Origin: Nitrospinales bacterium
GTDB lineage: Bacteria > Nitrospinota > Nitrospinia > Nitrospinales > VA-1
Length of the DNA: 64,000 nucleotides
Direction of reading: 5' to 3'
Assembly: GCA_965249625.1 (NCBI GenBank)
Contig: OZ252246.1
Span: 1,095,457-1,159,456, forward strand
Below are positions 1 to 64,000 of the stretch, one piece after another. The notes under the pieces were generated by a model. The model was given only the letters and a program-made list of their open reading frames with translations. It ran no database searches and was not told the origin of the DNA. The translations under genes were made by a program, and so were the position numbers. Numbering within the stretch: position 1 is the first letter of the stretch; each line of letters opens with the position of its first letter.

Positions 1-41
1 TTTCTGCATACATTGAAGGCCCTGCCTTGATCTCTGGACAT
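1..41 (-). CDS. Possible 5' end of a gene running off the window (MSRDQGRAFNVCR...)
   Basis: GGAG then ATG on the minus strand; only 13 codons visible. Confidence 0.3.
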   Translation of the reverse strand, partial: MSRDQGRAFNVCR

Positions 42-303
42 GATACTCCCTGAAAAAATAATGATGAGTTTTTGGGGCTAAAAAATGTAAAAAAGGTTCA
101 AGTTAGCAGTTATGAACCGACTTTTCAACCGTCACATGCGTTGCCAATCATTGTACAGGAATCTTTGTCATGTAAACATTCGTTCGGAATACTGGGTTGC
201 ACCAGACGTTCCATGTGTTACTAGCTTGTAACTTATTCAATTATTTGGTACTATTCAGATCATTCCAGACCTTTAAAATTTCTCGGATTTTTTTCGTAAG
301 CTT

Positions 304-2304
304 ATGGACTCCTATTTTGAAAAAGGAATCAGGCTCAAAGGCACTTTATGGGTGAAGGGTGCGGTTCATTTCGATGGAGATTTTGAGGGAGAAATATACT
401 CCTCCAGCCATTTTGTTGTGGGGAAGTCGGGCAAAATCTTAGGCAATATTAAAACCCAGAATGTAACCAATATGGGTTTTATTCAAGGAAACCTGTTTGC
501 GGAAAACAAGGTTGCTCTGATGAACGACAGCCGGTTAGCAGGGGATATCTCTGCCTACCGTTTGGTCATTGATGAAGGTTCCAACTTCGAGGGCCGTTGC
601 AAGATGATCGGTGAGACTCCCAAAACGGTCAAGGAGGAAATGGAAACGCTGGAACGGCCTGTTCCAAAAACGGCGAAAGCTTCCAAGGCTTCTAATGATC
701 CGAAGGCATCTGACAGCAAGTCGTTTTTCCCGTTGAAAAAGGTCGCCGGAGTAGCAGCTGTGGTTCTGGTCATTGCCGGGGTGACCTGGCTTTACCCGAG
801 AGGGGATAATGAACTGGAGCCTCTGGTTGAAAAAGGCTACGGGCTTGTCGCTGAAAAACGTTATACCGACGCGGAAGCCATCTTTAAAAAAGCCCTGACC
901 ATTTCACGAGTCGAGTCCAAAGTGTATGCCGGACTCGGAGATATTTATTTTGAGGGCAAACGTTACAACGATGCGCTGGCCCAGTTCCAGAGGGCCATTG
1001 ATTTAAACCCCGCCAATGAGGAATACCGTATCAAGCAGGCAAAAACTTATTTCTCCAAGGGACAATTGAAGGAAGCGGTGGAGTCCTATAAACAGGCGGT
1101 GGAAATTGATCCCGAGAGTGGAGCCACTTTCTACAACCTGGGCCTTTTATATCTGGAACAGAAGGAGCTGGAAAAAGCCCGTGAAGCTCTCAATATGAGT
1201 GTGGAGTTGGACGCAGATTCCTTTGAACCTCATGAAGCATTGAGTCTGCTTTATTCTCAGGAAAAAGCATATGACAAAGCCGTCGCAGAGATTGCCAAGG
1301 CGGTAAAGCTTAAGAATGATAAACCCAGCTTGCACTTAACTTTAGGGAAACTTCTTCTTCAAAGTGGTAAGGAAAATGAGGCCGTGGAGGCTTTCAAAAA
1401 AGCGGCAGACTTGTTCCCGCAAAACTTCCCTGTGCAAATTCGTATTGCCGATTGGTATTACACCAAGGGGATGCTTGAAGAGTCTTTTGAAACCTACAAG
1501 GTGGCAGAAACTCTTGACTCCGGGAACCCCTTGGTTCAGGCCCGGCTGGGGAAAATTTACGCAGACAGACACCAAAACAAAAAAGCCCAGGAAGCGCTGG
1601 AAAAGGCTATCAAGCTTAACCCGAAGGACGCCCAAAGCTATTATCAATTAGGAAAACTGGTTTCCAGTGAAGAAAAATGGGGCCGCGCGCAATCTTTATT
1701 GTCCAATGCCATTGCCCTGAATGCCAGGCACGCTCCTTCCTATCATGATCTCGGAATTGTATTGTTGGGCAGAGAGCAGGTGGATCTGGCTATAGACGAA
1801 TTCAAAAAAGCTTTGGATCTGGAGCCCGAAAACTCAGATTTTATTATGGGGCTGGTTCTGGCACTGGTTGAGAAAAGGGAACTGGATAATGCGTTGGAGT
1901 TACTTCTTCCCGTTTCCAGAAACGAGGTGAATAATCCTAAAATCTTTTTTGCGATCTGCAATGTTTATACGAAGAAAGGTTATTTTACGGTTGCCACCGG
2001 GCATTGTGAAAAATCTTTTGAATTGAACAACAGCAATTATGAAACCATGAACCGCTTGGCCTGGTTGTACGCAAAAAAAAGCGTCAAGCTTAATAAGGCT
2101 TTTTCACTTTCAAGTCAGACTCTGAAAGCTTTTCCCAATAAGCCCGAATTCATCGACACACTTTCAGAAATTCTTTATGTTCAGGGAAAGCCTGAAAAGG
2201 CTGTGGAAAAAATTCAAGAAGCCATTAAACTGGTGCCCAACGATTCTTATTACAAGCAACAATTATGGAAGTTTAAGAATGTAAGGCTGAACCCCCCTGC
2301 CTGA
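304..2304 (+). CDS. Bactofilin domain / single TM / TPR-array fusion protein
   Basis: N-terminal bactofilin-like beta-helix (FDGDFEGEI...IDEGSNFEGRCKM), TM near aa 148-164, then many TPR repeats. Confidence 0.85.
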   Translation: MDSYFEKGIRLKGTLWVKGAVHFDGDFEGEIYSSSHFVVGKSGKILGNIKTQNVTNMGFIQGNLFAENKVALMNDSRLAGDISAYRLVIDEGSNFEGRCKMIGETPKTVKEEMETLERPVPKTAKASKASNDPKASDSKSFFPLKKVAGVAAVVLVIAGVTWLYPRGDNELEPLVEKGYGLVAEKRYTDAEAIFKKALTISRVESKVYAGLGDIYFEGKRYNDALAQFQRAIDLNPANEEYRIKQAKTYFSKGQLKEAVESYKQAVEIDPESGATFYNLGLLYLEQKELEKAREALNMSVELDADSFEPHEALSLLYSQEKAYDKAVAEIAKAVKLKNDKPSLHLTLGKLLLQSGKENEAVEAFKKAADLFPQNFPVQIRIADWYYTKGMLEESFETYKVAETLDSGNPLVQARLGKIYADRHQNKKAQEALEKAIKLNPKDAQSYYQLGKLVSSEEKWGRAQSLLSNAIALNARHAPSYHDLGIVLLGREQVDLAIDEFKKALDLEPENSDFIMGLVLALVEKRELDNALELLLPVSRNEVNNPKIFFAICNVYTKKGYFTVATGHCEKSFELNNSNYETMNRLAWLYAKKSVKLNKAFSLSSQTLKAFPNKPEFIDTLSEILYVQGKPEKAVEKIQEAIKLVPNDSYYKQQLWKFKNVRLNPPA

Positions 2305-2310
2305 TAGAGT

Positions 2311-3252
2311 CTAAAGACTCCCCGTTGCTTTCAGTCCTATATATGCAAAATAAGCCAGGAGCAAGAGGGTGCCCTTTTGTTTTCCTAATGAATGGTTCCC
2401 ATACCCTATCATTGCCAGTAAGAGTCCGGTGATGGCGGTGGTGATGATTAAATCCGGTTGGATGGGTTCCTGAATCTGTAAAGGATGGATGGTAGCGGTG
2501 AGGCCAAGAACCATCAGGATATTGAAGATATTGCTGCCAAAAATATTACCGATTGCCATTTCTCCATAGCCTCGCTTTGCGGCGATCAGGGAGGAAACAA
2601 TTTCGGGGAGGCTGGTTCCTATAGCAACGATGGTGATACCAATGAACCATTCGCTGATCCCCAGATTACGGGCAATGCTTACGCCACCTACGACCAGCAA
2701 TTTGGCACCTCCAACCAAAAGCACTAGTCCTGCGACGATCAGCAATATTTGAAAGGCGGAGCCTTTCCCCGCAAAAAGATGGGCTTCCTCCTCCGGCTCC
2801 TCGGTAAAATCCTCTTTATGTCTGAATGATCTCCATACGTAAACACCTAAAAGACAAACCATAAAAAGCCCTTCATAGCGATTGATTTCCAGATTCCAGG
2901 CGATAACCAGAATAAGAAGGGATGCCAACACAAGTGGAGGGGCTTCCCGCTTGAGACGACCGGGTGCGATCGACATGGAGCTAATGAGAGCGGTTAATCC
3001 GAGAACGAGGCCAATATTAGCGATATTGCTACCGATGACATTGCCCATAGCCAGTTCGGGGGTACCACCCAGGGCGGCGAAAAGGGCAACGGCCAGTTCA
3101 GGTGCGGAGGTTCCAAACGCGATGACGGTGGCACCAATTATGAAGGGACTGATTTTCAGGGAACAGGCAAGGCGAACACTGCCTGTTACCAGAAAGTTGC
3201 CTCCATAATATAAAAATGCCAGCCCGGCAATGATCTGTATGAGGTCAAGCAA
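2311..3252 (-). CDS. Calcium/sodium antiporter, YrbG/CaCA family
   Basis: Paired alpha repeats GTSAPE...GNVIGSN and GTSLPE...GNIFGSN. Confidence 0.92.
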   Translation of the reverse strand: MLDLIQIIAGLAFLYYGGNFLVTGSVRLACSLKISPFIIGATVIAFGTSAPELAVALFAALGGTPELAMGNVIGSNIANIGLVLGLTALISSMSIAPGRLKREAPPLVLASLLILVIAWNLEINRYEGLFMVCLLGVYVWRSFRHKEDFTEEPEEEAHLFAGKGSAFQILLIVAGLVLLVGGAKLLVVGGVSIARNLGISEWFIGITIVAIGTSLPEIVSSLIAAKRGYGEMAIGNIFGSNIFNILMVLGLTATIHPLQIQEPIQPDLIITTAITGLLLAMIGYGNHSLGKQKGTLLLLAYFAYIGLKATGSL

Positions 3253-3331
3253 TTCAAGCCTTAAGTGAAATACGATAATAGCGCGACATCATATCACGGG
3301 AACAAGAGGGGAGGTAACTGGGCAAGGGCTC

Positions 3332-3347
3332 TTTATGCAAAGGTCTC
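3332..3347. repeat. Solo copy of the GAGACCTTTGCATAA terminal repeat
   Basis: TTATGCAAAGGTCTC matches 13742-13756. Confidence 0.6.
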
Positions 3348-3350
3348 CTT

Positions 3351-3442
3351 AGCAGGGGGCTGACTGGGTAAGGACTCCTTGTGTCGAGAAAACGTTTGTT
3401 TGCAAGATAAAGATATTGCACGCTGGCCCTACGCCTGGATAG
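3351..3442. repeat. Dispersed intergenic element, family A
   Basis: Ends ATTGCACGCTGGCCCTACGCCTGG; aligns with copies at 6786, 27271, 33614, 40687. Confidence 0.65.
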
Positions 3443-3443
3443 G

Positions 3444-4460
3444 TTAGCGAAGGAATGTTTTTGGATATCCTGCCCGGGCTAGTTTTTCCTGGGTAAGCCG
3501 AGCTTTTTCGCGGTCGGGGAAAACTCCCAGTTGCACCATATAGGTTTTAACAGGTACATCCGCCTTGTGCGATTCGGATAAAAATCCCTTTATGCTCAGG
3601 CGATCCTGCGCTTTCTGAGCATCTTGAAGGTTTTTGAATTGACCGACTTTAAGACTAAAGGAGTTTTTGCTGTTTTTGTAATAGGAGGCATCGAATCCAT
3701 TGCGGGTCAGTTTTTTTAACGTACCGCCTCCAACCTTTTTGCTGGCAAAGCTTCCAACCGTCACGACATGCCGATTTGATTTTTTCGAGCGCGTCTGAAT
3801 AGAGGGTGAAAAACCCTTGCGCCTAAGTTGCTTTAACAGCGATTCAGCGTTTTTCCTGGCGTCGAATGCGCCGGCCTGAATGTAGAACCTTGAGCTTTCA
3901 CTTTTTGTTACCGAGGGTGTGTTTTTAGATATGGATTTTGGTTTAGTGCTTGTGGGTACTTTATCTACCCGAGTTGTTTTTTTTGTTTGCTGAATCTTTG
4001 CCGGGGACTTGGTGTTTTTAGCCATTGGTGGGGTACTTTTGGTTTTTGGCGGGGTGAGGAATGGATTGGGTCCCACTATAGGCGTTGCCGAAACTGAAGA
4101 TTGCGCAATTGGTATATTGGAGCCGCTTGACCCGTCTTCTACCACAGGAACCTGTCTGGCCAAACTCTCTTCTGCGGTCTCAGGTTTCTTTGCCTGGGTT
4201 TCTTTTGCCTGTTCGACCGGAGCAACAGTGGTTTGATGATTGATCTGGAAATAAACCAGTCCTAACAGCCCGATACCGATCATGGAAATAGAAAACATGC
4301 GCGAATTTTTTGACCTGGTATTTTTTTCCGCTTCCATTTCTGCTTCAATTTCGGCATCTTCAATGAGGTCGTCAATTCGTTTGTTGTATTTACTTATTTC
4401 TTCCGGAGGTTGGTTGTTCTCTTCGAAAGGCAATGTTTCCTGTTCTTTAATTTCCAGCAT
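3444..4460 (-). CDS. SPOR-domain cell division protein
   Basis: TM helix, low-complexity linker, four SPOR half-repeats (IQAGAF, VTVGSF, LKVGQF, VQLGVF). Confidence 0.85.
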   Translation of the reverse strand: MLEIKEQETLPFEENNQPPEEISKYNKRIDDLIEDAEIEAEMEAEKNTRSKNSRMFSISMIGIGLLGLVYFQINHQTTVAPVEQAKETQAKKPETAEESLARQVPVVEDGSSGSNIPIAQSSVSATPIVGPNPFLTPPKTKSTPPMAKNTKSPAKIQQTKKTTRVDKVPTSTKPKSISKNTPSVTKSESSRFYIQAGAFDARKNAESLLKQLRRKGFSPSIQTRSKKSNRHVVTVGSFASKKVGGGTLKKLTRNGFDASYYKNSKNSFSLKVGQFKNLQDAQKAQDRLSIKGFLSESHKADVPVKTYMVQLGVFPDREKARLTQEKLARAGYPKTFLR

Positions 4461-4551
4461 GATCGGGGCCTCTGTTAAATGGTTTTATAAACAAAAATAT
4501 ATTGCTATTTTAATTATTGGGGGACAACTTCAGTTGTGAATGTTAGGATAT

Positions 4552-4579
4552 AAAAAAAACAGGGAGTGCTTAACCCTGT
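4552..4579 (-). terminator. Intrinsic terminator-like hairpin with U tract
   Basis: Minus strand reads ACAGGG-ttaagcact-CCCTGT followed by T7. Confidence 0.45.
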
Positions 4580-4647
4580 CCGCCTTATATATTGAAAAAT
4601 ATATCTGATAAGTCCTTAACTGTCAATAAGATAAGGAGGATCCAACC

Positions 4648-5547
4648 ATGGATCTGTCGGTTGATTTAGGCAGTTTGCGTTTGAATAATCCGGTCATTGC
4701 GGCTTCCGGGACCTTTGGCTATGGTTTGGAGTACCGCTCGCTGGTGAATTTGAATGCTCTGGGTGGGTTTTCCACAAAGGGGCTTTCTTTGAAACCGAAA
4801 ACCGGCAACCCCGTACCGAGGGTGATTGAAACCTCTTCCGGCATGCTCAACGCAATCGGATTGGAGAACATCGGACTGGAGGTTTTCTTATCCGAGAAGC
4901 TCCCGCAACTGGAAAATTTAAACACTCGTATTATCGTTAATTTTTTCGGCGATACCAACCAGGAGTACATAGAGATGGCCCAGGTCTTGTCGGGTGTAGA
5001 ACGGCTGGATGCCCTGGAGATGAATGTTTCCTGTCCCAATGTCGAGAGGGGAGGCTTGCAATTCAGTTCCGACCCGGAAGTTTTGGAAGAAGTGGTCTCA
5101 TCTGTTAGAAAGGTGACGGGAAAGTTTCTTATTGTCAAATTATCTCCCAACGTTACGGATATCACATTGCTGGCCAAGGCCGCAGAAAATGCCGGAGCCG
5201 ATGCTCTGTCGGTGTGCAATACTTTTGTGGGAATGTCGATTGATTTGAAAACCAGAAAGCCCCACTTGGCCAATAGAACGGGTGGGCTTTCGGGACCCGC
5301 CATCAAACCTCTGGCTTTAAATCTGGTGTATCAGACAGTGCGGGCGGTGAAAATTCCTGTTATTGGGATTGGGGGAATAACGAGCGGTGAAGATGCGGTG
5401 GAGTTTTTGCTGGCGGGGGCCAAAGCGGTGCAAATAGGAACCGCCAACTTCATCGACCCAACTTCCACCCTTCAGGTGATTGAAGGAATCCGCCGGTATT
5501 GTTCGTCGAATGGAGTGAAGAATCTTTCCGAATTAGAAATGGGCTGA
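4648..5547 (+). CDS. pyrD: Dihydroorotate dehydrogenase family 1B catalytic subunit
   Basis: NPVIAASGTFG, NVSCPN, KLSPN, GGLSGPAIKP. Confidence 0.96.
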   Translation: MDLSVDLGSLRLNNPVIAASGTFGYGLEYRSLVNLNALGGFSTKGLSLKPKTGNPVPRVIETSSGMLNAIGLENIGLEVFLSEKLPQLENLNTRIIVNFFGDTNQEYIEMAQVLSGVERLDALEMNVSCPNVERGGLQFSSDPEVLEEVVSSVRKVTGKFLIVKLSPNVTDITLLAKAAENAGADALSVCNTFVGMSIDLKTRKPHLANRTGGLSGPAIKPLALNLVYQTVRAVKIPVIGIGGITSGEDAVEFLLAGAKAVQIGTANFIDPTSTLQVIEGIRRYCSSNGVKNLSELEMG

Positions 5548-6693
5548 TTATCCGTTGAGATAAACCCGAGGTACTCGTTTGCCGACATTGCAGAGAATTT
5601 CGTAAGGGATGGTATTTCCCTTGGTCGCAAGCTCCTCCACAGATATCATCTGGTCTTCCTGTTTGCCAAACAGAACGACTTCATCTCCTGCTTGAACATC
5701 CGGAATCCCGGTGACATCGATAACCGTCATATCCATGCAGATATTCCCGATTTGTGGCGCACGTTTGCCTCGGATAAGGACTTCCATTTTGTTCGACAGG
5801 TTGCGGTGGAGTCCGTCTGCATAACCGATGGGCAGAGTGGCGATGAGGCTGTTTTTTTGAGTCGTGAAACTTCCTGAATAGCTGACAGGTTGGCTTTTAG
5901 CAATCGACTTGACCAGAATTATCTGGCTTTTCCATTGCATGACTGGCTGAAACGGAGTCAGTTTTTTTTCCCGGTCGAGGACCGCCTGCAGGGACGGAGA
6001 AGGCAGAGTGCCATAAAGGATGAGCCCCGGGCGGACCATATTGAAACGGCTTTCGGGAGACTTGAACAAGGCGGAAGTGTTGGCGCAATGGAGCAACGGT
6101 GCGGACACACCTCGCTCTTGTGCAATAGCAAGGGCGGTTTGAAATTTTTCAAGCTGTGCCTGGGTGATGGAAAGGTCTTCATTGTCGGCAGAGGAAAAAT
6201 GGGTGGAGATGCCTTCAATTTTCAGATTTGGTAAGCTGCAAATTTGATCCAGAAGTTCGGGCAAATTTTCTGGAGAGACTCCCAGCCGGTTCATTCCGGT
6301 GTCCACCTTGATGTGAACCGATACTGTTTTGTTCTGTTTCCTGGTTTCTTTTGAAAGAGCCTGGGCCAGGGGCAGGGTGCAAAGTATGGTGGCAAGGTCA
6401 TGGCGGACCAAATCTTCCACCTCATCGGGGAAAATGCTACCCAGTATCAGGATAGGGACATTGAGGCCACTTTCCCTGAACTCTATGCCTTCTTCAATCA
6501 CTCCGGCTCCGAGATAGTCTGCGCCGCTGTCAACCGCGACCCGCGCACAAGGTATGGCACCATGACCATAGGCATCGGCTTTGACGACCGCCATGATCCG
6601 GGTTTGAGGGTCTAGATAGTTTCTCAGGTTTTGAAAATTGTGCCGAAAGGCCTGCAGATCAATTTCAGCGCGAGTCGCGCGATGGTGTGCCAT
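5548..6693 (-). CDS. alr: Alanine racemase
   Basis: AVVKADAYGHG, KVDTGMNRLG, GYADG, ICMD. Confidence 0.97.
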   Translation of the reverse strand: MAHHRATRAEIDLQAFRHNFQNLRNYLDPQTRIMAVVKADAYGHGAIPCARVAVDSGADYLGAGVIEEGIEFRESGLNVPILILGSIFPDEVEDLVRHDLATILCTLPLAQALSKETRKQNKTVSVHIKVDTGMNRLGVSPENLPELLDQICSLPNLKIEGISTHFSSADNEDLSITQAQLEKFQTALAIAQERGVSAPLLHCANTSALFKSPESRFNMVRPGLILYGTLPSPSLQAVLDREKKLTPFQPVMQWKSQIILVKSIAKSQPVSYSGSFTTQKNSLIATLPIGYADGLHRNLSNKMEVLIRGKRAPQIGNICMDMTVIDVTGIPDVQAGDEVVLFGKQEDQMISVEELATKGNTIPYEILCNVGKRVPRVYLNG

Positions 6694-6785
6694 GGATAGG
6701 TGTTATCAGAATGCAATACTGGGTTATTATTCGATTAAGGGGTCGGCGAAACATTAATGCGACAGCCAAAGGCGTAGAGCTTGTT

Positions 6786-6905
6786 CCCACCGGGCGTGGC
6801 CCGGCCCCACTCCCGTGGGAGGGAATTAGCATTGTGTTTATTTTGCGGGCAATTATTTTCTCGGCGCAACGAGTTATTGCTAGTTCCCACCGGCCCCGGC
6901 CCGGC
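6786..6905. repeat. Family A element (opposite orientation) plus partial tandem copy
   Basis: GTTCCCACCGG recurs 100 bp apart; body aligns with the reverse complement of 3367-3442. Confidence 0.6.
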
Positions 6906-7387
6906 TACTCTCTTCGTGACCGTCCCGTGTTGGATAATCGACCGCTCTTTTTCACCGCTGGTCCGGAGGTGCGGATAGCCCGGCAACACATGTTTTCCTC
7001 ATCCTTTGCTTTTTTCCTCACCTGATAGGCGCGGTCGCTGTAAAAATTATAGGCCATGGCGTTGGTTCCATGTTCTTCCTGGCACCAGTAAGTGGAGCCG
7101 CAGCCTTCAGGGAATTTATAGTCGAGATGAACAATGTCACCATTGAAATCGGTATTCTTGCATTCATGATCATACAGGTTTCTGCATTCCTGGCTTTTAG
7201 GCAGTCTCCAGTCATCGAAGCCGGCAAATTTTTGTTCGTTGAGCCAGCCTATATAATTGTTGGCACCTTTCCAGGAGCACCACTTGTTGCGCATTTGATA
7301 ACTGTCTTCCTTGGTCCAGGTCAAGTTATACTTGGTGTCGATCAGGGTGCCACTTCCGTTGTCTTTAAATCGCTCTTCTTCTGACAT
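6905..7387 (-). CDS. DUF1566 (Lcl C-terminal-like) domain protein
   Basis: DNGSGTLIDTKYNLTW...FAGFDDWRLP...YW pattern. Confidence 0.8.
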   Translation of the reverse strand: MSEEERFKDNGSGTLIDTKYNLTWTKEDSYQMRNKWCSWKGANNYIGWLNEQKFAGFDDWRLPKSQECRNLYDHECKNTDFNGDIVHLDYKFPEGCGSTYWCQEEHGTNAMAYNFYSDRAYQVRKKAKDEENMCCRAIRTSGPAVKKSGRLSNTGRSRRE

Positions 7388-7585
7388 AAGCCTCTAAAAA
7401 TTAGTTAAAAGTGGGGATATTACTATTTGCCTGCGGAGGCACTCCGCCTATAATATCAGGGTTGTAAAATGTGTAAATAAAAAAGCGGAACGACTTTGCA
7501 GTTAGTGGGTCCTTTCTGGCATCCTTTGTGTAAAGATTCGGTTCTTAATGTGTAACTCAGTTCAATATTTTAATCTAGGAATGTT

Positions 7586-7870
7586 ATGCCAAAAATAGAA
7601 ATTCAGAGCTTTTTTTATGACTTGATTCATTGTAAGAATAAAATTCTCAGCGTTTTTGAAAAATGGGATAAGAAATATGAAGAAGATGAGCGAGGTTCTC
7701 TTGTGGCGGGAATGCGCGAATGCAAGGATGCAGAATTGATAACTTTATTGGTCAATATTCAGAAGCTGGCAACGGGTTATGAACGAATCAAGGCACTGGT
7801 GGATGAGGCCGAGCAGGCTCAGGTGGATGAAGCCTTTGTGGAGGACGATCCTGATGATGAGGATTTTTAA
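7586..7870 (+). CDS. Hypothetical protein with acidic tail
   Basis: 94-aa ORF with AGGA RBS. Confidence 0.7.
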   Translation: MPKIEIQSFFYDLIHCKNKILSVFEKWDKKYEEDERGSLVAGMRECKDAELITLLVNIQKLATGYERIKALVDEAEQAQVDEAFVEDDPDDEDF

Positions 7871-9021
7871 TTGATATTATGCGGGATCCCGGTTTCGGGA
7901 TCAAGAATCATCCTGGTCAGTGAGCGATTGCTGCCCACCCAGAGGGAATGGTCGGAGGCTACTTCAATACTGAATATAAATTTTGATTTTAATCCGTTGA
8001 TCGCTGAAAAGTTTTGAAAGGTTTTTCCGTCAAACCGGCTCAAACCGTCATTGGTGCCGATCCATAGTCCTCCTGACCCGTCTGCTTCCAATGAAAGGAT
8101 GAAGTTTCCCGGCAGTCCATCCTTCGCGGTGAAATTGCGAAATGTTAAGGTATCGGTATCCAGCAGGCTCAAGCCTCCACCCCAGGTTCCGATCCACAAG
8201 CGGTTTTTCTGGTCGAGTAACATGGAAACCACGTAGTTGGGTCGATAGTCGGAGCTTTGCAAATTGGGAATGGAAGGCGAGGCTGAATGATGCTGGCCCT
8301 GAAAGAGCGGCATGGCCCCCTGGTTTTCCTGTCTCACCTTTTCGTGAGGGGCTCCGAGTCCATCCCGATGATTGAGGGCTTTCCATTTACCGTTATGAAG
8401 TGAGGAGATGCCAGATTCGGTGCCGAACCAGACTTTTCCAGACAGTTCAATTTCGATGGCATAGACCCAGTTATCGATCAGACCACCCTCGGTATTTTCT
8501 ACCGTAAAACTTTGCCAGTTCTTTCTTGATGCGGGGTTCCCGGTCACCCGGTTCACGCCGCTCCAAGTTGCGAGCCACAGGGATTTTTTATCGAATTCGA
8601 TATCGTAGACAAAGGCATCGTTCAACCCTTCGGGGGTGTTGTAATGGTTCCATTCTTTTCCATCAAAGTGGCTGAGTCCGCCGCCGTAGGTTCCGATCCA
8701 GGGCCGGTTTTCGGAATCAAAACTAATGGCGAAAATTCCATTGCTGAGTAAATGGTTCTGATTGTCATAGACTTCATAGTTCTCGCTGGTGCCGGTGTCA
8801 TAGCGGATGACCCCCAGCCCGGTTCCCATCCATAGATACCGGCCATGAGAGGCCAGCACTTTAATATTTCTGGTATTGAGGGAGAAGGTTTGTGTTTTCA
8901 GGATATGCGGATAGGGCATCGCTGAAGTTTTTTCGGACACAGGGAAAGCGTTGGTAGTATCTACCGGGATAAAGCTCGCACCTGCGATGAAAATGAATAT
9001 AATGGTTTTTATTTTATTCAT
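7867..9021 (-). CDS. Secreted beta-propeller protein (two-component regulator propeller repeats, no kinase domain)
   Basis: Signal peptide; repeated LWIGTxGGGL and DGL motifs. Confidence 0.82.
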   Translation of the reverse strand: MNKIKTIIFIFIAGASFIPVDTTNAFPVSEKTSAMPYPHILKTQTFSLNTRNIKVLASHGRYLWMGTGLGVIRYDTGTSENYEVYDNQNHLLSNGIFAISFDSENRPWIGTYGGGLSHFDGKEWNHYNTPEGLNDAFVYDIEFDKKSLWLATWSGVNRVTGNPASRKNWQSFTVENTEGGLIDNWVYAIEIELSGKVWFGTESGISSLHNGKWKALNHRDGLGAPHEKVRQENQGAMPLFQGQHHSASPSIPNLQSSDYRPNYVVSMLLDQKNRLWIGTWGGGLSLLDTDTLTFRNFTAKDGLPGNFILSLEADGSGGLWIGTNDGLSRFDGKTFQNFSAINGLKSKFIFSIEVASDHSLWVGSNRSLTRMILDPETGIPHNIN

Positions 9022-9023
9022 GA

Positions 9024-9920
9024 GTGAGAGGTTGCACGGTGAGGTGTTTTCGGTTTGGTTACTATACCCCGGCTGTTTTTATATTGCTTTCATTTTTTCT
9101 TACAGGATGCGGGTCCTGCGACTGTGAAAATAAAGAGAGGCTTTTATCTCCGATAAAAGTTTCCGAGAGGGATCAAAAAGAAATGGTTCTGGTTCCTTCC
9201 GGTGAATTCATTATGGGGACGAATAAGGTTGATACGGAGGGCACACATAAAAAAATTGGCGCGGTTAAACCTCTTTATCTCGATCAGCACCCGGAGAGGA
9301 AACTGTTTCTCGGTCCGTTTTATATGGACCGTTATGAAGTGACCAATGAGGAGTATCAAAGATTTCTAAAAGCCACCCAGTTCACCGATCGGCCTGCCCA
9401 TTGGGTGGACGGAGTTTTTCCTGAAGAGCAGGCTTCACACCCTGTCACCCAAGTCACATGGTGGGAGGGTTGGTCCTATTGCATGTGGGCGCGAAAGCAG
9501 CTTCCAACCGAAGCGCAATGGGAAAAGTCAGCACGGGGTACGAACGGCCTGCCGTATCCCTGGGGGAAGGAGTTTGTTAAAGGCAAGGCGAACTCAGGTA
9601 TTGATGGAGACCGAAAAACAGCACCGGTCACTGCCTGGCCCGAAGATGTTAGCCCTTATAAAATTTATGGCTTGTCCGGCAATGTTATGGAATGGACTCA
9701 GGACTGGTACCTTCCTTACCCAGGAAATCCCAAACCGGACCCCAGGTTTGGCAAAGAACTGAAAGTGTTAAGGGGAAACGGGTTCCAGAAGGCCGGGCAT
9801 TATTTTTTGCCTGCTTACCGCTATGCGTCCGTCCGCACCGAGGCCAGCCCTAATGATTTTTTTGAGAATGTTGGATTCCGGTGCGCGTCGGAAATTATAT
9901 CGGAAAAAGGTGACCACTGA
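9024..9920 (+). CDS. FGE-sulfatase (SUMF1/EgtB/PvdO) domain lipoprotein; start may be slightly downstream
   Basis: LTGC lipobox, GEFIMG, YEVTN, LPTEAQWEKSARG, GNVMEW, GFRC. Confidence 0.88.
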   Translation: MRGCTVRCFRFGYYTPAVFILLSFFLTGCGSCDCENKERLLSPIKVSERDQKEMVLVPSGEFIMGTNKVDTEGTHKKIGAVKPLYLDQHPERKLFLGPFYMDRYEVTNEEYQRFLKATQFTDRPAHWVDGVFPEEQASHPVTQVTWWEGWSYCMWARKQLPTEAQWEKSARGTNGLPYPWGKEFVKGKANSGIDGDRKTAPVTAWPEDVSPYKIYGLSGNVMEWTQDWYLPYPGNPKPDPRFGKELKVLRGNGFQKAGHYFLPAYRYASVRTEASPNDFFENVGFRCASEIISEKGDH

Positions 9921-10019
9921 GAATTTAGGGATCAAATAGGTATCAATGCCCGGAAAGTATCAGCTGGATTAGTAACGAAAAGTGTTTATAGATTTAGCCA
10001 TTTTCGATACTCCAGTGAA

Positions 10020-10114
10020 ATATAACGCCTGCCATAACCAGAAGTTAAAGGCAGAGTGTAGCGGAAAGCTGCGCCGTTTTTAACTGTCCGAGTGCATTTG
10101 CCTAAACGTTAATT
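10020..10114 (-). mobile_element. Degenerate integron attC site at the 3' end of the cassette gene
   Basis: Minus strand AATTAAC...ATGCACTCGGACAG...GCAGGC-GTTATAT, imperfect palindrome overlapping the stop codon. Confidence 0.6.
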
Positions 10115-11767
10115 CAGTCCCTTTGTGGTAAAGTTATCTAAATGCCCACCGCAATGGCCAACAACGATGATCCGCCGTTCCTTGTCAGGGTAAAAATGAA
10201 CTCGGATGATATTAGGGAACCTATTACCATCTTTTACATGGGGAGTTATATCGACTTTTTTGCCACGGTAAGTTACCTTCCTTAACTTCATGAAGGCTGA
10301 ATCTTTTTTAGTTTGCTTTCCCTCTGTCATAGCTAGCTTGTACCCTGACTTGTTTCTAAATGTGTCTTCTATATCATATTGTTTGTCACTAAATATAATT
10401 TCATGGAGCGTGGTTGCCATATGCCAGAGTATTTCCCAAGCCTGATTAACAACTTCGTCGCCATGTTCATATTTTTCGGTAGACCTGATTGCCTCATCGG
10501 CAAAAAACAGCTTAGAAGGATATGATGATTCAAAAAACACTACCACGTCTGAAAGGCTTTTTGGCAGTTTATTTAGGAATTTAAACGCTTTGAGTTTGTT
10601 TTTTAACTCCATATTTTCATTCCTCAATACATCAGCTTGCGAAGACTTCCCGCGAAGATTGTAGTTTTCTTGCTTTAGCTCCTCGTTCTCTGTGCCATAG
10701 ACATTGTTTAACTCCTCTGCATCGGAAAGCTTCTTGTTTAAGACCTCCGTTTCCTCCCATAGCAGAGAAACTTCTTCACTCTGGTCTTTTGGCTGACTTG
10801 AAAAAAGCTCTTTGATTTTGTGTCTTCTCTTCTCAGAAATCACATCCGAAATTGATGTGATTTCGTTTAGTGTAAATGTTTGGGCATTTCTGGATAGTCC
10901 AATCGTAATCTCTGATGCTACTGAATCAAAATCATCCTCAAGCAATTGGCGTTCAGAATAATATCTATGCCGAAAAGAGTCTGTTTGTTTGTCCAATCGA
11001 ACTTTTGGCATGTATATACGAAGCGAGCCAGAGAGACATTTAAAATCATCACCTAAAAAGTAGTTTAATTCCTTAACTGCCTGCTCACTATCCAATAGAT
11101 AAATATTTCCATTACCTAATATTTTAGGTTGCAAGTTGTCTGATGAGATTTGATATGTGTTTGTAGAAAGTGATTTTGCAATAACGATTATAGGAAGGAA
11201 TCTATTGCTTGAGACAATTCGTTCATATAGCGACTTGCCTTCACCAACGTTTATAACTTTAGGTTTCGACTGAACTTTCTCATCACCCTTGCGACAAACA
11301 ATACCTTCAGTTTCAACCATTGATTGTATGTAATTAGGTACAGAGAAAGGCGGGGTGTCTGGTATTGGTCCTATATATCCTTGGGTCATCCAATGCTTAA
11401 TTGTGGTAACAAACCTAATTAGAGAATCGTCCTTCTGTGATAATGCTACTTCGATAGACCATTTCCGGTTTTTATTGGATGTGTCTGGATGAATAATCTC
11501 GAAAACCCAATTGGCAGGACTTTCTAAACTGTAATCACCAACATTAATCCCGGCTCTAAATAGAAAGCTACCGACCCTATGTTGATGTTGATCTCCCTTA
11601 AAGAACCATGCTAAGTGAAGATCTTCATTTGAAAAGCTTTTTGTCTTATCGAGTGCCCATTTCCTGATGATTTTTCTTATAGATGTCAGCCCATCAGCAT
11701 CAGAACAATAGACATCTAGTGCGCATTTATAGTGTATAGACGCATTTACTGATATGGACTCCACCAT
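10109..11767 (-). CDS. Cassette-borne hypothetical protein with coiled coil and putative RelE-like C-terminal domain
   Basis: 552 aa, visibly AT-rich, lies between two attC sites; C-terminus IRVHFYPD...IVVGHCGGHL. Confidence 0.8.
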   Translation of the reverse strand: MVESISVNASIHYKCALDVYCSDADGLTSIRKIIRKWALDKTKSFSNEDLHLAWFFKGDQHQHRVGSFLFRAGINVGDYSLESPANWVFEIIHPDTSNKNRKWSIEVALSQKDDSLIRFVTTIKHWMTQGYIGPIPDTPPFSVPNYIQSMVETEGIVCRKGDEKVQSKPKVINVGEGKSLYERIVSSNRFLPIIVIAKSLSTNTYQISSDNLQPKILGNGNIYLLDSEQAVKELNYFLGDDFKCLSGSLRIYMPKVRLDKQTDSFRHRYYSERQLLEDDFDSVASEITIGLSRNAQTFTLNEITSISDVISEKRRHKIKELFSSQPKDQSEEVSLLWEETEVLNKKLSDAEELNNVYGTENEELKQENYNLRGKSSQADVLRNENMELKNKLKAFKFLNKLPKSLSDVVVFFESSYPSKLFFADEAIRSTEKYEHGDEVVNQAWEILWHMATTLHEIIFSDKQYDIEDTFRNKSGYKLAMTEGKQTKKDSAFMKLRKVTYRGKKVDITPHVKDGNRFPNIIRVHFYPDKERRIIVVGHCGGHLDNFTTKGLN

Positions 11768-11779
11768 GTTTCCTATGAT

Positions 11780-11851
11780 ACCTAACGTTTGAGCTAACCC
11801 GTCGATATGGAGCGTAGCAGAATATCGGTCAGGTTGAGCGATTTGTTATGT
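11780..11851 (-). mobile_element. Integron attC site (72 bp)
   Basis: Minus strand ACATAAC-AAATC-GCTCAAC...GTTAGC-TCAAAC-GTTAGGT: R'', L'', L', R' boxes with one extra base in L''. Confidence 0.88.
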
Positions 11852-12310
11852 GTTTTTTATTGCACTGGTAATTTTACTCATGAGGTTTGATTGTACATGG
11901 ACGGTCCTTTTCCGGTTATGCCCTATGCTTCTCTGATATTATTACTCCTCTGTGTGTAATCGCTCACCGGTGCTCCTTTTACCCTTGCCAGTGAGAAAAA
12001 CCACGATGTTATCGCAGCTTGCCCTTCTACCGACAAGTGAGTCGCACTTGCAAATTGAAACCAGGACAAGAATTTACAATCATTGGCCAGGTTAAGATTG
12101 TATCCCTGCAAGTCAATTCTAGTTAATGATGCTACCAGGTGTCAATTGCCCATGCTGGCAAAATTAGCTTCTGCTTCCTAAGTAAAATACCTGAAACTCC
12201 TTAGCGTTAATGTTATAAGGGGTTTGAGTCGCAAAGATATAGCCCTGATTTAATATAATGTCATATATTATGACCCTACACATAAAGAGCTAATATATAT
12301 ATAGATAATT

Positions 12311-13540
12311 ATGGGTTCTATTTTAAATGTCAGGGTAGCGACTGTTTTGTTTTTAGGGTTTTCCTCGGGTCTGCCGTTGGCGTTATCAGGCGGCACTTTG
12401 CAGGCTTGGTTGACGGTGGAAGGGGTCGATATTGAGACTATTGGCCTGTTCACTTTAGTGGGTTTGCCGTATACCTTGAAGTTTCTCTGGTCCCCACTGC
12501 TTGACCGATTTACGGTTCCTTTATTTGGACGAAGACGCGGTTGGATTTGGGTGTTTCAAGCCCTATTGCTCATTTTGATTTTTGCCATGAGCATGGTGTC
12601 TCCTGTCAAGGCACCTTGGGTCCTTGCATTTCTTGCCCTTGGTTTGGCTTTTGCTTCGTCCTCCCAGGATATTGTCGTAGATGCTTACCGAACAGAAGTG
12701 CTGAGGGAAAAGGAACGGGGATTGGGGGCAGCAGTTTCGGTAACGGGTTACCGGATTGCGATGCTGGTTTCGGGGGCGCTGGCTTTGATTCTGTCCGAGG
12801 TTTTAGGATGGCGTACAACGTATATGATTATGGCCGGGCTGATGTTTGTAGGTATGATGGCGGTCTGGCTGGGCCCCGAACCGGAAGACCCCGGAACTCC
12901 ACCCAAGACAATGAGGGAAGCGGTTAGTGATCCTTTACTCGAATTCTTTTCCCGGGATGGTGCCTGGATGATGCTGGCCCTGATCGTTCTGTATAAACTG
13001 GGGGATGCTTTTGCGGGAAGCCTGACCACAAGTTTTTTGATCCGTGGTGTAGGATTTTCTGTCGGTGAAGTGGGTGCCATCAACAAGGGGATGGGGCTCG
13101 CGGCAACAATAGTGGGGGCACTGTTTGGGGGTGCGCTCATGGCTCGCCTGGGTCTTTATCGTTCTCTTTTAATTTTTGGAATTTTACAGGCCGTCTCTAA
13201 TTTGTCGTTCATGGTTCTGGCCATGGTGGGGAAGAATTATGCCATGCTGGTCTTCACCATTGCCTTTGAAAACCTGGCAGGCGGGATGGGAACCGCAGCC
13301 TTCGTGGCCTTCCTGATGACATTATGTCACCATAACTTTACTGCAACGCAATTTGCCCTGTTATCGGCTTTAGCTTCTCTTGGTCGGGTGTATGTCGGGC
13401 CCGTTTCGGGGAGCCTGGTGGCTGAGTTTGGCTGGCTGCTGTTTTTCCTGGTGACCTTTTTAGCCGCTTTACCGGGGCTGGCACTTTTATGGAAGATGCG
13501 TGAAAAAGTCCAGGCTCTTGAAAAAGAGACCTTTGTATAA
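12311..13540 (+). CDS. ampG: Muropeptide MFS transporter
   Basis: LGFSSGLP, LKFLWSP, GRRRGW, SQDIVVDAYR, ATQFALLS. Confidence 0.93.
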   Translation: MGSILNVRVATVLFLGFSSGLPLALSGGTLQAWLTVEGVDIETIGLFTLVGLPYTLKFLWSPLLDRFTVPLFGRRRGWIWVFQALLLILIFAMSMVSPVKAPWVLAFLALGLAFASSSQDIVVDAYRTEVLREKERGLGAAVSVTGYRIAMLVSGALALILSEVLGWRTTYMIMAGLMFVGMMAVWLGPEPEDPGTPPKTMREAVSDPLLEFFSRDGAWMMLALIVLYKLGDAFAGSLTTSFLIRGVGFSVGEVGAINKGMGLAATIVGALFGGALMARLGLYRSLLIFGILQAVSNLSFMVLAMVGKNYAMLVFTIAFENLAGGMGTAAFVAFLMTLCHHNFTATQFALLSALASLGRVYVGPVSGSLVAEFGWLLFFLVTFLAALPGLALLWKMREKVQALEKETFV

Positions 13541-13756
13541 CCCGAGATTACCCCTTCGGGGCATGAAGTTTAATGAAGAGGATATCACATACCCCTGCGG
13601 GGCACGAGAGCTTAGGTGAAACATCACGTCTTCACTGCGTTCAGAATGACAATACTGGGCTATTTTGTCATTCTGAGGAACAAGGTGACGAAGACGTGAT
13701 ATTTTCCCTTAGTTTTCGTGCCCGGAACGGGTAATCCGGGGTTATGCAAAGGTCTC
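13526..13756. mobile_element. 231-bp MITE-like palindromic element with an internal inverted REP pair
   Basis: Ends GAGACCTTTGTATAACCC and GGGTTATGCAAAGGTCTC; nested stems ATCACGTCTTC/GAAGACGTGAT and TCAGAATGACAA/TTGTCATTCTGA. Confidence 0.75.
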
Positions 13757-13819
13757 CCCTTCACAGGGAGGGAGAGGTTTGGCTTTTTCTTTTGATTCAA
13801 TCCTGATCATTTATAGGTT

Positions 13820-14767
13820 ATGCAATATAAAATCCTTCCGGGGCACCTTTATCCCAAAGACAATCGAATAAACCTTTATTATTTTCATAATCTTTTAAAG
13901 GTCATTGGAGATTCTGTTTCCCAACAATTGAAGCAACAGCATAAGATCAGTGTTTCCATTACAGCTGGCATGTGGGGCGGTTCCTATATGGTCGCGCGGG
14001 ACGACGGGCAAGCCAGAACAAATGTTGTGCGCCTGTATTCCATCGTCAACCTACCGCAGAACAGCCCTCTGAACAGCGTGGAAAACTTTGAATGCTTGAT
14101 GGAAATCTATCAGCAAACATTTTGCACTACTTTTAAACGCTATGGATTGAACCTGGTGGCCCCGCGTTGGGGAGAGGCCATCCCCTACTCCAACAAGGAG
14201 CGACCCACCACTGCCCTGCAAATGTGGGACACCAGGAAAAAAGCCAATTTCGTGCGGGCCTTTTTCGTGTGGAATGAAGCGACTTGGGAAGAGTCGATCA
14301 TTTATGACATGATCCGCAATATTAAAGTCCTCAAGGAACTTTTGAATATCAATACCCGCCCTCCCAAAAAAGAAAGTTCGGAGCTAAAGTTTCTGCTGCA
14401 GGATGTGCTCATCACCTACTTCACCCTATACACTGCCTTGACCCCTGATTTCGTTGAACACGCCGAACCCATCATCAAGGAGCTGTTTGAACAGTTTGTT
14501 AAGGGAATGCATTCAGAAGAAGAAATTGAAGAGCAATATTACAAGGTTTATTCAAGTGCTTTGGTTTATGGATTCGAAGAGGCCCTGCAAATCCCTTACG
14601 GAAAAGAAAACCTGGATGTGCAGAATGTGGAAGACTGGCCGGTGGATAAAATCAACTACGTCCCGGATGAATTGAAGGAAAAGCTTGTTCCCGCCTTGCA
14701 GGCTCCCTGGGAAAAATTTCACGCCAACCTGAAAAAACAATCCGGCGCAGAAGTCGCTAACCACTAA
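13820..14767 (+). CDS. Hypothetical protein (315 aa), copy 1
   Basis: Long ORF, no recognised motif, identical to 26024-26971. Confidence 0.8.
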   Translation: MQYKILPGHLYPKDNRINLYYFHNLLKVIGDSVSQQLKQQHKISVSITAGMWGGSYMVARDDGQARTNVVRLYSIVNLPQNSPLNSVENFECLMEIYQQTFCTTFKRYGLNLVAPRWGEAIPYSNKERPTTALQMWDTRKKANFVRAFFVWNEATWEESIIYDMIRNIKVLKELLNINTRPPKKESSELKFLLQDVLITYFTLYTALTPDFVEHAEPIIKELFEQFVKGMHSEEEIEEQYYKVYSSALVYGFEEALQIPYGKENLDVQNVEDWPVDKINYVPDELKEKLVPALQAPWEKFHANLKKQSGAEVANH

Positions 14768-14854
14768 CCCGCATATTGCATGAGAGATTTTAAAATCACT
14801 CCAGCCCCTGTGTGATATTTCTTCATTTACTTCATGAGCCTGTAGCCAAGAAAA

Positions 14855-15073
14855 GGGCCTGTTGCCCAAAGGGTTGCCGTGAAGGGTTGCTGATATTGAT
14901 TTTGTGTATTTCTTACGAATTTTCTTTTCTAAATTGAAATCCCAAAACTCAGATTCATTCCTCCCCAAGTTGAAGCCTGCAAGCAGTTTTTGAATCGTTG
15001 TACGACCTTCAATGCATTACTGCGAATCGATTTTTTCAGGTGTTGGATCATTCGTTTGATGTTTTGAATGGAT
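14855..15073 (-). mobile_element. Duplicated right end of the IS1182-family element
   Basis: IR GGGCCTGTTGCCCAAA at 14855-14870 plus transposase 3' end. Confidence 0.85.
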
Positions 15074-15080
15074 TAACGTA

Positions 15081-15527
15081 ATGAACAAAATAGCATTGAT
15101 CAAATTGACCCTAGTAATTTCTTTGCTCTTTAATTTTCTTCCCGCATCAAATCCAGTTGCTTCTCAAAACAAGGGCTCAATTGTGAAAAAGGAAGCAAAG
15201 CCAATTAGCAAAACGAAAAAGAAATCATTAGGATATTCTACGGCAGGTAAATGGTGTTATGAGCCAGTTCCAGGCAACTCAAAATTCAATATGCATTTTC
15301 AATTTTCAAGGTCTAGTGGTGCCTCCAGTGTAACAATAAGTTTTGGCAGCGGTGGGGCTACTACGTCTGGGTTAACTGAATCAAGCCCAGGAATATTTAT
15401 AATTAATGACAGTCCTTCAGGGGATAAATTAGTTTTAGATAAGCGTACGGGAAATTCAGGCGTGTACGATAGCACTGGGTTTGTTGGCACAGCATACCGC
15501 AAGTCTAAAAACAGCTGTTTCCAATAA
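15081..15527 (+). CDS. Secreted hypothetical protein
   Basis: 148 aa, signal peptide, AT-rich. Confidence 0.65.
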   Translation: MNKIALIKLTLVISLLFNFLPASNPVASQNKGSIVKKEAKPISKTKKKSLGYSTAGKWCYEPVPGNSKFNMHFQFSRSSGASSVTISFGSGGATTSGLTESSPGIFIINDSPSGDKLVLDKRTGNSGVYDSTGFVGTAYRKSKNSCFQ

Positions 15528-15542
15528 GACAACCTGCCAGCT

Positions 15543-15582
15543 TGACCTTCTCCCCGCAAACTGGACGGTTTAGAAGTAGGAA
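15543..15582. mobile_element. Possible IS3-family terminal repeat remnant
   Basis: TGACCTTCTCCCCGCAAACTGGACGGTTTAGAAG resembles IS3-type ends as recalled; no transposase. Confidence 0.4.
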
Positions 15583-15720
15583 TTTCCTATAGGATTTATT
15601 TTTTAGGGGGGCTTTATTCTGCAAAAGTCTCTCCTGGGAGGACAAAAAAATATTCCCTTCCCGGTTGCCATACGGGTTAAGATCGTTCCGTTAATATTTT
15701 TAGGAGCGGTGATTTCTTAG

Positions 15721-17262
15721 GTGACGGCTTCATTCAAAAAACAGGTGGTTGTTCTGGCTGTGGGGGGTGTCGTTTTTATGACACTCCTTGTCATGCCGGT
15801 GCTTGAGGGTTTAACGCCTGAGGGGCAGCGAATGTTGGCGGTGACCGCCCTCATGGCGATCTGGTGGATCGGCGAGGGTACTTCCTTGGCAGTAACGGCT
15901 CTGTTGCCGCTGGTTTTATTTCCGTTGTTGGGCATCCTGTCCAGCAAGCAGGTGGCACCTAATTATGCCAATCATCTCATCTTTCTGTTTCTCGGCGGAT
16001 TCATGATTGCTCTTGCCATGGAGAAATGGAATTTCCATAAACGTCTCGCGTTATGGATCATTTTTGCCATTGGCACCCGCCCCCAGCGTCTGGTTTTAGG
16101 ATTCATGACCGCCACCGCTTTTTTATCGATGTGGATCTCTAACACCGCATCGACCATGATGATGTTCCCGGTTGCCATGGCGGTGGTGCGGCAAATTGCT
16201 CTCGATGCGTCTTTGAACGGCGTGAGAAACTCTGAATCACAAAAGACTATTGAACAAGGATTAGGACTTATCCTCATGCTGGGTCTGGCCTATTCCGCCA
16301 GCATTGGCGGGGTGGGCACCCTCATTGGCACTGCACCTAATATTATTTTTGCCGGGTTTTATAAAACACTATTTCCAGAGAATCCTGAAATAACTTTTTT
16401 TAAGTGGATGGTGATGGCGGTTCCAGTGGTGATAGTTTTTATTCCGATCGTGTGGCTGTATCTGTGCCGATTCGTGTCTCCTATATCGTTAAAGAACATT
16501 TCAGCCGGGAGCCATGAAATTATTCAACGGGAACTCAATGAACTGGGTCCCATCAACCGCGCTGAAAAAACTGTGGCGACAGTGTTTTGTCTCACCGCTT
16601 TTTTATGGATATTTCGTCAGCCCATTTCGTTGGGAGAATTTGTGATCCCCGGTTGGTCGGGACTGTTTGCCAACCCAAAATACTTGCACGATTCTACCGT
16701 GGCTATGGCAATGGGAGTGCTTCTCATGATTCTACCGGTTGATGTGACAAAAGGGCAGGACTTAAACGGCAAGCGGGAATACTTCGCGCTCGACTGGAAA
16801 ACCGTGCAGGAGAAAATTCCCTGGGGTATTTTGCTTTTGTTTGGGGGTGGGTTTGCATTGGCCGGGGGTTTTGGTGCGACCGGACTCGATATATGGATCG
16901 GTGGCAAGCTTACTGGTATTGCAGGGTGGCCTTTATGGTGTGTGGTGCTCGGTATTTGTCTTGTCATTACTTTTTTAACGGAGTTGACCTCAAACACCGC
17001 CACCACCACGATGATCCTTCCCATACTCGGTGTGTCGGCGGTGGCTGCAAATATTCATCCTCTCTTTTTTATGGTGCCGGCAACGTTGGCGGCATCCTTC
17101 GCTTTCATGTTACCTGTTGCGACACCGCCGAATGCCATTGTATTTGGCAGCGGCTGGGTGACGATTCCTCAAATGTCACGTGCTGGTCTTGTTCTCAACT
17201 TTTTCGGGGCAGGCATTGTGACCACCGCTGTTTTACTTTTGGTTAACTTCCTGTTTCTCTAG
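15721..17262 (+). CDS. DASS/SLC13 sodium:dicarboxylate or sulfate symporter
   Basis: SMWISNTAS, TSNTAT, FMLPVATPPNAIVF. Confidence 0.93.
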   Translation: MTASFKKQVVVLAVGGVVFMTLLVMPVLEGLTPEGQRMLAVTALMAIWWIGEGTSLAVTALLPLVLFPLLGILSSKQVAPNYANHLIFLFLGGFMIALAMEKWNFHKRLALWIIFAIGTRPQRLVLGFMTATAFLSMWISNTASTMMMFPVAMAVVRQIALDASLNGVRNSESQKTIEQGLGLILMLGLAYSASIGGVGTLIGTAPNIIFAGFYKTLFPENPEITFFKWMVMAVPVVIVFIPIVWLYLCRFVSPISLKNISAGSHEIIQRELNELGPINRAEKTVATVFCLTAFLWIFRQPISLGEFVIPGWSGLFANPKYLHDSTVAMAMGVLLMILPVDVTKGQDLNGKREYFALDWKTVQEKIPWGILLLFGGGFALAGGFGATGLDIWIGGKLTGIAGWPLWCVVLGICLVITFLTELTSNTATTTMILPILGVSAVAANIHPLFFMVPATLAASFAFMLPVATPPNAIVFGSGWVTIPQMSRAGLVLNFFGAGIVTTAVLLLVNFLFL

Positions 17263-17677
17263 CCACCTGTGGCAACGTTTATAGGAAAAGCGACCCCGAA
17301 TAGCCCATGAGGCGGGAAATTGGGCTTGCTAAATGGTTTTATTGGTATATAACAAAATTACCTTATAAGTTTATTAAAATATAAATAGAGATTTGGCGGC
17401 AAAAAATGTCGCTCTGTATTTTGATAAAGAGTTTTAGATGTTTAACAGAAAACCTTGATGGCAATCGTTATTGAGATAAGAAGTTTTGGTTTGTCGGTCC
17501 CGCCTGTTTTTTTGTCGGTTATTTTCATTCTTAAATAAATATCAGCAAGCTGAACGGGCTTGTAAAGGTCTGATTCTTGGGCAGGAAACATCCTGCCGTA
17601 AAATGGAGGCCCGAATGGGTTTAGTGCCCTTCACCTGAAGGTTGCTTTAAGGCAGGCAAACTGGTATTTAGTGTGTC

Positions 17678-20600
17678 ATGAATCCTGCCAATTTCGTACA
17701 TCTTCATCTTCATACTTCCTATAGCTTACTGGATTCTTCAATTCGCCATTCTGCCCTGTTTGAAAAGGCGGCGGAGTTTGGCATGCCTGCCGTGGCGATG
17801 ACTGATCATGGCAATATGTTTGGGGCGGTGGAGTTTTATAATGCAGCCCGCAAACATGGCATCAAGCCGATTATCGGGTGTGAGGTGTATGTCGCGCCTG
17901 AGAGCCGCCTAGAGAAAACCTCTAAAGATAATCTTCGCGATGCGTCTTATCACCTCATCCTTCTATCCGAAAATGAGACGGGCTATAAAAACCTTTTAAA
18001 ACTTGTGACCAAGGGATACCTGGAAGGGTTCTATTACAAGCCACGTATTGACAAAGAACTGCTTGCAGAATATTCGGAGGGACTGATCGCTCTGAGTTCT
18101 TGTGTTCGCGGTGAAGTCGCCCATAACGTGAACCGGGAGAATGTTCCCCGCGCTATCAAGGTGGCCAGCCAGTATGCGGAGATCATGGGCGGGGGCAACT
18201 TTTTTCTCGAACTGCAGAATCACCAACTGGAAAATCAGGACCGGATCAACAAGGAAATCATCGGTATTGGTAAAAAATTGGACCTCCCGGTGGTGGCCAC
18301 CAACAATTGTCATTATATTGGCCGGGAAGATTTTCGAGCGCATGAAATTCTATTGTGCCTGCAAACGGGAAAAACCATTACCGATCCTTACCGTATGCAG
18401 TATCCCAAGGATGAATTCTATTTCAAATCACCTCAAGAGATGATCGCCCTGTTCAAAGAGACTCCCGAGGCGATTGAGAATACTTTGAAAATTGCCGAGC
18501 GTTGTGAGCTGGAACTGGAATTTGACAAACTAAATTTACCGGATTACCCGGTTCCGGAATCTTATTCTCTTGAGACTTATCTTGAGGAACGTTCCCGCGA
18601 GGGGTTGACAAAAAGGTTTGAAGAGCTGGAGAAACGCAAGATTGAGTTTGACCGGGAAGTCTATGAAAAAAGGCTGGACCGGGAACTGGGGATTATCAAG
18701 AAGATGGGCTATCCCGGTTATTTTCTCATCGTGTGGGACTTCATCCATTACGCCAAGGAAAACGGGATCCCAGTCGGACCTGGTCGGGGTTCCGCCGCGG
18801 GCAGTGTTGTGGCCTACGCCCTGCAGATCACCGATATCGATCCTATGCAATACGATTTGTTGTTCGAGCGGTTCTTGAATCCGGAACGGGTAAGCATGCC
18901 GGATATTGATATTGACTTCTGCATGGATGGGCGCGATGACGTGATTAAATATGTCACCGAGAAATATGGCGGCAACCAGAACGTGACTCAGATCATCACT
19001 TTTGGCAGCATGAACGCCAAGGGGGTCATCCGCGATGTCGGGCGGGTTCTGGATATGACCTATGGCGAGGTCGACAAGCTGGCGAAACTGGTTCCCAACA
19101 AGCTGAATGTCACGCTTAAGGACGCGTTCAAGGAGGAACCGCAATTTGAAAAACTGCGCAAGGAAAACCCGAAAGTTGCCGAACTATTGGATATCGCCAA
19201 AAACCTGGAAGGGTTGGCTCGCCACTGCTCAACCCACGCCGCCGGGGTGGTCATTTCATCGAAAGATCTGACGGAGTTTTGTCCGCTCTATAAAGGCAGT
19301 AACGACGAAGTGGTGACTCAGTATGCCATGGGCAGTGTGGAAAAACTCGGACTACTGAAAATGGATTTTCTCGGCTTAAGAACTCTGACGGTGGTCAGTA
19401 ATGCCCTGAAGATGATCAAACAATCGAAAAATATTGATCTGGATATCGGTGCCATTCCCTTGAATGATTCTGCCACCTACCAGCTTCTTTGCGATGCGAG
19501 AACGCTTGGGATTTTCCAGTTGGAAAGTTCGGGAATGCGCGACCTGCTTAAAAAATTAAAGCCGGACTGTTTTGAGGACATCATCGCTCTTTTAGCGATG
19601 TACCGACCGGGGCCCCTGGAAAGCGGCATGGTTGACGATTATGTTAAGCGCAAGCATGGCACGATGGAGGAAAAATATGACCTGCCGCAGCTGGAGTCCA
19701 TTCTTAAAGAAACTCACGGAGTCATTCTCTATCAGGAACAGGTAATGAAGATAGCCAGTGTGCTGGCCGGGTTCAGCCTGGGGGATGCCGACTTGTTGCG
19801 GAGAGCCATGGGTAAAAAGAAACCGGAAGAAATGGCTGCCCAGCGGGAAAAGTTTTTGAAGGGGTCACGGGATAAAAGTATTAATGAAAAAAAATCGGAA
19901 AAGATTTTTACCCTGATGGAAAAGTTTGCCGGCTATGGATTCAATAAATCGCACAGCGCGGCGTACGCGCAAATTTCTTACCAGACTGCTTACTTGAAAA
20001 CTCATTACCCGTTGGAATTTTTTGGTGCCTTGATCACCAGTGATATGGATAACACCGACAAGGTTTTGCGCTATATCCACGACTGCCGTGAAATGAAGAT
20101 CACCGTGCAACCCCCAGATGTGAACCTGAGCCAGCGGGACTTTTCGGTCTGTGAAAATATACTGGTTTTTGGTCTTGGAGCTATTAAAAATGTCGGGAGC
20201 AAAGCCCTCGATAATATTATCGAAGCCAGGCAGGAGTTGGGACGGTTTACATCGCTGGAGCAGTTGTGCGAGAACGTGGATATGCAGTTGGCCAACAAGC
20301 GGGTGTTTGAAAGTTTGATTAAAAGTGGCGCCTGCGACTCTCTGGGCCAGAGCCGGGCTCAAATGATGAATGAGTTGCAAGCTCATATGGAACAAGGGCA
20401 GGCCAAGCAAAGGGACCGGGAGTTGGGACAGTCCAGCATGTTTGATTCGTTTGCGGCCGATGCGGAGGAAGATAAGCCATCTGTCAGAAATGTGGAGGAG
20501 TGGAGCGATGCTGATCGGCTTAGGTTGGAAAAAGAAAGCATCGGGTTTTATATCACCGGTCATCCACTGGATGGGTTTACCCGGGAGCTGTCCTGGTTCA

Positions 20601-21139
20601 CGGATGCAACTTCAGCCTCCATCGCAGAAGCGGGAAACGGAAAAACTGTAAGCTTGGCAGGAATCCCGATCAAACATCTTCCCAAAACTACCCGCAAGGG
20701 TGACAAGATGGGGATCATCACCCTTGAGGATTTGCAGGGATCGATAGAGGTCATCCTCTGGCCTGAAATATACAGTCAGGCTCAGTCGCTTTTAATGGAT
20801 GAAGTGCCGCTTTTGGTGAAAGGTAAGGTGGACGCCGAAGGTAACCTGCCAAAAGTCATCGCCAGTGAGGTCTTTCCGCTTGCCCAAGCGAATCAGCATT
20901 TTCAGGGTAAGATCATGATCCATTTCAGGACATTGGGTTTAGAGCGCGAGACCCTGATAGCGGTGAAGGATATTCTTGCTTCCCACAAAGGCAACAACGA
21001 TACCTGCTTGCATTTTATCTTTCCGGATGAGAATGAACGTGTGGTCAGAGTGGCGGATAAGTTTCGTATTCAACCTTCCGATGATGTGATTGATAAGATT
21101 GAAGCCCTTCTAGGAGAAGATGCAATTTTGTTTGAATAG
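17678..21139 (+). CDS. dnaE: DNA polymerase III alpha subunit
   Basis: PHP HLHLHTSYS, GRGSAAGS, MPDIDIDF, GFNKSHS. Confidence 0.98.
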   Translation: MNPANFVHLHLHTSYSLLDSSIRHSALFEKAAEFGMPAVAMTDHGNMFGAVEFYNAARKHGIKPIIGCEVYVAPESRLEKTSKDNLRDASYHLILLSENETGYKNLLKLVTKGYLEGFYYKPRIDKELLAEYSEGLIALSSCVRGEVAHNVNRENVPRAIKVASQYAEIMGGGNFFLELQNHQLENQDRINKEIIGIGKKLDLPVVATNNCHYIGREDFRAHEILLCLQTGKTITDPYRMQYPKDEFYFKSPQEMIALFKETPEAIENTLKIAERCELELEFDKLNLPDYPVPESYSLETYLEERSREGLTKRFEELEKRKIEFDREVYEKRLDRELGIIKKMGYPGYFLIVWDFIHYAKENGIPVGPGRGSAAGSVVAYALQITDIDPMQYDLLFERFLNPERVSMPDIDIDFCMDGRDDVIKYVTEKYGGNQNVTQIITFGSMNAKGVIRDVGRVLDMTYGEVDKLAKLVPNKLNVTLKDAFKEEPQFEKLRKENPKVAELLDIAKNLEGLARHCSTHAAGVVISSKDLTEFCPLYKGSNDEVVTQYAMGSVEKLGLLKMDFLGLRTLTVVSNALKMIKQSKNIDLDIGAIPLNDSATYQLLCDARTLGIFQLESSGMRDLLKKLKPDCFEDIIALLAMYRPGPLESGMVDDYVKRKHGTMEEKYDLPQLESILKETHGVILYQEQVMKIASVLAGFSLGDADLLRRAMGKKKPEEMAAQREKFLKGSRDKSINEKKSEKIFTLMEKFAGYGFNKSHSAAYAQISYQTAYLKTHYPLEFFGALITSDMDNTDKVLRYIHDCREMKITVQPPDVNLSQRDFSVCENILVFGLGAIKNVGSKALDNIIEARQELGRFTSLEQLCENVDMQLANKRVFESLIKSGACDSLGQSRAQMMNELQAHMEQGQAKQRDRELGQSSMFDSFAADAEEDKPSVRNVEEWSDADRLRLEKESIGFYITGHPLDGFTRELSWFTDATSASIAEAGNGKTVSLAGIPIKHLPKTTRKGDKMGIITLEDLQGSIEVILWPEIYSQAQSLLMDEVPLLVKGKVDAEGNLPKVIASEVFPLAQANQHFQGKIMIHFRTLGLERETLIAVKDILASHKGNNDTCLHFIFPDENERVVRVADKFRIQPSDDVIDKIEALLGEDAILFE

Positions 21140-21252
21140 CGGGGATGAGCCACGAAAAGAGCCCGAAACACATCGTGAGTTGGTCCCGGGTTTGTGCGAT
21201 AATGCCATCTCATTTCAAACCCTGAAATTTTTGCGAAATTAGCTGAAAAAAT

Positions 21253-22563
21253 ATGGAAGTCAAAGAATTCGCCTTACGATATTTTAAGGATGTGCTGGCC
21301 AACGGCTTGACGGTGGTGACAGTGGAGATGCCGCATATTCACACCATGGAAGTGTCGATGTTTGTCCGGGCCGGTTTACGATTTGAAAATGAAAAGAATA
21401 ATGGAATCTCCCATTTTCTGGAACATATGATGTTCCGGGGAAACCGGAAATACCCCAACTCGATCTCCCTGAATATGGAATTTGAAAATATTGGTCGGGA
21501 CCTTCGTGCCTCCACCCTTGGGGAATACACGCAATACGGGTTCAGTCCGCATACCTCGCAGTTAGATAAGGGAATGGAAATCTTCTCGGAGTTTTTTTAT
21601 TCCCCTACGTTTCCTGAAATTGAACTGGAACGCGGAATCATTCTTGAGGAATACTATGAAGATCTTAACGAAGAGGGCGTGAATGTAGACATTAACAACC
21701 ATGCTTGCAAACTGCTTTATCCTGAAACACCAATATCCTGGCCCACCATTGGAACGGAAGAGACCATTAAAGCGATTACGGTGGAAATGTTGAAGGACTA
21801 TTACAACGCCCATTATGTTCCTGGAAACATGGTTCTGGCAGTTTCGGGACCGCTTGAGCACGATCTTAATCTTTTGCTGGCAGAAAAATATTTTTCCAAT
21901 TTTTCTAACGGGGTGGCTCCGATTACAAAAAATCATTTTATCGGAAGTATCCCCGACGAGCAGGCCCGGCCCCAGTTTCTTTTTCAGCAGGATTCTGACA
22001 GCCAGGTCGAACTGCAAATATGTTTTCGTTCCTGTTCTTATAATCATGAAGATTTTCTGACAATGGGGTTGGTCAGCCGAATCTTTGACGATGGCTTTAC
22101 CTCTCGATTGCAGAGAGTGCTCAGAGAAGAACGAGGCCTGGTTTATTCAGTCGAATGCCGTGCAACGAGTATGTCGGACATTGGCACGATGGACTTTGAT
22201 GTAACGGTGCGGCCGGAGAAACTCATTGAAGTGACCCTGGTCCTGCTTGAGGAAATTAAAACTTTTGCCAGCCAGGGGCCCACTGATTATGAAGTGGCGC
22301 ATGTGAAAAGACGTTATATGTTTGACCTGGATTCGGAATTGGATGATCCTTACAAGCAGGTGGTGCGCTATGCTTTCCCACACCTTTACTCCGAAGAACT
22401 CTCCGTGGAAGAAGAACGAAACCAGATTCAGATGATCTCGAAAGAAAAAATCATTGATGTTGCCAGAAAGACTTTTGTTCCGGAAGTGCTGAACCTGATT
22501 CTGGTCGGTCCTTATACCCCCGAATTAAAAGAAGACCTCGAAAAACTGATCCGTAGTTATTGA
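21253..22563 (+). CDS. M16 family zinc peptidase
   Basis: HFLEH inverted zinc motif, LREERGLVY. Confidence 0.92.
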   Translation: MEVKEFALRYFKDVLANGLTVVTVEMPHIHTMEVSMFVRAGLRFENEKNNGISHFLEHMMFRGNRKYPNSISLNMEFENIGRDLRASTLGEYTQYGFSPHTSQLDKGMEIFSEFFYSPTFPEIELERGIILEEYYEDLNEEGVNVDINNHACKLLYPETPISWPTIGTEETIKAITVEMLKDYYNAHYVPGNMVLAVSGPLEHDLNLLLAEKYFSNFSNGVAPITKNHFIGSIPDEQARPQFLFQQDSDSQVELQICFRSCSYNHEDFLTMGLVSRIFDDGFTSRLQRVLREERGLVYSVECRATSMSDIGTMDFDVTVRPEKLIEVTLVLLEEIKTFASQGPTDYEVAHVKRRYMFDLDSELDDPYKQVVRYAFPHLYSEELSVEEERNQIQMISKEKIIDVARKTFVPEVLNLILVGPYTPELKEDLEKLIRSY

Positions 22564-22567
22564 CCCC

Positions 22568-23344
22568 ATGATCCAAAAAAGAATGAAGCCATTCGGCTTG
22601 TGGACTGTGCTATTGGCGTTATTGTTCTTGGCCTGCAGTTCAAATGTTGAGGATTGTTTGCAGGATGGAAGTTGTGGTCCCGCCATACAGGTAGCCAGCC
22701 ATGACGGGAGCTTGCCGGTGGATCCTTATGATTCTTTTTGGGATGCAGGGCCTGTTGCGGTCGAGGTGGAACTTGGGCCGCAAATGATCACCAATCCGAA
22801 ATGGCCAAATCCTTCGACGAAGGAGGTTACCGTGCGTGTTGTTAAAAATTCCAGTGGCATAGCTATCATGCTGGAGTGGAGTGATCCAACTCGTGACAGC
22901 AACTTTGGCCACTCGGCGTTATATGTTGATCGGGCGGCGGTGATGTTTCCGGTCGTTGCCGAGAAGGAGGCCCCACTGATCACTATGGGCGAATCGGAAA
23001 AGCCTGTCAATATCTGGCAATGGAAGGCAGTGGGTGGAGAGAGAGGGCAACCTGGAGTGAGGGACAATCCTAATTCCGGGCTCACTTACCAGACCATTGA
23101 GGATTTAAACGCGGAAGGATACAGCACCCTGACCGATCAGAACCAGCAGGATGTAAAAGGCTTCGCGGTGTGGAAAAGTAATAAATGGCGTCTTGTTTTC
23201 CATCGGTCGTTAACCAATGACAACGCCAATGACGTTCAGTTTAAGCAGTCGGTCTTAATGGCCATCGCGGTTTGGAACGGTTCTAACAAAGAATTGAATG
23301 GGCAAAAGGGAATCGCCGGCTGGCTTCTCTTAAAACTCGAATAG
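22568..23344 (+). CDS. Ethylbenzene-dehydrogenase-gamma-like heme b-binding lipoprotein
   Basis: FLAC lipobox; LEWSD, DRAAVMFP, MG, VNIWQWKA, AVWNGS...GQK. Confidence 0.8.
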   Translation: MIQKRMKPFGLWTVLLALLFLACSSNVEDCLQDGSCGPAIQVASHDGSLPVDPYDSFWDAGPVAVEVELGPQMITNPKWPNPSTKEVTVRVVKNSSGIAIMLEWSDPTRDSNFGHSALYVDRAAVMFPVVAEKEAPLITMGESEKPVNIWQWKAVGGERGQPGVRDNPNSGLTYQTIEDLNAEGYSTLTDQNQQDVKGFAVWKSNKWRLVFHRSLTNDNANDVQFKQSVLMAIAVWNGSNKELNGQKGIAGWLLLKLE

Positions 23345-23376
23345 TTTTCCCCTCTTATGATGGCCTTTTGCATAAC

Positions 23377-23417
23377 TTGTCATTGCGAGGAACCGAAGGT
23401 GACGAAGCAATCCAGGT
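23377..23417 (+). repeat. REP-like palindromic repeat, copy 1
   Basis: TTGTCATTGCGAGGAACCGAAGGTGACGAAGCAATCCAGGT. Confidence 0.85.
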
Positions 23418-23457
23418 GTTAAGTTTGCCCTTGCAACGGGTATAACCCGCAACCGAG

Positions 23458-23751
23458 ATGAAAAGAAAACGACCTGCAGTTTATATTATGACCAATAAAC
23501 CCAACGGAATCCTCTATACTGGCGTGACGAGCGATCTGGTAAAACGCGTTTATGACCATAAAAATAGGGCTGTTCCGGACTTTACTAAAACCTATGGCTG
23601 TAAGCGACTGGTCTACTTTGAACTCTGTGATAGCATGGGTAATGCTATTTCCCGAGAGAAACAGATAAAGTCCGGTTCCAGAGATAGGAAAATAGCGTTA
23701 ATTGAAAACATGAATCCGAAGTGGCAGGATCTTTATAGCGAAATTCTATGA
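23458..23751 (+). CDS. Small stand-alone GIY-YIG nuclease
   Basis: AVYIM...LYTGVTSDLVKRVYDH...AISREKQIK...NPKWQDL. Confidence 0.92.
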   Translation: MKRKRPAVYIMTNKPNGILYTGVTSDLVKRVYDHKNRAVPDFTKTYGCKRLVYFELCDSMGNAISREKQIKSGSRDRKIALIENMNPKWQDLYSEIL

Positions 23752-23950
23752 TTGTCGTTGCGAGGAGCCAATGGCGACGAAGCAATCCAGGTTGTGAGGT
23801 TTTGTATAGAGAATCCTCCGATGACGAAGTCGTGATAACCTCATTAGCCTTTGTGCCCTGTAAGAGCAAACCCATAGAACCTGGATCGCCACGCTCGCGA
23901 TGACGTAGCGCAGGTTTATCTTTAGTCTAGATGTCATTGCGAGAAACCGA
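23752..23950. repeat. REP-like cluster: direct copy 23752-23792, inverted copy 23879-23904, truncated copy 23932-23950
   Basis: TTGTCGTTGCGAGGAGCCAATGGCGACGAAGCAATCCAGGT; ACCTGGATCGCCACGCTCGCGATGAC; TGTCATTGCGAGAAACCGA. Confidence 0.85.
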
Positions 23951-24198
23951 TGTATTTATTAATCTTGCGAAGGAAAGTGTCACTGGTTCAAAAAACATAT
24001 TTCTTGCTGTTCATTCAAGGCATGTTTCTCCGCGCATGGGTAGCCCTTTGCTTTCTCAACGCTATGGGATATTGATCGATAGTAAGCATTTGGCTGGATA
24101 GTTAAAGAAGCAAGGATATTCTATCAGATGGAGTTGGAGCAGATAAATACAGCTGATATTGAATTATTTAATGCCGAAAGGGTAGTGCCTACTAAAGT

Positions 24199-24687
24199 TT
24201 GGAGGGTCTAATGACTAAAATATTTTGCTTGTTAATGTCGGTAATTGTTTGGGCTGGGTGTGGTGGTGCCACACTATATCAAAAAGACAGTGGCCGAAAC
24301 CTCCTCTCCGATATTCTGGAACTTCAATTTCCCCTCGAGGGAGGTTTTAGCGAAACACAATTATCTGAAAATGTCTGGATTGTTAATTTCAGGGGCAATA
24401 GGTATACAAGAAAGGAGAGAACTGTTGATTTATCCTTATTAAGAAGTGCTGAATTAACTTTGGAGAATGGGTTTAACTATTTTGTGATCGCAGACTCAGG
24501 TACCGATATCCGTACTGAAACGTATGCTACGCATTCAATCATGAATGATATCTCCATACACACCAGTAGAAAACCGACTTCAAGCAATATCGTAATAATG
24601 TTTAAGGAAAAACCTGAAAATACTCCCAATGCTTTTGATGCTAAATTTATTATTAAATCTATTAAGGGGAAGTACGATATCAAATAA
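24199..24687 (+). CDS. Putative lipoprotein (CC0125/CC1285-like); likely start 24210
   Basis: WAGC lipobox; FRGNRYT...LLRSAELTLENGFNYF; AT-rich. Confidence 0.7.
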   Translation: MEGLMTKIFCLLMSVIVWAGCGGATLYQKDSGRNLLSDILELQFPLEGGFSETQLSENVWIVNFRGNRYTRKERTVDLSLLRSAELTLENGFNYFVIADSGTDIRTETYATHSIMNDISIHTSRKPTSSNIVIMFKEKPENTPNAFDAKFIIKSIKGKYDIK

Positions 24688-24748
24688 ATAAAGGGGTCTA
24701 CCCCTCCGGGGCACGAATTTTTCGGAGGGGGATATCACGAAGTCTTTT

Positions 24749-25936
24749 GGGCCTGTTGCCCAAACCTTTTGATGGGAGCGTGGGTTTATAAGGATTATAA
24801 TTTATCCAGCTGGTTTTTGTTGTTCTACAGTTTTAATCTTTTTTTCCGGGAGTCCTTCCCATGATGAAACGCGAAACCCCGTGGCAGAGCGTATTCTTTA
24901 ACTATGCCGTGAATCTTGAAGATCGGATACCTCGAGATCACGAGTTGCGGCAAGTTTCTTCCGTTTTGAACCTGGATTTTATGTATGAACAAGTAAAGGA
25001 TAAGTACGGCCACAATGGAAACGAATCGGTTCCGCCTCCGGTGATTCTAAAACTGATGTTGCTGCTCATCTTTTACAACGTTCGTTCCGAACGTGAGTTG
25101 ATGCGTACGCTTCCGTACCGGATGGATTGGCTCTGGTTTCTGGGTTATGGTCTGGACACTGTGATTCCTAATCACAGCGTATTATCGAAGGCGCGTTTCA
25201 GATGAGGTGAATCAGTTTTTAAAGAGTTGTTCGAGCGAATCGTGCACCAATGTGTAGAGTTGGGTTTGGTGGATGGGAAGAAATTGTTCATGGACTCAAG
25301 CCTTGTCGATGCGAACGCTTCCCGGGAATCGGTGGTCGACATGCATTCACTCAGCGCATTTACATTCGACCCTGAAAGCGATACCTATATCTGCCCGGCG
25401 GGCAAACGCTTGCGGCTGAAGACCCGCCGGTTAAAAGAGCAGCGTATGTATTACGCCGCCAGAGCAGACGACTGTAATGCCTGCGAACTAAAATCCCAAT
25501 GCACACGTAGTGCAACCGGACGCACGATCCAACGGTATGATCGTCAGGACGACCTCGAAGAAATGCGCGCAATGGCAAAGACCCCAAAAGGAAAACAAGA
25601 CCTGAAAACGAGACAGCATCTTATGGAACGGTCATTCGCATATTCAGTGCCCTTGGGATTCAAAAGGGCGCGGTGGCGAAGATTATGGCGGGTCCAGATT
25701 CAAGAATACCTGACTGCATCCATTCAAAACATCAAACGAATGATCCAACACCTGAAAAAATCGATTCGCAGTAATGCATTGAAGGTCGTACAACGATTCA
25801 AAAACTGCTTGCAGGCTTCAACTTGGGGAGGAATGAATCTGAGTTTTGGGATTTCAATTTAGAAAAGAAAATTCGTAAGAAATACACAAAATCAATATCA
25901 GCAACCCTTCACGGCAACCCTTTGGGCAACAGGCCC
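24749..25936 (+). mobile_element. Defective IS1182-family insertion sequence (1188 bp)
   Basis: Perfect 16-bp IRs GGGCCTGTTGCCCAAA / TTTGGGCAACAGGCCC, TTTT on both flanks. Confidence 0.9.
24861..25862 (+). pseudogene. IS1182-family transposase pseudogene
   Basis: RSERELM, PNHSVLS, DSSLVDANAS, YICPAG, ERSFA; in-frame TGA at 25203-25205 and apparent internal deletion. Confidence 0.88.
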
Positions 25937-27201
25937 TTTTCTTGGCTACAGGCTCATGAAGTAAATGAAGAAATATCACACAGGGGCTGGAGTGATTTTA
26001 AAATCTCTCATGCAATATGCGGGTTAGTGGTTAGCGACTTCTGCGCCGGATTGTTTTTTCAGGTTGGCGTGAAATTTTTCCCAGGGAGCCTGCAAGGCGG
26101 GAACAAGCTTTTCCTTCAATTCATCCGGGACGTAGTTGATTTTATCCACCGGCCAGTCTTCCACATTCTGCACATCCAGGTTTTCTTTTCCGTAAGGGAT
26201 TTGCAGGGCCTCTTCGAATCCATAAACCAAAGCACTTGAATAAACCTTGTAATATTGCTCTTCAATTTCTTCTTCTGAATGCATTCCCTTAACAAACTGT
26301 TCAAACAGCTCCTTGATGATGGGTTCGGCGTGTTCAACGAAATCAGGGGTCAAGGCAGTGTATAGGGTGAAGTAGGTGATGAGCACATCCTGCAGCAGAA
26401 ACTTTAGCTCCGAACTTTCTTTTTTGGGAGGGCGGGTATTGATATTCAAAAGTTCCTTGAGGACTTTAATATTGCGGATCATGTCATAAATGATCGACTC
26501 TTCCCAAGTCGCTTCATTCCACACGAAAAAGGCCCGCACGAAATTGGCTTTTTTCCTGGTGTCCCACATTTGCAGGGCAGTGGTGGGTCGCTCCTTGTTG
26601 GAGTAGGGGATGGCCTCTCCCCAACGCGGGGCCACCAGGTTCAATCCATAGCGTTTAAAAGTAGTGCAAAATGTTTGCTGATAGATTTCCATCAAGCATT
26701 CAAAGTTTTCCACGCTGTTCAGAGGGCTGTTCTGCGGTAGGTTGACGATGGAATACAGGCGCACAACATTTGTTCTGGCTTGCCCGTCGTCCCGCGCGAC
26801 CATATAGGAACCGCCCCACATGCCAGCTGTAATGGAAACACTGATCTTATGCTGTTGCTTCAATTGTTGGGAAACAGAATCTCCAATGACCTTTAAAAGA
26901 TTATGAAAATAATAAAGGTTTATTCGATTGTCTTTGGGATAAAGGTGCCCCGGAAGGATTTTATATTGCATAACCTATAAATGATCAGGATTGAATCAAA
27001 AGAAAAAGCCAAACCTCTCCCTCCCTGTGAAGGGGAGACCTTTGCATAACCCCGGATTACCCGTTCCGGGCACGAAAACTAAGGGAAAATATCACGTCTT
27101 CGTCACCTTGTTCCTCAGAATGACAAAATAGCCCAGTATTGTCATTCTGAACGCAGTGAAGACGTGATGTTTCACCTAAGCTCTCGTGCCCCGCAGGGGT
27201 A
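25718..27201. repeat. Right arm of the 1484-bp inverted duplication
   Basis: Reverse complement of 13590-15073. Confidence 0.97.
26024..26971 (-). CDS. Hypothetical protein (315 aa), copy 2
   Basis: Translation identical to 13820-14767. Confidence 0.8.
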   Translation of the reverse strand: MQYKILPGHLYPKDNRINLYYFHNLLKVIGDSVSQQLKQQHKISVSITAGMWGGSYMVARDDGQARTNVVRLYSIVNLPQNSPLNSVENFECLMEIYQQTFCTTFKRYGLNLVAPRWGEAIPYSNKERPTTALQMWDTRKKANFVRAFFVWNEATWEESIIYDMIRNIKVLKELLNINTRPPKKESSELKFLLQDVLITYFTLYTALTPDFVEHAEPIIKELFEQFVKGMHSEEEIEEQYYKVYSSALVYGFEEALQIPYGKENLDVQNVEDWPVDKINYVPDELKEKLVPALQAPWEKFHANLKKQSGAEVANH

Positions 27202-27207
27202 ATCTCG
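27035..27207. mobile_element. Second, one-end-truncated copy of the MITE-like element
   Basis: GAGACCTTTGCATAAC...CCCCGCAGGGGTAATCTCG. Confidence 0.7.
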
Positions 27208-27270
27208 CTTTCCTGTTTTTTTTTCGACTTACGCAAAGCTCTCTGTGAAGGGAGGCGGGATTGGGTAGCA

Positions 27271-27423
27271 AGCAAGGGCTCATCAAGCTGCCCATACCTG
27301 TTGCCAGCCAGAGAAAGCCATTGCACGCCGGTTCCACGCCGAGTGGTCACTAACCGTGATGGCAATAAGCATTAATTCATTAAGCCGTCCATGCCGATTG
27401 CTGGCCAAATAAAGATATTGCAA
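27271..27423. repeat. Family A element (27271-27348) plus partial tandem copy
   Basis: AGCAAGGGCTCATCAAGC...GGTTCCACGCCGAGTGG, then TTCATTAAGCCG...ATAAAGATATTGCA. Confidence 0.7.
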
Positions 27424-27444
27424 CTTATCAGCGGAGGTTCTCTG

Positions 27445-29127
27445 CTAGTCGGTGACTGCACCTTTGCTGGCAGAGCCGACAAGTTTTGCGTATTTAGCCA
27501 ATACACCGGATTGATATTTTATTTTTGGTGCGAAGAACCCTTTTCTTCTTTGCTCAAGTTCTTCGTCGGACAATTTTACGTTTAGCTGGTTGCGTTCGAT
27601 ATCGATGATAATGATATCGTTATCTTTGATGAGGGCCAGCGTTCCGCCCAGTTGAGCCTCGGGTGCGATATGTCCAACCACGATTCCATAGGTTCCTCCG
27701 GAAAACCGGCCATCGGTAATGAGTGCGACTTTATCACCCAGGCCTTTACCTACAATAGCAGAGGTGGGTGCCAGCATTTCTCGCATTCCCGGTCCGCCTT
27801 TCGGGCCTTCAAAACGAATGACCACAATATCGCCTTCCTGAATGCTGTCGTCGAGAATGGCATCCAGGCATTCCTCTTCTGAATTGAAGACACGCGCCGG
27901 GCCGGTGAAGTTCTGGGTTTTAATACCCAAAATTTTTGCGACCGACCCTTCCTGGCAGAGGTTGCCCCTGAGAATGACTAAATGGCCTTCTGTCGATTTT
28001 GGCCGATCCAGAGGCAGAATGACATCCTGATCTTTTCTGGGTTGGTCGGGGACATCCTTCAGGTTTTCGGCGATGGTTTTTCCGGTTGCGGTCAGGCAGT
28101 CGCCATGCAGGAGCCCGGCGTTCAACATCATCTTCATCACTTGCGGAATGCCACCGGCATGGTGTAGGTCGATGGCAACATATTTTCCTGACGGTTTCAT
28201 ATCGCAAAAGACGGGAACCTTTTTCCGAATTACCTCAAAATCATCTATGGACAACTGAACTCCAGCGGAGTGAGCGATGGCCAGGAGATGTAAAACTGCA
28301 TTGGTGGAGCCGCCGACAGCCATAACGATCACGATGGCATTTTCGAAGGCCTCCCGTGTCATGATGTCCCGAGGAAGGATATTTTTCCCGATCATATTTA
28401 AAAGAGCTTTCGCACTTTGCCCGGTGCTGATTTCCTTATCCTTGTCTTCATTGGCCATGGTGGAGCTGTAGGGCAGGCTCATACCCAACGCTTCAAAGGC
28501 GGAAGACATCGTGTTAGCGGTAAACATCCCCCCGCAAGAGCCAAAACCCGGGCAGGCATTTTTTTCGATATCAGTGAGTTCATTCTGGTCAATGGTACCG
28601 GCACCAAATTGTCCAACCGCTTCAAATACACTGACAACGGTCAGATCGCTGCCATCCAGATGGCCGGGCTTGATAGTGCCGCCATAAACAAAGAGTCCGG
28701 GAATGTTCAATCGTGCCATGGCAATCATAGCTCCCGGCATATTTTTATCGCAACCGCCTATGCAAAGGACTGCGTCCATGCTGGCACCCCGGCAAACGGT
28801 CTCTATGGAGTCGGCAATCACCTCGCGGCTGACCAGAGAGCATTTCATTCCTTCTGTTCCCATGGAGATACCATCACTGACCGTGATGGTTCCGAACATC
28901 TGTGGCATGCCGCCACTTTTTCGGATTTGGGCCGAAGCGATGTCGGCCAGTTTCCCGAGCCCTGCGTTACAAGGAGTGATTTCGCTCTGCCCATTGGCGA
29001 TTCCAATGATGGGTTTGTCGAAATCTTCATCCGTGAACCCTAACGCTCTCAGCATGGCGCGGCTGGGGGCTCGCCGGTCCCCCTGTGTGATAGATCGGCT
29101 TTTTGTGTTCAGAGGTTGGGGTGTCAT
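27445..29127 (-). CDS. ilvD: Dihydroxy-acid dehydratase
   Basis: [34 protein letters not shown]. Confidence 0.97.
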
Positions 29128-29199
29128 CTTTATTTCCTGATGGTGTCTTTTATTAAGAGAGCTTACTGCCCTGTTTTATTCAACGTTTACAGAGCGGGA

Positions 29200-30831
29200 C
29201 TATATTTCCGGCACTGAAATGGCCTTGACGGTGGGACGGCGAAAATAGCCGTCCCCATTTTGAGAATGTGCGATGGCGTAGTATACAGGATTTGCAGCTA
29301 CTTTTAAAATGGCTTGCGAACCGGATATCTCAATTTCATGATCGAAGGGAATGACCGGTGTTTTTCGGTCTTTTTTCCAGGTTTTGCTTGGAGATTTTGG
29401 GGACAAAATTTCAGGCAGTCGAAACGACCTCTGCGCATAGAGATAGTCGAGCTTCAAGAGATCCTGCTCCATAGGAGTGGGAGCCTGATAAAACGTGTCC
29501 CGGAAAATGCGGTAATGCTCATCCAGAGAAACAGGGTTCATCAACAGTCCACGAGCATCATGATGTTCCAGTAAGCGGTTGAACAGGGTTACGGGGCCCA
29601 TTTTTCCGAGTAGGTAGTGGATGGAAAAACGGAATCGCTTGGAATTGTAATAGCGGTTGAAAATATCTTCGAATTGTTTCAAATACAAAACCTCTTCGGC
29701 CGATAGATTCCGGTGCGAGATCAGTTCATAAGGGGGAGTGGATTGGTAACGGTAGTGTTCCTTCTCTATAAGGTTGTTGATGGGAGCACCGGGAAGGAAT
29801 TTCAGAAAACCCAATTGCAATTCGTGGGGTCTCAGCGTCATCACCCGGGAGAAAGATTGCCGGATATCTTCCAGGGTTTCTCCGGGCAGTCCGAATATCA
29901 GGTCGCAGTGAAAATGAATGCGGTCTTGATCCACCAGCTGTTTAATGGTCTCAAAAAGTTTTTCGTTGTTCTGTTTTCTTTGAATGGTCTTCTGAACCGA
30001 TTCTGTGGTTGTTTGAATGCCGATTTCAAATTGAAACATTCCTGGGGGCACTGTTTTCAGAAAACCCAGAACTTCGGAAGTTAAAATATCTCCCACCACC
30101 TCAAAATGAAATTCGTTGCCTTTGAATTGAGTCAACCACTGCATCAGCTTTTTCATGCGTCCGGGTTTGAGGTTGAACGTACGGTCGACGAATTTAATTT
30201 TTTGAATGCCAGCGGTCACAAGTTCTTTAATCTGGCTCTGGATGATTTTTTCATCGAAGTAGCGAACCGTTTTGTCCAACGCTGATAAACAGAACGAACA
30301 AAGGTAAGGGCATCCTCTGGATGTTTCAAAATACACGATCCGGTTTTTCAGGTGCGGGAAATCTTCTTGCAGGTAAGCGGGGATGAGTTCCGGTAAGTCG
30401 GTGCCATAGGTCCGCCAGCGTGTAAGCACCTCCTCGGAGGGGGTCCTCTCTTGGCCGGTCAATTCCAGAAACTCCAGCCATTTCTTTTCTCCCTCGCCGG
30501 AAATTACCGGGAAGGGCAGGGAATTGTCTTTTTTAAACGATACCTCCGGTCCTCCCAGGGCAATTTTAAGGTGAGGCATTTGTTTTTGCAGGCGCTCGAT
30601 CAACTCCAGGCTCTGGCTCCGGTTCCAGATATAAATGCCAACGCCCAATACCTCAGGCTTAAGTTTCTGAATCTCTGCGGCAATTTTCCAGACTGGCTGG
30701 TTGATGACAAACTCTTGGATCCATACATTCTGATAGCCTGCATTTCGGCTGGCGTTTCTCAGATATCTTAAACTTAGCGAAGAGTGAATGAATTTTGCGT
30801 TAAGCGTTATGAGTCCAATAGAACGTTTCAC
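29200..30831 (-). CDS. B12-binding-domain radical SAM protein; start placed at GTG 30831
   Basis: LNAKFIHSSL, ETSRGCPYLCSFC, DRTFN, DLIFGLP; AGGA before the GTG. Confidence 0.88.
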   Translation of the reverse strand: MKRSIGLITLNAKFIHSSLSLRYLRNASRNAGYQNVWIQEFVINQPVWKIAAEIQKLKPEVLGVGIYIWNRSQSLELIERLQKQMPHLKIALGGPEVSFKKDNSLPFPVISGEGEKKWLEFLELTGQERTPSEEVLTRWRTYGTDLPELIPAYLQEDFPHLKNRIVYFETSRGCPYLCSFCLSALDKTVRYFDEKIIQSQIKELVTAGIQKIKFVDRTFNLKPGRMKKLMQWLTQFKGNEFHFEVVGDILTSEVLGFLKTVPPGMFQFEIGIQTTTESVQKTIQRKQNNEKLFETIKQLVDQDRIHFHCDLIFGLPGETLEDIRQSFSRVMTLRPHELQLGFLKFLPGAPINNLIEKEHYRYQSTPPYELISHRNLSAEEVLYLKQFEDIFNRYYNSKRFRFSIHYLLGKMGPVTLFNRLLEHHDARGLLMNPVSLDEHYRIFRDTFYQAPTPMEQDLLKLDYLYAQRSFRLPEILSPKSPSKTWKKDRKTPVIPFDHEIEISGSQAILKVAANPVYYAIAHSQNGDGYFRRPTVKAISVPEI

Positions 30832-30940
30832 GTCCGATCCTTGTCCTGTGGTTTGGAAATATTGCGATATCATACCACTCGGCGTGGGGCCAAAGGTCAA
30901 AAACTAGCTGGGCGGTTGCGCCAAGGTCACCGCCACATTG

Positions 30941-31768
30941 TCATCGGCCACTGGCCGATTGGCAGGTTTTGCAGAAAAAAGTGGAGCGGCCTGAATGAAT
31001 CAGGCGGGATATGGGGGTTTTGCATTTTGCACAAGGTTTGCCCTCTTTGCCGTAAACAGACAGTTTCACCGCATAATATCCTGCCGAACCGTTGGGGTCG
31101 AAGAAATCGCGTAAGGTGGTTCCTCCTGCGGAAATGCTGTCTTCCAGAGTGGAACGTATGCAGGAGATGAGCCGATCCCATTCTGTGAGGGTGATTCTCC
31201 CGGCTTTCCGTTTAGGGTTAATGCCTGCCAGGTATAAGGATTCGCAGGCGTAAATGTTGCCGATTCCAGCGATGCGCCGCGCATCCATGATGAAGGTTTT
31301 GATGGGCGACCGGCAGTTTTTGGCGCGGTTTTTTAAGGCCGTGGTGTTGCTTTCCGGTGCGAAGGGATCGGGTCCCATTTTGTCCAGTAAAGGGTGTTTT
31401 CCGTTTTCTGGAACCCAGAGTATGCAGCCAAAACGCCTCGGGTCGATAAAGTGCAGAAAGGTTTCGGGTCCGAACCGGAAAATAGCATGCGTGTGTTTTT
31501 CCTGCGGGTTCATTGAGGTCTGCAGGGCAACACGCCCGCTCATACCCAGGTGCCAGAGCATTGCCCCCTTGGGAACTTTCAGGAGCAGGTATTTTCCGTT
31601 GCGTTGGATTTGGGAAACTATCTGGTTCTCGAAATGTTTACGCAAAGTGGTCTGGGGGATGGGAAAGCGGATGTCTTTGCGGTAGAACTTGAGGGCGGTG
31701 CAGGTTTTGTTGACGATAAGAGGAAGTAGTGCCCGTCTCAGGGTTTCGACTTCAGGAAGTTCGGGCAT
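30941..31768 (-). CDS. mutM: Formamidopyrimidine-DNA glycosylase
   Basis: MPELPEVE start, HLGMSG, GIGNIYACE, C-terminal zinc finger. Confidence 0.96.
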   Translation of the reverse strand: MPELPEVETLRRALLPLIVNKTCTALKFYRKDIRFPIPQTTLRKHFENQIVSQIQRNGKYLLLKVPKGAMLWHLGMSGRVALQTSMNPQEKHTHAIFRFGPETFLHFIDPRRFGCILWVPENGKHPLLDKMGPDPFAPESNTTALKNRAKNCRSPIKTFIMDARRIAGIGNIYACESLYLAGINPKRKAGRITLTEWDRLISCIRSTLEDSISAGGTTLRDFFDPNGSAGYYAVKLSVYGKEGKPCAKCKTPISRLIHSGRSTFFCKTCQSASGR

Positions 31769-31818
31769 GGATGCAAATGAGAATGAGGGTCCTGCAAAAA
31801 TAGCGCAAGGCAAACATA

Positions 31819-32433
31819 TTATTCCTCACCCTCAACATTTTCTTCTTTTGGAGTTGGCGTTTCTTTAGCGGATTTTTTGGCGGTCACTACTTTTGCAGAA
31901 CGAAGAATCCGTCCATTCAAAGTATAGCCTTTGGAATATTCCTGCATGACGGTGTTTTCGTCATGCTCTGTAGATTCCATCTGGGTCATGACCTCATGCA
32001 GGCTTGGGTCAAAAGGTTTTCCCATGGCTTCAATCGGTTCCACCTTCTGGTTCTTGAGAAACGTGGTGAACTGTTTCTGAATCATTTCCACGCCTTCCTT
32101 TAAAGTTTGCAGGGAGGCATTGGGGGTGTTCAAGGCTCTCTCCAGATTGTCGTCAATTTGTACCAACTCTTTCAGGAGTCGCTCGTTGGCAAACTGAACG
32201 GCATCTGCCTTTTCCTTGACCAATCGTTTGCGGAAATTTTCAAGATCGGCTTTTTCTCTCAGGAAATCATTTTTTTGTTCGGCAAGTTCCAGGTCTTTTT
32301 TCTTTAATTGTTCCTGCAGCTCTTTGAGGGGGTCCTTTGCCTCTTCGGTAGGAGCGTCTTCTTCCAGATCGAGGACTTCTGTATCCAGAACTTCCGGGTT
32401 TTCTTCTTGTGTTGATTTTTCTTTAGATGTCAC
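31819..32433 (-). CDS. grpE: Nucleotide exchange factor GrpE
   Basis: ADLENFRKR, FDPSLHE, KGYTLNGRILR. Confidence 0.96.
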   Translation of the reverse strand: MTSKEKSTQEENPEVLDTEVLDLEEDAPTEEAKDPLKELQEQLKKKDLELAEQKNDFLREKADLENFRKRLVKEKADAVQFANERLLKELVQIDDNLERALNTPNASLQTLKEGVEMIQKQFTTFLKNQKVEPIEAMGKPFDPSLHEVMTQMESTEHDENTVMQEYSKGYTLNGRILRSAKVVTAKKSAKETPTPKEENVEGEE

Positions 32434-32437
32434 CTTT

Positions 32438-33511
32438 TCAAACTCCCTGATTTTCAGAAATTAACTTGGAAACTGTTTTTGCAGTATGGTTCACAATAGA
32501 AATGATACGTTTGTAGTCCATCCTTTTGGAACCGAAAACAGCCAGTGTGCCAACATTGTTTTGCCCCAACTGATAATTTTGCGCGATCAAACTGCAGTCC
32601 CCCATTTCTTCCTGCAGGTTTTCCTCGCCGATCAATATGGTCATTCCATCATGGCGCAGGCAAAGGTCGAGCAGGTTGATCAGTTTGGTTTTCTCTTCGA
32701 GCGTCACCAGAAGAGCTTTGATTTTGCTGATATCTTCGGTGAACTCAGGCTGGTCGAGAAAATTCAGGGCACCTTCCACAATCAGTTCGCTACTTTCCTT
32801 TTCTTCCGCAAACAGGGCAGAGGAAAGGGAGTGGGCTTTTCTGGCAAGGTTATTATAGTGCTCCTTTTCAAGTTTCAATCGTTTCAGTAATTCCCGCCGG
32901 ATCCACTGAATCGGTTTTCCACTGAACTCACTATTCATGTAATTGGAAATAGAGGTTAGTTGATCCTGGGTCATGTCCGAGTCAATGGGCAGCATTTTGT
33001 TTTGCAGGATGCCTTGTTCGGAGAAGAAAACGGCCAACGCTGCCTGAGGGCTCACTTTGGTAAATTCAATATGTTTAAAACTAGTGCTCGAAAAACTGGG
33101 CAGCATGACCAGTCCCGTTTGCTGAGAAACCGTGGAAAGGTTTTCGCAGGCTTGCTCAAGCAGTCCCTGAAGATTTTGTTTGCCGAGCGGGCATTCAAGC
33201 TCATGGGTATCCGACAGCACTTCGGCCGTCATTAAAAAACTTTGCGGACGCAGGAGGTGGTTCACATAAAACCGGTAACCCTTATCCGTGGGAATGCGAC
33301 CCGCCGACGTATGCGGTTGGCTCAGAAAACCCTTTTCCTCTAAGTCGGCCATCACGTTTCGGAGTGTGGCGGGACTGAGGTGTTCAGGGTGAATCTTGGC
33401 CACGGTGCGAGAACCCACTGGCTCGGCGGACTCGATATATTTATCAATGACAGCTAAAAGAACGACTTTGCTTCTTTCATCTAATAAAGATGATCTCATG
33501 GTGTCAGGCAA
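32438..33511 (-). CDS. hrcA: Heat-inducible transcription repressor
   Basis: EPVGSR, SPATLRNVMADLE, PHTSAGRIPTDKGYR. Confidence 0.96.
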   Translation of the reverse strand: MPDTMRSSLLDERSKVVLLAVIDKYIESAEPVGSRTVAKIHPEHLSPATLRNVMADLEEKGFLSQPHTSAGRIPTDKGYRFYVNHLLRPQSFLMTAEVLSDTHELECPLGKQNLQGLLEQACENLSTVSQQTGLVMLPSFSSTSFKHIEFTKVSPQAALAVFFSEQGILQNKMLPIDSDMTQDQLTSISNYMNSEFSGKPIQWIRRELLKRLKLEKEHYNNLARKAHSLSSALFAEEKESSELIVEGALNFLDQPEFTEDISKIKALLVTLEEKTKLINLLDLCLRHDGMTILIGEENLQEEMGDCSLIAQNYQLGQNNVGTLAVFGSKRMDYKRIISIVNHTAKTVSKLISENQGV

Positions 33512-33546
33512 TTATGAAAGGTTTTTGGAATCCTGCCAACTCCATT

Positions 33547-33575
33547 AAACTATCAATCAGCAAAAATTTTGTCAA
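33547..33575 (-). promoter_or_regulatory. Sigma70-type promoter for hrcA-grpE
   Basis: TTGACA-17 bp-TAGTTT. Confidence 0.6.
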
Positions 33576-33613
33576 TATTTACCCCACTGCCGCTACTCGC
33601 CGCAGGGGCAATG

Positions 33614-33688
33614 AGCAGGGGCTCACTAAGCCGAGAACCGGGTTGCTAGCAGCAAAAGGTTGTTGCGCTGGCTCCACGCCTAGTGGTG
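33614..33688. repeat. Family A element
   Basis: AGCAGGGGCTCACTAAGCCG...CTGGCTCCACGCCTAGTGG. Confidence 0.7.
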
Positions 33689-33689
33689 G

Positions 33690-34595
33690 CTACGCCGGTT
33701 TCAGGTCTTTGGATTTTTCCACAATCTGGGTTCCAACACCTTCCTCAGTAAAGATTTCCAGTAACAGGGCGTGCCGAACACGGCCGTCAATGATGTGGGT
33801 TTTATGCACTCCGGACTTGAGAGCTTCCATGCAACAATTGACTTTTGGCAGCATTCCATCACGAATGACCTTGCTTCGGATCATATCGGAAGCCAGTTTT
33901 CGGGTAAGGCCGGATTGCAGTTTCCCGGCTTTATTTTTGACTCCTTCGGTATCGGTCATCAAAACCAGTTTTTCGGCTTTCAGGGCTGAGGCGATCTGGG
34001 CGGCGACAAAGTCGGCGTTGATATTGAGTGTTTCCCCATTTTCCCCTTTGCCGATCGGAGCGATAACGGGGATGAATTCATTCTGATCCAAGGTTTCCAG
34101 AATCCGCGGGTTCACTTTAGTGATCTCGCCGACCAACCCCAGGTCAATAATTTCCGGGCGATCTGTTTCCGGCGAATGCTTCACCCTTTTATGTAGTTTT
34201 GCCAGAATCAGGTCGCCGTCTTTGCCAGTGATGCCTACCGCACTACCCCCCTGATGGTTGATCAGGGAAACGATTTCCTTATTCACTTTTCCTCCAAGAA
34301 CCATTTCCACCACGTCAATGGTTTCCTTGTTGGTGACACGTTGCCCTTCAACAAACTGCGATTGAATTCCCAGTGCCTTGAGGGTTTTGTCGATCTGCGG
34401 ACCGCCACCGTGAACCACGACCGGATTGATGCCAATGTATTTCATCATGACAATATCGAGGGCAAAATTTTTCTTGAGATCGTCCGAAACCATGGCATTG
34501 CCACCGTATTTGATGACGATGGTTTTACCGTAGAAGCTCTTGATGTAAGGCAGAGCTTCTAAAAGGATTTCTGCTTTATGGATGAGTTTTTTCAT
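33690..34595 (-). CDS. argB: Acetylglutamate kinase
   Basis: VIKYGGNAM, VHGGGPQI, NINAD, GMLPKV. Confidence 0.96.
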   Translation of the reverse strand: MKKLIHKAEILLEALPYIKSFYGKTIVIKYGGNAMVSDDLKKNFALDIVMMKYIGINPVVVHGGGPQIDKTLKALGIQSQFVEGQRVTNKETIDVVEMVLGGKVNKEIVSLINHQGGSAVGITGKDGDLILAKLHKRVKHSPETDRPEIIDLGLVGEITKVNPRILETLDQNEFIPVIAPIGKGENGETLNINADFVAAQIASALKAEKLVLMTDTEGVKNKAGKLQSGLTRKLASDMIRSKVIRDGMLPKVNCCMEALKSGVHKTHIIDGRVRHALLLEIFTEEGVGTQIVEKSKDLKPA

Positions 34596-34622
34596 GGATA
34601 GTTTATCTGCGGAGATTTTCCG

Positions 34623-36035
34623 CTAAAGGATGTAACGGCTCAGGTCTTCGTCTTGAATAATGTCTCTCAGTTTTTCTTGGATATATCTGGCATCAATCGT
34701 TATATTTTTTTCTTCCATATCAGGAGCATTGAAAGAGATTTCTTCGAGAAACTTTTCCATGATGGTTTGCAGTCGCCGGGCACCGATATTTTCCGTACGC
34801 TGGTTAACCAGGGCGGACATTTCAGCAATCTGGTCGATGGCATCTTCCAGAAAACTCAGGTTGACCTGTTCCGTTTTCAGCAAGGCGGTGTATTGCTTGA
34901 CCAAAGCATTGTCTGGCTCGGTGAGAATGCGGACGAAATCATTTTTAGTCAGGGAATCCAGTTCAACACGGATAGGAAAACGGCCCTGAAATTCCGGGAT
35001 CAGGTCCGACGGCTTGGCGGAGTGAAACGCTCCCGCCGCAATGAAAAGGATGTGGTCGGTTTTCACGATGCCGTACTTGGTGTTCACCGATGAGCCTTCA
35101 ACGATAGGCAGAAGGTCACGTTGTACCCCTTCGCGGGAGACATCGGGCCCACTGGTTCCACCTGACTGGCGGCCGATTATTTTGTCTACTTCATCGATGA
35201 AGATGATTCCGTTTTGCTCGACACGCTTTAAGGTTTCTTGCATCACTATGTCCTGGTCGAGCAATTTTTCCGCTTCTTCCTGACAAAGAACCTTGAACGC
35301 ATCCGGAACCTTCAATTTTTTGTTTTTGGTTTTCTGCGGCATGAGGGAGCCGAGCATGTCCTTAATGTTATTGCCCATCTCCTCCATTCCGACTCCGGAG
35401 TTCAGGTCAATGATTGAAGGCGTTTTATCCCGCACCTGGATTTCCACTTCGCGGTCATCAAGCTTGCCTTCTTTTAGCATCTGGGCAAACTTTTCACGAG
35501 TTTGCTCGTAATGCAGTTTTCCGTTTGTGTCGAGATTAAAGCCGGGTTTCCCCTGTTGTCCTGCGGGTGGAGGGAGAAGCAAATCCAGAAGCCTTTCTAT
35601 AGCCTGCTCGCGGGCCTGTTCGCGAAAGGTGGTTTCCATTTCTTCTTTAACCATATTTTTTGACAATTCCACCAGATCCCGGACCATGGACTCGACATCG
35701 CGCCCGACATAACCCACCTCGGTGTATTTGGAAGCCTCGACTTTGATGAAAGGAGACTTGGAAAGCTTTGCCAGCCGCCGGGCGATTTCTGTCTTGCCCA
35801 CTCCCGTCGGGCCGATCATGAGAATATTTTTGGGTCCTACCTCATCGCGAAGAGAGTCAGGAAGCTGTAACCGACGCCAGCGATTGCGCAGGGCGATGCC
35901 CACCGCCCGCTTGGCATTGGTTTGCCCGACGATAAACTTGTCCAGTTCCGCAACAATTTGTTTTGGAGTCAATGACGCCATGAACGTATCGCTAGTTTTC
36001 TGGATTGTGGGTTCGGTTATTGCTGCATCATTCAT
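34623..36035 (-). CDS. hslU: HslU ATPase
   Basis: [35 protein letters not shown]. Confidence 0.97.
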
Positions 36036-36038
36036 GGA

Positions 36039-36566
36039 CTACAATTCCTCAATCGTTACATTAGAGTTGGTATAAATACAGATCGTCTCGGTGATCTTCA
36101 TCGCTTCTTCGACGATTTGCCTTGCCGAAAGATCGCTGTGTTGTACCAGTGCTTTGGCAGCGGCGGATGCGAACATGCCTCCTGAACCGATCGCCAAAAC
36201 TCCATCATCGGGTTCGATCACGTCTCCCGTTCCGGAAAGCAGGAGGGAGTGTTCCTTGTCGACCACAATCAGCATGGCCTCAAGCCGTCTCAGCATTTTA
36301 TCAGTGCGCCAGTCTTTAGCCAGCTCCACTGCCGAGCGGGGCAGGTTGCCTTGGAATTTTTCAAGTTTTTCCTCAAACCGGGCAAACAGTGAAAACGCGT
36401 CTGCGGTGGACCCTGCAAAACCGCCAACCACATTATCGTGGTACATACGCCGGACCTTGCTGGCGGAATGTTTCATGATTGTGTTGCCCAAGCTGACCTG
36501 ACCATCACCGCCGATGACGACCTGACCCTTGTGGCGGACAGCGAGTATTGTGGTTGCGTGCATCAT
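36039..36566 (-). CDS. hslV: HslV protease; start placed at 36566
   Basis: [27 protein letters not shown]. Confidence 0.96.
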
Positions 36567-36609
36567 ATTGAGTATTGTACTGGTATCAAACAAAAAATGG
36601 AGGTTAATA

Positions 36610-37539
36610 TTATTCCAATGCGGGTTTTTCTTTAGCGCGGGGATGCGCCTTGTCATAGGTTTCGGACAATCGATCGAGCGTCAAATGGGTATATTTCTGG
36701 GTGGTGGACAGGCTGGAATGACCCAACAATTCCTGAATGGACCGCAAATCTGCTCCGCCCTCCAATAGGTGAGTGGCAAAAGAATGCCGGATCGAATGTG
36801 GAGAAACTCCACCGGCGAAGTTCCCCTGCTTGATATATTTTTCCACCACTTTGCGCACTCCTCTAACAGTGATAGCGGCTCCGCGATAATTCAAAAACAG
36901 TTGCTCCGTGCCGGGGCCAAGTTTGCGAACTTTATCCATCCGGGCGTTGAGATAGCTTTTCAGTGCCTCGACACAATGGCGTCCCATCGGCAGGAGACGC
37001 TCCTTGCCGCCTTTTCCCAGCACTTTGACCATGCGGGAGTCCAGGTTGATGTCCTCAAGGGTCAGCCCAACCAGTTCGCTGATACGCAGGCCGCAGCTGT
37101 AAAACAGTTCCAGCAGAGCCCGGTCGCGGACCTGAAGGAACCCTTCGCCCTCGGGCAATTGCAAAAGGCGGAACATTTCATCAACGGAAAAATAGGACGG
37201 CAGTTTGTTCTGCATCCGGGGAGCGGGCACGGTTTTGGCGACATTGGTCTTTAAATAGCCTTCGCGACACAGGAACCGGAAAAATGAGCTCAATGTGGAA
37301 AGCTTGCGTCGCATAGTGGTGCCGGAATAATTCTTCTCATAGAGATGAGCCATGAATGAGCGTATCGCCAACCGGTCTATTTTTTCGATTTGAATGGAAC
37401 GGGACTCAACGGCATGGCCGGAGTGGGTCAAAAATTCCTGAAACTGGGCGATATCATTGAGATAACCGTCCAGCGTGTTGGGAGAAGCATTTTTTTCCAC
37501 CAGCAGGTAATTTGTGAATTCTGTTATTGCCTCTTTCAC
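36610..37539 (-). CDS. xerC: Tyrosine recombinase XerC
   Basis: [31 protein letters not shown]; xerC-hslV-hslU order. Confidence 0.88.
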
Positions 37540-37568
37540 TTAATAACCCTTTATTTATCAATAGTATC

Positions 37569-37597
37569 AAAATACCGGACCGCAGGGGAGAAGTCAA
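37569..37597 (-). promoter_or_regulatory. Sigma70-type promoter for xerC
   Basis: TTGACT-17 bp-TATTTT. Confidence 0.5.
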
Positions 37598-37704
37598 GTT
37601 GCGCCACCCTACGTTTACTATTTGAAACTGTCAGGAATTGAGTTCATAATCCTCATAAACACATTTTGTCAACCGCTGGTCCCTAAACGGGTCCCTAAAA
37701 ATAG

Positions 37705-38292
37705 ATGGCCATTATGTCTGACTTAACGAATCCGGAATTTGAAAGAGAGAGACAGCAAGCCGGCGAGGGATTCCGAAAGGTGTCCGAAATCCGCCAGAAG
37801 CTGGACATCCTGGCTGAACATGTGGAGTCCAGAAAAGAGGCATTGGAAGAAGAAATTCAGGAACACCTGCACGAGTCGCTGGCCAATGCACGGGACTCAA
37901 TGGAACGCATTGAGGAAAACATTGCCCCGAAAGTGGAAAAAGCCATCCGAACCAAAATGGAAGAAATCGACCGTAAGATGGCGCGCTTGAATGAAGAGGG
38001 GCTCGAAGCGGTGCGGCAGGAACTGGTGAAAGCCACCCCAGAGATCACCAAAAAAATACTGCAAGATCTCGACAAGCTGGTAGCGGAAAACACCCGTTTT
38101 ACGAAAATGGAAATTTTGAATGAGGTCAAAGAGGAGCTCGCTAAATCTGTTCAGTCGAAGATAGAACCCATCAATAAAAAACTGGAAAAGGATTTGTCTG
38201 TGCTAAAAACTCTCACAATTACCGGTACGACCTTGGCTTTGACCTTGGCGGGCGCAGCTTTATTGGGTGTGATCTGGTTGACGGTCAGGTGA
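37705..38292 (+). CDS. Coiled-coil protein with C-terminal TM anchor
   Basis: Charged helical body, hydrophobic tail. Confidence 0.72.
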   Translation: MAIMSDLTNPEFERERQQAGEGFRKVSEIRQKLDILAEHVESRKEALEEEIQEHLHESLANARDSMERIEENIAPKVEKAIRTKMEEIDRKMARLNEEGLEAVRQELVKATPEITKKILQDLDKLVAENTRFTKMEILNEVKEELAKSVQSKIEPINKKLEKDLSVLKTLTITGTTLALTLAGAALLGVIWLTVR

Positions 38293-38458
38293 CCAGCCAG
38301 AACAGGAAAAAGAAAAGAACGCTGGAAAGAATCACCTGCCAGACGAAATTAAACCCTGGACCGGTAAAAAGGATCAATACAGAACAGACGCAGAGAATGA
38401 CGAATGCCAGGATAAGCCGGGTGCGTTGTTTTAGGATCGGTTCCGGTTCCATAAATCG

Positions 38459-38959
38459 TTAATCGCTTTTATCTTGTAGAAGCAGTCTTTTAATATCTTC
38501 AAAAGCCAGAATTTCTTCCGCTTCCAATAGCAGATTATCGACCGATAACCCGCTTTCCAACTCTGCGGGTTCCTCGGGATCAGAGTCAATGCCCAGTCCG
38601 GGTGAAGACTCGAGATAGCTTTTGATTTCGTCCTGGCTGAACGTGTTGAGGATGGCCTTGGAGAAATCGTCCAAGAGAGACTCCAGATGTTTGACCTGCT
38701 CCAAAGGTCTGCTGTAATGCTCCTGAACCGTCAAGGCATAGCTCATCTTCAAGGCGCGCCCACCTTGGTTCATAGGATGATCTTCAGGCGCATCATCGCT
38801 GGAATACAAAAATTGAAGTTTCCGCCTTGCTTTTCTGAGCAGGCTGAAATTTAATCCAAACTTTTCTCCAATCAAAAAAGAAAGGCCTGCATGCGTTCCC
38901 GCACGCTCGGCAATTTGTGATGCTTCCCTACAATATTCCTGAACCTGTTCGAGTTCCAT
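38459..38959 (-). CDS. Hypothetical protein
   Basis: 166-aa ORF. Confidence 0.7.
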   Translation of the reverse strand: MELEQVQEYCREASQIAERAGTHAGLSFLIGEKFGLNFSLLRKARRKLQFLYSSDDAPEDHPMNQGGRALKMSYALTVQEHYSRPLEQVKHLESLLDDFSKAILNTFSQDEIKSYLESSPGLGIDSDPEEPAELESGLSVDNLLLEAEEILAFEDIKRLLLQDKSD

Positions 38960-39083
38960 ATTCCGATTTTATGTGGTGATTGCCGACGAATGATCTTGTA
39001 GTCATTAACTTTGACCATTATTCTTGTAATGGCGGCGTAAGTAAACCCTTTAATGCGGAAATTTCCGGTTTTTGCTCAGAGTA

Positions 39084-39713
39084 TTATTTTGCAGTTTGCC
39101 GTCCATACATTTTGGCGCACAGATAAGCCAGGAACCGGGTGGCGGAATGCAGGAAGGGTTCATTTCCTTTTACCGGCCGAACGTGGATAAAATACATACC
39201 CGCATCAATGGCCCCGCCATCCGTTACATAATTGTCTCCAATCATGCACACCCTGGCAGGATCTTCCAGCTGCAGAAAATCGGTCATGGCGATGTGGAAT
39301 CCCTGCGGATCGGGTTTGGCGGGCACGTTGGTGACAACTTTGACCCCCATTTCCTGAAATGCTTGAAACCGGTCTTCCCATGCATTGGTATAAATGGCCA
39401 TTTTAAATCCGTTATTTAGCATGGCGTGCACATGGTCCAGGACCGACGGGCTGAACTCTCTGGCGTGATGAGGGGCAAGGGTGCCATCGGCATCGAGAAG
39501 TATCCCTTCAAAGCCTTGTTCCAGAAGCCGTTCGATGGGAACGTCCTCAAACCTTTTTACCTGCATAAAGGTGTCCAGCCGAGAAGGGCTGAAAGGTAGA
39601 GTAAGGAATCGGAAAGTTTTGGCCCAAGTCAGGCCTTCGCGTGGCGGAGAACCTCCGCTGACCAGCGTGACGCTGGACTCAAACTGCAATGGCTTTTCAC
39701 TGCTATCGATCAT
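39084..39713 (-). CDS. HAD-IIIA phosphatase, YqeG-like
   Basis: DADGTL, TN, AKP, IGDNYVTD. Confidence 0.82.
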   Translation of the reverse strand: MIDSSEKPLQFESSVTLVSGGSPPREGLTWAKTFRFLTLPFSPSRLDTFMQVKRFEDVPIERLLEQGFEGILLDADGTLAPHHAREFSPSVLDHVHAMLNNGFKMAIYTNAWEDRFQAFQEMGVKVVTNVPAKPDPQGFHIAMTDFLQLEDPARVCMIGDNYVTDGGAIDAGMYFIHVRPVKGNEPFLHSATRFLAYLCAKMYGRQTAK

Positions 39714-39761
39714 ACTCTCGGCCTTATGGGCCGGCGTGGTGCTGGACCCAACTTGTTAGAG

Positions 39762-40268
39762 CTATTTTGGTTGATACAAACCACCAAAACAAATTTTTCC
39801 AGTTCTACTTTTGTGATAGCTGCTGTATTCACCACCACATGCTACTTCACCAGTTCGGCTTTCGTGGTAGCTAGAATATTCACCACCAGCACACACTTGG
39901 CCTGTTCGACTTTCATGATAACTGCTGTACTCTCCACCGCATGCTACTTCACCAGTTCGACTCTCGTGGTAGCTACTATATTCACCGCCTGCACACACTT
40001 GACCTGTCCGGCTTTCGTGATAACTACTATACTCACCACCGCATGATACTTGACCTGTTCGGCTCTCATGGTAACTCGAATATTTCCCACCAGTGCAAAC
40101 CATGCCAGTGCGACTTTCGTGATAGCTTGAGTATTCTTCTCCACAAACTACAAACCCATTATCAAGTTCAGAATAACTTGAATAGCCTGGAATTCTAATT
40201 TCTACATTTGCGGCAACAAATGTTGGCATAAAAAGAAGGGTAAATGCCAAATAAGAAGTATATTTCAT
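39762..40268 (-). CDS. Cassette-borne secreted protein with seven 17-aa Cys-containing repeats
   Basis: Signal peptide; YSSYH(E/K)SRTG x7; preceded by attC, followed by GCTCTAAC. Confidence 0.8.
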   Translation of the reverse strand: MKYTSYLAFTLLFMPTFVAANVEIRIPGYSSYSELDNGFVVCGEEYSSYHESRTGMVCTGGKYSSYHESRTGQVSCGGEYSSYHESRTGQVCAGGEYSSYHESRTGEVACGGEYSSYHESRTGQVCAGGEYSSYHESRTGEVACGGEYSSYHKSRTGKICFGGLYQPK

Positions 40269-40284
40269 TGTTTCGTTACTGTAG

Positions 40285-40340
40285 CTCTAATGCCGAACTC
40301 ACCTGACGTTTCAGCGGTCAGGTGAAGTGATTTGTTAGGT
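40285..40340 (-). mobile_element. Integron attC site (56 bp) with mutated core (ATTAGAG)
   Basis: Minus strand ACCTAAC-AAATC-ACTTCACCTGACC...GTCAGGTGAGTTCGGC-ATTAGAG; start resembles attC at 11780-11851. Confidence 0.8.
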
Positions 40341-40381
40341 GTTTTTATACTCTAAATTTTCCAAGTTTATATAGTTCATAA

Positions 40382-40621
40382 GCCTTGAATTCACATAATA
40401 AGCGCAACGCTCCATAAGGTCAGCCAAAGGGTGTATTCATACTCTTTTAATCGACCAGAATAAAGGAGTGAAACATGAAAAGCTATACCCATTTGACTGA
40501 ACATGAGAGATACCATATTAACGTGATGAATAAACAAAATTGTCCACTGACAGAAATAGCTAAAACCATGGGCAGAAATAAGTCAACCATCAGCCGTGAG
40601 ATTAAACGCAATACAGTGTAA
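40382..40621 (+). pseudogene. IS30-family left-end remnant with truncated transposase (40475-40621)
   Basis: MKSYTHLTEHERYHI...EIAKTMGRNKSTISREIKRN HTH, stops after 48 aa. Confidence 0.82.
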
Positions 40622-40686
40622 TAATGTTATCTGGTGGATAAAGGCTTGTCTCGGTCTGAGAAAAAGTCTGCTTCTCCCATGCATAT

Positions 40687-40763
40687 AGCAAGAGCTCGTT
40701 AAGCCGCCAACACGGTTTGATTGCAGTAAATGTTATTGCTAGTTGGCTCCACGCCTGGTGGCG
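40687..40763. repeat. Family A element overlapping the methyltransferase 3' end
   Basis: AGCAAGAGCTCGTTAAGCCG...TTGGCTCCACGCCTGGTGG. Confidence 0.7.
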
Positions 40764-41746
40764 GTTACGACTCCGGTGGGGATGGCATCGATACGGAAAT
40801 GGCGAATATCAGAAACTCCAGTTCCTTTAAGCCAGTCAATTTTTTCCTGAACTGGGTGGGCTCGTCCCCCTTCGGTCAGCATGCCAATACTGAGGCTGAA
40901 CAGCGTGTCATCCAGAGGGCCGGTCTGGTTTTCATTGGTGCAGAAACCGTGGATGATGATGCGGCCACCCGGTTTCACGGCGTTCACAGCTTTGGCGACC
41001 AAGGCTCGACTCATATCCGCGTCGTACATATGCAGGATATTGGCCATGAGCACCAGATCGTATTGGCTGTCTCCTAAATCATCTTTATGGAAATCACCTG
41101 GTTTGGTATCAACCCGGTCCTGCAATCCATAGGATTCGATATAATTTTTTGCAACTTCCAGAACTGGTGCAATATCGAAAACAGTGGCTTTAAGATGGTT
41201 GTGCAGTTTGCACCATTCCAGCGAATATGTTCCTGGTCCGCCGCCGACATCCAGCATGGTTTTTGCGTCACCAACAGGAGTTTCGCGGGCGATCAGCCAG
41301 GTGGCTTTGAGAGCCTTGTCGTGCATGGCATCGGTGAACGTACGCATTTTATGTGGATCACCGCCTAGCATCTCCATGATACTTTTAATAAGAATACCGG
41401 ATTTTATAAAAGAGGAGAGCTGGCCCCAAACCGGATAAAGGTCGGCCGAGAGCTGAATCCATTGCTGAAGAGAATGGCTCCCGCCTGTTATGAGATATTC
41501 GTGAGCGGCTTCTGGCAGGTGATAGGTCTGGTTTTCCTTGGTAACAATTTCCAGTGAAGTGAGGGCGTTGAGCAGGCGTTCGGTGGCTTCCGGGTCCAGG
41601 TTCAAGGTCTTTGCAACTTGTGCTGCCGTTGTCGGTTGTTTGAGCTGGTCGAACAGTTTTAACTCATTCGCCGTCATGATCACGCATGCCGGTTGATAAC
41701 CCTCCAGTATTTTCCCGATCACCTTGTCCAGTTCCATTCCGTACAC
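40739..41746 (-). CDS. SAM-dependent O-methyltransferase with dimerisation domain
   Basis: LDVGGGPG, GDF, NILH, KPGG. Confidence 0.88.
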   Translation of the reverse strand: MYGMELDKVIGKILEGYQPACVIMTANELKLFDQLKQPTTAAQVAKTLNLDPEATERLLNALTSLEIVTKENQTYHLPEAAHEYLITGGSHSLQQWIQLSADLYPVWGQLSSFIKSGILIKSIMEMLGGDPHKMRTFTDAMHDKALKATWLIARETPVGDAKTMLDVGGGPGTYSLEWCKLHNHLKATVFDIAPVLEVAKNYIESYGLQDRVDTKPGDFHKDDLGDSQYDLVLMANILHMYDADMSRALVAKAVNAVKPGGRIIIHGFCTNENQTGPLDDTLFSLSIGMLTEGGRAHPVQEKIDWLKGTGVSDIRHFRIDAIPTGVVTATRRGAN

Positions 41747-41812
41747 CTTTCTATTTAATGGGGCAAGCAGGATAAAACAAATAAGTGCTGTTAGTCAATT
41801 TCCTTTATCGGG

Positions 41813-42271
41813 TCAGCGGTTTCTGGATTTCATAGCTCGGTCGATTTCGCGCTCAGACTCGCGTTTCTTAAGTGCAGCGCGTTTGTCGTAGAGTTTTTTC
41901 GCTTTGGCAATGCCGAGGTCGACTTTTGCCACCCCGTTCTTGAAATAAACTTTTAAAGGAATCAGAGTGCAGCCCTTTTCCTGAGTTTTCCCGATGAGTT
42001 TACTGATTTCTTTTTTATGTAAAAGCAATTTGCGCTTTCGCATGGGGTGATGGTTGAACTGCGTGGCCGGGGTATAGGCATCAATATGGAAATGGTTGAG
42101 CCATGCTTCCTCGCCATCAATGGTGGCGTAGCTGTCGACCAGGTTGGCTTTTCCATTTCTCAAGGATTTGACTTCCGAGCCTTTCAGCACCAGTCCGGCT
42201 TCCATAGTGTCTTCGATGGAATATTCGTGCCACGCCTTTTTATTCTGGCAGACAATTTTGATGTCACTCAC
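41813..42271 (-). CDS. smpB: SsrA-binding protein
   Basis: NKKA, EAGLVLKGSEVKSLR, RKLLLHKKEI, YDKR. Confidence 0.97.
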   Translation of the reverse strand: MSDIKIVCQNKKAWHEYSIEDTMEAGLVLKGSEVKSLRNGKANLVDSYATIDGEEAWLNHFHIDAYTPATQFNHHPMRKRKLLLHKKEISKLIGKTQEKGCTLIPLKVYFKNGVAKVDLGIAKAKKLYDKRAALKKRESEREIDRAMKSRNR

Positions 42272-42334
42272 GATTAATAACCGGATACAGGGGGGCAGAC
42301 GGGTTCTTTTTTAATAGCCCATCCGATAGATAGT

Positions 42335-43177
42335 CTAGTTGGCTTTCAGGGTCACGGATTGTCCAATCCTGGCTTTCAGTTTTTTTTTGGCGCTGTCTTC
42401 ACGGTAGAAAATTTCCAGATGGTTCCAGCTATTGATGACGGCTCCGGGCTGACCGGATTTCATCTGGTAATAACCGCTTACCAGTCCATTGATACGATGC
42501 TTTCCAATCTGCACCTTTGTTGTATCTGAAGAAATAAAGGTTTCGTGGATTAATTCTGCAGAAATATTAGTGGTGAGGTTGCCGAAGTGGTCGATATGAA
42601 TGATTTCCCCATGCAGGGTTGTTCCTTTCAACTGGGGCTGGGAAAAGTTCTGGCGGACGGGTTTCAACACCCTCGGGCCCATTTTGGAATATTGAACGCC
42701 GCTGGCAATCCACCCTGCGCAGGGAGCGAATATATCGCGCCCGTGAAAGGTGTTGGAAACGTTTTTAAGAAAATATTTTTTATTGGTGATCTCGTAAGCC
42801 CGGCTATCGCTGTGAAGGGCAGGGGTAAGCACCCCGTTGTCGGGTCCGACAAAGGTCTGGAATTTAGATTGCACTACCATGGCCCTTCGGATTACCGGGC
42901 CAGGGCCTACTGCTTTTTTTGAGGGAGCTTTGCCGGTGCTTTTTTCTCCACCTCCGACACCGGGATCAACCACCACCACATGAGTAGTTTTTCTGGGAAA
43001 CCAGGGATAGGTAGCGTTGAGGATCAATGCGGCCTGGGTGATATTTTGTGGTTCGATATTGTGGGTGATGTCAACGATCTGGGCATCTGGCACAATATTG
43101 AGAATGACTCCTTTCATGATGCCCACAAAAGGATCATCAAGGCCAAAGTCTGTAGTGAGGGTGATTACTGGACGCAT
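42335..43177 (-). CDS. SAM hydroxide adenosyltransferase (DUF62 family)
   Basis: TTDFG, VVDPGVG, GPDNG, TFHGRDIF, IDHFGN. Confidence 0.9.
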   Translation of the reverse strand: MRPVITLTTDFGLDDPFVGIMKGVILNIVPDAQIVDITHNIEPQNITQAALILNATYPWFPRKTTHVVVVDPGVGGGEKSTGKAPSKKAVGPGPVIRRAMVVQSKFQTFVGPDNGVLTPALHSDSRAYEITNKKYFLKNVSNTFHGRDIFAPCAGWIASGVQYSKMGPRVLKPVRQNFSQPQLKGTTLHGEIIHIDHFGNLTTNISAELIHETFISSDTTKVQIGKHRINGLVSGYYQMKSGQPGAVINSWNHLEIFYREDSAKKKLKARIGQSVTLKAN

Positions 43178-44484
43178 CCTGTGACCTGATGTTCGGAAAC
43201 CTTGTGCAAGGTGACGGGAACCAGGCTGTTTTTCAATGAGTCAGCTCCTTCCAGAATAACTGGAATATAGTTGCCGGTATGGCCTTTGAGCCATCCTGAT
43301 TTTGTGTCCCGTTGGTTTTCAAGCAGAACCGTTTCCTGTTGCCCTAAAAATTTCTCGCGATATTTCAAAGCCTTTTGACTGGCCAATTGGGTCAGGTTCT
43401 GGTTTCTTTGTTTTTTTATATTTCCGGGAACATCGTCTTTGAACTGGTGGGCCTCGGTGCCTCGGCGCAGTGAGTAGGAAAACACATGCAGATAGGAGAA
43501 AGGCAATTGTTCTATCAGTTTGCGGGTGTTTTCAAATTTTTCTTCAGTTTCTCCTGGAAAGCCGACGATAACATCCGCCCCCAGTCCCAGTCCGGGAATA
43601 GCGGTGACTGTGCGTTGAACGACTTCGAGATATTGATGACGGGTATAATTTCTACGCATGGATCTCAAGATTGTCTCATCACCGCTTTGCAAAGGAATAT
43701 GTAGGTGTGAACAGAGCTTTTCGGTTTCTGCAATGAGCCGTATGAGGTCGCTGTCGATTTCCATGGGATTGATCGAACTTAACCGAACTCGAAAATCTCC
43801 CGAAAGCTTAATGATATCGCGAACCAGGGAGGAAAAGGTTTCGTTTCGATCCATGCCCCAAGTGCCAAGGTTGATGCCAGTGAGGGTGATTTCCTTAAAC
43901 CCGGAGGCGATGGCCTGTTGCACATTATAGATAATATTTTCCCGCGTATCGCTGACCGACTTGCCTCGTGCTTTAACAACGGTGCAGAATGAGCATCTCT
44001 CATCACAGCCGGTTTGGACTTTGATGAAGGCTTTGGTCATGCCCTGAAAATTTCGCACCGGGATGGTTCTGAATATCCGTTTTTTATGGATGTCGGACAT
44101 GATGATCTCGGCATCTGCGCTTTTTTCCCATGGCAGGCCGGGATTTAACAGTTTCTTTTTTAAAATGTTAGCGATTTCCAGCTTGTCGGCATTGCCCAGA
44201 ACGATGTCGAGGCCGTGTATTTTGGAAGCTTCTTCCGAATTCAACTGCGCGTAGCATCCGGTGAACACGACCAGAGCTTCAGGGTTGATCGCCAGAGATT
44301 TTTTAACCGCAAGACGGGAACTATAATCACTCCGTTGCGTCACTGTGCAAGTGTTGATGACATAAGCATCGGCTTTTTCTTTACCATTGACAATAGAGAA
44401 ACCTTCCTGCTCAAGCAGGGTCTGCATTTCTGCGGTATCGTGCTGGTTGGTTCTGCATCCCAATGTAACGCAGGCAATTTTCAT
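43165..44484 (-). CDS. mtaB: tRNA methylthiotransferase MtaB
   Basis: TLGCRTN, INTCTVT, GCYAQ, GCDERCSFC, TRAM domain. Confidence 0.9.
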   Translation of the reverse strand: MKIACVTLGCRTNQHDTAEMQTLLEQEGFSIVNGKEKADAYVINTCTVTQRSDYSSRLAVKKSLAINPEALVVFTGCYAQLNSEEASKIHGLDIVLGNADKLEIANILKKKLLNPGLPWEKSADAEIIMSDIHKKRIFRTIPVRNFQGMTKAFIKVQTGCDERCSFCTVVKARGKSVSDTRENIIYNVQQAIASGFKEITLTGINLGTWGMDRNETFSSLVRDIIKLSGDFRVRLSSINPMEIDSDLIRLIAETEKLCSHLHIPLQSGDETILRSMRRNYTRHQYLEVVQRTVTAIPGLGLGADVIVGFPGETEEKFENTRKLIEQLPFSYLHVFSYSLRRGTEAHQFKDDVPGNIKKQRNQNLTQLASQKALKYREKFLGQQETVLLENQRDTKSGWLKGHTGNYIPVILEGADSLKNSLVPVTLHKVSEHQVTGCVQ

Positions 44485-44596
44485 AGAGTAAAAGCGTGTT
44501 AAATTTTTTCAGATAGTTCCCACTTCATCTTAGACCATGCGTTGGAGAGGAATCAACTTGTAATTGCATGGTTTTGAAAAGACTGCAAGTCCATGC

Positions 44597-44625
44597 TTGA
44601 CCGCATGGGGCGAGTCTGCTACTAT
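44597..44625 (+). promoter_or_regulatory. Sigma70-type promoter for the fis-glm cluster
   Basis: TTGACC-17 bp-TACTAT. Confidence 0.6.
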
Positions 44626-44688
44626 CTCCGCATTCAAGCCATTTTCAAGTTTGGGAAAGATGTCAAAACTTTAAGACCCAGGGCTCTA

Positions 44689-44970
44689 GTGAATCCTCCT
44701 GCTATAAAAAAAACCCAAAAAGAAGTTACCACTTTTCTTGAAAAATGGTTGGACAAATCCATCCGGAAATATGTCGGCGCGATGGATAAAAAAAACAATG
44801 GGCATCTGCATGAGTTGATCATGGGAGGCATTGAAAAACCGCTGGTTGAAATTGTTCTGAAGGAAACCAGCGGCAACCAGACTAAGGCCGCGAATATTCT
44901 GGGAATCAACCGCAACACGCTAAGAAAAAAAATCGCCGAATATAAAATTAAATGCAACAACAGGACCTAG
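44689..44970 (+). CDS. Fis-family HTH protein; start placed at GTG 44689
   Basis: GNQTKAANILGINRNTLRKKI; the upstream ATG overlaps the predicted promoter. Confidence 0.85.
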   Translation: MNPPAIKKTQKEVTTFLEKWLDKSIRKYVGAMDKKNNGHLHELIMGGIEKPLVEIVLKETSGNQTKAANILGINRNTLRKKIAEYKIKCNNRT

Positions 44971-45704
44971 CGGTCATCATTTTGGCGGCGGGTAAAGGCA
45001 CCCGCATGCGATCTTCTCTTGCCAAAGTTCTTCTTCCCGTTGCTGGTCGTCCTCTTCTTCACTATGTGCTTGATCTTTCCTCTCGATTGAATCCCGTTCG
45101 GACAATAGTAGTGGTGGGGCATCAGGCGGTCCAGGTGCGAGAAACCTTTGCCGGCCGGGAGGTTGAGTTCGTGGTCCAAGAAGAACAGTTGGGTACGGGT
45201 CATGCTGCGCAACAAGCCAAGGCGAAATTGGAGAACTTTGACGGGTTGGTTTTAGTGTTATGCGGGGATATGCCTTTGATCCGGCCTAATACCCTCTTGC
45301 AAATGGTTCAAGGGCATAGAAGAAGCGATGCCAAGTGCACGGTGCTAACCCTTAAAAGTAGTGGGTGCCATGATTTTGGCCGGATCATTCGTGATGGAAA
45401 GGGCTCCATATCAAGAGTCGTAGAGCTCAAGGACGCTTCGGAAATTGAGAAAAAAGTTGACGAATTCAATTCCGGAGTATATTGTTTTGACAATAGGTTA
45501 TTTTTCAAGGCCTTAGAGCAAGTTGGCCCCAATAATATTCAGAAAGAATACTATTTGACCGATATGATAGAATATCTGGTACGAAAGGGGTATCCCGTTC
45601 AGGCGATTCAGACCCGGGATGCGAACGAGGTACTGGGAATTAATTCTCCAAGTGATTTGAACCGGGCGGAACGACTGTTGGTCGATCATCGTCAGCCTTC
45701 GTAA
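44952..45704 (+). CDS. Stand-alone GlmU N-terminal uridyltransferase domain
   Basis: LAAGKGTRMRS..AKVL, QLGTGHA, GDMP, EYYLTD, GIN; ends before any beta-helix. Confidence 0.88.
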   Translation: MQQQDLAVIILAAGKGTRMRSSLAKVLLPVAGRPLLHYVLDLSSRLNPVRTIVVVGHQAVQVRETFAGREVEFVVQEEQLGTGHAAQQAKAKLENFDGLVLVLCGDMPLIRPNTLLQMVQGHRRSDAKCTVLTLKSSGCHDFGRIIRDGKGSISRVVELKDASEIEKKVDEFNSGVYCFDNRLFFKALEQVGPNNIQKEYYLTDMIEYLVRKGYPVQAIQTRDANEVLGINSPSDLNRAERLLVDHRQPS

Positions 45705-45738
45705 CTAACTTTATCCTTCCCAATCAGGATTTTTTCAA

Positions 45739-46944
45739 ATGAAAGCCATAATCCTTGCTGCGGGTGAAGGCACCCATCTCAGCCCGTTTTCAGAAACCCG
45801 GCCCATCTCCATGATTGGAGTTGCGGGGCGCACTCTGCTGGATAATACCATCGGTTTGCTTAAAAGCGCAGGAATCAACGACATCTTTGTGGTGGCTGGA
45901 CATAAGAAAGAAAAGCTAATCAAACGGATTCAGCAACAGGACTACAATGGATTGAATCTGCATTACGTGGAGCAAAAACGCAAGCTGGGAATCGGTCATG
46001 CGGTGATGCAGGTCAAAAATAAAATACTCCCGGGTGAATATTTCCTGCTTGCGTATGGAGATATCCTGACGGCGAATAATATCTTCAGCAAAGTCCAGCA
46101 ATCCTTTCATTTATTCAAATGTCCGGTGGCCTCCATATGCCTGCTGCCTTCCAATCAGATGTTTGGAAACGTTTTCCTGAATGCGCGTATGGAAATCACA
46201 AAAATCATCGAGAAACCCAAAGGCAACAAGCTCGGCAATTATGTCCTGACCGGAGTGTTTATATTGCCAGCCTCTTTTTTTCAGTTGCTGGAATCTTTGG
46301 GTAATTCCATGGAGAAGGCGTTGAAGAAAGTGGTGGCGGGAGAAGGACTACGTGCCTCCATGTGGGAAGATGAATGGCTGGATATGGTTTATCCCTGGGA
46401 AATTCTGACGGCGAACAAAATGATCATGGATTCGTGGCAGGAGACTTCTGTCGCCAAAGACGCAACGCTGGAAGCCAATGTGACCCTGCAGGGGGTCGTC
46501 CGAGTCGAGGCGGGAGCGGTCATTAAATCTGGTGCCGTACTGGAAGGGCCTTGTTGTATTGGAGAGGGAAGCTATATCGGTAATAACTCTCTTGCCAGAA
46601 GCTACACCTCTGTTGGAAAAAATTGTTCGGTAGGTAGCGGTGTGGAATTAAAAAACTGCGTGGTGATGGAAAATTCCCAGATAGGCCGACTTTCTTTTGT
46701 CGGAGACAGTGTGCTGGGTGAAAATGTGGATATGGGGGCAGGGTGCATGACCGTGAACCGGGACATAAACTGGAAACCGATTTTTGTGAAAAATGGCAAG
46801 CGGCCTATGTCGACGGGAATGAAAAAACTTGGTGCTTTTCTCGGTGATGGAGTTGTTGTTGGGGCCGGAAATACCCTGCAACCCGGAACGATTGTTGCCC
46901 ATGGGAAAACCCTTCCCGCATGCTACTCCGTAAAACATAAATAA
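45739..46944 (+). CDS. Archaeal-type GlmU-like nucleotidyltransferase/acetyltransferase
   Basis: MKAIILAAGEG N-domain plus hexapeptide repeats, LSFVGDSVLG, KLGAFLGD. Confidence 0.82.
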   Translation: MKAIILAAGEGTHLSPFSETRPISMIGVAGRTLLDNTIGLLKSAGINDIFVVAGHKKEKLIKRIQQQDYNGLNLHYVEQKRKLGIGHAVMQVKNKILPGEYFLLAYGDILTANNIFSKVQQSFHLFKCPVASICLLPSNQMFGNVFLNARMEITKIIEKPKGNKLGNYVLTGVFILPASFFQLLESLGNSMEKALKKVVAGEGLRASMWEDEWLDMVYPWEILTANKMIMDSWQETSVAKDATLEANVTLQGVVRVEAGAVIKSGAVLEGPCCIGEGSYIGNNSLARSYTSVGKNCSVGSGVELKNCVVMENSQIGRLSFVGDSVLGENVDMGAGCMTVNRDINWKPIFVKNGKRPMSTGMKKLGAFLGDGVVVGAGNTLQPGTIVAHGKTLPACYSVKHK

Positions 46945-46960
46945 CAGGTCGAAAATAAGT

Positions 46961-48781
46961 ATGTGTGGAATTAGTGGTGCTGTCGGATTAAAAAATATAT
47001 CCGAACTTCTTTTTGAGGGGATCAGGAACCTGGCATACAGGGGTTATGACTCTTGCGGCGTTGCATTAATGAACAAAACACGCCTCATCATTAAAAAAGA
47101 CATTGGAGGTGTGGAAGAGTTTTATCGCAAACATAATGTCCTTGATCAGAAAAGCAAGATAGGCATTGCCCATACCCGCTGGGCCACACATGGAAAAGTA
47201 ACACAGAATAACACCCACCCGTTCACCTCCCGCGATGGCAATTTTGCGGTAGTTCACAATGGAATCATTTCCAATTATCGTCCTTTGAGAGACCAACTAA
47301 AAAAAGAAGGCTTCAAGTTTTCTTCTGAAACTGATACTGAAATTCTCGCCCACCTTTTAGAGAAGTTTTACAAGCGCAGTCGTAACGTGGAAAAATCTTT
47401 TTTGAAGATGCTGGGCCTCATTGAAGGAACCTATGCGATAGCATTTATTTCCTCCTATCTTCCCGATCAGATTTTTTGCGCGAAAAAGGAATCACCACTG
47501 ATGCTGGGTATCGGTGATGAGATTAAATTTATTGGTTCCGATTTCAATGCTTTCATCGACCATACCAAAAATGCCGTGATTCTGGATGATGGAGAATATG
47601 CCATTCTATCACGGGACACCTATGTCGTGAAAAGCCTTTTGAGCAAGGACGAAGTCACCAAACCCATCACTAAAATTGAATGGGACAGTGAGACCTCCAA
47701 AAAAGGGGGCTATCCTCATTATATGCTCAAGGAAATTTATGAACAGCCTCAAACCATTTCCAATGCGTTGGATTTGGAGGCCTCAGGACTGGATGAGGTT
47801 ATTGATTTATTTGCGAAATCCAAGAACTCTTATTTGTTGGGTGTGGGAACTACTTTTTACGTTGCTAAATATGCCAAATATATTTTTTCGCAGTTGGCGC
47901 AGGAGTTTTTTCCTTCCATAAGTTCCGATGAGTTCATGGCATTGGCCAATGTGAACAAGCAGTCTCTGGTTTTTTCCGCTTCGCAATCCGGTGAAACCTT
48001 TGATACCTTGTCGGCCTTGAAGTATGCCAAGTCCAAGGGAGCCCGGACAGCGGCAGTTGTCAATGTCATGGGTTCCTCCATTGCCAGGCTTGTTGATAAG
48101 GTAGTTCTCCAGGGATCGGGACCGGAAATCTGTGTGATCAGTACCAAGGCCGCGTTATCGCAAATGGTGATACTTACGGTTATGGCTATGAAGCTCGCTT
48201 TAAAAAAGAAAGTGATCACCCGAAAAACCTATAACCAGCACTTGCAGGCTTTACGGGGGCTCCCTGAAATTATTCAGGGAATTTTGAACGAGCGATCCGG
48301 TTTTATTCATCGCCTTGCCCACAAATATTCCGGGAGCCGCAACTGGCTCTATTTAGGGCGGGGAGTTTATTATCCTATTGCCTTGGAAGCAGCTTTAAAA
48401 ATGAAAGAGGTTGCCTACGTTCATGCAGAAGGAATGCCCGGTGGATTTTTAAAGCACGGAACGTTGGCTATGATTGATGACGATGTGTTTTCAATCGTGT
48501 TCGTTCCGCCTTCTGAAGATAAAGTACTCTATGAATCCACGATGCATTGCATAGAGGAAATTCGTGCCCGGTCAGGTTTTGTTTTGGGAATTCATTTCAG
48601 CGAGCAGGGGAAAAACCAGGATTTATACAGTGAAGAATTGATCCTTCCCAAAGTGCCTCCTCTGACTGCGCCCCTTATTCAGTTGGTCATTGGCCAGTTG
48701 TTTGCATATTTTACCGCCACCTCTCTGAAGCGCAATATCGACAAACCCCGATCTCTTGCCAAATCCGTTACCGTTGCCTGA
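46961..48781 (+). CDS. glmS: Glutamine-fructose-6-phosphate transaminase
   Basis: MCGI, YRGYDS, HTRWATHG, SQSGET, LAKSVTV. Confidence 0.97.
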   Translation: MCGISGAVGLKNISELLFEGIRNLAYRGYDSCGVALMNKTRLIIKKDIGGVEEFYRKHNVLDQKSKIGIAHTRWATHGKVTQNNTHPFTSRDGNFAVVHNGIISNYRPLRDQLKKEGFKFSSETDTEILAHLLEKFYKRSRNVEKSFLKMLGLIEGTYAIAFISSYLPDQIFCAKKESPLMLGIGDEIKFIGSDFNAFIDHTKNAVILDDGEYAILSRDTYVVKSLLSKDEVTKPITKIEWDSETSKKGGYPHYMLKEIYEQPQTISNALDLEASGLDEVIDLFAKSKNSYLLGVGTTFYVAKYAKYIFSQLAQEFFPSISSDEFMALANVNKQSLVFSASQSGETFDTLSALKYAKSKGARTAAVVNVMGSSIARLVDKVVLQGSGPEICVISTKAALSQMVILTVMAMKLALKKKVITRKTYNQHLQALRGLPEIIQGILNERSGFIHRLAHKYSGSRNWLYLGRGVYYPIALEAALKMKEVAYVHAEGMPGGFLKHGTLAMIDDDVFSIVFVPPSEDKVLYESTMHCIEEIRARSGFVLGIHFSEQGKNQDLYSEELILPKVPPLTAPLIQLVIGQLFAYFTATSLKRNIDKPRSLAKSVTVA

Positions 48782-48868
48782 ATAAAATCCCAATATTTTA
48801 TTACCAGCTTTCAAGACGGTCTGTTACATTAGACCCTCCTTGTTTTCCTACATTGAAGAGATTGATTT

Positions 48869-50227
48869 ATGTCTGACAAAACCGTAGTAGCTTTGACGAT
48901 AGCCGGATCGGATTCCGGAGGGGGTGCTGGCATTCAAGCCGATCTTAAAACATTTTCTGCTCTTGGGGTATTTGGCAAAACAGTGATCACCTCCATCACT
49001 TCCCAGAATACCCTGGGGGTCCAGGCTGTGAATGATTTGCCAGTTGGTGTTGTGGAAAGCCAGCTTAAATCCATTTTTGAGGATGATAAATGCCAGGCCG
49101 TCAAAACAGGCATGCTGGGCAATGAGCAGATTGTCGATCAGGTTGCCTCCCTGCTCAAACGTTATCGGGTTAAAAACCTGGTTATCGATCCTGTCATTTT
49201 TTCTTCTTCAGGAAAAAAACTGCTCACCCCATCCGGGGTGGAGATGATAAAGAAACGCTTGTTCCCTCTGGCGCGTCTTGTGACCCCAAATATCAGGGAA
49301 GCTGAAATATTATCCGGAATAAAAATCCGCCGACCTGCGGACAGAAAGCGTGCGGCACGCAAAATTCTTAAATCGGGAGTGCGAGCGGTGGTGCTCACGG
49401 GCGGGCACTTGAAAGGAAAACCGGAGGATCTGTTTCTGGATAACAATGGTATGGAGATTTTAAGTTCAGAGCGCTTGTCGGAATCGGATCCCCATGGAAC
49501 AGGTTGTGTTTTTTCATCAGCGATTACCGCTGGACTGGCTTTGGGCAGACAAATCTTGCCGGCGGTAATAGAAGCCAAGGATTTTATTGGACGGGCTGTT
49601 CTTGGAGAAGTAATTTCTGGAAACGGTAGGGCGAGTGTGGAGCCGCTATCCTCGCTGTACAGGGAAAATGAAAAAGCCCAGGCTTTAGAAGGAATGAATC
49701 GGGCCATCCGGGTATTCCGGGGAGAAAGAATTGGGTCATTGGTTCCTGAGGTTCAAACCAATATCGGGTTGGCACTAAAAAATGCCAAAAATCATGAGGA
49801 TGTTCTCGCCATCCCAGGGCGTATTATCAAAAATGGGGAAGATATTTTCACCGGTGCCGAACCTGAGTTTGGCGGTTCCCGGCATGTCGCCAATATTGTT
49901 TTGACGGTCATGCGTTTTGATCCAGAAAAACGCGCTGTCATGAATATCAAATATACGGACGCGCTGTTAAAAATATGTCAACGCCTCCGGTTTAAGATTG
50001 CTTCGTTTGACAGGGCGGAGGAACCTAAAAGTATAAGAGTTCGGGAAGGGTCTTCACTGGAATGGGGCACCCAAAAAGCACTTATGGATTTCGGCTCGGT
50101 GCCGGATATCATTTATGATCTGGGGGGGATAAGAAAGGAAGAGATGATTCGAGTTATTGCTGAGGACATCGAATCATTGACAAACAAAATTCTAAAAATT
50201 CACCGGCTGTATAAAAAAACGGTCTAA
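48869..50227 (+). CDS. thiD: HMP/HMP-P kinase fused to ThiN-type thiamine-phosphate synthase (ThiDN)
   Basis: AGSDSGGGAGIQADLKT, HGTGC; C-terminal VPEVQTNI, PGRI, FGGSRHVA, PDIIYDLG. Confidence 0.9.
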   Translation: MSDKTVVALTIAGSDSGGGAGIQADLKTFSALGVFGKTVITSITSQNTLGVQAVNDLPVGVVESQLKSIFEDDKCQAVKTGMLGNEQIVDQVASLLKRYRVKNLVIDPVIFSSSGKKLLTPSGVEMIKKRLFPLARLVTPNIREAEILSGIKIRRPADRKRAARKILKSGVRAVVLTGGHLKGKPEDLFLDNNGMEILSSERLSESDPHGTGCVFSSAITAGLALGRQILPAVIEAKDFIGRAVLGEVISGNGRASVEPLSSLYRENEKAQALEGMNRAIRVFRGERIGSLVPEVQTNIGLALKNAKNHEDVLAIPGRIIKNGEDIFTGAEPEFGGSRHVANIVLTVMRFDPEKRAVMNIKYTDALLKICQRLRFKIASFDRAEEPKSIRVREGSSLEWGTQKALMDFGSVPDIIYDLGGIRKEEMIRVIAEDIESLTNKILKIHRLYKKTV

Positions 50228-50273
50228 ACGCAAAATCAAATCAAGACTTTGCCAATTCACCGGGCTATAAAAA

Positions 50274-52205
50274 TCACATCAAGGTTTTGTCGATCATAAT
50301 TTCTGCCCGGGCTTTCAAGTTTTCCACCCACTCCTGAAACATCTGGCCACTTTTTTCCTGTTTGATGCGTTGGATTATTTTTTTGGTTTGTTCTTTATCG
50401 GGTTCTCCGGCGGCTTCTTTATCCACCCGTTTAAATAGGTAAAAACGGTTTCTTACTTTCGCGGAGGAAGTGTCTCCCACCCCCATTGCCAAAGTTTTTT
50501 CCTTGATTTCTTTGATATTGCCAATCCCGGGGATGGAGTCTGCCATGCTGAAGAACGGCGTGTGCCGGACGCCCAAATCCAGCCCTTTGATGACTTTTTC
50601 CAGGTCCTTTTCCTGCGCCAGCTTTTGCTCCAGTTCCTTGAACTTGGAGGAGGTCTGCTCTTCATTGACGCGTTCGGTTAAAGCTTGTTCAACAGGTTTT
50701 CTGACTTCCTTCAACTCTGGGATGTAGGCTTCTTTGCTGCCGGCGAGTTTTAAAACGAAAGACGCTTCCTGGGTGTGCACAGGTTGGCTGACCCTGTTTT
50801 CCCCCAAGATGAAGGCTGTGTTGTAGAACTGGGGATTGTTGCCTATTTCCAGGAGATTATGATTTTCTTTGGAAAAAAAATCCGTGGTGGTTGTCTGAGC
50901 CTGGTTCTTTTCAGCGGCTGATTTCAGGTTGCCATCCTTTTCCGCTTCCCGATGAATATGTTTTGCCGTTCTTCTAACCCTTTGTCGGGCCTTGGTATTC
51001 TTCAGGGATTGAATGACTTCTTTGCGGACCTCCTTCAGCGGTTTGAACCGTTCCTCCTCCAAGCCTTCCAGTTTGATAATATGGTAGCCAAAAGGGGTTA
51101 GAACAGGTTCACTAATTTCTCCAACCTTCAGCTTTTCCAAAGCCGACTCAAAAGCGGAGACCATGGTTCCTTTGGGAAACTCTCCCAGGCTTCCTCCCTG
51201 GGATCCTGAGCCGGGATCATCGGAATGTTTTTTTGCAATTTCTCCGAAGTCGGCACCGGTTTTAACTTTTTCCAGAAGTTCAGTGGCACGGGCTTTTGCT
51301 TTATCTTCCGCTTGTTTCTGTTTTTCTTCAGGAGAAGCATCTCCCTCAATTTCCGATGATTTTATATGGACAAGTATATGGCTGGCCCGGTACATTTTCT
51401 TAACGCGAAAATCAGCAATCTTGGTCTGGTAATAGTCTTCAATGTCTTCATCCCGAGGTTTGATTTCTGCAAGATAGGTCTGGGGCTCAATTTTTACATA
51501 TTCAACCTTGATTTGCGGCGGTACCTCAAACTGCTTTTTGTTGGCTTGAAAAAAATCATTGAGATCCTGATCGGTAAAAGTTTTTTCGACCTGAAAGTGA
51601 TCGTCGTTAAATCGCACGTAGTCCAGCTTGGCTTTTTCTTCTTCGTTTATGAAGGCTTCACGGATTTCACTTTGTGAAACTTTGGAGCTGGTTCCGAACA
51701 GTTTCTCCAGCTTGTTTAAAACCAGGTTCTCGCGCTGGTTGTCTTCAAACTCGCCGGGAGTGACCCGTTGAAACTGAAGATAATTTCGGTAAGATTTTTC
51801 GCTGAAATTTTTATCACTTTGGAATACCTGTAAGCCCTGAATATGGGAAATCAGTTCTGCATTGCTGACTCTCAAGTTTTGTTTCTCGGCTTCCTGCAAT
51901 AATAATTTTTTCTGGATTAAAGCTTCCAGAGCCTGGGTTTTCAGACCGAGCTTTTTGATCATCTCGTCAGAAAACTGGTTCCTGAATTGTTGTCGGTAAA
52001 AATCCACAAGGTTATTAAAAGTGCGATCATATTCGCCCTGGTAAATATTTTCTCCTTCAACGGTTGCTATGACCCCGCCCCCGGAGTTGGAAGCACCCCC
52101 CATTCCCCATGAATAGAAAATAGTTCCTATAAAAGCCAGAATGATCATCCATAGAATGGATTTAATCAGCCAGGAATCAGCATGTTCTCGAATCGTGCTC
52201 AGCAT
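50274..52205 (-). CDS. ppiD: PpiD/SurA-type membrane-anchored parvulin chaperone; start placed at 52205
   Basis: N-terminal TM, ASHIL, SDDPGS..GGSLG, FGYHII. Confidence 0.85.
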   Translation of the reverse strand: MLSTIREHADSWLIKSILWMIILAFIGTIFYSWGMGGASNSGGGVIATVEGENIYQGEYDRTFNNLVDFYRQQFRNQFSDEMIKKLGLKTQALEALIQKKLLLQEAEKQNLRVSNAELISHIQGLQVFQSDKNFSEKSYRNYLQFQRVTPGEFEDNQRENLVLNKLEKLFGTSSKVSQSEIREAFINEEEKAKLDYVRFNDDHFQVEKTFTDQDLNDFFQANKKQFEVPPQIKVEYVKIEPQTYLAEIKPRDEDIEDYYQTKIADFRVKKMYRASHILVHIKSSEIEGDASPEEKQKQAEDKAKARATELLEKVKTGADFGEIAKKHSDDPGSGSQGGSLGEFPKGTMVSAFESALEKLKVGEISEPVLTPFGYHIIKLEGLEEERFKPLKEVRKEVIQSLKNTKARQRVRRTAKHIHREAEKDGNLKSAAEKNQAQTTTTDFFSKENHNLLEIGNNPQFYNTAFILGENRVSQPVHTQEASFVLKLAGSKEAYIPELKEVRKPVEQALTERVNEEQTSSKFKELEQKLAQEKDLEKVIKGLDLGVRHTPFFSMADSIPGIGNIKEIKEKTLAMGVGDTSSAKVRNRFYLFKRVDKEAAGEPDKEQTKKIIQRIKQEKSGQMFQEWVENLKARAEIMIDKTLM

Positions 52206-52446
52206 AGATGTTACTCTCGGTTCTCGGTTAAAGAAGGAACCTATACTATAAAACACGCAAGAGAATCGCAAGCCATTATTAATGAGTGAGTAACGAGGTT
52301 TGGTGAGGAGTGCTGATTATCTGTTGCTGCATCTGATCCAAACAGTAGTGGCGTGGCGAGCGCACGCCGGGATTTGTCTTGCATTTTATACGGCCCCTTG
52401 CTATAAAGAAACCTGAGGAAAAACAAGAAGTTACGTAAACTCATGA

Positions 52447-53490
<1,044 letters not shown>

Positions 53491-53492
53491 CG

Positions 53493-54308
53493 GTGCCCAG
53501 AAAAGGAAATAAAAGCAAAAAAAATATTGTTCTTGTTTCTGCTATTCTCCTGTTTTCTCTGGCGTTGATGACTTTAAACGTCAAGCAGGAAAAAGGCGTC
53601 GGTTTTCTCGACTCCATGGCAGGCTTCATCCTTTCCCCATTTCAGAATTTACTCACCCAAACCATTCAGTCTGTCTCCGATAGCATCAATCATTATTTTC
53701 TCCTTGTCGATGTGGCGAGGGAAAATGACCAGCTAAAGCTGGAAATTCAGCGCCTCATAAGCGAAAAAAACCAACTCATTGAACGTCTCGCCAGCCAAAA
53801 GCGTCTTGCTAAACTCATGGCTTATGAAGACGATTGGGATAAGAAAATTGTGGTGGCCTCAGTCATTGGCAGGGATGCCACTCAGTGGTCAAAGGTGGTG
53901 GTTATTAATAAGGGAACGCAAAATGGGATGAGGAATCACTTGGCCGTGGTTACCGATGCCGGAGTGATTGGGCAGGTGATTCATGCTGGTGTCAACACCT
54001 CGAAGGTGCTTTTGATTATTGACGGTCGTAGCGCGGTGGATGCCTTGTTTCAGGGTAACCGAGTATCGGGAGTCGTTGTTGGAATGGGGGAAGATGAGTG
54101 TCAATTAAAATTTGTTCCGAACACTGCAGATGTCAAAGTGGGAGACACGATGCTTTCCTCGGGGCTGGGTGGAATTTTCCCGAAGGGCTTGGTCATTGGA
54201 AAAGTCTCCCAGGTATCCAGGAAGAAACAAGGGTTGTTTCAGGAGATTACCTTAACTCCTAGTTCAGATTTATCGCGCCTGGAAGAGGTGCTTGTCCTTT
54301 TGCCTTAG
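53493..54308 (+). CDS. mreC: Rod shape protein MreC
   Basis: TM, coiled coil, SSGLGGIFPKGL; operon position. Confidence 0.93.
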   Translation: MPRKGNKSKKNIVLVSAILLFSLALMTLNVKQEKGVGFLDSMAGFILSPFQNLLTQTIQSVSDSINHYFLLVDVARENDQLKLEIQRLISEKNQLIERLASQKRLAKLMAYEDDWDKKIVVASVIGRDATQWSKVVVINKGTQNGMRNHLAVVTDAGVIGQVIHAGVNTSKVLLIIDGRSAVDALFQGNRVSGVVVGMGEDECQLKFVPNTADVKVGDTMLSSGLGGIFPKGLVIGKVSQVSRKKQGLFQEITLTPSSDLSRLEEVLVLLP

Positions 54309-54314
54309 GTTTTT

Positions 54315-54833
54315 ATGTATTATTTTTCGCAGGCACTGATTGCCGTTTTTTTGTTTTCTGCCCAGACGACCTGGTTGGAAATTTTTTCCTTTGGCGGTGT
54401 TACGCCGGACCTGATTCTGGTGTGGGTGGTCTATTGTGGAGTTCGGTATTTCCGGTCGAACGGGATTGGAGCCGGGATTGCTTTGGGGCTTGCCCAGGAC
54501 AGCCTTTCAGGGGGACTGTTGGGAGTGAACACGCTCTCGAAAAGTCTGATCGCCTATTTTTTTTCCACGCTTAAGGATAAGTTTTATGTTGAAGGCATGA
54601 TACCGATAGGGATATTTCTTATTGTTTCTTCGATTTTTGATGGTCTAGTGTTTTATTTCTCCATGGGAACTATTCTGAAGGGAGAGGTCGCTCCCAGCTT
54701 TTTGTATCAGTCGTTACCCATTTACAGCATTTATAATGCATTAATAGGCCCCTTTATGTTTATGGCATTGGATAAAATTGATGGTTGGTTGCAACCGAAA
54801 ATGTCTAATCCTTATATAGGAATGAGAAGATGA
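54315..54833 (+). CDS. mreD: Rod shape protein MreD
   Basis: Hydrophobic, PDL, GLAQD; operon position. Confidence 0.88.
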   Translation: MYYFSQALIAVFLFSAQTTWLEIFSFGGVTPDLILVWVVYCGVRYFRSNGIGAGIALGLAQDSLSGGLLGVNTLSKSLIAYFFSTLKDKFYVEGMIPIGIFLIVSSIFDGLVFYFSMGTILKGEVAPSFLYQSLPIYSIYNALIGPFMFMALDKIDGWLQPKMSNPYIGMRR

Positions 54834-56689
54834 GCCTGTTTCTCCATGGCATCGAAACCAATGATGTGATTAAAAAGAAGATACGTGTCTTCGCCATCCT
54901 TGTTGTGGTTTCATTTCTGTGTTTATGGATGCGTGTCTGGTATTTGCAGATTTTAAAATGGCAATACCTGACGGGACTTTCAGAGAACAACCGGGTTCGA
55001 ATGGTGACCCTGCCTGCAAACCGGGGAATGATTAAAGATCGAAACGGTGAGACTTTAGTCAGCATTCGCCCTGCTTTCAATTTGTATTTAACTCCTGAAG
55101 ATGCCGAGGATCTGGATCTCTCTCTGGACAAAATGTCCCCAAAAATTTCCTTTGACCGGGAAAACTTGAAAAAGGCAATGGCTCGGAGCAGATCCTTCAA
55201 AGAAGTTTTAATAAAGGGAGATATTTCTCGGGAGGAAGTGGCTTTTGTAGAAGAGAACAATATGAGCCTTCCTGGAATACACATCAGGGCTGAACCTTTA
55301 AGGAATTATGTGTTCAATAATCTGGCATCCCACACGCTGGGCTATCTTGGAGAGATTTCCAAAGCAAGCTTGGAAAGCCTTAAAGACCCCAAGTATAGGC
55401 AGGGGGATTTTGTCGGGAAAAACGGCTTGGAAAATATATATGAGTCTATTTTGCGAGGCGAAAAGGGCTACAAGGAAGTTGAGGTGGATGTTTCTGGCAG
55501 GGAGTTGAAATCATTACGCAAACTACCTCCAGAAAGCGGGAACAATCTGATTCTTACTTTGGATGTAAGGATACAACGGGAATTGGAAAAATTAATGGTT
55601 GGAACTGTGGATCAGAATATGAATGGTTCCGTGGTGGTGATGAAGGCGCAGACGGGTGAGATCATTGCAGTGACCAGCAGCCCATCCTTCGATCCCAATA
55701 AGTTTGCGGCGGGAATCAGTCCTCAGAACTGGAATGCGTTGGTGACTGCCGAGTGGCACCCGTTACAGAACAGGTCTATTCATGGCCAATATCCCCCTGG
55801 CTCTACTTACAAAATTGTAACAGCACTTGCAGGCCTTGAAGAGAGCGTGATTAAACCGGATACATCTATCTTTTGTCCGGGGTATTTCAGGTTGGGCAGG
55901 GGTCGCTATCGGTGTTGGAAAAAATCCGGGCATGGTCCGATGAATTTGCACGACGCGCTAGTGCAATCTTGTGATGTTTATTTTTATACCATCGGTCATC
56001 GTTTGGGCATCAATACGATTGCGAAATACGCAAAACGTTTTGGGCTGGGCAGTTCTACCCGTCTGGGCTTGAGCCAGGAAAAAAGGGGATTGGTTCCTAC
56101 TACCCAGTGGAAATTGTTAAATAAAAAGGAGCCCTGGCTGTTGGGCGAAACCATTTCCGCGTCCATTGGTCAGGGCTATAATCTGGTGACTCCCATACAG
56201 CAGGCAAGTATGATGGCCTCCGTGGCTAATGGAGGCATTCTGCTCAAACCTTATCTGGTAAAGCGTATTGAAGGGCCCGAGGGAAAAACTCGGAAAGAAT
56301 TTTTCCCGGATATAGTCGGCCAATTAGGGGTGGATCCAGACCATTTAGAACAGGTCAGGAAGGCCCTGCGCGATGTGGTGAACGGTACGCGGGGAACAGG
56401 AAAAAGAGCCCGCTTGAAAAACATAATTGTTTCTGGGAAAACCGGAACGGCCCAGGTTGTACGGATGAAATCCAATGAGGAGTTGGAGAAGGGTGAAGTC
56501 ATACCTGTCAGGTATCGGGATCATGCATGGTTCGTAGCTTTTGCGCCCTATGAAAAACCCGAGATCGCTGTGGCCATTATCATTGAACATGGAGGTCATG
56601 GCGGGGCCACCGCCGCACCGATTGCCAGGAAAATCTTCAAGAAGTACTTCAAGCTCTATCCTCCCGGGCCTTCCGCCCAATCCTCATAA
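54830..56689 (+). CDS. mrdA: Penicillin-binding protein 2
   Basis: STYK, SCD, KTGT motifs. Confidence 0.95.
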   Translation: MSLFLHGIETNDVIKKKIRVFAILVVVSFLCLWMRVWYLQILKWQYLTGLSENNRVRMVTLPANRGMIKDRNGETLVSIRPAFNLYLTPEDAEDLDLSLDKMSPKISFDRENLKKAMARSRSFKEVLIKGDISREEVAFVEENNMSLPGIHIRAEPLRNYVFNNLASHTLGYLGEISKASLESLKDPKYRQGDFVGKNGLENIYESILRGEKGYKEVEVDVSGRELKSLRKLPPESGNNLILTLDVRIQRELEKLMVGTVDQNMNGSVVVMKAQTGEIIAVTSSPSFDPNKFAAGISPQNWNALVTAEWHPLQNRSIHGQYPPGSTYKIVTALAGLEESVIKPDTSIFCPGYFRLGRGRYRCWKKSGHGPMNLHDALVQSCDVYFYTIGHRLGINTIAKYAKRFGLGSSTRLGLSQEKRGLVPTTQWKLLNKKEPWLLGETISASIGQGYNLVTPIQQASMMASVANGGILLKPYLVKRIEGPEGKTRKEFFPDIVGQLGVDPDHLEQVRKALRDVVNGTRGTGKRARLKNIIVSGKTGTAQVVRMKSNEELEKGEVIPVRYRDHAWFVAFAPYEKPEIAVAIIIEHGGHGGATAAPIARKIFKKYFKLYPPGPSAQSS

Positions 56690-56841
56690 CCTTTGAGAAA
56701 ACGCCACATTGAGCCTGTATTCAATATAAATGTTTTTTTCCTTGATCTGTATAAGGTTGTTTAATTTGTTTTCTTGCCGATACAAAAAGGTGCAGTTGCT
56801 ATGATTCTGGCGGGTTGTGATTCATTAAAGGTTATTGATTA

Positions 56842-57378
56842 ATGCCTATAAAAAGCGATGAAATCCCTTTTGTGACGGGACAGAAAGTGACCGCCACCAC
56901 TCGCGGTGAGGTCTTTTCCGTTTGTATCAGGGGATGGATGAAGGGGCAATATGTGATCACCGATTTGCCCGGCGATTTCACTTCTGGTCATTGAATATCC
57001 TCGCACCGTCGATATGCATAACCTTAGGAAATTCGAACGTTTTAAAGCCAATATTCCCGTTACATTTTTCTATGAAGAAGGCGATGGAAAATATGAAGAT
57101 TCTGGAATTATAAGAGATATTGGTTCAGGAGGGGCATTGATCAGTCATAGCAGCCAAGTGACCAAAAAAACATGCTATATATCACTGCAGAGATTCCTGC
57201 TGGCGGGAGCTTCAATCTACAAAAGGCGGATGTGAAAAACTTAAGCAAGAACTTGAAAAGTGACTCTGCTCCTTATGTAACTGGAGTCAAATGGCAAGAC
57301 CTTCTCCCGGAGTCGGAAGCGGAGATTGCCAGACTCATTGCTCAAAGAACGAAGGACAACAGGGAAACTCCAAGATAG
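56842..57378 (+). pseudogene. YcgR-like PilZ-domain pseudogene
   Basis: Three frame pieces: IRGWMKGQYVITDLP / IEYP...LRKFER...DIGSGG / C-terminus after the A7 run at 57164-57170. Confidence 0.72.
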
Positions 57379-57382
57379 TATT

Positions 57383-59374
57383 TTATAGAATAATTTCCAG
57401 ATCCTTTTCCCGCAGGCGTTTGATTCGGTCCCGGAGTTCGGCGGCTTTTTCAAACTCCAGATCTTTTGCCACAGAGAGCATTTGCTTTTCCAGTTCCGCG
57501 ATCAACTGCAGAACCGGCTTTTCTGATTCATAGGCCTCTTCTTCCTCCATGACCCCGAACGCAGGTTCTGGATTCTCCGAATATTCCATGGAGACTTCAA
57601 TGGCTCTTTGAATGGAGCGCGGGGTTATGTGGTGTTCCCGGTTATAGGCAAGCTGGATTTCCCTTCTGCGACTCATTTCATCGATTGCGGCTTGCATGGA
57701 TCGGGTCACCCGATCGGCATAAAAGATTACTTTTCCTGAAATATTTCTTGCGGCCCTGCCCGAGGTCTGGATCAGGGACGTGGTGGATCGCAGAAAACCT
57801 TCCTTGTCCGCATCCAGAACAGCCACTAAAGAAACCTCAGGAATATCGAGTCCTTCCCGCAGTAAATTGATACCTATCAGTGTGTCGAATTCGCCCAGCC
57901 GGAGTTCCCGGATGATCTGGGTTCGTTCCAGAGTCACGATGTCGGAATGCAGGTATTTAACCTTCAACCCGAGTTCGGAAAAATGTTCTGCCAGGTCCTC
58001 AGAAAATTTTTTGGTCAGCGTCGTGATCAAACAGCGCTGATTTTTTTCCGCCCGTGAACGGATTTGGTTATATAAATCGTCCACCTGATTGGACACAGAT
58101 TTAATTTCAACTTCCGGATCCACCAATCCCGTGGGTCTCGCGATCAGTTCCACCGGAGGATTTCCGGATTTTTCCAATTCATAGGAACCGGGGGTGGCGG
58201 AAACATAAATAATGCTGCGGACGTGTTGGTCAAATTCCTCAAAGGTCAGAGGCCGGTTGTCAAAGGCCGAGGGCAGCCGGAAACCATACCGGATCAAGGT
58301 CTCTTTGCGGGAGCGGTCGCCCTTGTACATGCCTTGCAGCTGCGGCAGGGTCACGTGGCTCTCATCAATAATAAAAAGCGAATCATTGGGAAAATAATCC
58401 AGCAAAGTCGGTGGCGGATCGCCTGCAGGTCTGGCCATTAGGTGGCGTGAATAGTTTTCGATGCCATGGCAGTAACCGACTTCCTTAATCATCTCCAGAT
58501 CAAACAAGGTTCTCTGGTCAATTCTCTGGGCTTCGATAAGAAGATTCTGGCTTTCAAAATAGGCCACCCGTTCAATCAATTCTTTTCGGATGTCTTCCAT
58601 GGCCTTTTCCAGGAGTTCTTTCGGAGTGGCATAATGGCTGGCCGGATAAATGGCGATGCGGTCCAACTCCCGGATTGATTGGCGGGTGAGTGGATCAAAA
58701 GCGGAAATCCGGTCTATCTGGTCGCCGAAAAATTCGATCCTAAGGGCTTCGTTTCTTTCGTACACAGGCAGGATTTCCAAGACGTCTCCTCGCACCAGGA
58801 AGGTGCCGCGTTGAAAATCCACATCGTTTCTTTTGTATTGAATTTCCACGAGTTTCTGCAGGGCCTGATCCCTCTCAAGAGTTTTGCCTCTTTCCAAAAA
58901 CAGCAGCATGCCGTGATAGGCTTCCGGCGAACCCAGGCCATAAATGCAGGAAACGCTGGCGACGATGATGACATCCCGGCGTTCAAATAGAGCATGGGTG
59001 GCCGAATGGCGCATTTTATCGATCTCGTCATTGATGGAAGCGTCTTTTTCAATATAGGTATCGGTTTGGGCCAGGTAGGCTTCGGGCTGGTAATAATCGT
59101 AATAGCTGACAAAGTATCCCACCGCGTTATCCGGGAAAAAAGTTTTAAACTCATTGTAAAGTTGAGCCGCCAGGGTTTTATTGTGGGCGAGCACCAGGGT
59201 CGGTTTTTGCACCTGTTCGATGACATTGGCAATGGTGTAGGTTTTTCCGGATCCCGTCACCCCAAGAAGGGTCTGCGAACTTGGGTTGGAATCCAGACCC
59301 TGCACCAGTTTTTCTATGGCCTGGGGCTGGTCCCCGGCAGGTTTATAGTCGGCTTGAAGCTTAAACGGTTGCAT
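57383..59374 (-). CDS. uvrB: Excinuclease ABC subunit B
   Basis: [31 protein letters not shown]. Confidence 0.98.
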
Positions 59375-59538
59375 GGAAAAGACCGATTCAATACTAAAGG
59401 GGTTTATGTTAAATTAGGGGTCTCATGATTTAAAGGGTAATCCTGTTTACCGATGTAGTCTCCCTCATTCTAACCCAATTAATTTTTTGTTGCTTGTTTG
59501 GTGGTTTGGTTGTTCTCTACTGTTCATGAAAGGATGCT

Positions 59539-60729
59539 GTGGAAAAGCAAAAAGATGTTGTTAAAACTGTTCATCTCGGTGAATCAGAAGTGACCTTGAT
59601 GGGAACGGCCCATGTCTCCAAGTTGAGCGTACAAATGGTCGAGGAACATATTCAAAACGGCGACTACGACTGTGTTGCAGTGGAATTGTGTCCTCCGCGC
59701 CTGGAAAACCTCACCAACCAGACCTGGTGGAAGAATCTCGACATCTATCAGGTTTTCCGCAAAAAGAAAGCCGGGCTCCTGCTGATCAACCTTGCTTTGA
59801 CCGCCTATCAAAAACGCCTGGCTGAACGAATTGGCGTTGAGGCCGGACAGGAAATGATTCGAGCCGTTGAACTGGCGCATGAAAAAAATATCAGGCTGGA
59901 AGTCATTGACCGGAATATATCGACTACCCTGCACCGGCTGGTCACCGAAGTGTCGTTCTGGCAAAAACTTAAAATTGTCGGTGGCATGATTGCTGGAGTG
60001 TTTGTTGGCGAAGAGATCAGCCAAGAGCAAATTGAAGACCTTAAGCAAGGAGACTTATTGCATTCAGTGGTGAGTGAGTTTGGTGAGGAGTTGCCGGAAA
60101 TCAAAAGAGTTCTGATTGATGAGAGGGACCAGTACATGGTGGGGCGTTTGGCGCAGATTGCCCATGAATCGGATGCTCCAAAAAGAATTTTGGCACTGGT
60201 CGGTGCCGGACATTTAATCGGCATGCTCCCAGCCATGAAGTCTCCTCCTGATTCGGATCATCTGAAAATGCTGGATCAAAAACCGCCTCCAAGCCGGGTC
60301 GGCTACTTTATAGGTTGGGGCATTTGCGTATTTATTATGGCCATGTTTGTGGTTGGTTTTCGCCAGTCTCCCGAACTGGGAGAACAGTTGGTGATAACCT
60401 GGATTTTGTTCAACGGGGGTTTCTGCGCGCTGGGAACTTTGATTGCCTTTGGGCACCCTGTCTCTATCATCACCGGTTTTTTCGCTGCCCCTTTGACATC
60501 TTTGAATCCCACTATTGGGGCGGGAATGGTTGTGGGTTTGGTGGAATCTTATATGCGTAAACCTAAAGTGAGTGACTTTGAAACTCTGCGCGAAGATATT
60601 GCTGTCTATTCCATGTGGTGGAAAAATCGTGTTGCCCGGCTGTTTCTGATTTTCTTTTTTTCCAGTATGGGTTCCATGATCGGTACCTATACCGCCGGTG
60701 CTTCCATTGTGACCCAGATTTTGGACTGA
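59539..60729 (+). CDS. TraB/PrgY family protein
   Basis: GTAHVS, VELC..R, LIDERD, VGAGH, C-terminal TMs. Confidence 0.88.
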   Translation: MEKQKDVVKTVHLGESEVTLMGTAHVSKLSVQMVEEHIQNGDYDCVAVELCPPRLENLTNQTWWKNLDIYQVFRKKKAGLLLINLALTAYQKRLAERIGVEAGQEMIRAVELAHEKNIRLEVIDRNISTTLHRLVTEVSFWQKLKIVGGMIAGVFVGEEISQEQIEDLKQGDLLHSVVSEFGEELPEIKRVLIDERDQYMVGRLAQIAHESDAPKRILALVGAGHLIGMLPAMKSPPDSDHLKMLDQKPPPSRVGYFIGWGICVFIMAMFVVGFRQSPELGEQLVITWILFNGGFCALGTLIAFGHPVSIITGFFAAPLTSLNPTIGAGMVVGLVESYMRKPKVSDFETLREDIAVYSMWWKNRVARLFLIFFFSSMGSMIGTYTAGASIVTQILD

Positions 60730-60732
60730 ATA

Positions 60733-61659
60733 ATGGATGCTCCACGAGTGGCGGTCACCCCTCCGGCCTTCTGCAAATCATTCTCACTGCGAACAGAATT
60801 ATTGCGTCACTTTCCTAACGCGATCTTCAACGAAAAAGACAGGTACCTTTCAGTTGCGGAGCTGGTCAATTTTCTGGCGGATGCCGATGCCGCTTTGATA
60901 GGAAGGGATCCTGTCAATGCCGAACTGATTCGTTCCTTGCCTAAACTGAGGATGATTGCAAAATATGGAGTGGGGCTGGACAATCTGGATCAGGAAGCGT
61001 TAAGCCGTGCCAACATTGAACTGCGAGTGACCTCTGGCACTAACAGAAGATCTGTGGCCGAACTGGCATTGGGGTTCATGATTGGACTCTGCCATAATAT
61101 GTTATCCGAGGAATTAAAACGAGGGGGCTGGCAACGCGATGGGGGGCAGGATCTCAGCGGAAAAACCGTAGGCATCATTGGTTGCGGCAATGTCGGGCAG
61201 GAACTGGTGCACCTGCTGCAGCCGTTTCAATGCCGGATCAGGGTGCGGGATATTGCAGACCGTAGCGAATTTTGCCGCCAGTTCGGTGCTATGAAAGCAG
61301 GATTCGATGCACTCATCGAAGAGGCCGATATTGTGACCCTTCATGTTCCATTGACCGAGGACACCGAAAATCTTATCGACAAAGTGGTGTTCGCGAAAAT
61401 GAAAGCATCAGCGTTTCTGGTTAATACCAGCAGAGGTCAGGTGGTTCATCAGGGAGACCTTTATCAGGCCTTGATATCGGGGGAAATTGCCGGTGCGGGA
61501 TTGGATGTGTTCTGGGAGGAACCCCCAACAGATACCGAATTTCTTCAGCTTCCCAATTTGATGGTGACTCCGCATATTGGAGGCAATGCCCGCGAAGCGG
61601 TTGAGGCGATGGGTCAGGCGGCTATTCAGAACCTTGTTGAGTATTTTGCTTTGTCATGA
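60733..61659 (+). CDS. D-2-hydroxyacid dehydrogenase (phosphoglycerate dehydrogenase-like)
   Basis: GVGLDN, GCGNVG, NTSRG, TPHIG. Confidence 0.9.
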   Translation: MDAPRVAVTPPAFCKSFSLRTELLRHFPNAIFNEKDRYLSVAELVNFLADADAALIGRDPVNAELIRSLPKLRMIAKYGVGLDNLDQEALSRANIELRVTSGTNRRSVAELALGFMIGLCHNMLSEELKRGGWQRDGGQDLSGKTVGIIGCGNVGQELVHLLQPFQCRIRVRDIADRSEFCRQFGAMKAGFDALIEEADIVTLHVPLTEDTENLIDKVVFAKMKASAFLVNTSRGQVVHQGDLYQALISGEIAGAGLDVFWEEPPTDTEFLQLPNLMVTPHIGGNAREAVEAMGQAAIQNLVEYFALS

Positions 61660-62264
61660 ATCAGGAATCAAAAGAATACAACCGGGAAGACTGGCAAGGC
61701 CATTATGAATCCAATGACCTGGGTTGGGATCTGGGCCAGGTGGCTCCCCCCTTTGTCAAGTTGTGGCAAGAGGAAAAATTGCCTGTGGGCAAAGTGCTGG
61801 TTCCTGGATGCGGAAAAGGGCACGAAGTGGTATTCCTGGCGGAAAACGGGTTTGAGGTTACGGCCATTGATTTTTCTGAAGGAGCCGTCACTTATTTAGA
61901 AAACGCTTTGAACAAACGTAACCTTAAAGTCCGGGTTTTGCATCAGGACTTTTTCAGTCTTGATGACTCTCACGATGGCGTTTATGACCTGGTGCTCGAG
62001 CAGACATTTTTTTGCGCCATCTCTCCCCGGCAAAGAATGGACTATGTCCTGAACGTTGCAAGAATATTGCGGCCGGGGGGAATGTTGGTGGGATTGTTTT
62101 ATCACACGGATAAGGAGGGTGGGCCTCCCTACAACACTACCCGTGAAGATATTGAAACAAACTTTTCAAAGAAATTTGAAATTCAGGAGCTCGATAAAAC
62201 ATCCTTGTCCGCTGAGCAGAGAAAAGACAAGGAATGGCTGGGAATTTTTAAAAAGAAAGATTAA
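61656..62264 (+). CDS. TPMT/thiol-type SAM methyltransferase
   Basis: WDLG, VLVPGCGKG, DFF, TFFCA, GPPY. Confidence 0.88.
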   Translation: MNQESKEYNREDWQGHYESNDLGWDLGQVAPPFVKLWQEEKLPVGKVLVPGCGKGHEVVFLAENGFEVTAIDFSEGAVTYLENALNKRNLKVRVLHQDFFSLDDSHDGVYDLVLEQTFFCAISPRQRMDYVLNVARILRPGGMLVGLFYHTDKEGGPPYNTTREDIETNFSKKFEIQELDKTSLSAEQRKDKEWLGIFKKKD

Positions 62265-62905
62265 ATATTTTGTAGAATTCCATGGTGGTTGTTTTTCGGT
62301 GAATTGACCTCTTTGGATACCGGATGAAAGTCGAATTCCTCCGAGGGAAAGGCCGTTAAAAGACGGGTATCAAAACCGAAGCTTGGAGCAAGCCAGGTTT
62401 CGTATTGCGCTGCAGGTAAAATGACTGGCATTCGTGCGTGGATCGGGGTCAGCTTTTCGTTGGCTTCCGTGGTTAGAATGGTATAGGTGCTCAAACTCTT
62501 TCCTTCAGGGCTGTTCCAAATGGACCAAAGTCCGGCAAAGGCGAAGAGAGCATGGGTCTTTAAAAATATATAGCAAGGCTGTTTTTCTGTTCCTCGCCAT
62601 TCCAAAAAACCATCTGCAGGAATCAGGCAACGCTGGCTTTTTAATGAGTTTTTAAAACTGGGTTTTTCGTGTGCGGTTTCTGACCGGGCGTTGATGAGTT
62701 TCAATTTTTCATCCTTTGCCCAGGACGGCACCAGCCCCCATTTCATTTCTATCAATTCCCTTTGCCTGGAACGGTTGATGACGATCGGAGACCATTGGCT
62801 GGGAGCAATGTTGTAGCTCGGTCGATATTCCAGATCGATACGGATGGGGCCGAAATGAGATTCGATGGTCTTTAACGGTTTTGCCAGGGTATATCGTCCG
62901 CACAT
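62261..62905 (-). CDS. SRAP (YedK/HMCES) abasic-site protection protein
   Basis: MCGRY, NIAP, WGLVP, INARSE, HARMP. Confidence 0.93.
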   Translation of the reverse strand: MCGRYTLAKPLKTIESHFGPIRIDLEYRPSYNIAPSQWSPIVINRSRQRELIEMKWGLVPSWAKDEKLKLINARSETAHEKPSFKNSLKSQRCLIPADGFLEWRGTEKQPCYIFLKTHALFAFAGLWSIWNSPEGKSLSTYTILTTEANEKLTPIHARMPVILPAAQYETWLAPSFGFDTRLLTAFPSEEFDFHPVSKEVNSPKNNHHGILQNI

Positions 62906-63013
62906 AAAGGGAGAACTCGTTCTTTAATAAACCGGGGTTGGGCCACGTTTCCGATTAGTGTACTATTAAACCCTGTGAACAAAAATATGATTTAGGGAAG
63001 TTTTAAAAAAATT

Positions 63014-64000
63014 ATGAAGATATCGAAAAAAGTTCATACAGGAATATTCCGGGATGGTGGTGCGGGGGCTTTTGCAAAACGAAGGTTTCGTGAAAGAAGA
63101 AAAAAGTTGATGGTGAAGGAAGGCCAGCTTATGGCCATTGCCGGTGTCCCTTATGGTCCGGGCGGAAAGACAACCTGGTCCTATGCCTATTGCCCCACTT
63201 ATCAGGAGCCAGCAATGATGTATTTAACCGGCATTAACCAGAATAACGTCATTCTGTTGCTGGACCCGGGTTCAAAAGTATCGGATGAAATTTTGTTTGT
63301 GGATAACAAGGATCGAATCCTTGAGTTTTGGGAGGGGGTCCGTTTTGGGGTCGGGGATAAGCAAAGCTTGAGGGAGGTGCGGTCGGTTACGGGAATCCAG
63401 GATGTTCGCGATATTCGTGAGTTTAGGGATGTCCTGAAAGAGCGGTTCATGAAGCAGAAGAAAAGAACGCTGGGAACGCTCTGGCTGGAAGGCACACGAA
63501 AGGGCAAAGTCGTCAGCATCACCACGGATCATAATTTTGATTTTAAGAAGAAACTTGAGGGGTGGTTGCGGTCTTGGAAAGCTCCAAAAGCGGCTTTAAA
63601 AAATATCATGAAGAATCATTTTGAACTGCGCCTGCCGCTGGATAAGTATGATGTTGCGAATGCCCGGAAAGCTCAAGATATAACTAACGGCGGATATAAG
63701 GTGATGCTGAAAAACTTCAGGAACTTTAAAAATGAGTGTCAGGTGCAGGGGTTTCTCGAAGGCCAGATGCTGATGAATACGCCTTTTGGCCTCAGCTATC
63801 CTTCCATCGTGGCATCAGGAGCTAACGCAACCATTCTCCATTATGCAAAGAATGATGATAATTTTTCAAAAAACGAAATGATGCTGATCGATTTTGGAGT
63901 ACGCTGGATGACCATGCATGCTGATATTACTAGGACTTTTCCCGTATCCGGGCTGTTCAACCCCATGCAGAAAATACTTTATGAAATAGTTCTTAAAGCC
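63014..64000 (+). CDS. pepP: Xaa-Pro aminopeptidase, truncated by the window end
   Basis: Manual translation: YLTGINQ, SYPSIVASGANATILHY, LIDFG, ADITRTFP in one frame. Confidence 0.88.
   Translation, partial: MKISKKVHTGIFRDGGAGAFAKRRFRERRKKLMVKEGQLMAIAGVPYGPGGKTTWSYAYCPTYQEPAMMYLTGINQNNVILLLDPGSKVSDEILFVDNKDRILEFWEGVRFGVGDKQSLREVRSVTGIQDVRDIREFRDVLKERFMKQKKRTLGTLWLEGTRKGKVVSITTDHNFDFKKKLEGWLRSWKAPKAALKNIMKNHFELRLPLDKYDVANARKAQDITNGGYKVMLKNFRNFKNECQVQGFLEGQMLMNTPFGLSYPSIVASGANATILHYAKNDDNFSKNEMMLIDFGVRWMTMHADITRTFPVSGLFNPMQKILYEIVLKA

Follow-up and report, generated by a model that had tools for sequence, protein, structure and literature searches.

A 64-kb stretch of a Nitrospinales genome, hereafter the window, carries a short gene for a GIY-YIG nuclease set between palindromic repeats, which raises the question of whether enzyme and repeats belong together and, if so, what the one does to the other. 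A reading of the sequence alone had proposed a REPtron-like pair with a non-RAYT enzyme and had known of no characterised mechanism for it. The latter statement is out of date, as Ssn nucleases and their NTS/SRM repeats were published in March 2025 (Chenal et al., Nat Commun, PMC11893778); the main text describes single-domain GIY-YIG enzymes of 94 aa encoded between hairpin repeats that have a CGTC head. The pairing of enzyme and repeat is real and it is not new, having been described in 2025 as the Ssn family. Compared with N. meningitidis SsnA by description, the ORF in the window very probably encodes a member of this family, with the flanking repeats as its cognate motifs and as one branch of the CGTC-tagged palindromic repeat superfamily. 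Our literature search for GIY-YIG nucleases paired with palindromic repeats returned the Ssn paper and no SsnA follow-up, and a search with the motif letters gave unrelated primer matches only.

The gene and its repeat copies

The 97-aa ORF lies between two 41-nt direct repeats and is followed by an inverted and a truncated further copy, just as the sequence-only reading had placed them (Table 1). Copy 1 ends 40 nt before the ATG, and copy 2 starts with the first base past the stop codon (23749-23751), leaving a gap of 0 nt. Copy 1 consists of a TGTC head, an ATTGC/GCAAT outer stem, a GAGGA/GACGAA internal loop, an ACC-GAA-GGT inner hairpin and a CCAGG tail. Copy 2 differs from it at 5 positions across the 41 nt, as counted by eye, and in the repeat search the match ran on to 50 nt, with 82% identity; the inner hairpin of copy 2 reads GCC-AAT-GGC, confirming that the inner hairpins vary yet pair, and its first outer-stem pair is G-T, not A-T. 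The reverse complement of copy 3 takes the form GTCATCGCGAG...GCGATCC, and copies 2 and 3 together make up a tails-inward dimer (23752-23904).

Table 1. Gene and repeat copies at the locus, with positions in the window.
Feature	Positions	Strand	Basis
Repeat copy 1, long-form arm	23377..23417	+	Direct-repeat search and sequence
ssn-like gene, 97-aa single-domain GIY-YIG nuclease (stop codon included)	23458..23751	+	ORF call
Repeat copy 2, long-form arm, direct orientation	23752..23792	+	Direct-repeat search and sequence
Repeat copy 3, short-form inverted arm, GTCATCGCGAG-CGTG-GCGATCC on the minus strand	23879..23904	-	Inverted-pair search and sequence
Repeat copy 4, truncated: head and 5' half, without the GAAGCAATCC 3' half	23932..23950	+	Repeat family, 95% to copy 1 over 19 nt

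GIY-YIG (PF01541; E 7e-15, residues 7-78) is the sole Pfam domain of the 97-aa protein, and the AlphaFold2 model (mean pLDDT 92) adopts a single compact GIY-YIG fold, with UPF0213 BH0048, the UvrC N-terminal domain and Slx1 as top fold matches and I-TevI as a weak one. The PDB sequence search matched 1zg2 alone (E 0.003) and no Ssn structure; 1zg2 is the best fold match, too (E 9e-4, TM 0.57). Y1_Tnp, the HUH/Y1 hallmark of a REPtron, was absent from the Pfam scan, and NCBIfam holds no specific model for the protein, its sole match being a weak one to TIGR01453. Neither PADLOC nor PHROGs matched anything to the nuclease, which is therefore not classed as a defence or phage gene. Across 29 homologues, Y20 and E67 never vary, and conservation of Y9 is 90% or higher. 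In N. meningitidis SsnA, a 94-aa single-domain protein assigned to CDD family cd10448, the exchanges Y6A, Y17A and E64A abolish cutting (PMC11893778, main text and Fig. 3 legend). Y9, Y20 and E67 are separated by the same spacings, 11 and 47 residues, and would by this measure be equivalent to Y6, Y17 and E64; 30 residues follow the catalytic Glu in either protein. The window protein likewise falls within the size limit of the family (<150 aa, single-domain GIY-YIG), and copies 1 and 2, at 40 nt and 0 nt, lie within the 500 bp on both sides of the gene in which repeats of an Ssn gene are expected. Homologues of the 97-aa protein number at least 8000, the search being saturated. Neisseria and Wolbachia proteins were absent from the best 120 matches of two homologue searches, the second of which had a Rickettsia tamurae protein as query and was aimed at a named Wolbachia or Neisseria Ssn.

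The window contains one copy of the gene, and the strict arm pattern yields no convincing arm in its 64 kb beyond the locus, the lone match at 35842 probably being due to chance. The sequence-only reading had further linked the repeats to a MITE-like element elsewhere in the window. Here, related TTGTCATTCTGAGGAAC...GGTGACGAAG sequences are indeed present at 13665 (+) and 27110 (-), with 5 matches of TTGTCATTCTGAGGAAC in the window versus 0.21 expected and 3 matches of GGTGACGAAG versus 0.08 expected, but the description of the element needs correction, as it is enclosed in a 1484-nt perfect inverted repeat (13590-15073 and 25718-27201). The resemblance of the GCATAAC preceding copy 1 to the end of that element finds some backing in 6 matches of CTTTGCATAAC with at most 1 mismatch, a weaker signal at 1.5 expected.

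Arms beside homologous genes and their pairing

The evidence against a chance association comes from relatives and not from the window alone. A relative is encoded at 600 of the 601 matches that the pattern gave in genome contigs, and the comparison is based on 80 of these homologous loci, which span many phyla and total 786 kb. They share a hairpin arm of the form (C/T)GTC-ATTGC...GCAAT-CC, and the repeat class most often met near the 80 closest homologues is ATTGCGAG...GCAAT, in 25-nt and 31-nt forms. The strict pattern found 335 arms in the 786 kb versus 0-3 in each of 20 shuffles, and arm density is 8.2 per kb up to 150 nt from the gene and 0.107 per kb at distances above 1 kb; the enrichment beside homologues on which the pairing had been staked is thus 77-fold. 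An arm lies within 150 nt upstream of the gene in 65 of 78 loci and downstream in 64 of 77; both flanks carry an arm in 57 of 75 loci, and both lack one in 6 of 75. Upstream and downstream arms of the same gene are slightly more alike than arms across loci (mean inner identity 0.65 vs 0.55; 30 loci). Rickettsia and Sphingomonas, genera called repeat-rich in the main text of the Ssn paper (PMC11893778), are among the loci, and the same text reports that four purified SsnA proteins each cut ssDNA beside their own flanking repeat. Together, the comparative loci and this biochemistry on homologues strongly support the earlier proposal that the nuclease is the cognate enzyme of its flanking repeats.

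Either strand can carry arms around the genes. The nearest ones (+ upstream, - downstream) point their heads outward in 30 of the 80 loci, are reversed (-,+) in 13 and direct in 14, and the arrangement of the window, with direct arms flanking the gene, is a minority type seen in 5. Also present in the loci are 69 tails-inward dimers that enclose no gene and whose median spacer is 26 nt. A short-left/long-right asymmetry of these dimers was not upheld (S/L 28, L/L 20, L/S 14 and S/S 7 of 69). In the protein tree, the window protein groups with that of a Nitrospina MAG (SH-aLRT 98), whose locus has an arm at the copy 2 position in the same orientation.

Covariation supports a hairpin of two helices. 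Among 321 arms gathered without requiring complementarity, 308 have complementary bases at the outer-stem position (T:A 263, C:G 34, G:C 10, A:T 1), and in the 31-nt arms (n=64) 85.2% of cells pair versus 75.1% in shuffles, with 52 double-sided changes versus 9.3 and 0 of 500 shuffles as high. By nearest-neighbour DNA energies, single arms are no stabler than shuffles (z +0.58, -1.59 and +0.06 for copies 1-3), and the 150 nt from 23755 to 23904 can be folded into one long hairpin (z -2.3). The sequence-only reading had also asked whether repeat sequence co-varies with protein phylogeny. The outer-stem variants (ATT, ATC, ATG and others) show nothing of the kind on a protein tree of low resolution (built from 98 columns, with 45 of its 78 inner branches open): they require 15 changes versus 14-15 in shuffles, a range taken from ten of 200 shuffles.

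Proposed cutting at the arms and possible movement of the unit

For the characterised SsnA, the main text of the Ssn paper (PMC11893778) describes binding and cutting of the motif on ssDNA only, with no dsDNA activity and with motif RNA neither bound nor cut. The cut falls ~3 nt 5' of the motif; binding depends most on the C after the palindrome and cutting on the three bases before it, and the role given for the enzyme in N. meningitidis is to limit the integration of repeat-bearing transforming ssDNA (PMC11893778). If the mechanism of these proteins is carried over to the window protein, as we infer, each arm would fold into a hairpin once its strand is single-stranded, the 97-aa protein would read the stem sequence plus the C following the palindrome, and, confined to the motif strand, the cut would be placed a few nt 5' of the (C/T)GTC head; neither dsDNA nor RNA would be a substrate. 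The joint persistence of gene and sites across phyla agrees with a RAYT/REP-like unit of enzyme and repeats, whether domesticated or still selfish, and the Ssn authors, too, raise the IS/RAYT-REP analogy and the idea of mobilisation (PMC11893778, main text).

Whether such a unit also moves is a separate matter. According to one possible yet rather doubtful reading, the ~385-bp arm-gene-arm unit is an autonomous miniature mobile element whose end cuts are made by Ssn, the window copy being old and partly decayed; gene-less arm dimers would then be non-autonomous MITE- or REPIN-like derivatives. The most telling case is a Micavibrio MAG (L056) with two arm-gene-arm copies that are 99.5% identical over exactly 385 bp (5942-6326 and 9597-9981) in unrelated flanks, both ending ~3 nt outside each TGTC head and so coinciding with the published cut position (PMC11893778, main text). 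No target-site duplication is visible at these copies, and arm-templated gene conversion explains the pattern equally well. The outward heads at 30 of the 80 loci resemble terminal inverted repeats as known from IS and MITEs, but the gene in the window, unlike those, is not flanked by inverted arms. Mobility would further be in line with the gene-less dimers in the same loci, with the presence in 27 of 80 loci of arms farther than 1 kb from the gene, with the unequal arm number of syntenic loci (10 in L003, 2 in L016), and with the fact that the window resembles the Nitrospina MAG locus (L001) only across arm-gene-arm (23382-23789). Against it stand a gene position that is stable and syntenic on both flanks in five Sphingomonadales loci and two further pairs, a protein tree that is broadly taxon-coherent, and the single gene copy in the window with no other arms. 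Nor was recent cross-genome transfer seen among the 80 loci, of which no pair exceeds ~77% DNA identity within the gene, and no empty site was found among these gene-bearing homologous loci. The arms would also place the cuts on opposite strands, each of which has to be single-stranded. GIY-YIG chemistry is hydrolytic, and we know of no strand-transfer or joining activity in these nucleases. At ~385 bp, such an element would be smaller than any autonomous insertion sequence known to us. We regard it as unlikely that arm-ssn-arm is mobile, with gene-less dimers spreading as its derivatives by a new GIY-YIG-initiated, host-repair-completed pathway or by arm-templated gene conversion. The earlier suggestion that the enzyme mobilises its repeats accordingly stays conjectural, with the Micavibrio unit duplication in its favour and both the stable synteny in some clades and the uncorrelated stem type and protein tree against it.

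It is improbable that the repeats pre-exist as a host or independent REP family and that the GIY-YIG gene is a homing-type invader of dimer spacers acting through break-induced repair. GIY-YIG homing endonucleases are a known class, I-TevI is among the structural matches, albeit weak, the gene sits in 30 of 80 loci where gene-less dimers have their 26-nt spacer, and the duplicated Micavibrio unit ends at arm heads. Classical homing, however, requires a double-strand break, and SsnA is inactive on dsDNA (PMC11893778, main text); moreover, the protein has no DNA-binding extension, and the loci with reversed or direct arms do not conform to an invaded dimer. That the repeats work as RNA instead, as terminators, stabilisers or small RNAs regulating or guiding the nuclease, is highly unlikely: copy 2 does begin directly behind the stop codon, its dimer with copy 3 can fold as one long hairpin and REP-type repeats are often transcribed (PMC3733652), but arms are found on both strands around genes, no terminator-like T tract follows them on the gene strand, Rfam gave no match at gathering scores in the whole window and a chance-level snoRNA only at the locus at E<=10, and the notion of structured RNAs acting with the enzyme, raised by the sequence-only reading, is contradicted for the characterised SsnA by its inactivity on motif RNA (PMC11893778, main text).

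Relation to published repeat and nuclease systems

Taken as an Ssn-type pair, what would be annotated as a GIY-YIG 'hypothetical' protein beside odd repeats can be named as a ssDNA endonuclease with its recognition hairpins, and any further Ssn/hairpin pair is a candidate reagent for cutting ssDNA at specific sites. The host of the window belongs to a Nitrospina-like nitrite-oxidiser lineage, a group absent from the main text of PMC11893778; its Supplementary Data 3-5 may include the ATTGCGAG class or Nitrospinota. Relative to the Ssn paper, the present analysis adds the unmatched ATTGCGAG class, the covariation-backed two-helix hairpin and the Micavibrio two-copy unit, the latter being a concrete entry point to the question of unit movement.

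The window arms and the Ssn repeats have in common a (C/T)GTC head, ATT...AAT stem ends and a C-rich tail (CYRG or CCAG), and both the Ssn family and the window-type homologues are spread widely over phyla. They differ in the stem interior, which in the window consists of ATTGC, a GA-rich internal loop and a variable inner hairpin, as opposed to ATTCCCGCG-loop-GCGGGAAT in the Ssn paper, where the N. meningitidis ssnA gene is flanked by the NTS CGTCATTCCCGCGMAVGCGGGAATCYRG (PMC11893778, main text). The gene-proximal arms, too, are direct in the window and inverted in that paper. The published SRM string, HGTCWYN(0-2)YYVSBRHN(0-5)WNVSBRGN(0-2)RNCYNB (PMC11893778, main text), had no exact match in the window, where its 11 matches with one mismatch all lie away from the locus; across the 80 loci, arms were overlapped by 0 of 15 exact and 22 of 149 one-mismatch matches. 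The string breaks at the YY positions because the stem interior reads TTGCGAG, while head, stem ends and tail agree. The string neither matches the window copies nor, in exact form, overlaps any arm, so that the ATTGCGAG class falls outside the operational motif of the authors and the numbers of repeat-bearing genomes given in print may be too low; among genomes with more than 200 SRMs, 137 of 169 have a homologue according to the main text (PMC11893778).

A second relation is to the CGTC-tagged REP superfamily (Di Nocera et al., BMC Genomics 2013, PMC3733652). The main text of that paper describes repeats with a CGTC/TGTC head, A-T first stem pairs and a short CCA-type tail, found mostly as inverted dimers with 20-100 bp spacers, often heterodimers, mainly in alphaproteobacteria and in other phyla too. 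The 2013 paper is uncited in the Ssn paper. The window shares the TGTC tag, the ATTGC...GCAAT stem, the CCAGG tail and, in copies 2 and 3, the inverted dimer; instead of a perfectly paired 8-9 bp stem and a 4-5 nt loop (PMC3733652, main text), it has an outer stem of 5 bp, a GA-rich loop and a second helix. Compared by text description, the ATTGCGAG class is likely one of the four families in PMC3733652. The same main text equates Neisseria CGTC-1 with dRS3, the source repeat of the NTS definition, and the Ssn repeats and the CGTC-tagged superfamily appear to be the same thing. Given that identity, Ssn would be the missing enzyme of a superfamily held to 'lack a dedicated transposase' (PMC3733652), in whose main text 'GIY' occurs 0 times, GIY-YIG genes being outside its examination. 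If the arm-gene-arm unit were indeed mobile, the CGTC-tagged REPs would be its non-autonomous derivatives.

UPF0213, represented by B. halodurans BH0048 (PDB 1zg2), has the same fold as the 97-aa protein, a similar size and 28% identity to it. We know of no repeat association for these small GIY-YIG proteins. The likeness to REPtrons lies in the arrangement: a single small nuclease gene flanked by hairpin repeats that are recognised as ssDNA, inverted repeat dimers dispersed in the genome, and a gene that is often single-copy and vertically inherited while the repeats turn over locally. The enzymes, in contrast, are unrelated in fold and chemistry, since RAYT, an HUH Y1 protein, forms a covalent tyrosine intermediate that can rejoin DNA, whereas Ssn cuts hydrolytically as a GIY-YIG nuclease, and the repeats carry different heads, GTAG in REPtrons and the CGTC type in the window.

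The ssn-like gene and its repeats in the window

Upstream of a broken IS1182-type transposase and downstream of dnaE, the window encodes a small nuclease, very probably of the Ssn family of GIY-YIG ssDNA nucleases, surrounded by hairpin repeats (Table), here called arms; the sequence-only reading had located and described the gene and its repeats correctly. The GIY-YIG domain is the sole Pfam match of the protein, in which Y9, Y20 and E67 are present, and its AlphaFold2 model (mean pLDDT 92) shows a plain GIY-YIG fold, with UPF0213 BH0048, the UvrC N-terminal domain and Slx1 as closest fold neighbours. A full arm comprises, in order, a (T)GTC head, ATTGC, GAGGA, a variable small hairpin (ACC-GAA-GGT or GCC-AAT-GGC), GACGAA, GCAAT and a CCAGG tail. 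In the repeat search, the pair formed by copies 1 and 2 extends to 50 nt at 82% identity.

Features of the ssn locus and its surroundings (window coordinates, except for the last two rows, which are in locus coordinates)
Feature	Position	Strand	Remark
Inverted repeat, 1484 nt	13590-15073 and 25718-27201		100% complementary
315-aa ORF, one per inverted-repeat copy	13820-14767		position in one copy
MITE-like palindromic element	13620-13700; counterpart 27055-27204		47-nt arms, 81% complementary
Ethylbenzene-dehydrogenase-type haem subunit gene	22568-23344		flanks ssn locus on one side
Copy 1, full arm	23377-23417	+	ends 40 nt ahead of ATG
ssn-like ORF, 97 aa	23458-23751	+	TGA stop; Pfam PF01541, GIY-YIG catalytic domain, E 7e-15, residues 7-78
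Copy 2, full arm	23752-23792	+	first base one past TGA stop
Copy 3, shorter inverted arm	23879-23904	-	
Copy 4, truncated	23932-23950	+	
Lipoprotein gene	24199-24687		flanks ssn locus on other side
TACCCCTCCGGGGCACGA	24699-24716		94% complementary to 27184-27201
Broken IS1182-type transposase	24861-25862		downstream of ssn locus
DUF772 ORF, transposase part	24861-25205		between TACCCCTCCGGGGCACGA arms
DDE_Tnp_1_6 ORF, transposase part	25227-25862		between TACCCCTCCGGGGCACGA arms
CAACGAATTACGYAACC in L001 (Nitrospina MAG)	23-39 and 468-484		direct pair; adjoins arms with heads missing
CAACGAATTACGYAACC in L004 (gammaproteobacterial MAG)	5845-5861 and 6351-6367		inverted pair

The arm-related sequence that had been pointed out at 13665 is real and recurs at 27110, but it sits within the perfect 1484-nt inverted repeat, which might represent a segment able to invert, a duplication derived from an IS or an artefact of assembly. 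At the centre of the MITE-like element two arm-like sequences, GTCATTCTGA(G/A)...GAAGACG, face each other with heads inward. Their head and GAGGAAC...GGTGACGAAG core agree with copy 1, whereas the ATTGC/GCAAT stem and the CC tail are missing; the pair may descend from the Ssn repeat by divergence. The 315-aa ORF, without a match in Pfam, PADLOC or PHROG, is enclosed by the TACCCCTCCGGGGCACGA arms as well, and 24699-27201 looks like an IS1182-type element of ~2.5 kb whose transposase is broken and which carries a passenger gene. CCCC..GGGGCA hairpins similar to these arms are also found at 13541-13602. The 10.6 kb between the inverted-repeat copies contain, besides the ssn locus, transporter genes, dnaE and genes for an M16 peptidase and the haem subunit.

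Association of arms with homologous genes and anatomy of the arm

As the window alone is uninformative on chance, relatives were collected. A saturated search yielded at least 8000 homologues close in length to the window protein, the best 120 matches being 61-100% identical (the first is the window's own protein). Scanning one genome per species returned at least 601 pattern matches, and 600 of the 601 among those listed encode a relative; the best 80 of at least 600 loci were kept with flanks of up to 6 kb per side. Represented are Nitrospinota, many Pseudomonadota, Bdellovibrionota, Melainabacteria, Patescibacteria, Omnitrophota, Spirochaetota and Bacteroidota, among others. In these 786 kb, a strict pattern for arms (TC[ATG]TxGCGA, 3-60 nt, GCx'AT[CT], where x' is the complement of x) detected 335, versus 0-3 in each of 20 block-shuffled versions. 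Of the 78 loci with enough sequence upstream of the gene, 65 have an arm there within 150 nt, as do 64/77 within 150 nt downstream; both sides are flanked in 57 of 75 loci, neither side in 6. Up to 150 nt away from the gene there are 8.2 arms per kb, whereas sequence more than 1 kb off has 0.107 per kb; the two densities differ 77-fold (nominal binomial p 6e-219, a value that overstates independence). The association of repeat and nuclease noted from the sequence is confirmed and statistically overwhelming. In 27 of the 80 loci, arms also occur at distances above 1 kb and are therefore dispersed repeats in those genomes.

The nearest upstream and downstream arms are oriented (+,-), with heads outward, in 30 of the 80 loci, (-,+) in 13, (-,-) in 9 and (+,+), the window's type, in 5; arms are found on a single side only in 16 loci and on none in 7. 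Tails-inward inverted arm dimers are common, 69 of them being gene-less with a median spacer of 26 nt. In the tables of two homologue searches, many close homologues reside on very short contigs (~0.5-3 kb), as expected if gene and repeats break metagenome assemblies. The homologues of a WOR-3 MAG (L037, gene at 5323-5601) and a Microcoleaceae MAG (L065, 637-906) carry one in-frame stop codon each and are likely pseudogenes or sequencing errors.

The arm-length distribution has peaks of 96 arms at 25 nt and 64 at 31 nt, and covariation supports a two-helix fold. In an alignment of the 64 31-nt arms, a model whose outer helix comprises pairs 5-32 to 9-28 and whose inner helix comprises 12-24 to 16-20 gave 85.2% standard pairs versus 75.1% in shuffles and 52 cells with double-sided changes versus 9.3 (0 of 500 shuffles as high), where pair 5-32 and all inner pairs were free, while 6-31, 8-29 and 9-28 were set by the search pattern and 7-30 was required to be complementary, so that outer-stem covariation in this test is not independent evidence. 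Slid control structures all paired far more poorly. Of the inner pairs, the middle two take either Watson-Crick or G.A/A.G form. A separate test on 321 arms, in which complementarity was not demanded, covers the variable outer-stem position, complementary in 308 of them (T:A 263, C:G 34, G:C 10, A:T 1). Single arms showed no excess stability under standard DNA energies (z +0.58, -1.59 and +0.06). The motif GCGNAGC, frequent in short-form arms, is presumably the unusually stable GNA DNA mini-hairpin, which would account for this lack.

Inheritance versus mobility of the arm-gene-arm unit

Some observations favour the unit being a mobile element. In a Micavibrio MAG (L056), two copies of precisely the arm-gene-arm unit (5942-6326 and 9597-9981) are 99.5% identical over 385 bp in unrelated flanks, both ends lying ~3 nt or less outside the TGTC heads, where the published enzyme is described to cut (PMC11893778). 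Arm-templated gene conversion, however, explains this pattern equally well. Similarity between the window and a Nitrospina MAG (L001) is confined to the arm-gene-arm stretch 23382-23789 (71% identity), although L001 offers only 45 nt upstream of the arm and the genomes are distant. Arm number also differs among syntenic loci (e.g., 10 versus 2). On the other hand, both gene neighbours are kept in two pairs of loci and in five from Sphingomonadales (L006, L028, L034, L044, L067), the latter differing in number and orientation of flanking arms, which points to vertical inheritance of the gene and local turnover of the repeats. Groupings in the protein tree broadly follow taxonomy, and the window falls with Nitrospina (SH-aLRT 98). 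Co-variation of the repeat with protein phylogeny and empty-site alleles in relatives had been proposed as checks; the stem variant shows no correspondence with the tree, neither a target duplication at the L056 copies nor an empty site was encountered, and the 80 loci contain no near-identical units in different species. GIY-YIG enzymes are also not known to have a joining chemistry, which further counts against a mobile element, a reading that we regard as rather unlikely.

Within the 64 kb there is one ssn gene copy and, by the strict pattern, no convincing arm outside its locus; the direct orientation of arms 1 and 2 is common to the window and L001, whose heads have both decayed (to CACA and CGTT). 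For these reasons, the unit looks old and resident in the window's lineage, not recently inserted.

Elsewhere, a 417-bp block of gene plus arm is perfectly duplicated in tandem in L058 (5995-6411 and 6421-6837, period 426 nt), and L020 contains two diverged paralogues 3.7 kb apart (2312-2581 and 6001-6282; ~70% DNA identity over 153 nt). A second conserved motif, CAACGAATTACGYAACC, occurs just outside the unit in 2 of the 80 loci, from different phyla (Table), and was not found in the window with up to 3 mismatches allowed.

Relation to CGTC-tagged repeats and the Ssn family

Di Nocera et al. (2013) defined 'CGTC-tagged' palindromic repeats by a CGTC/TGTC head, A-T first stem positions and a CCA tail, mostly as inverted dimers with 20-100 bp spacers; mainly alphaproteobacterial, they include Neisseria dRS3 and Rickettsia RPE-4 and RPE-6, and in these authors' conclusion 'apparently lack a dedicated transposase' (PMC3733652). 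According to Chenal et al. (2025), about half of the dRS3 copies lie within a longer oriented motif, NTS (CGTCATTCCCGCGMAVGCGGGAATCYRG), and homologues of a single gene, ssnA, are flanked by NTS-like motifs (SRM) across bacteria (PMC11893778). As described there, SsnA of N. meningitidis (94 aa, single-domain GIY-YIG, cd10448) requires the motif in single-stranded DNA form for binding and makes its cut a few nucleotides upstream; dsDNA, RNA and the complementary strand are not acted upon. The substitutions Y6A, Y17A and E64A eliminate cutting, for which the three bases ahead of the palindrome are most critical, as is the C right after it for binding. The N. elongata, N. wadsworthii and Wolbachia homologues each cut beside their own flanking motif, and ssnA deletion raises transformation ~5-fold for NTS-bearing DNA (PMC11893778). 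The Discussion of that paper likens NTS-ssnA-NTS to an insertion sequence and draws a parallel to RAYT/REP 'domestication'. Literature searches that combined GIY-YIG with REP, MITE or palindromic terms, or used the motif letters, gave nothing relevant, and one on SsnA with GIY-YIG retrieved no later paper.

No Neisseria or Wolbachia protein is among the best 120 matches of the two homologue searches. The printed degenerate SRM string fails on the window's repeat class, with 0 matches at the window locus, and in the 80 loci 0 of 15 exact and 22 of 149 one-mismatch matches overlap an arm; this variant class may already be shown in the figures or supplements of PMC11893778. The window protein is a single domain of similar size, the spacings Tyr-Tyr 11, Tyr-Glu 47 and 30 residues after Glu are the same as in the 94-aa SsnA, and the repeats have the NTS head, ATT...AAT stem ends and a C-rich tail. 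Set against the described size and spacing of the meningococcal enzyme, the window locus very probably belongs with the Ssn systems, its motif being a variant one, and the central proposal of the sequence-only reading, a nuclease cognate to its flanking repeats, is strongly supported. Since the system was published in 2025 (PMC11893778), novelty of the locus is low; what is added here is a repeat class beyond the published search string with two-helix covariation support, one sharp-ended intragenomic duplication of the arm-gene-arm unit, and an explicit link between the Ssn repeats and the 'orphan' CGTC repeats of 2013.
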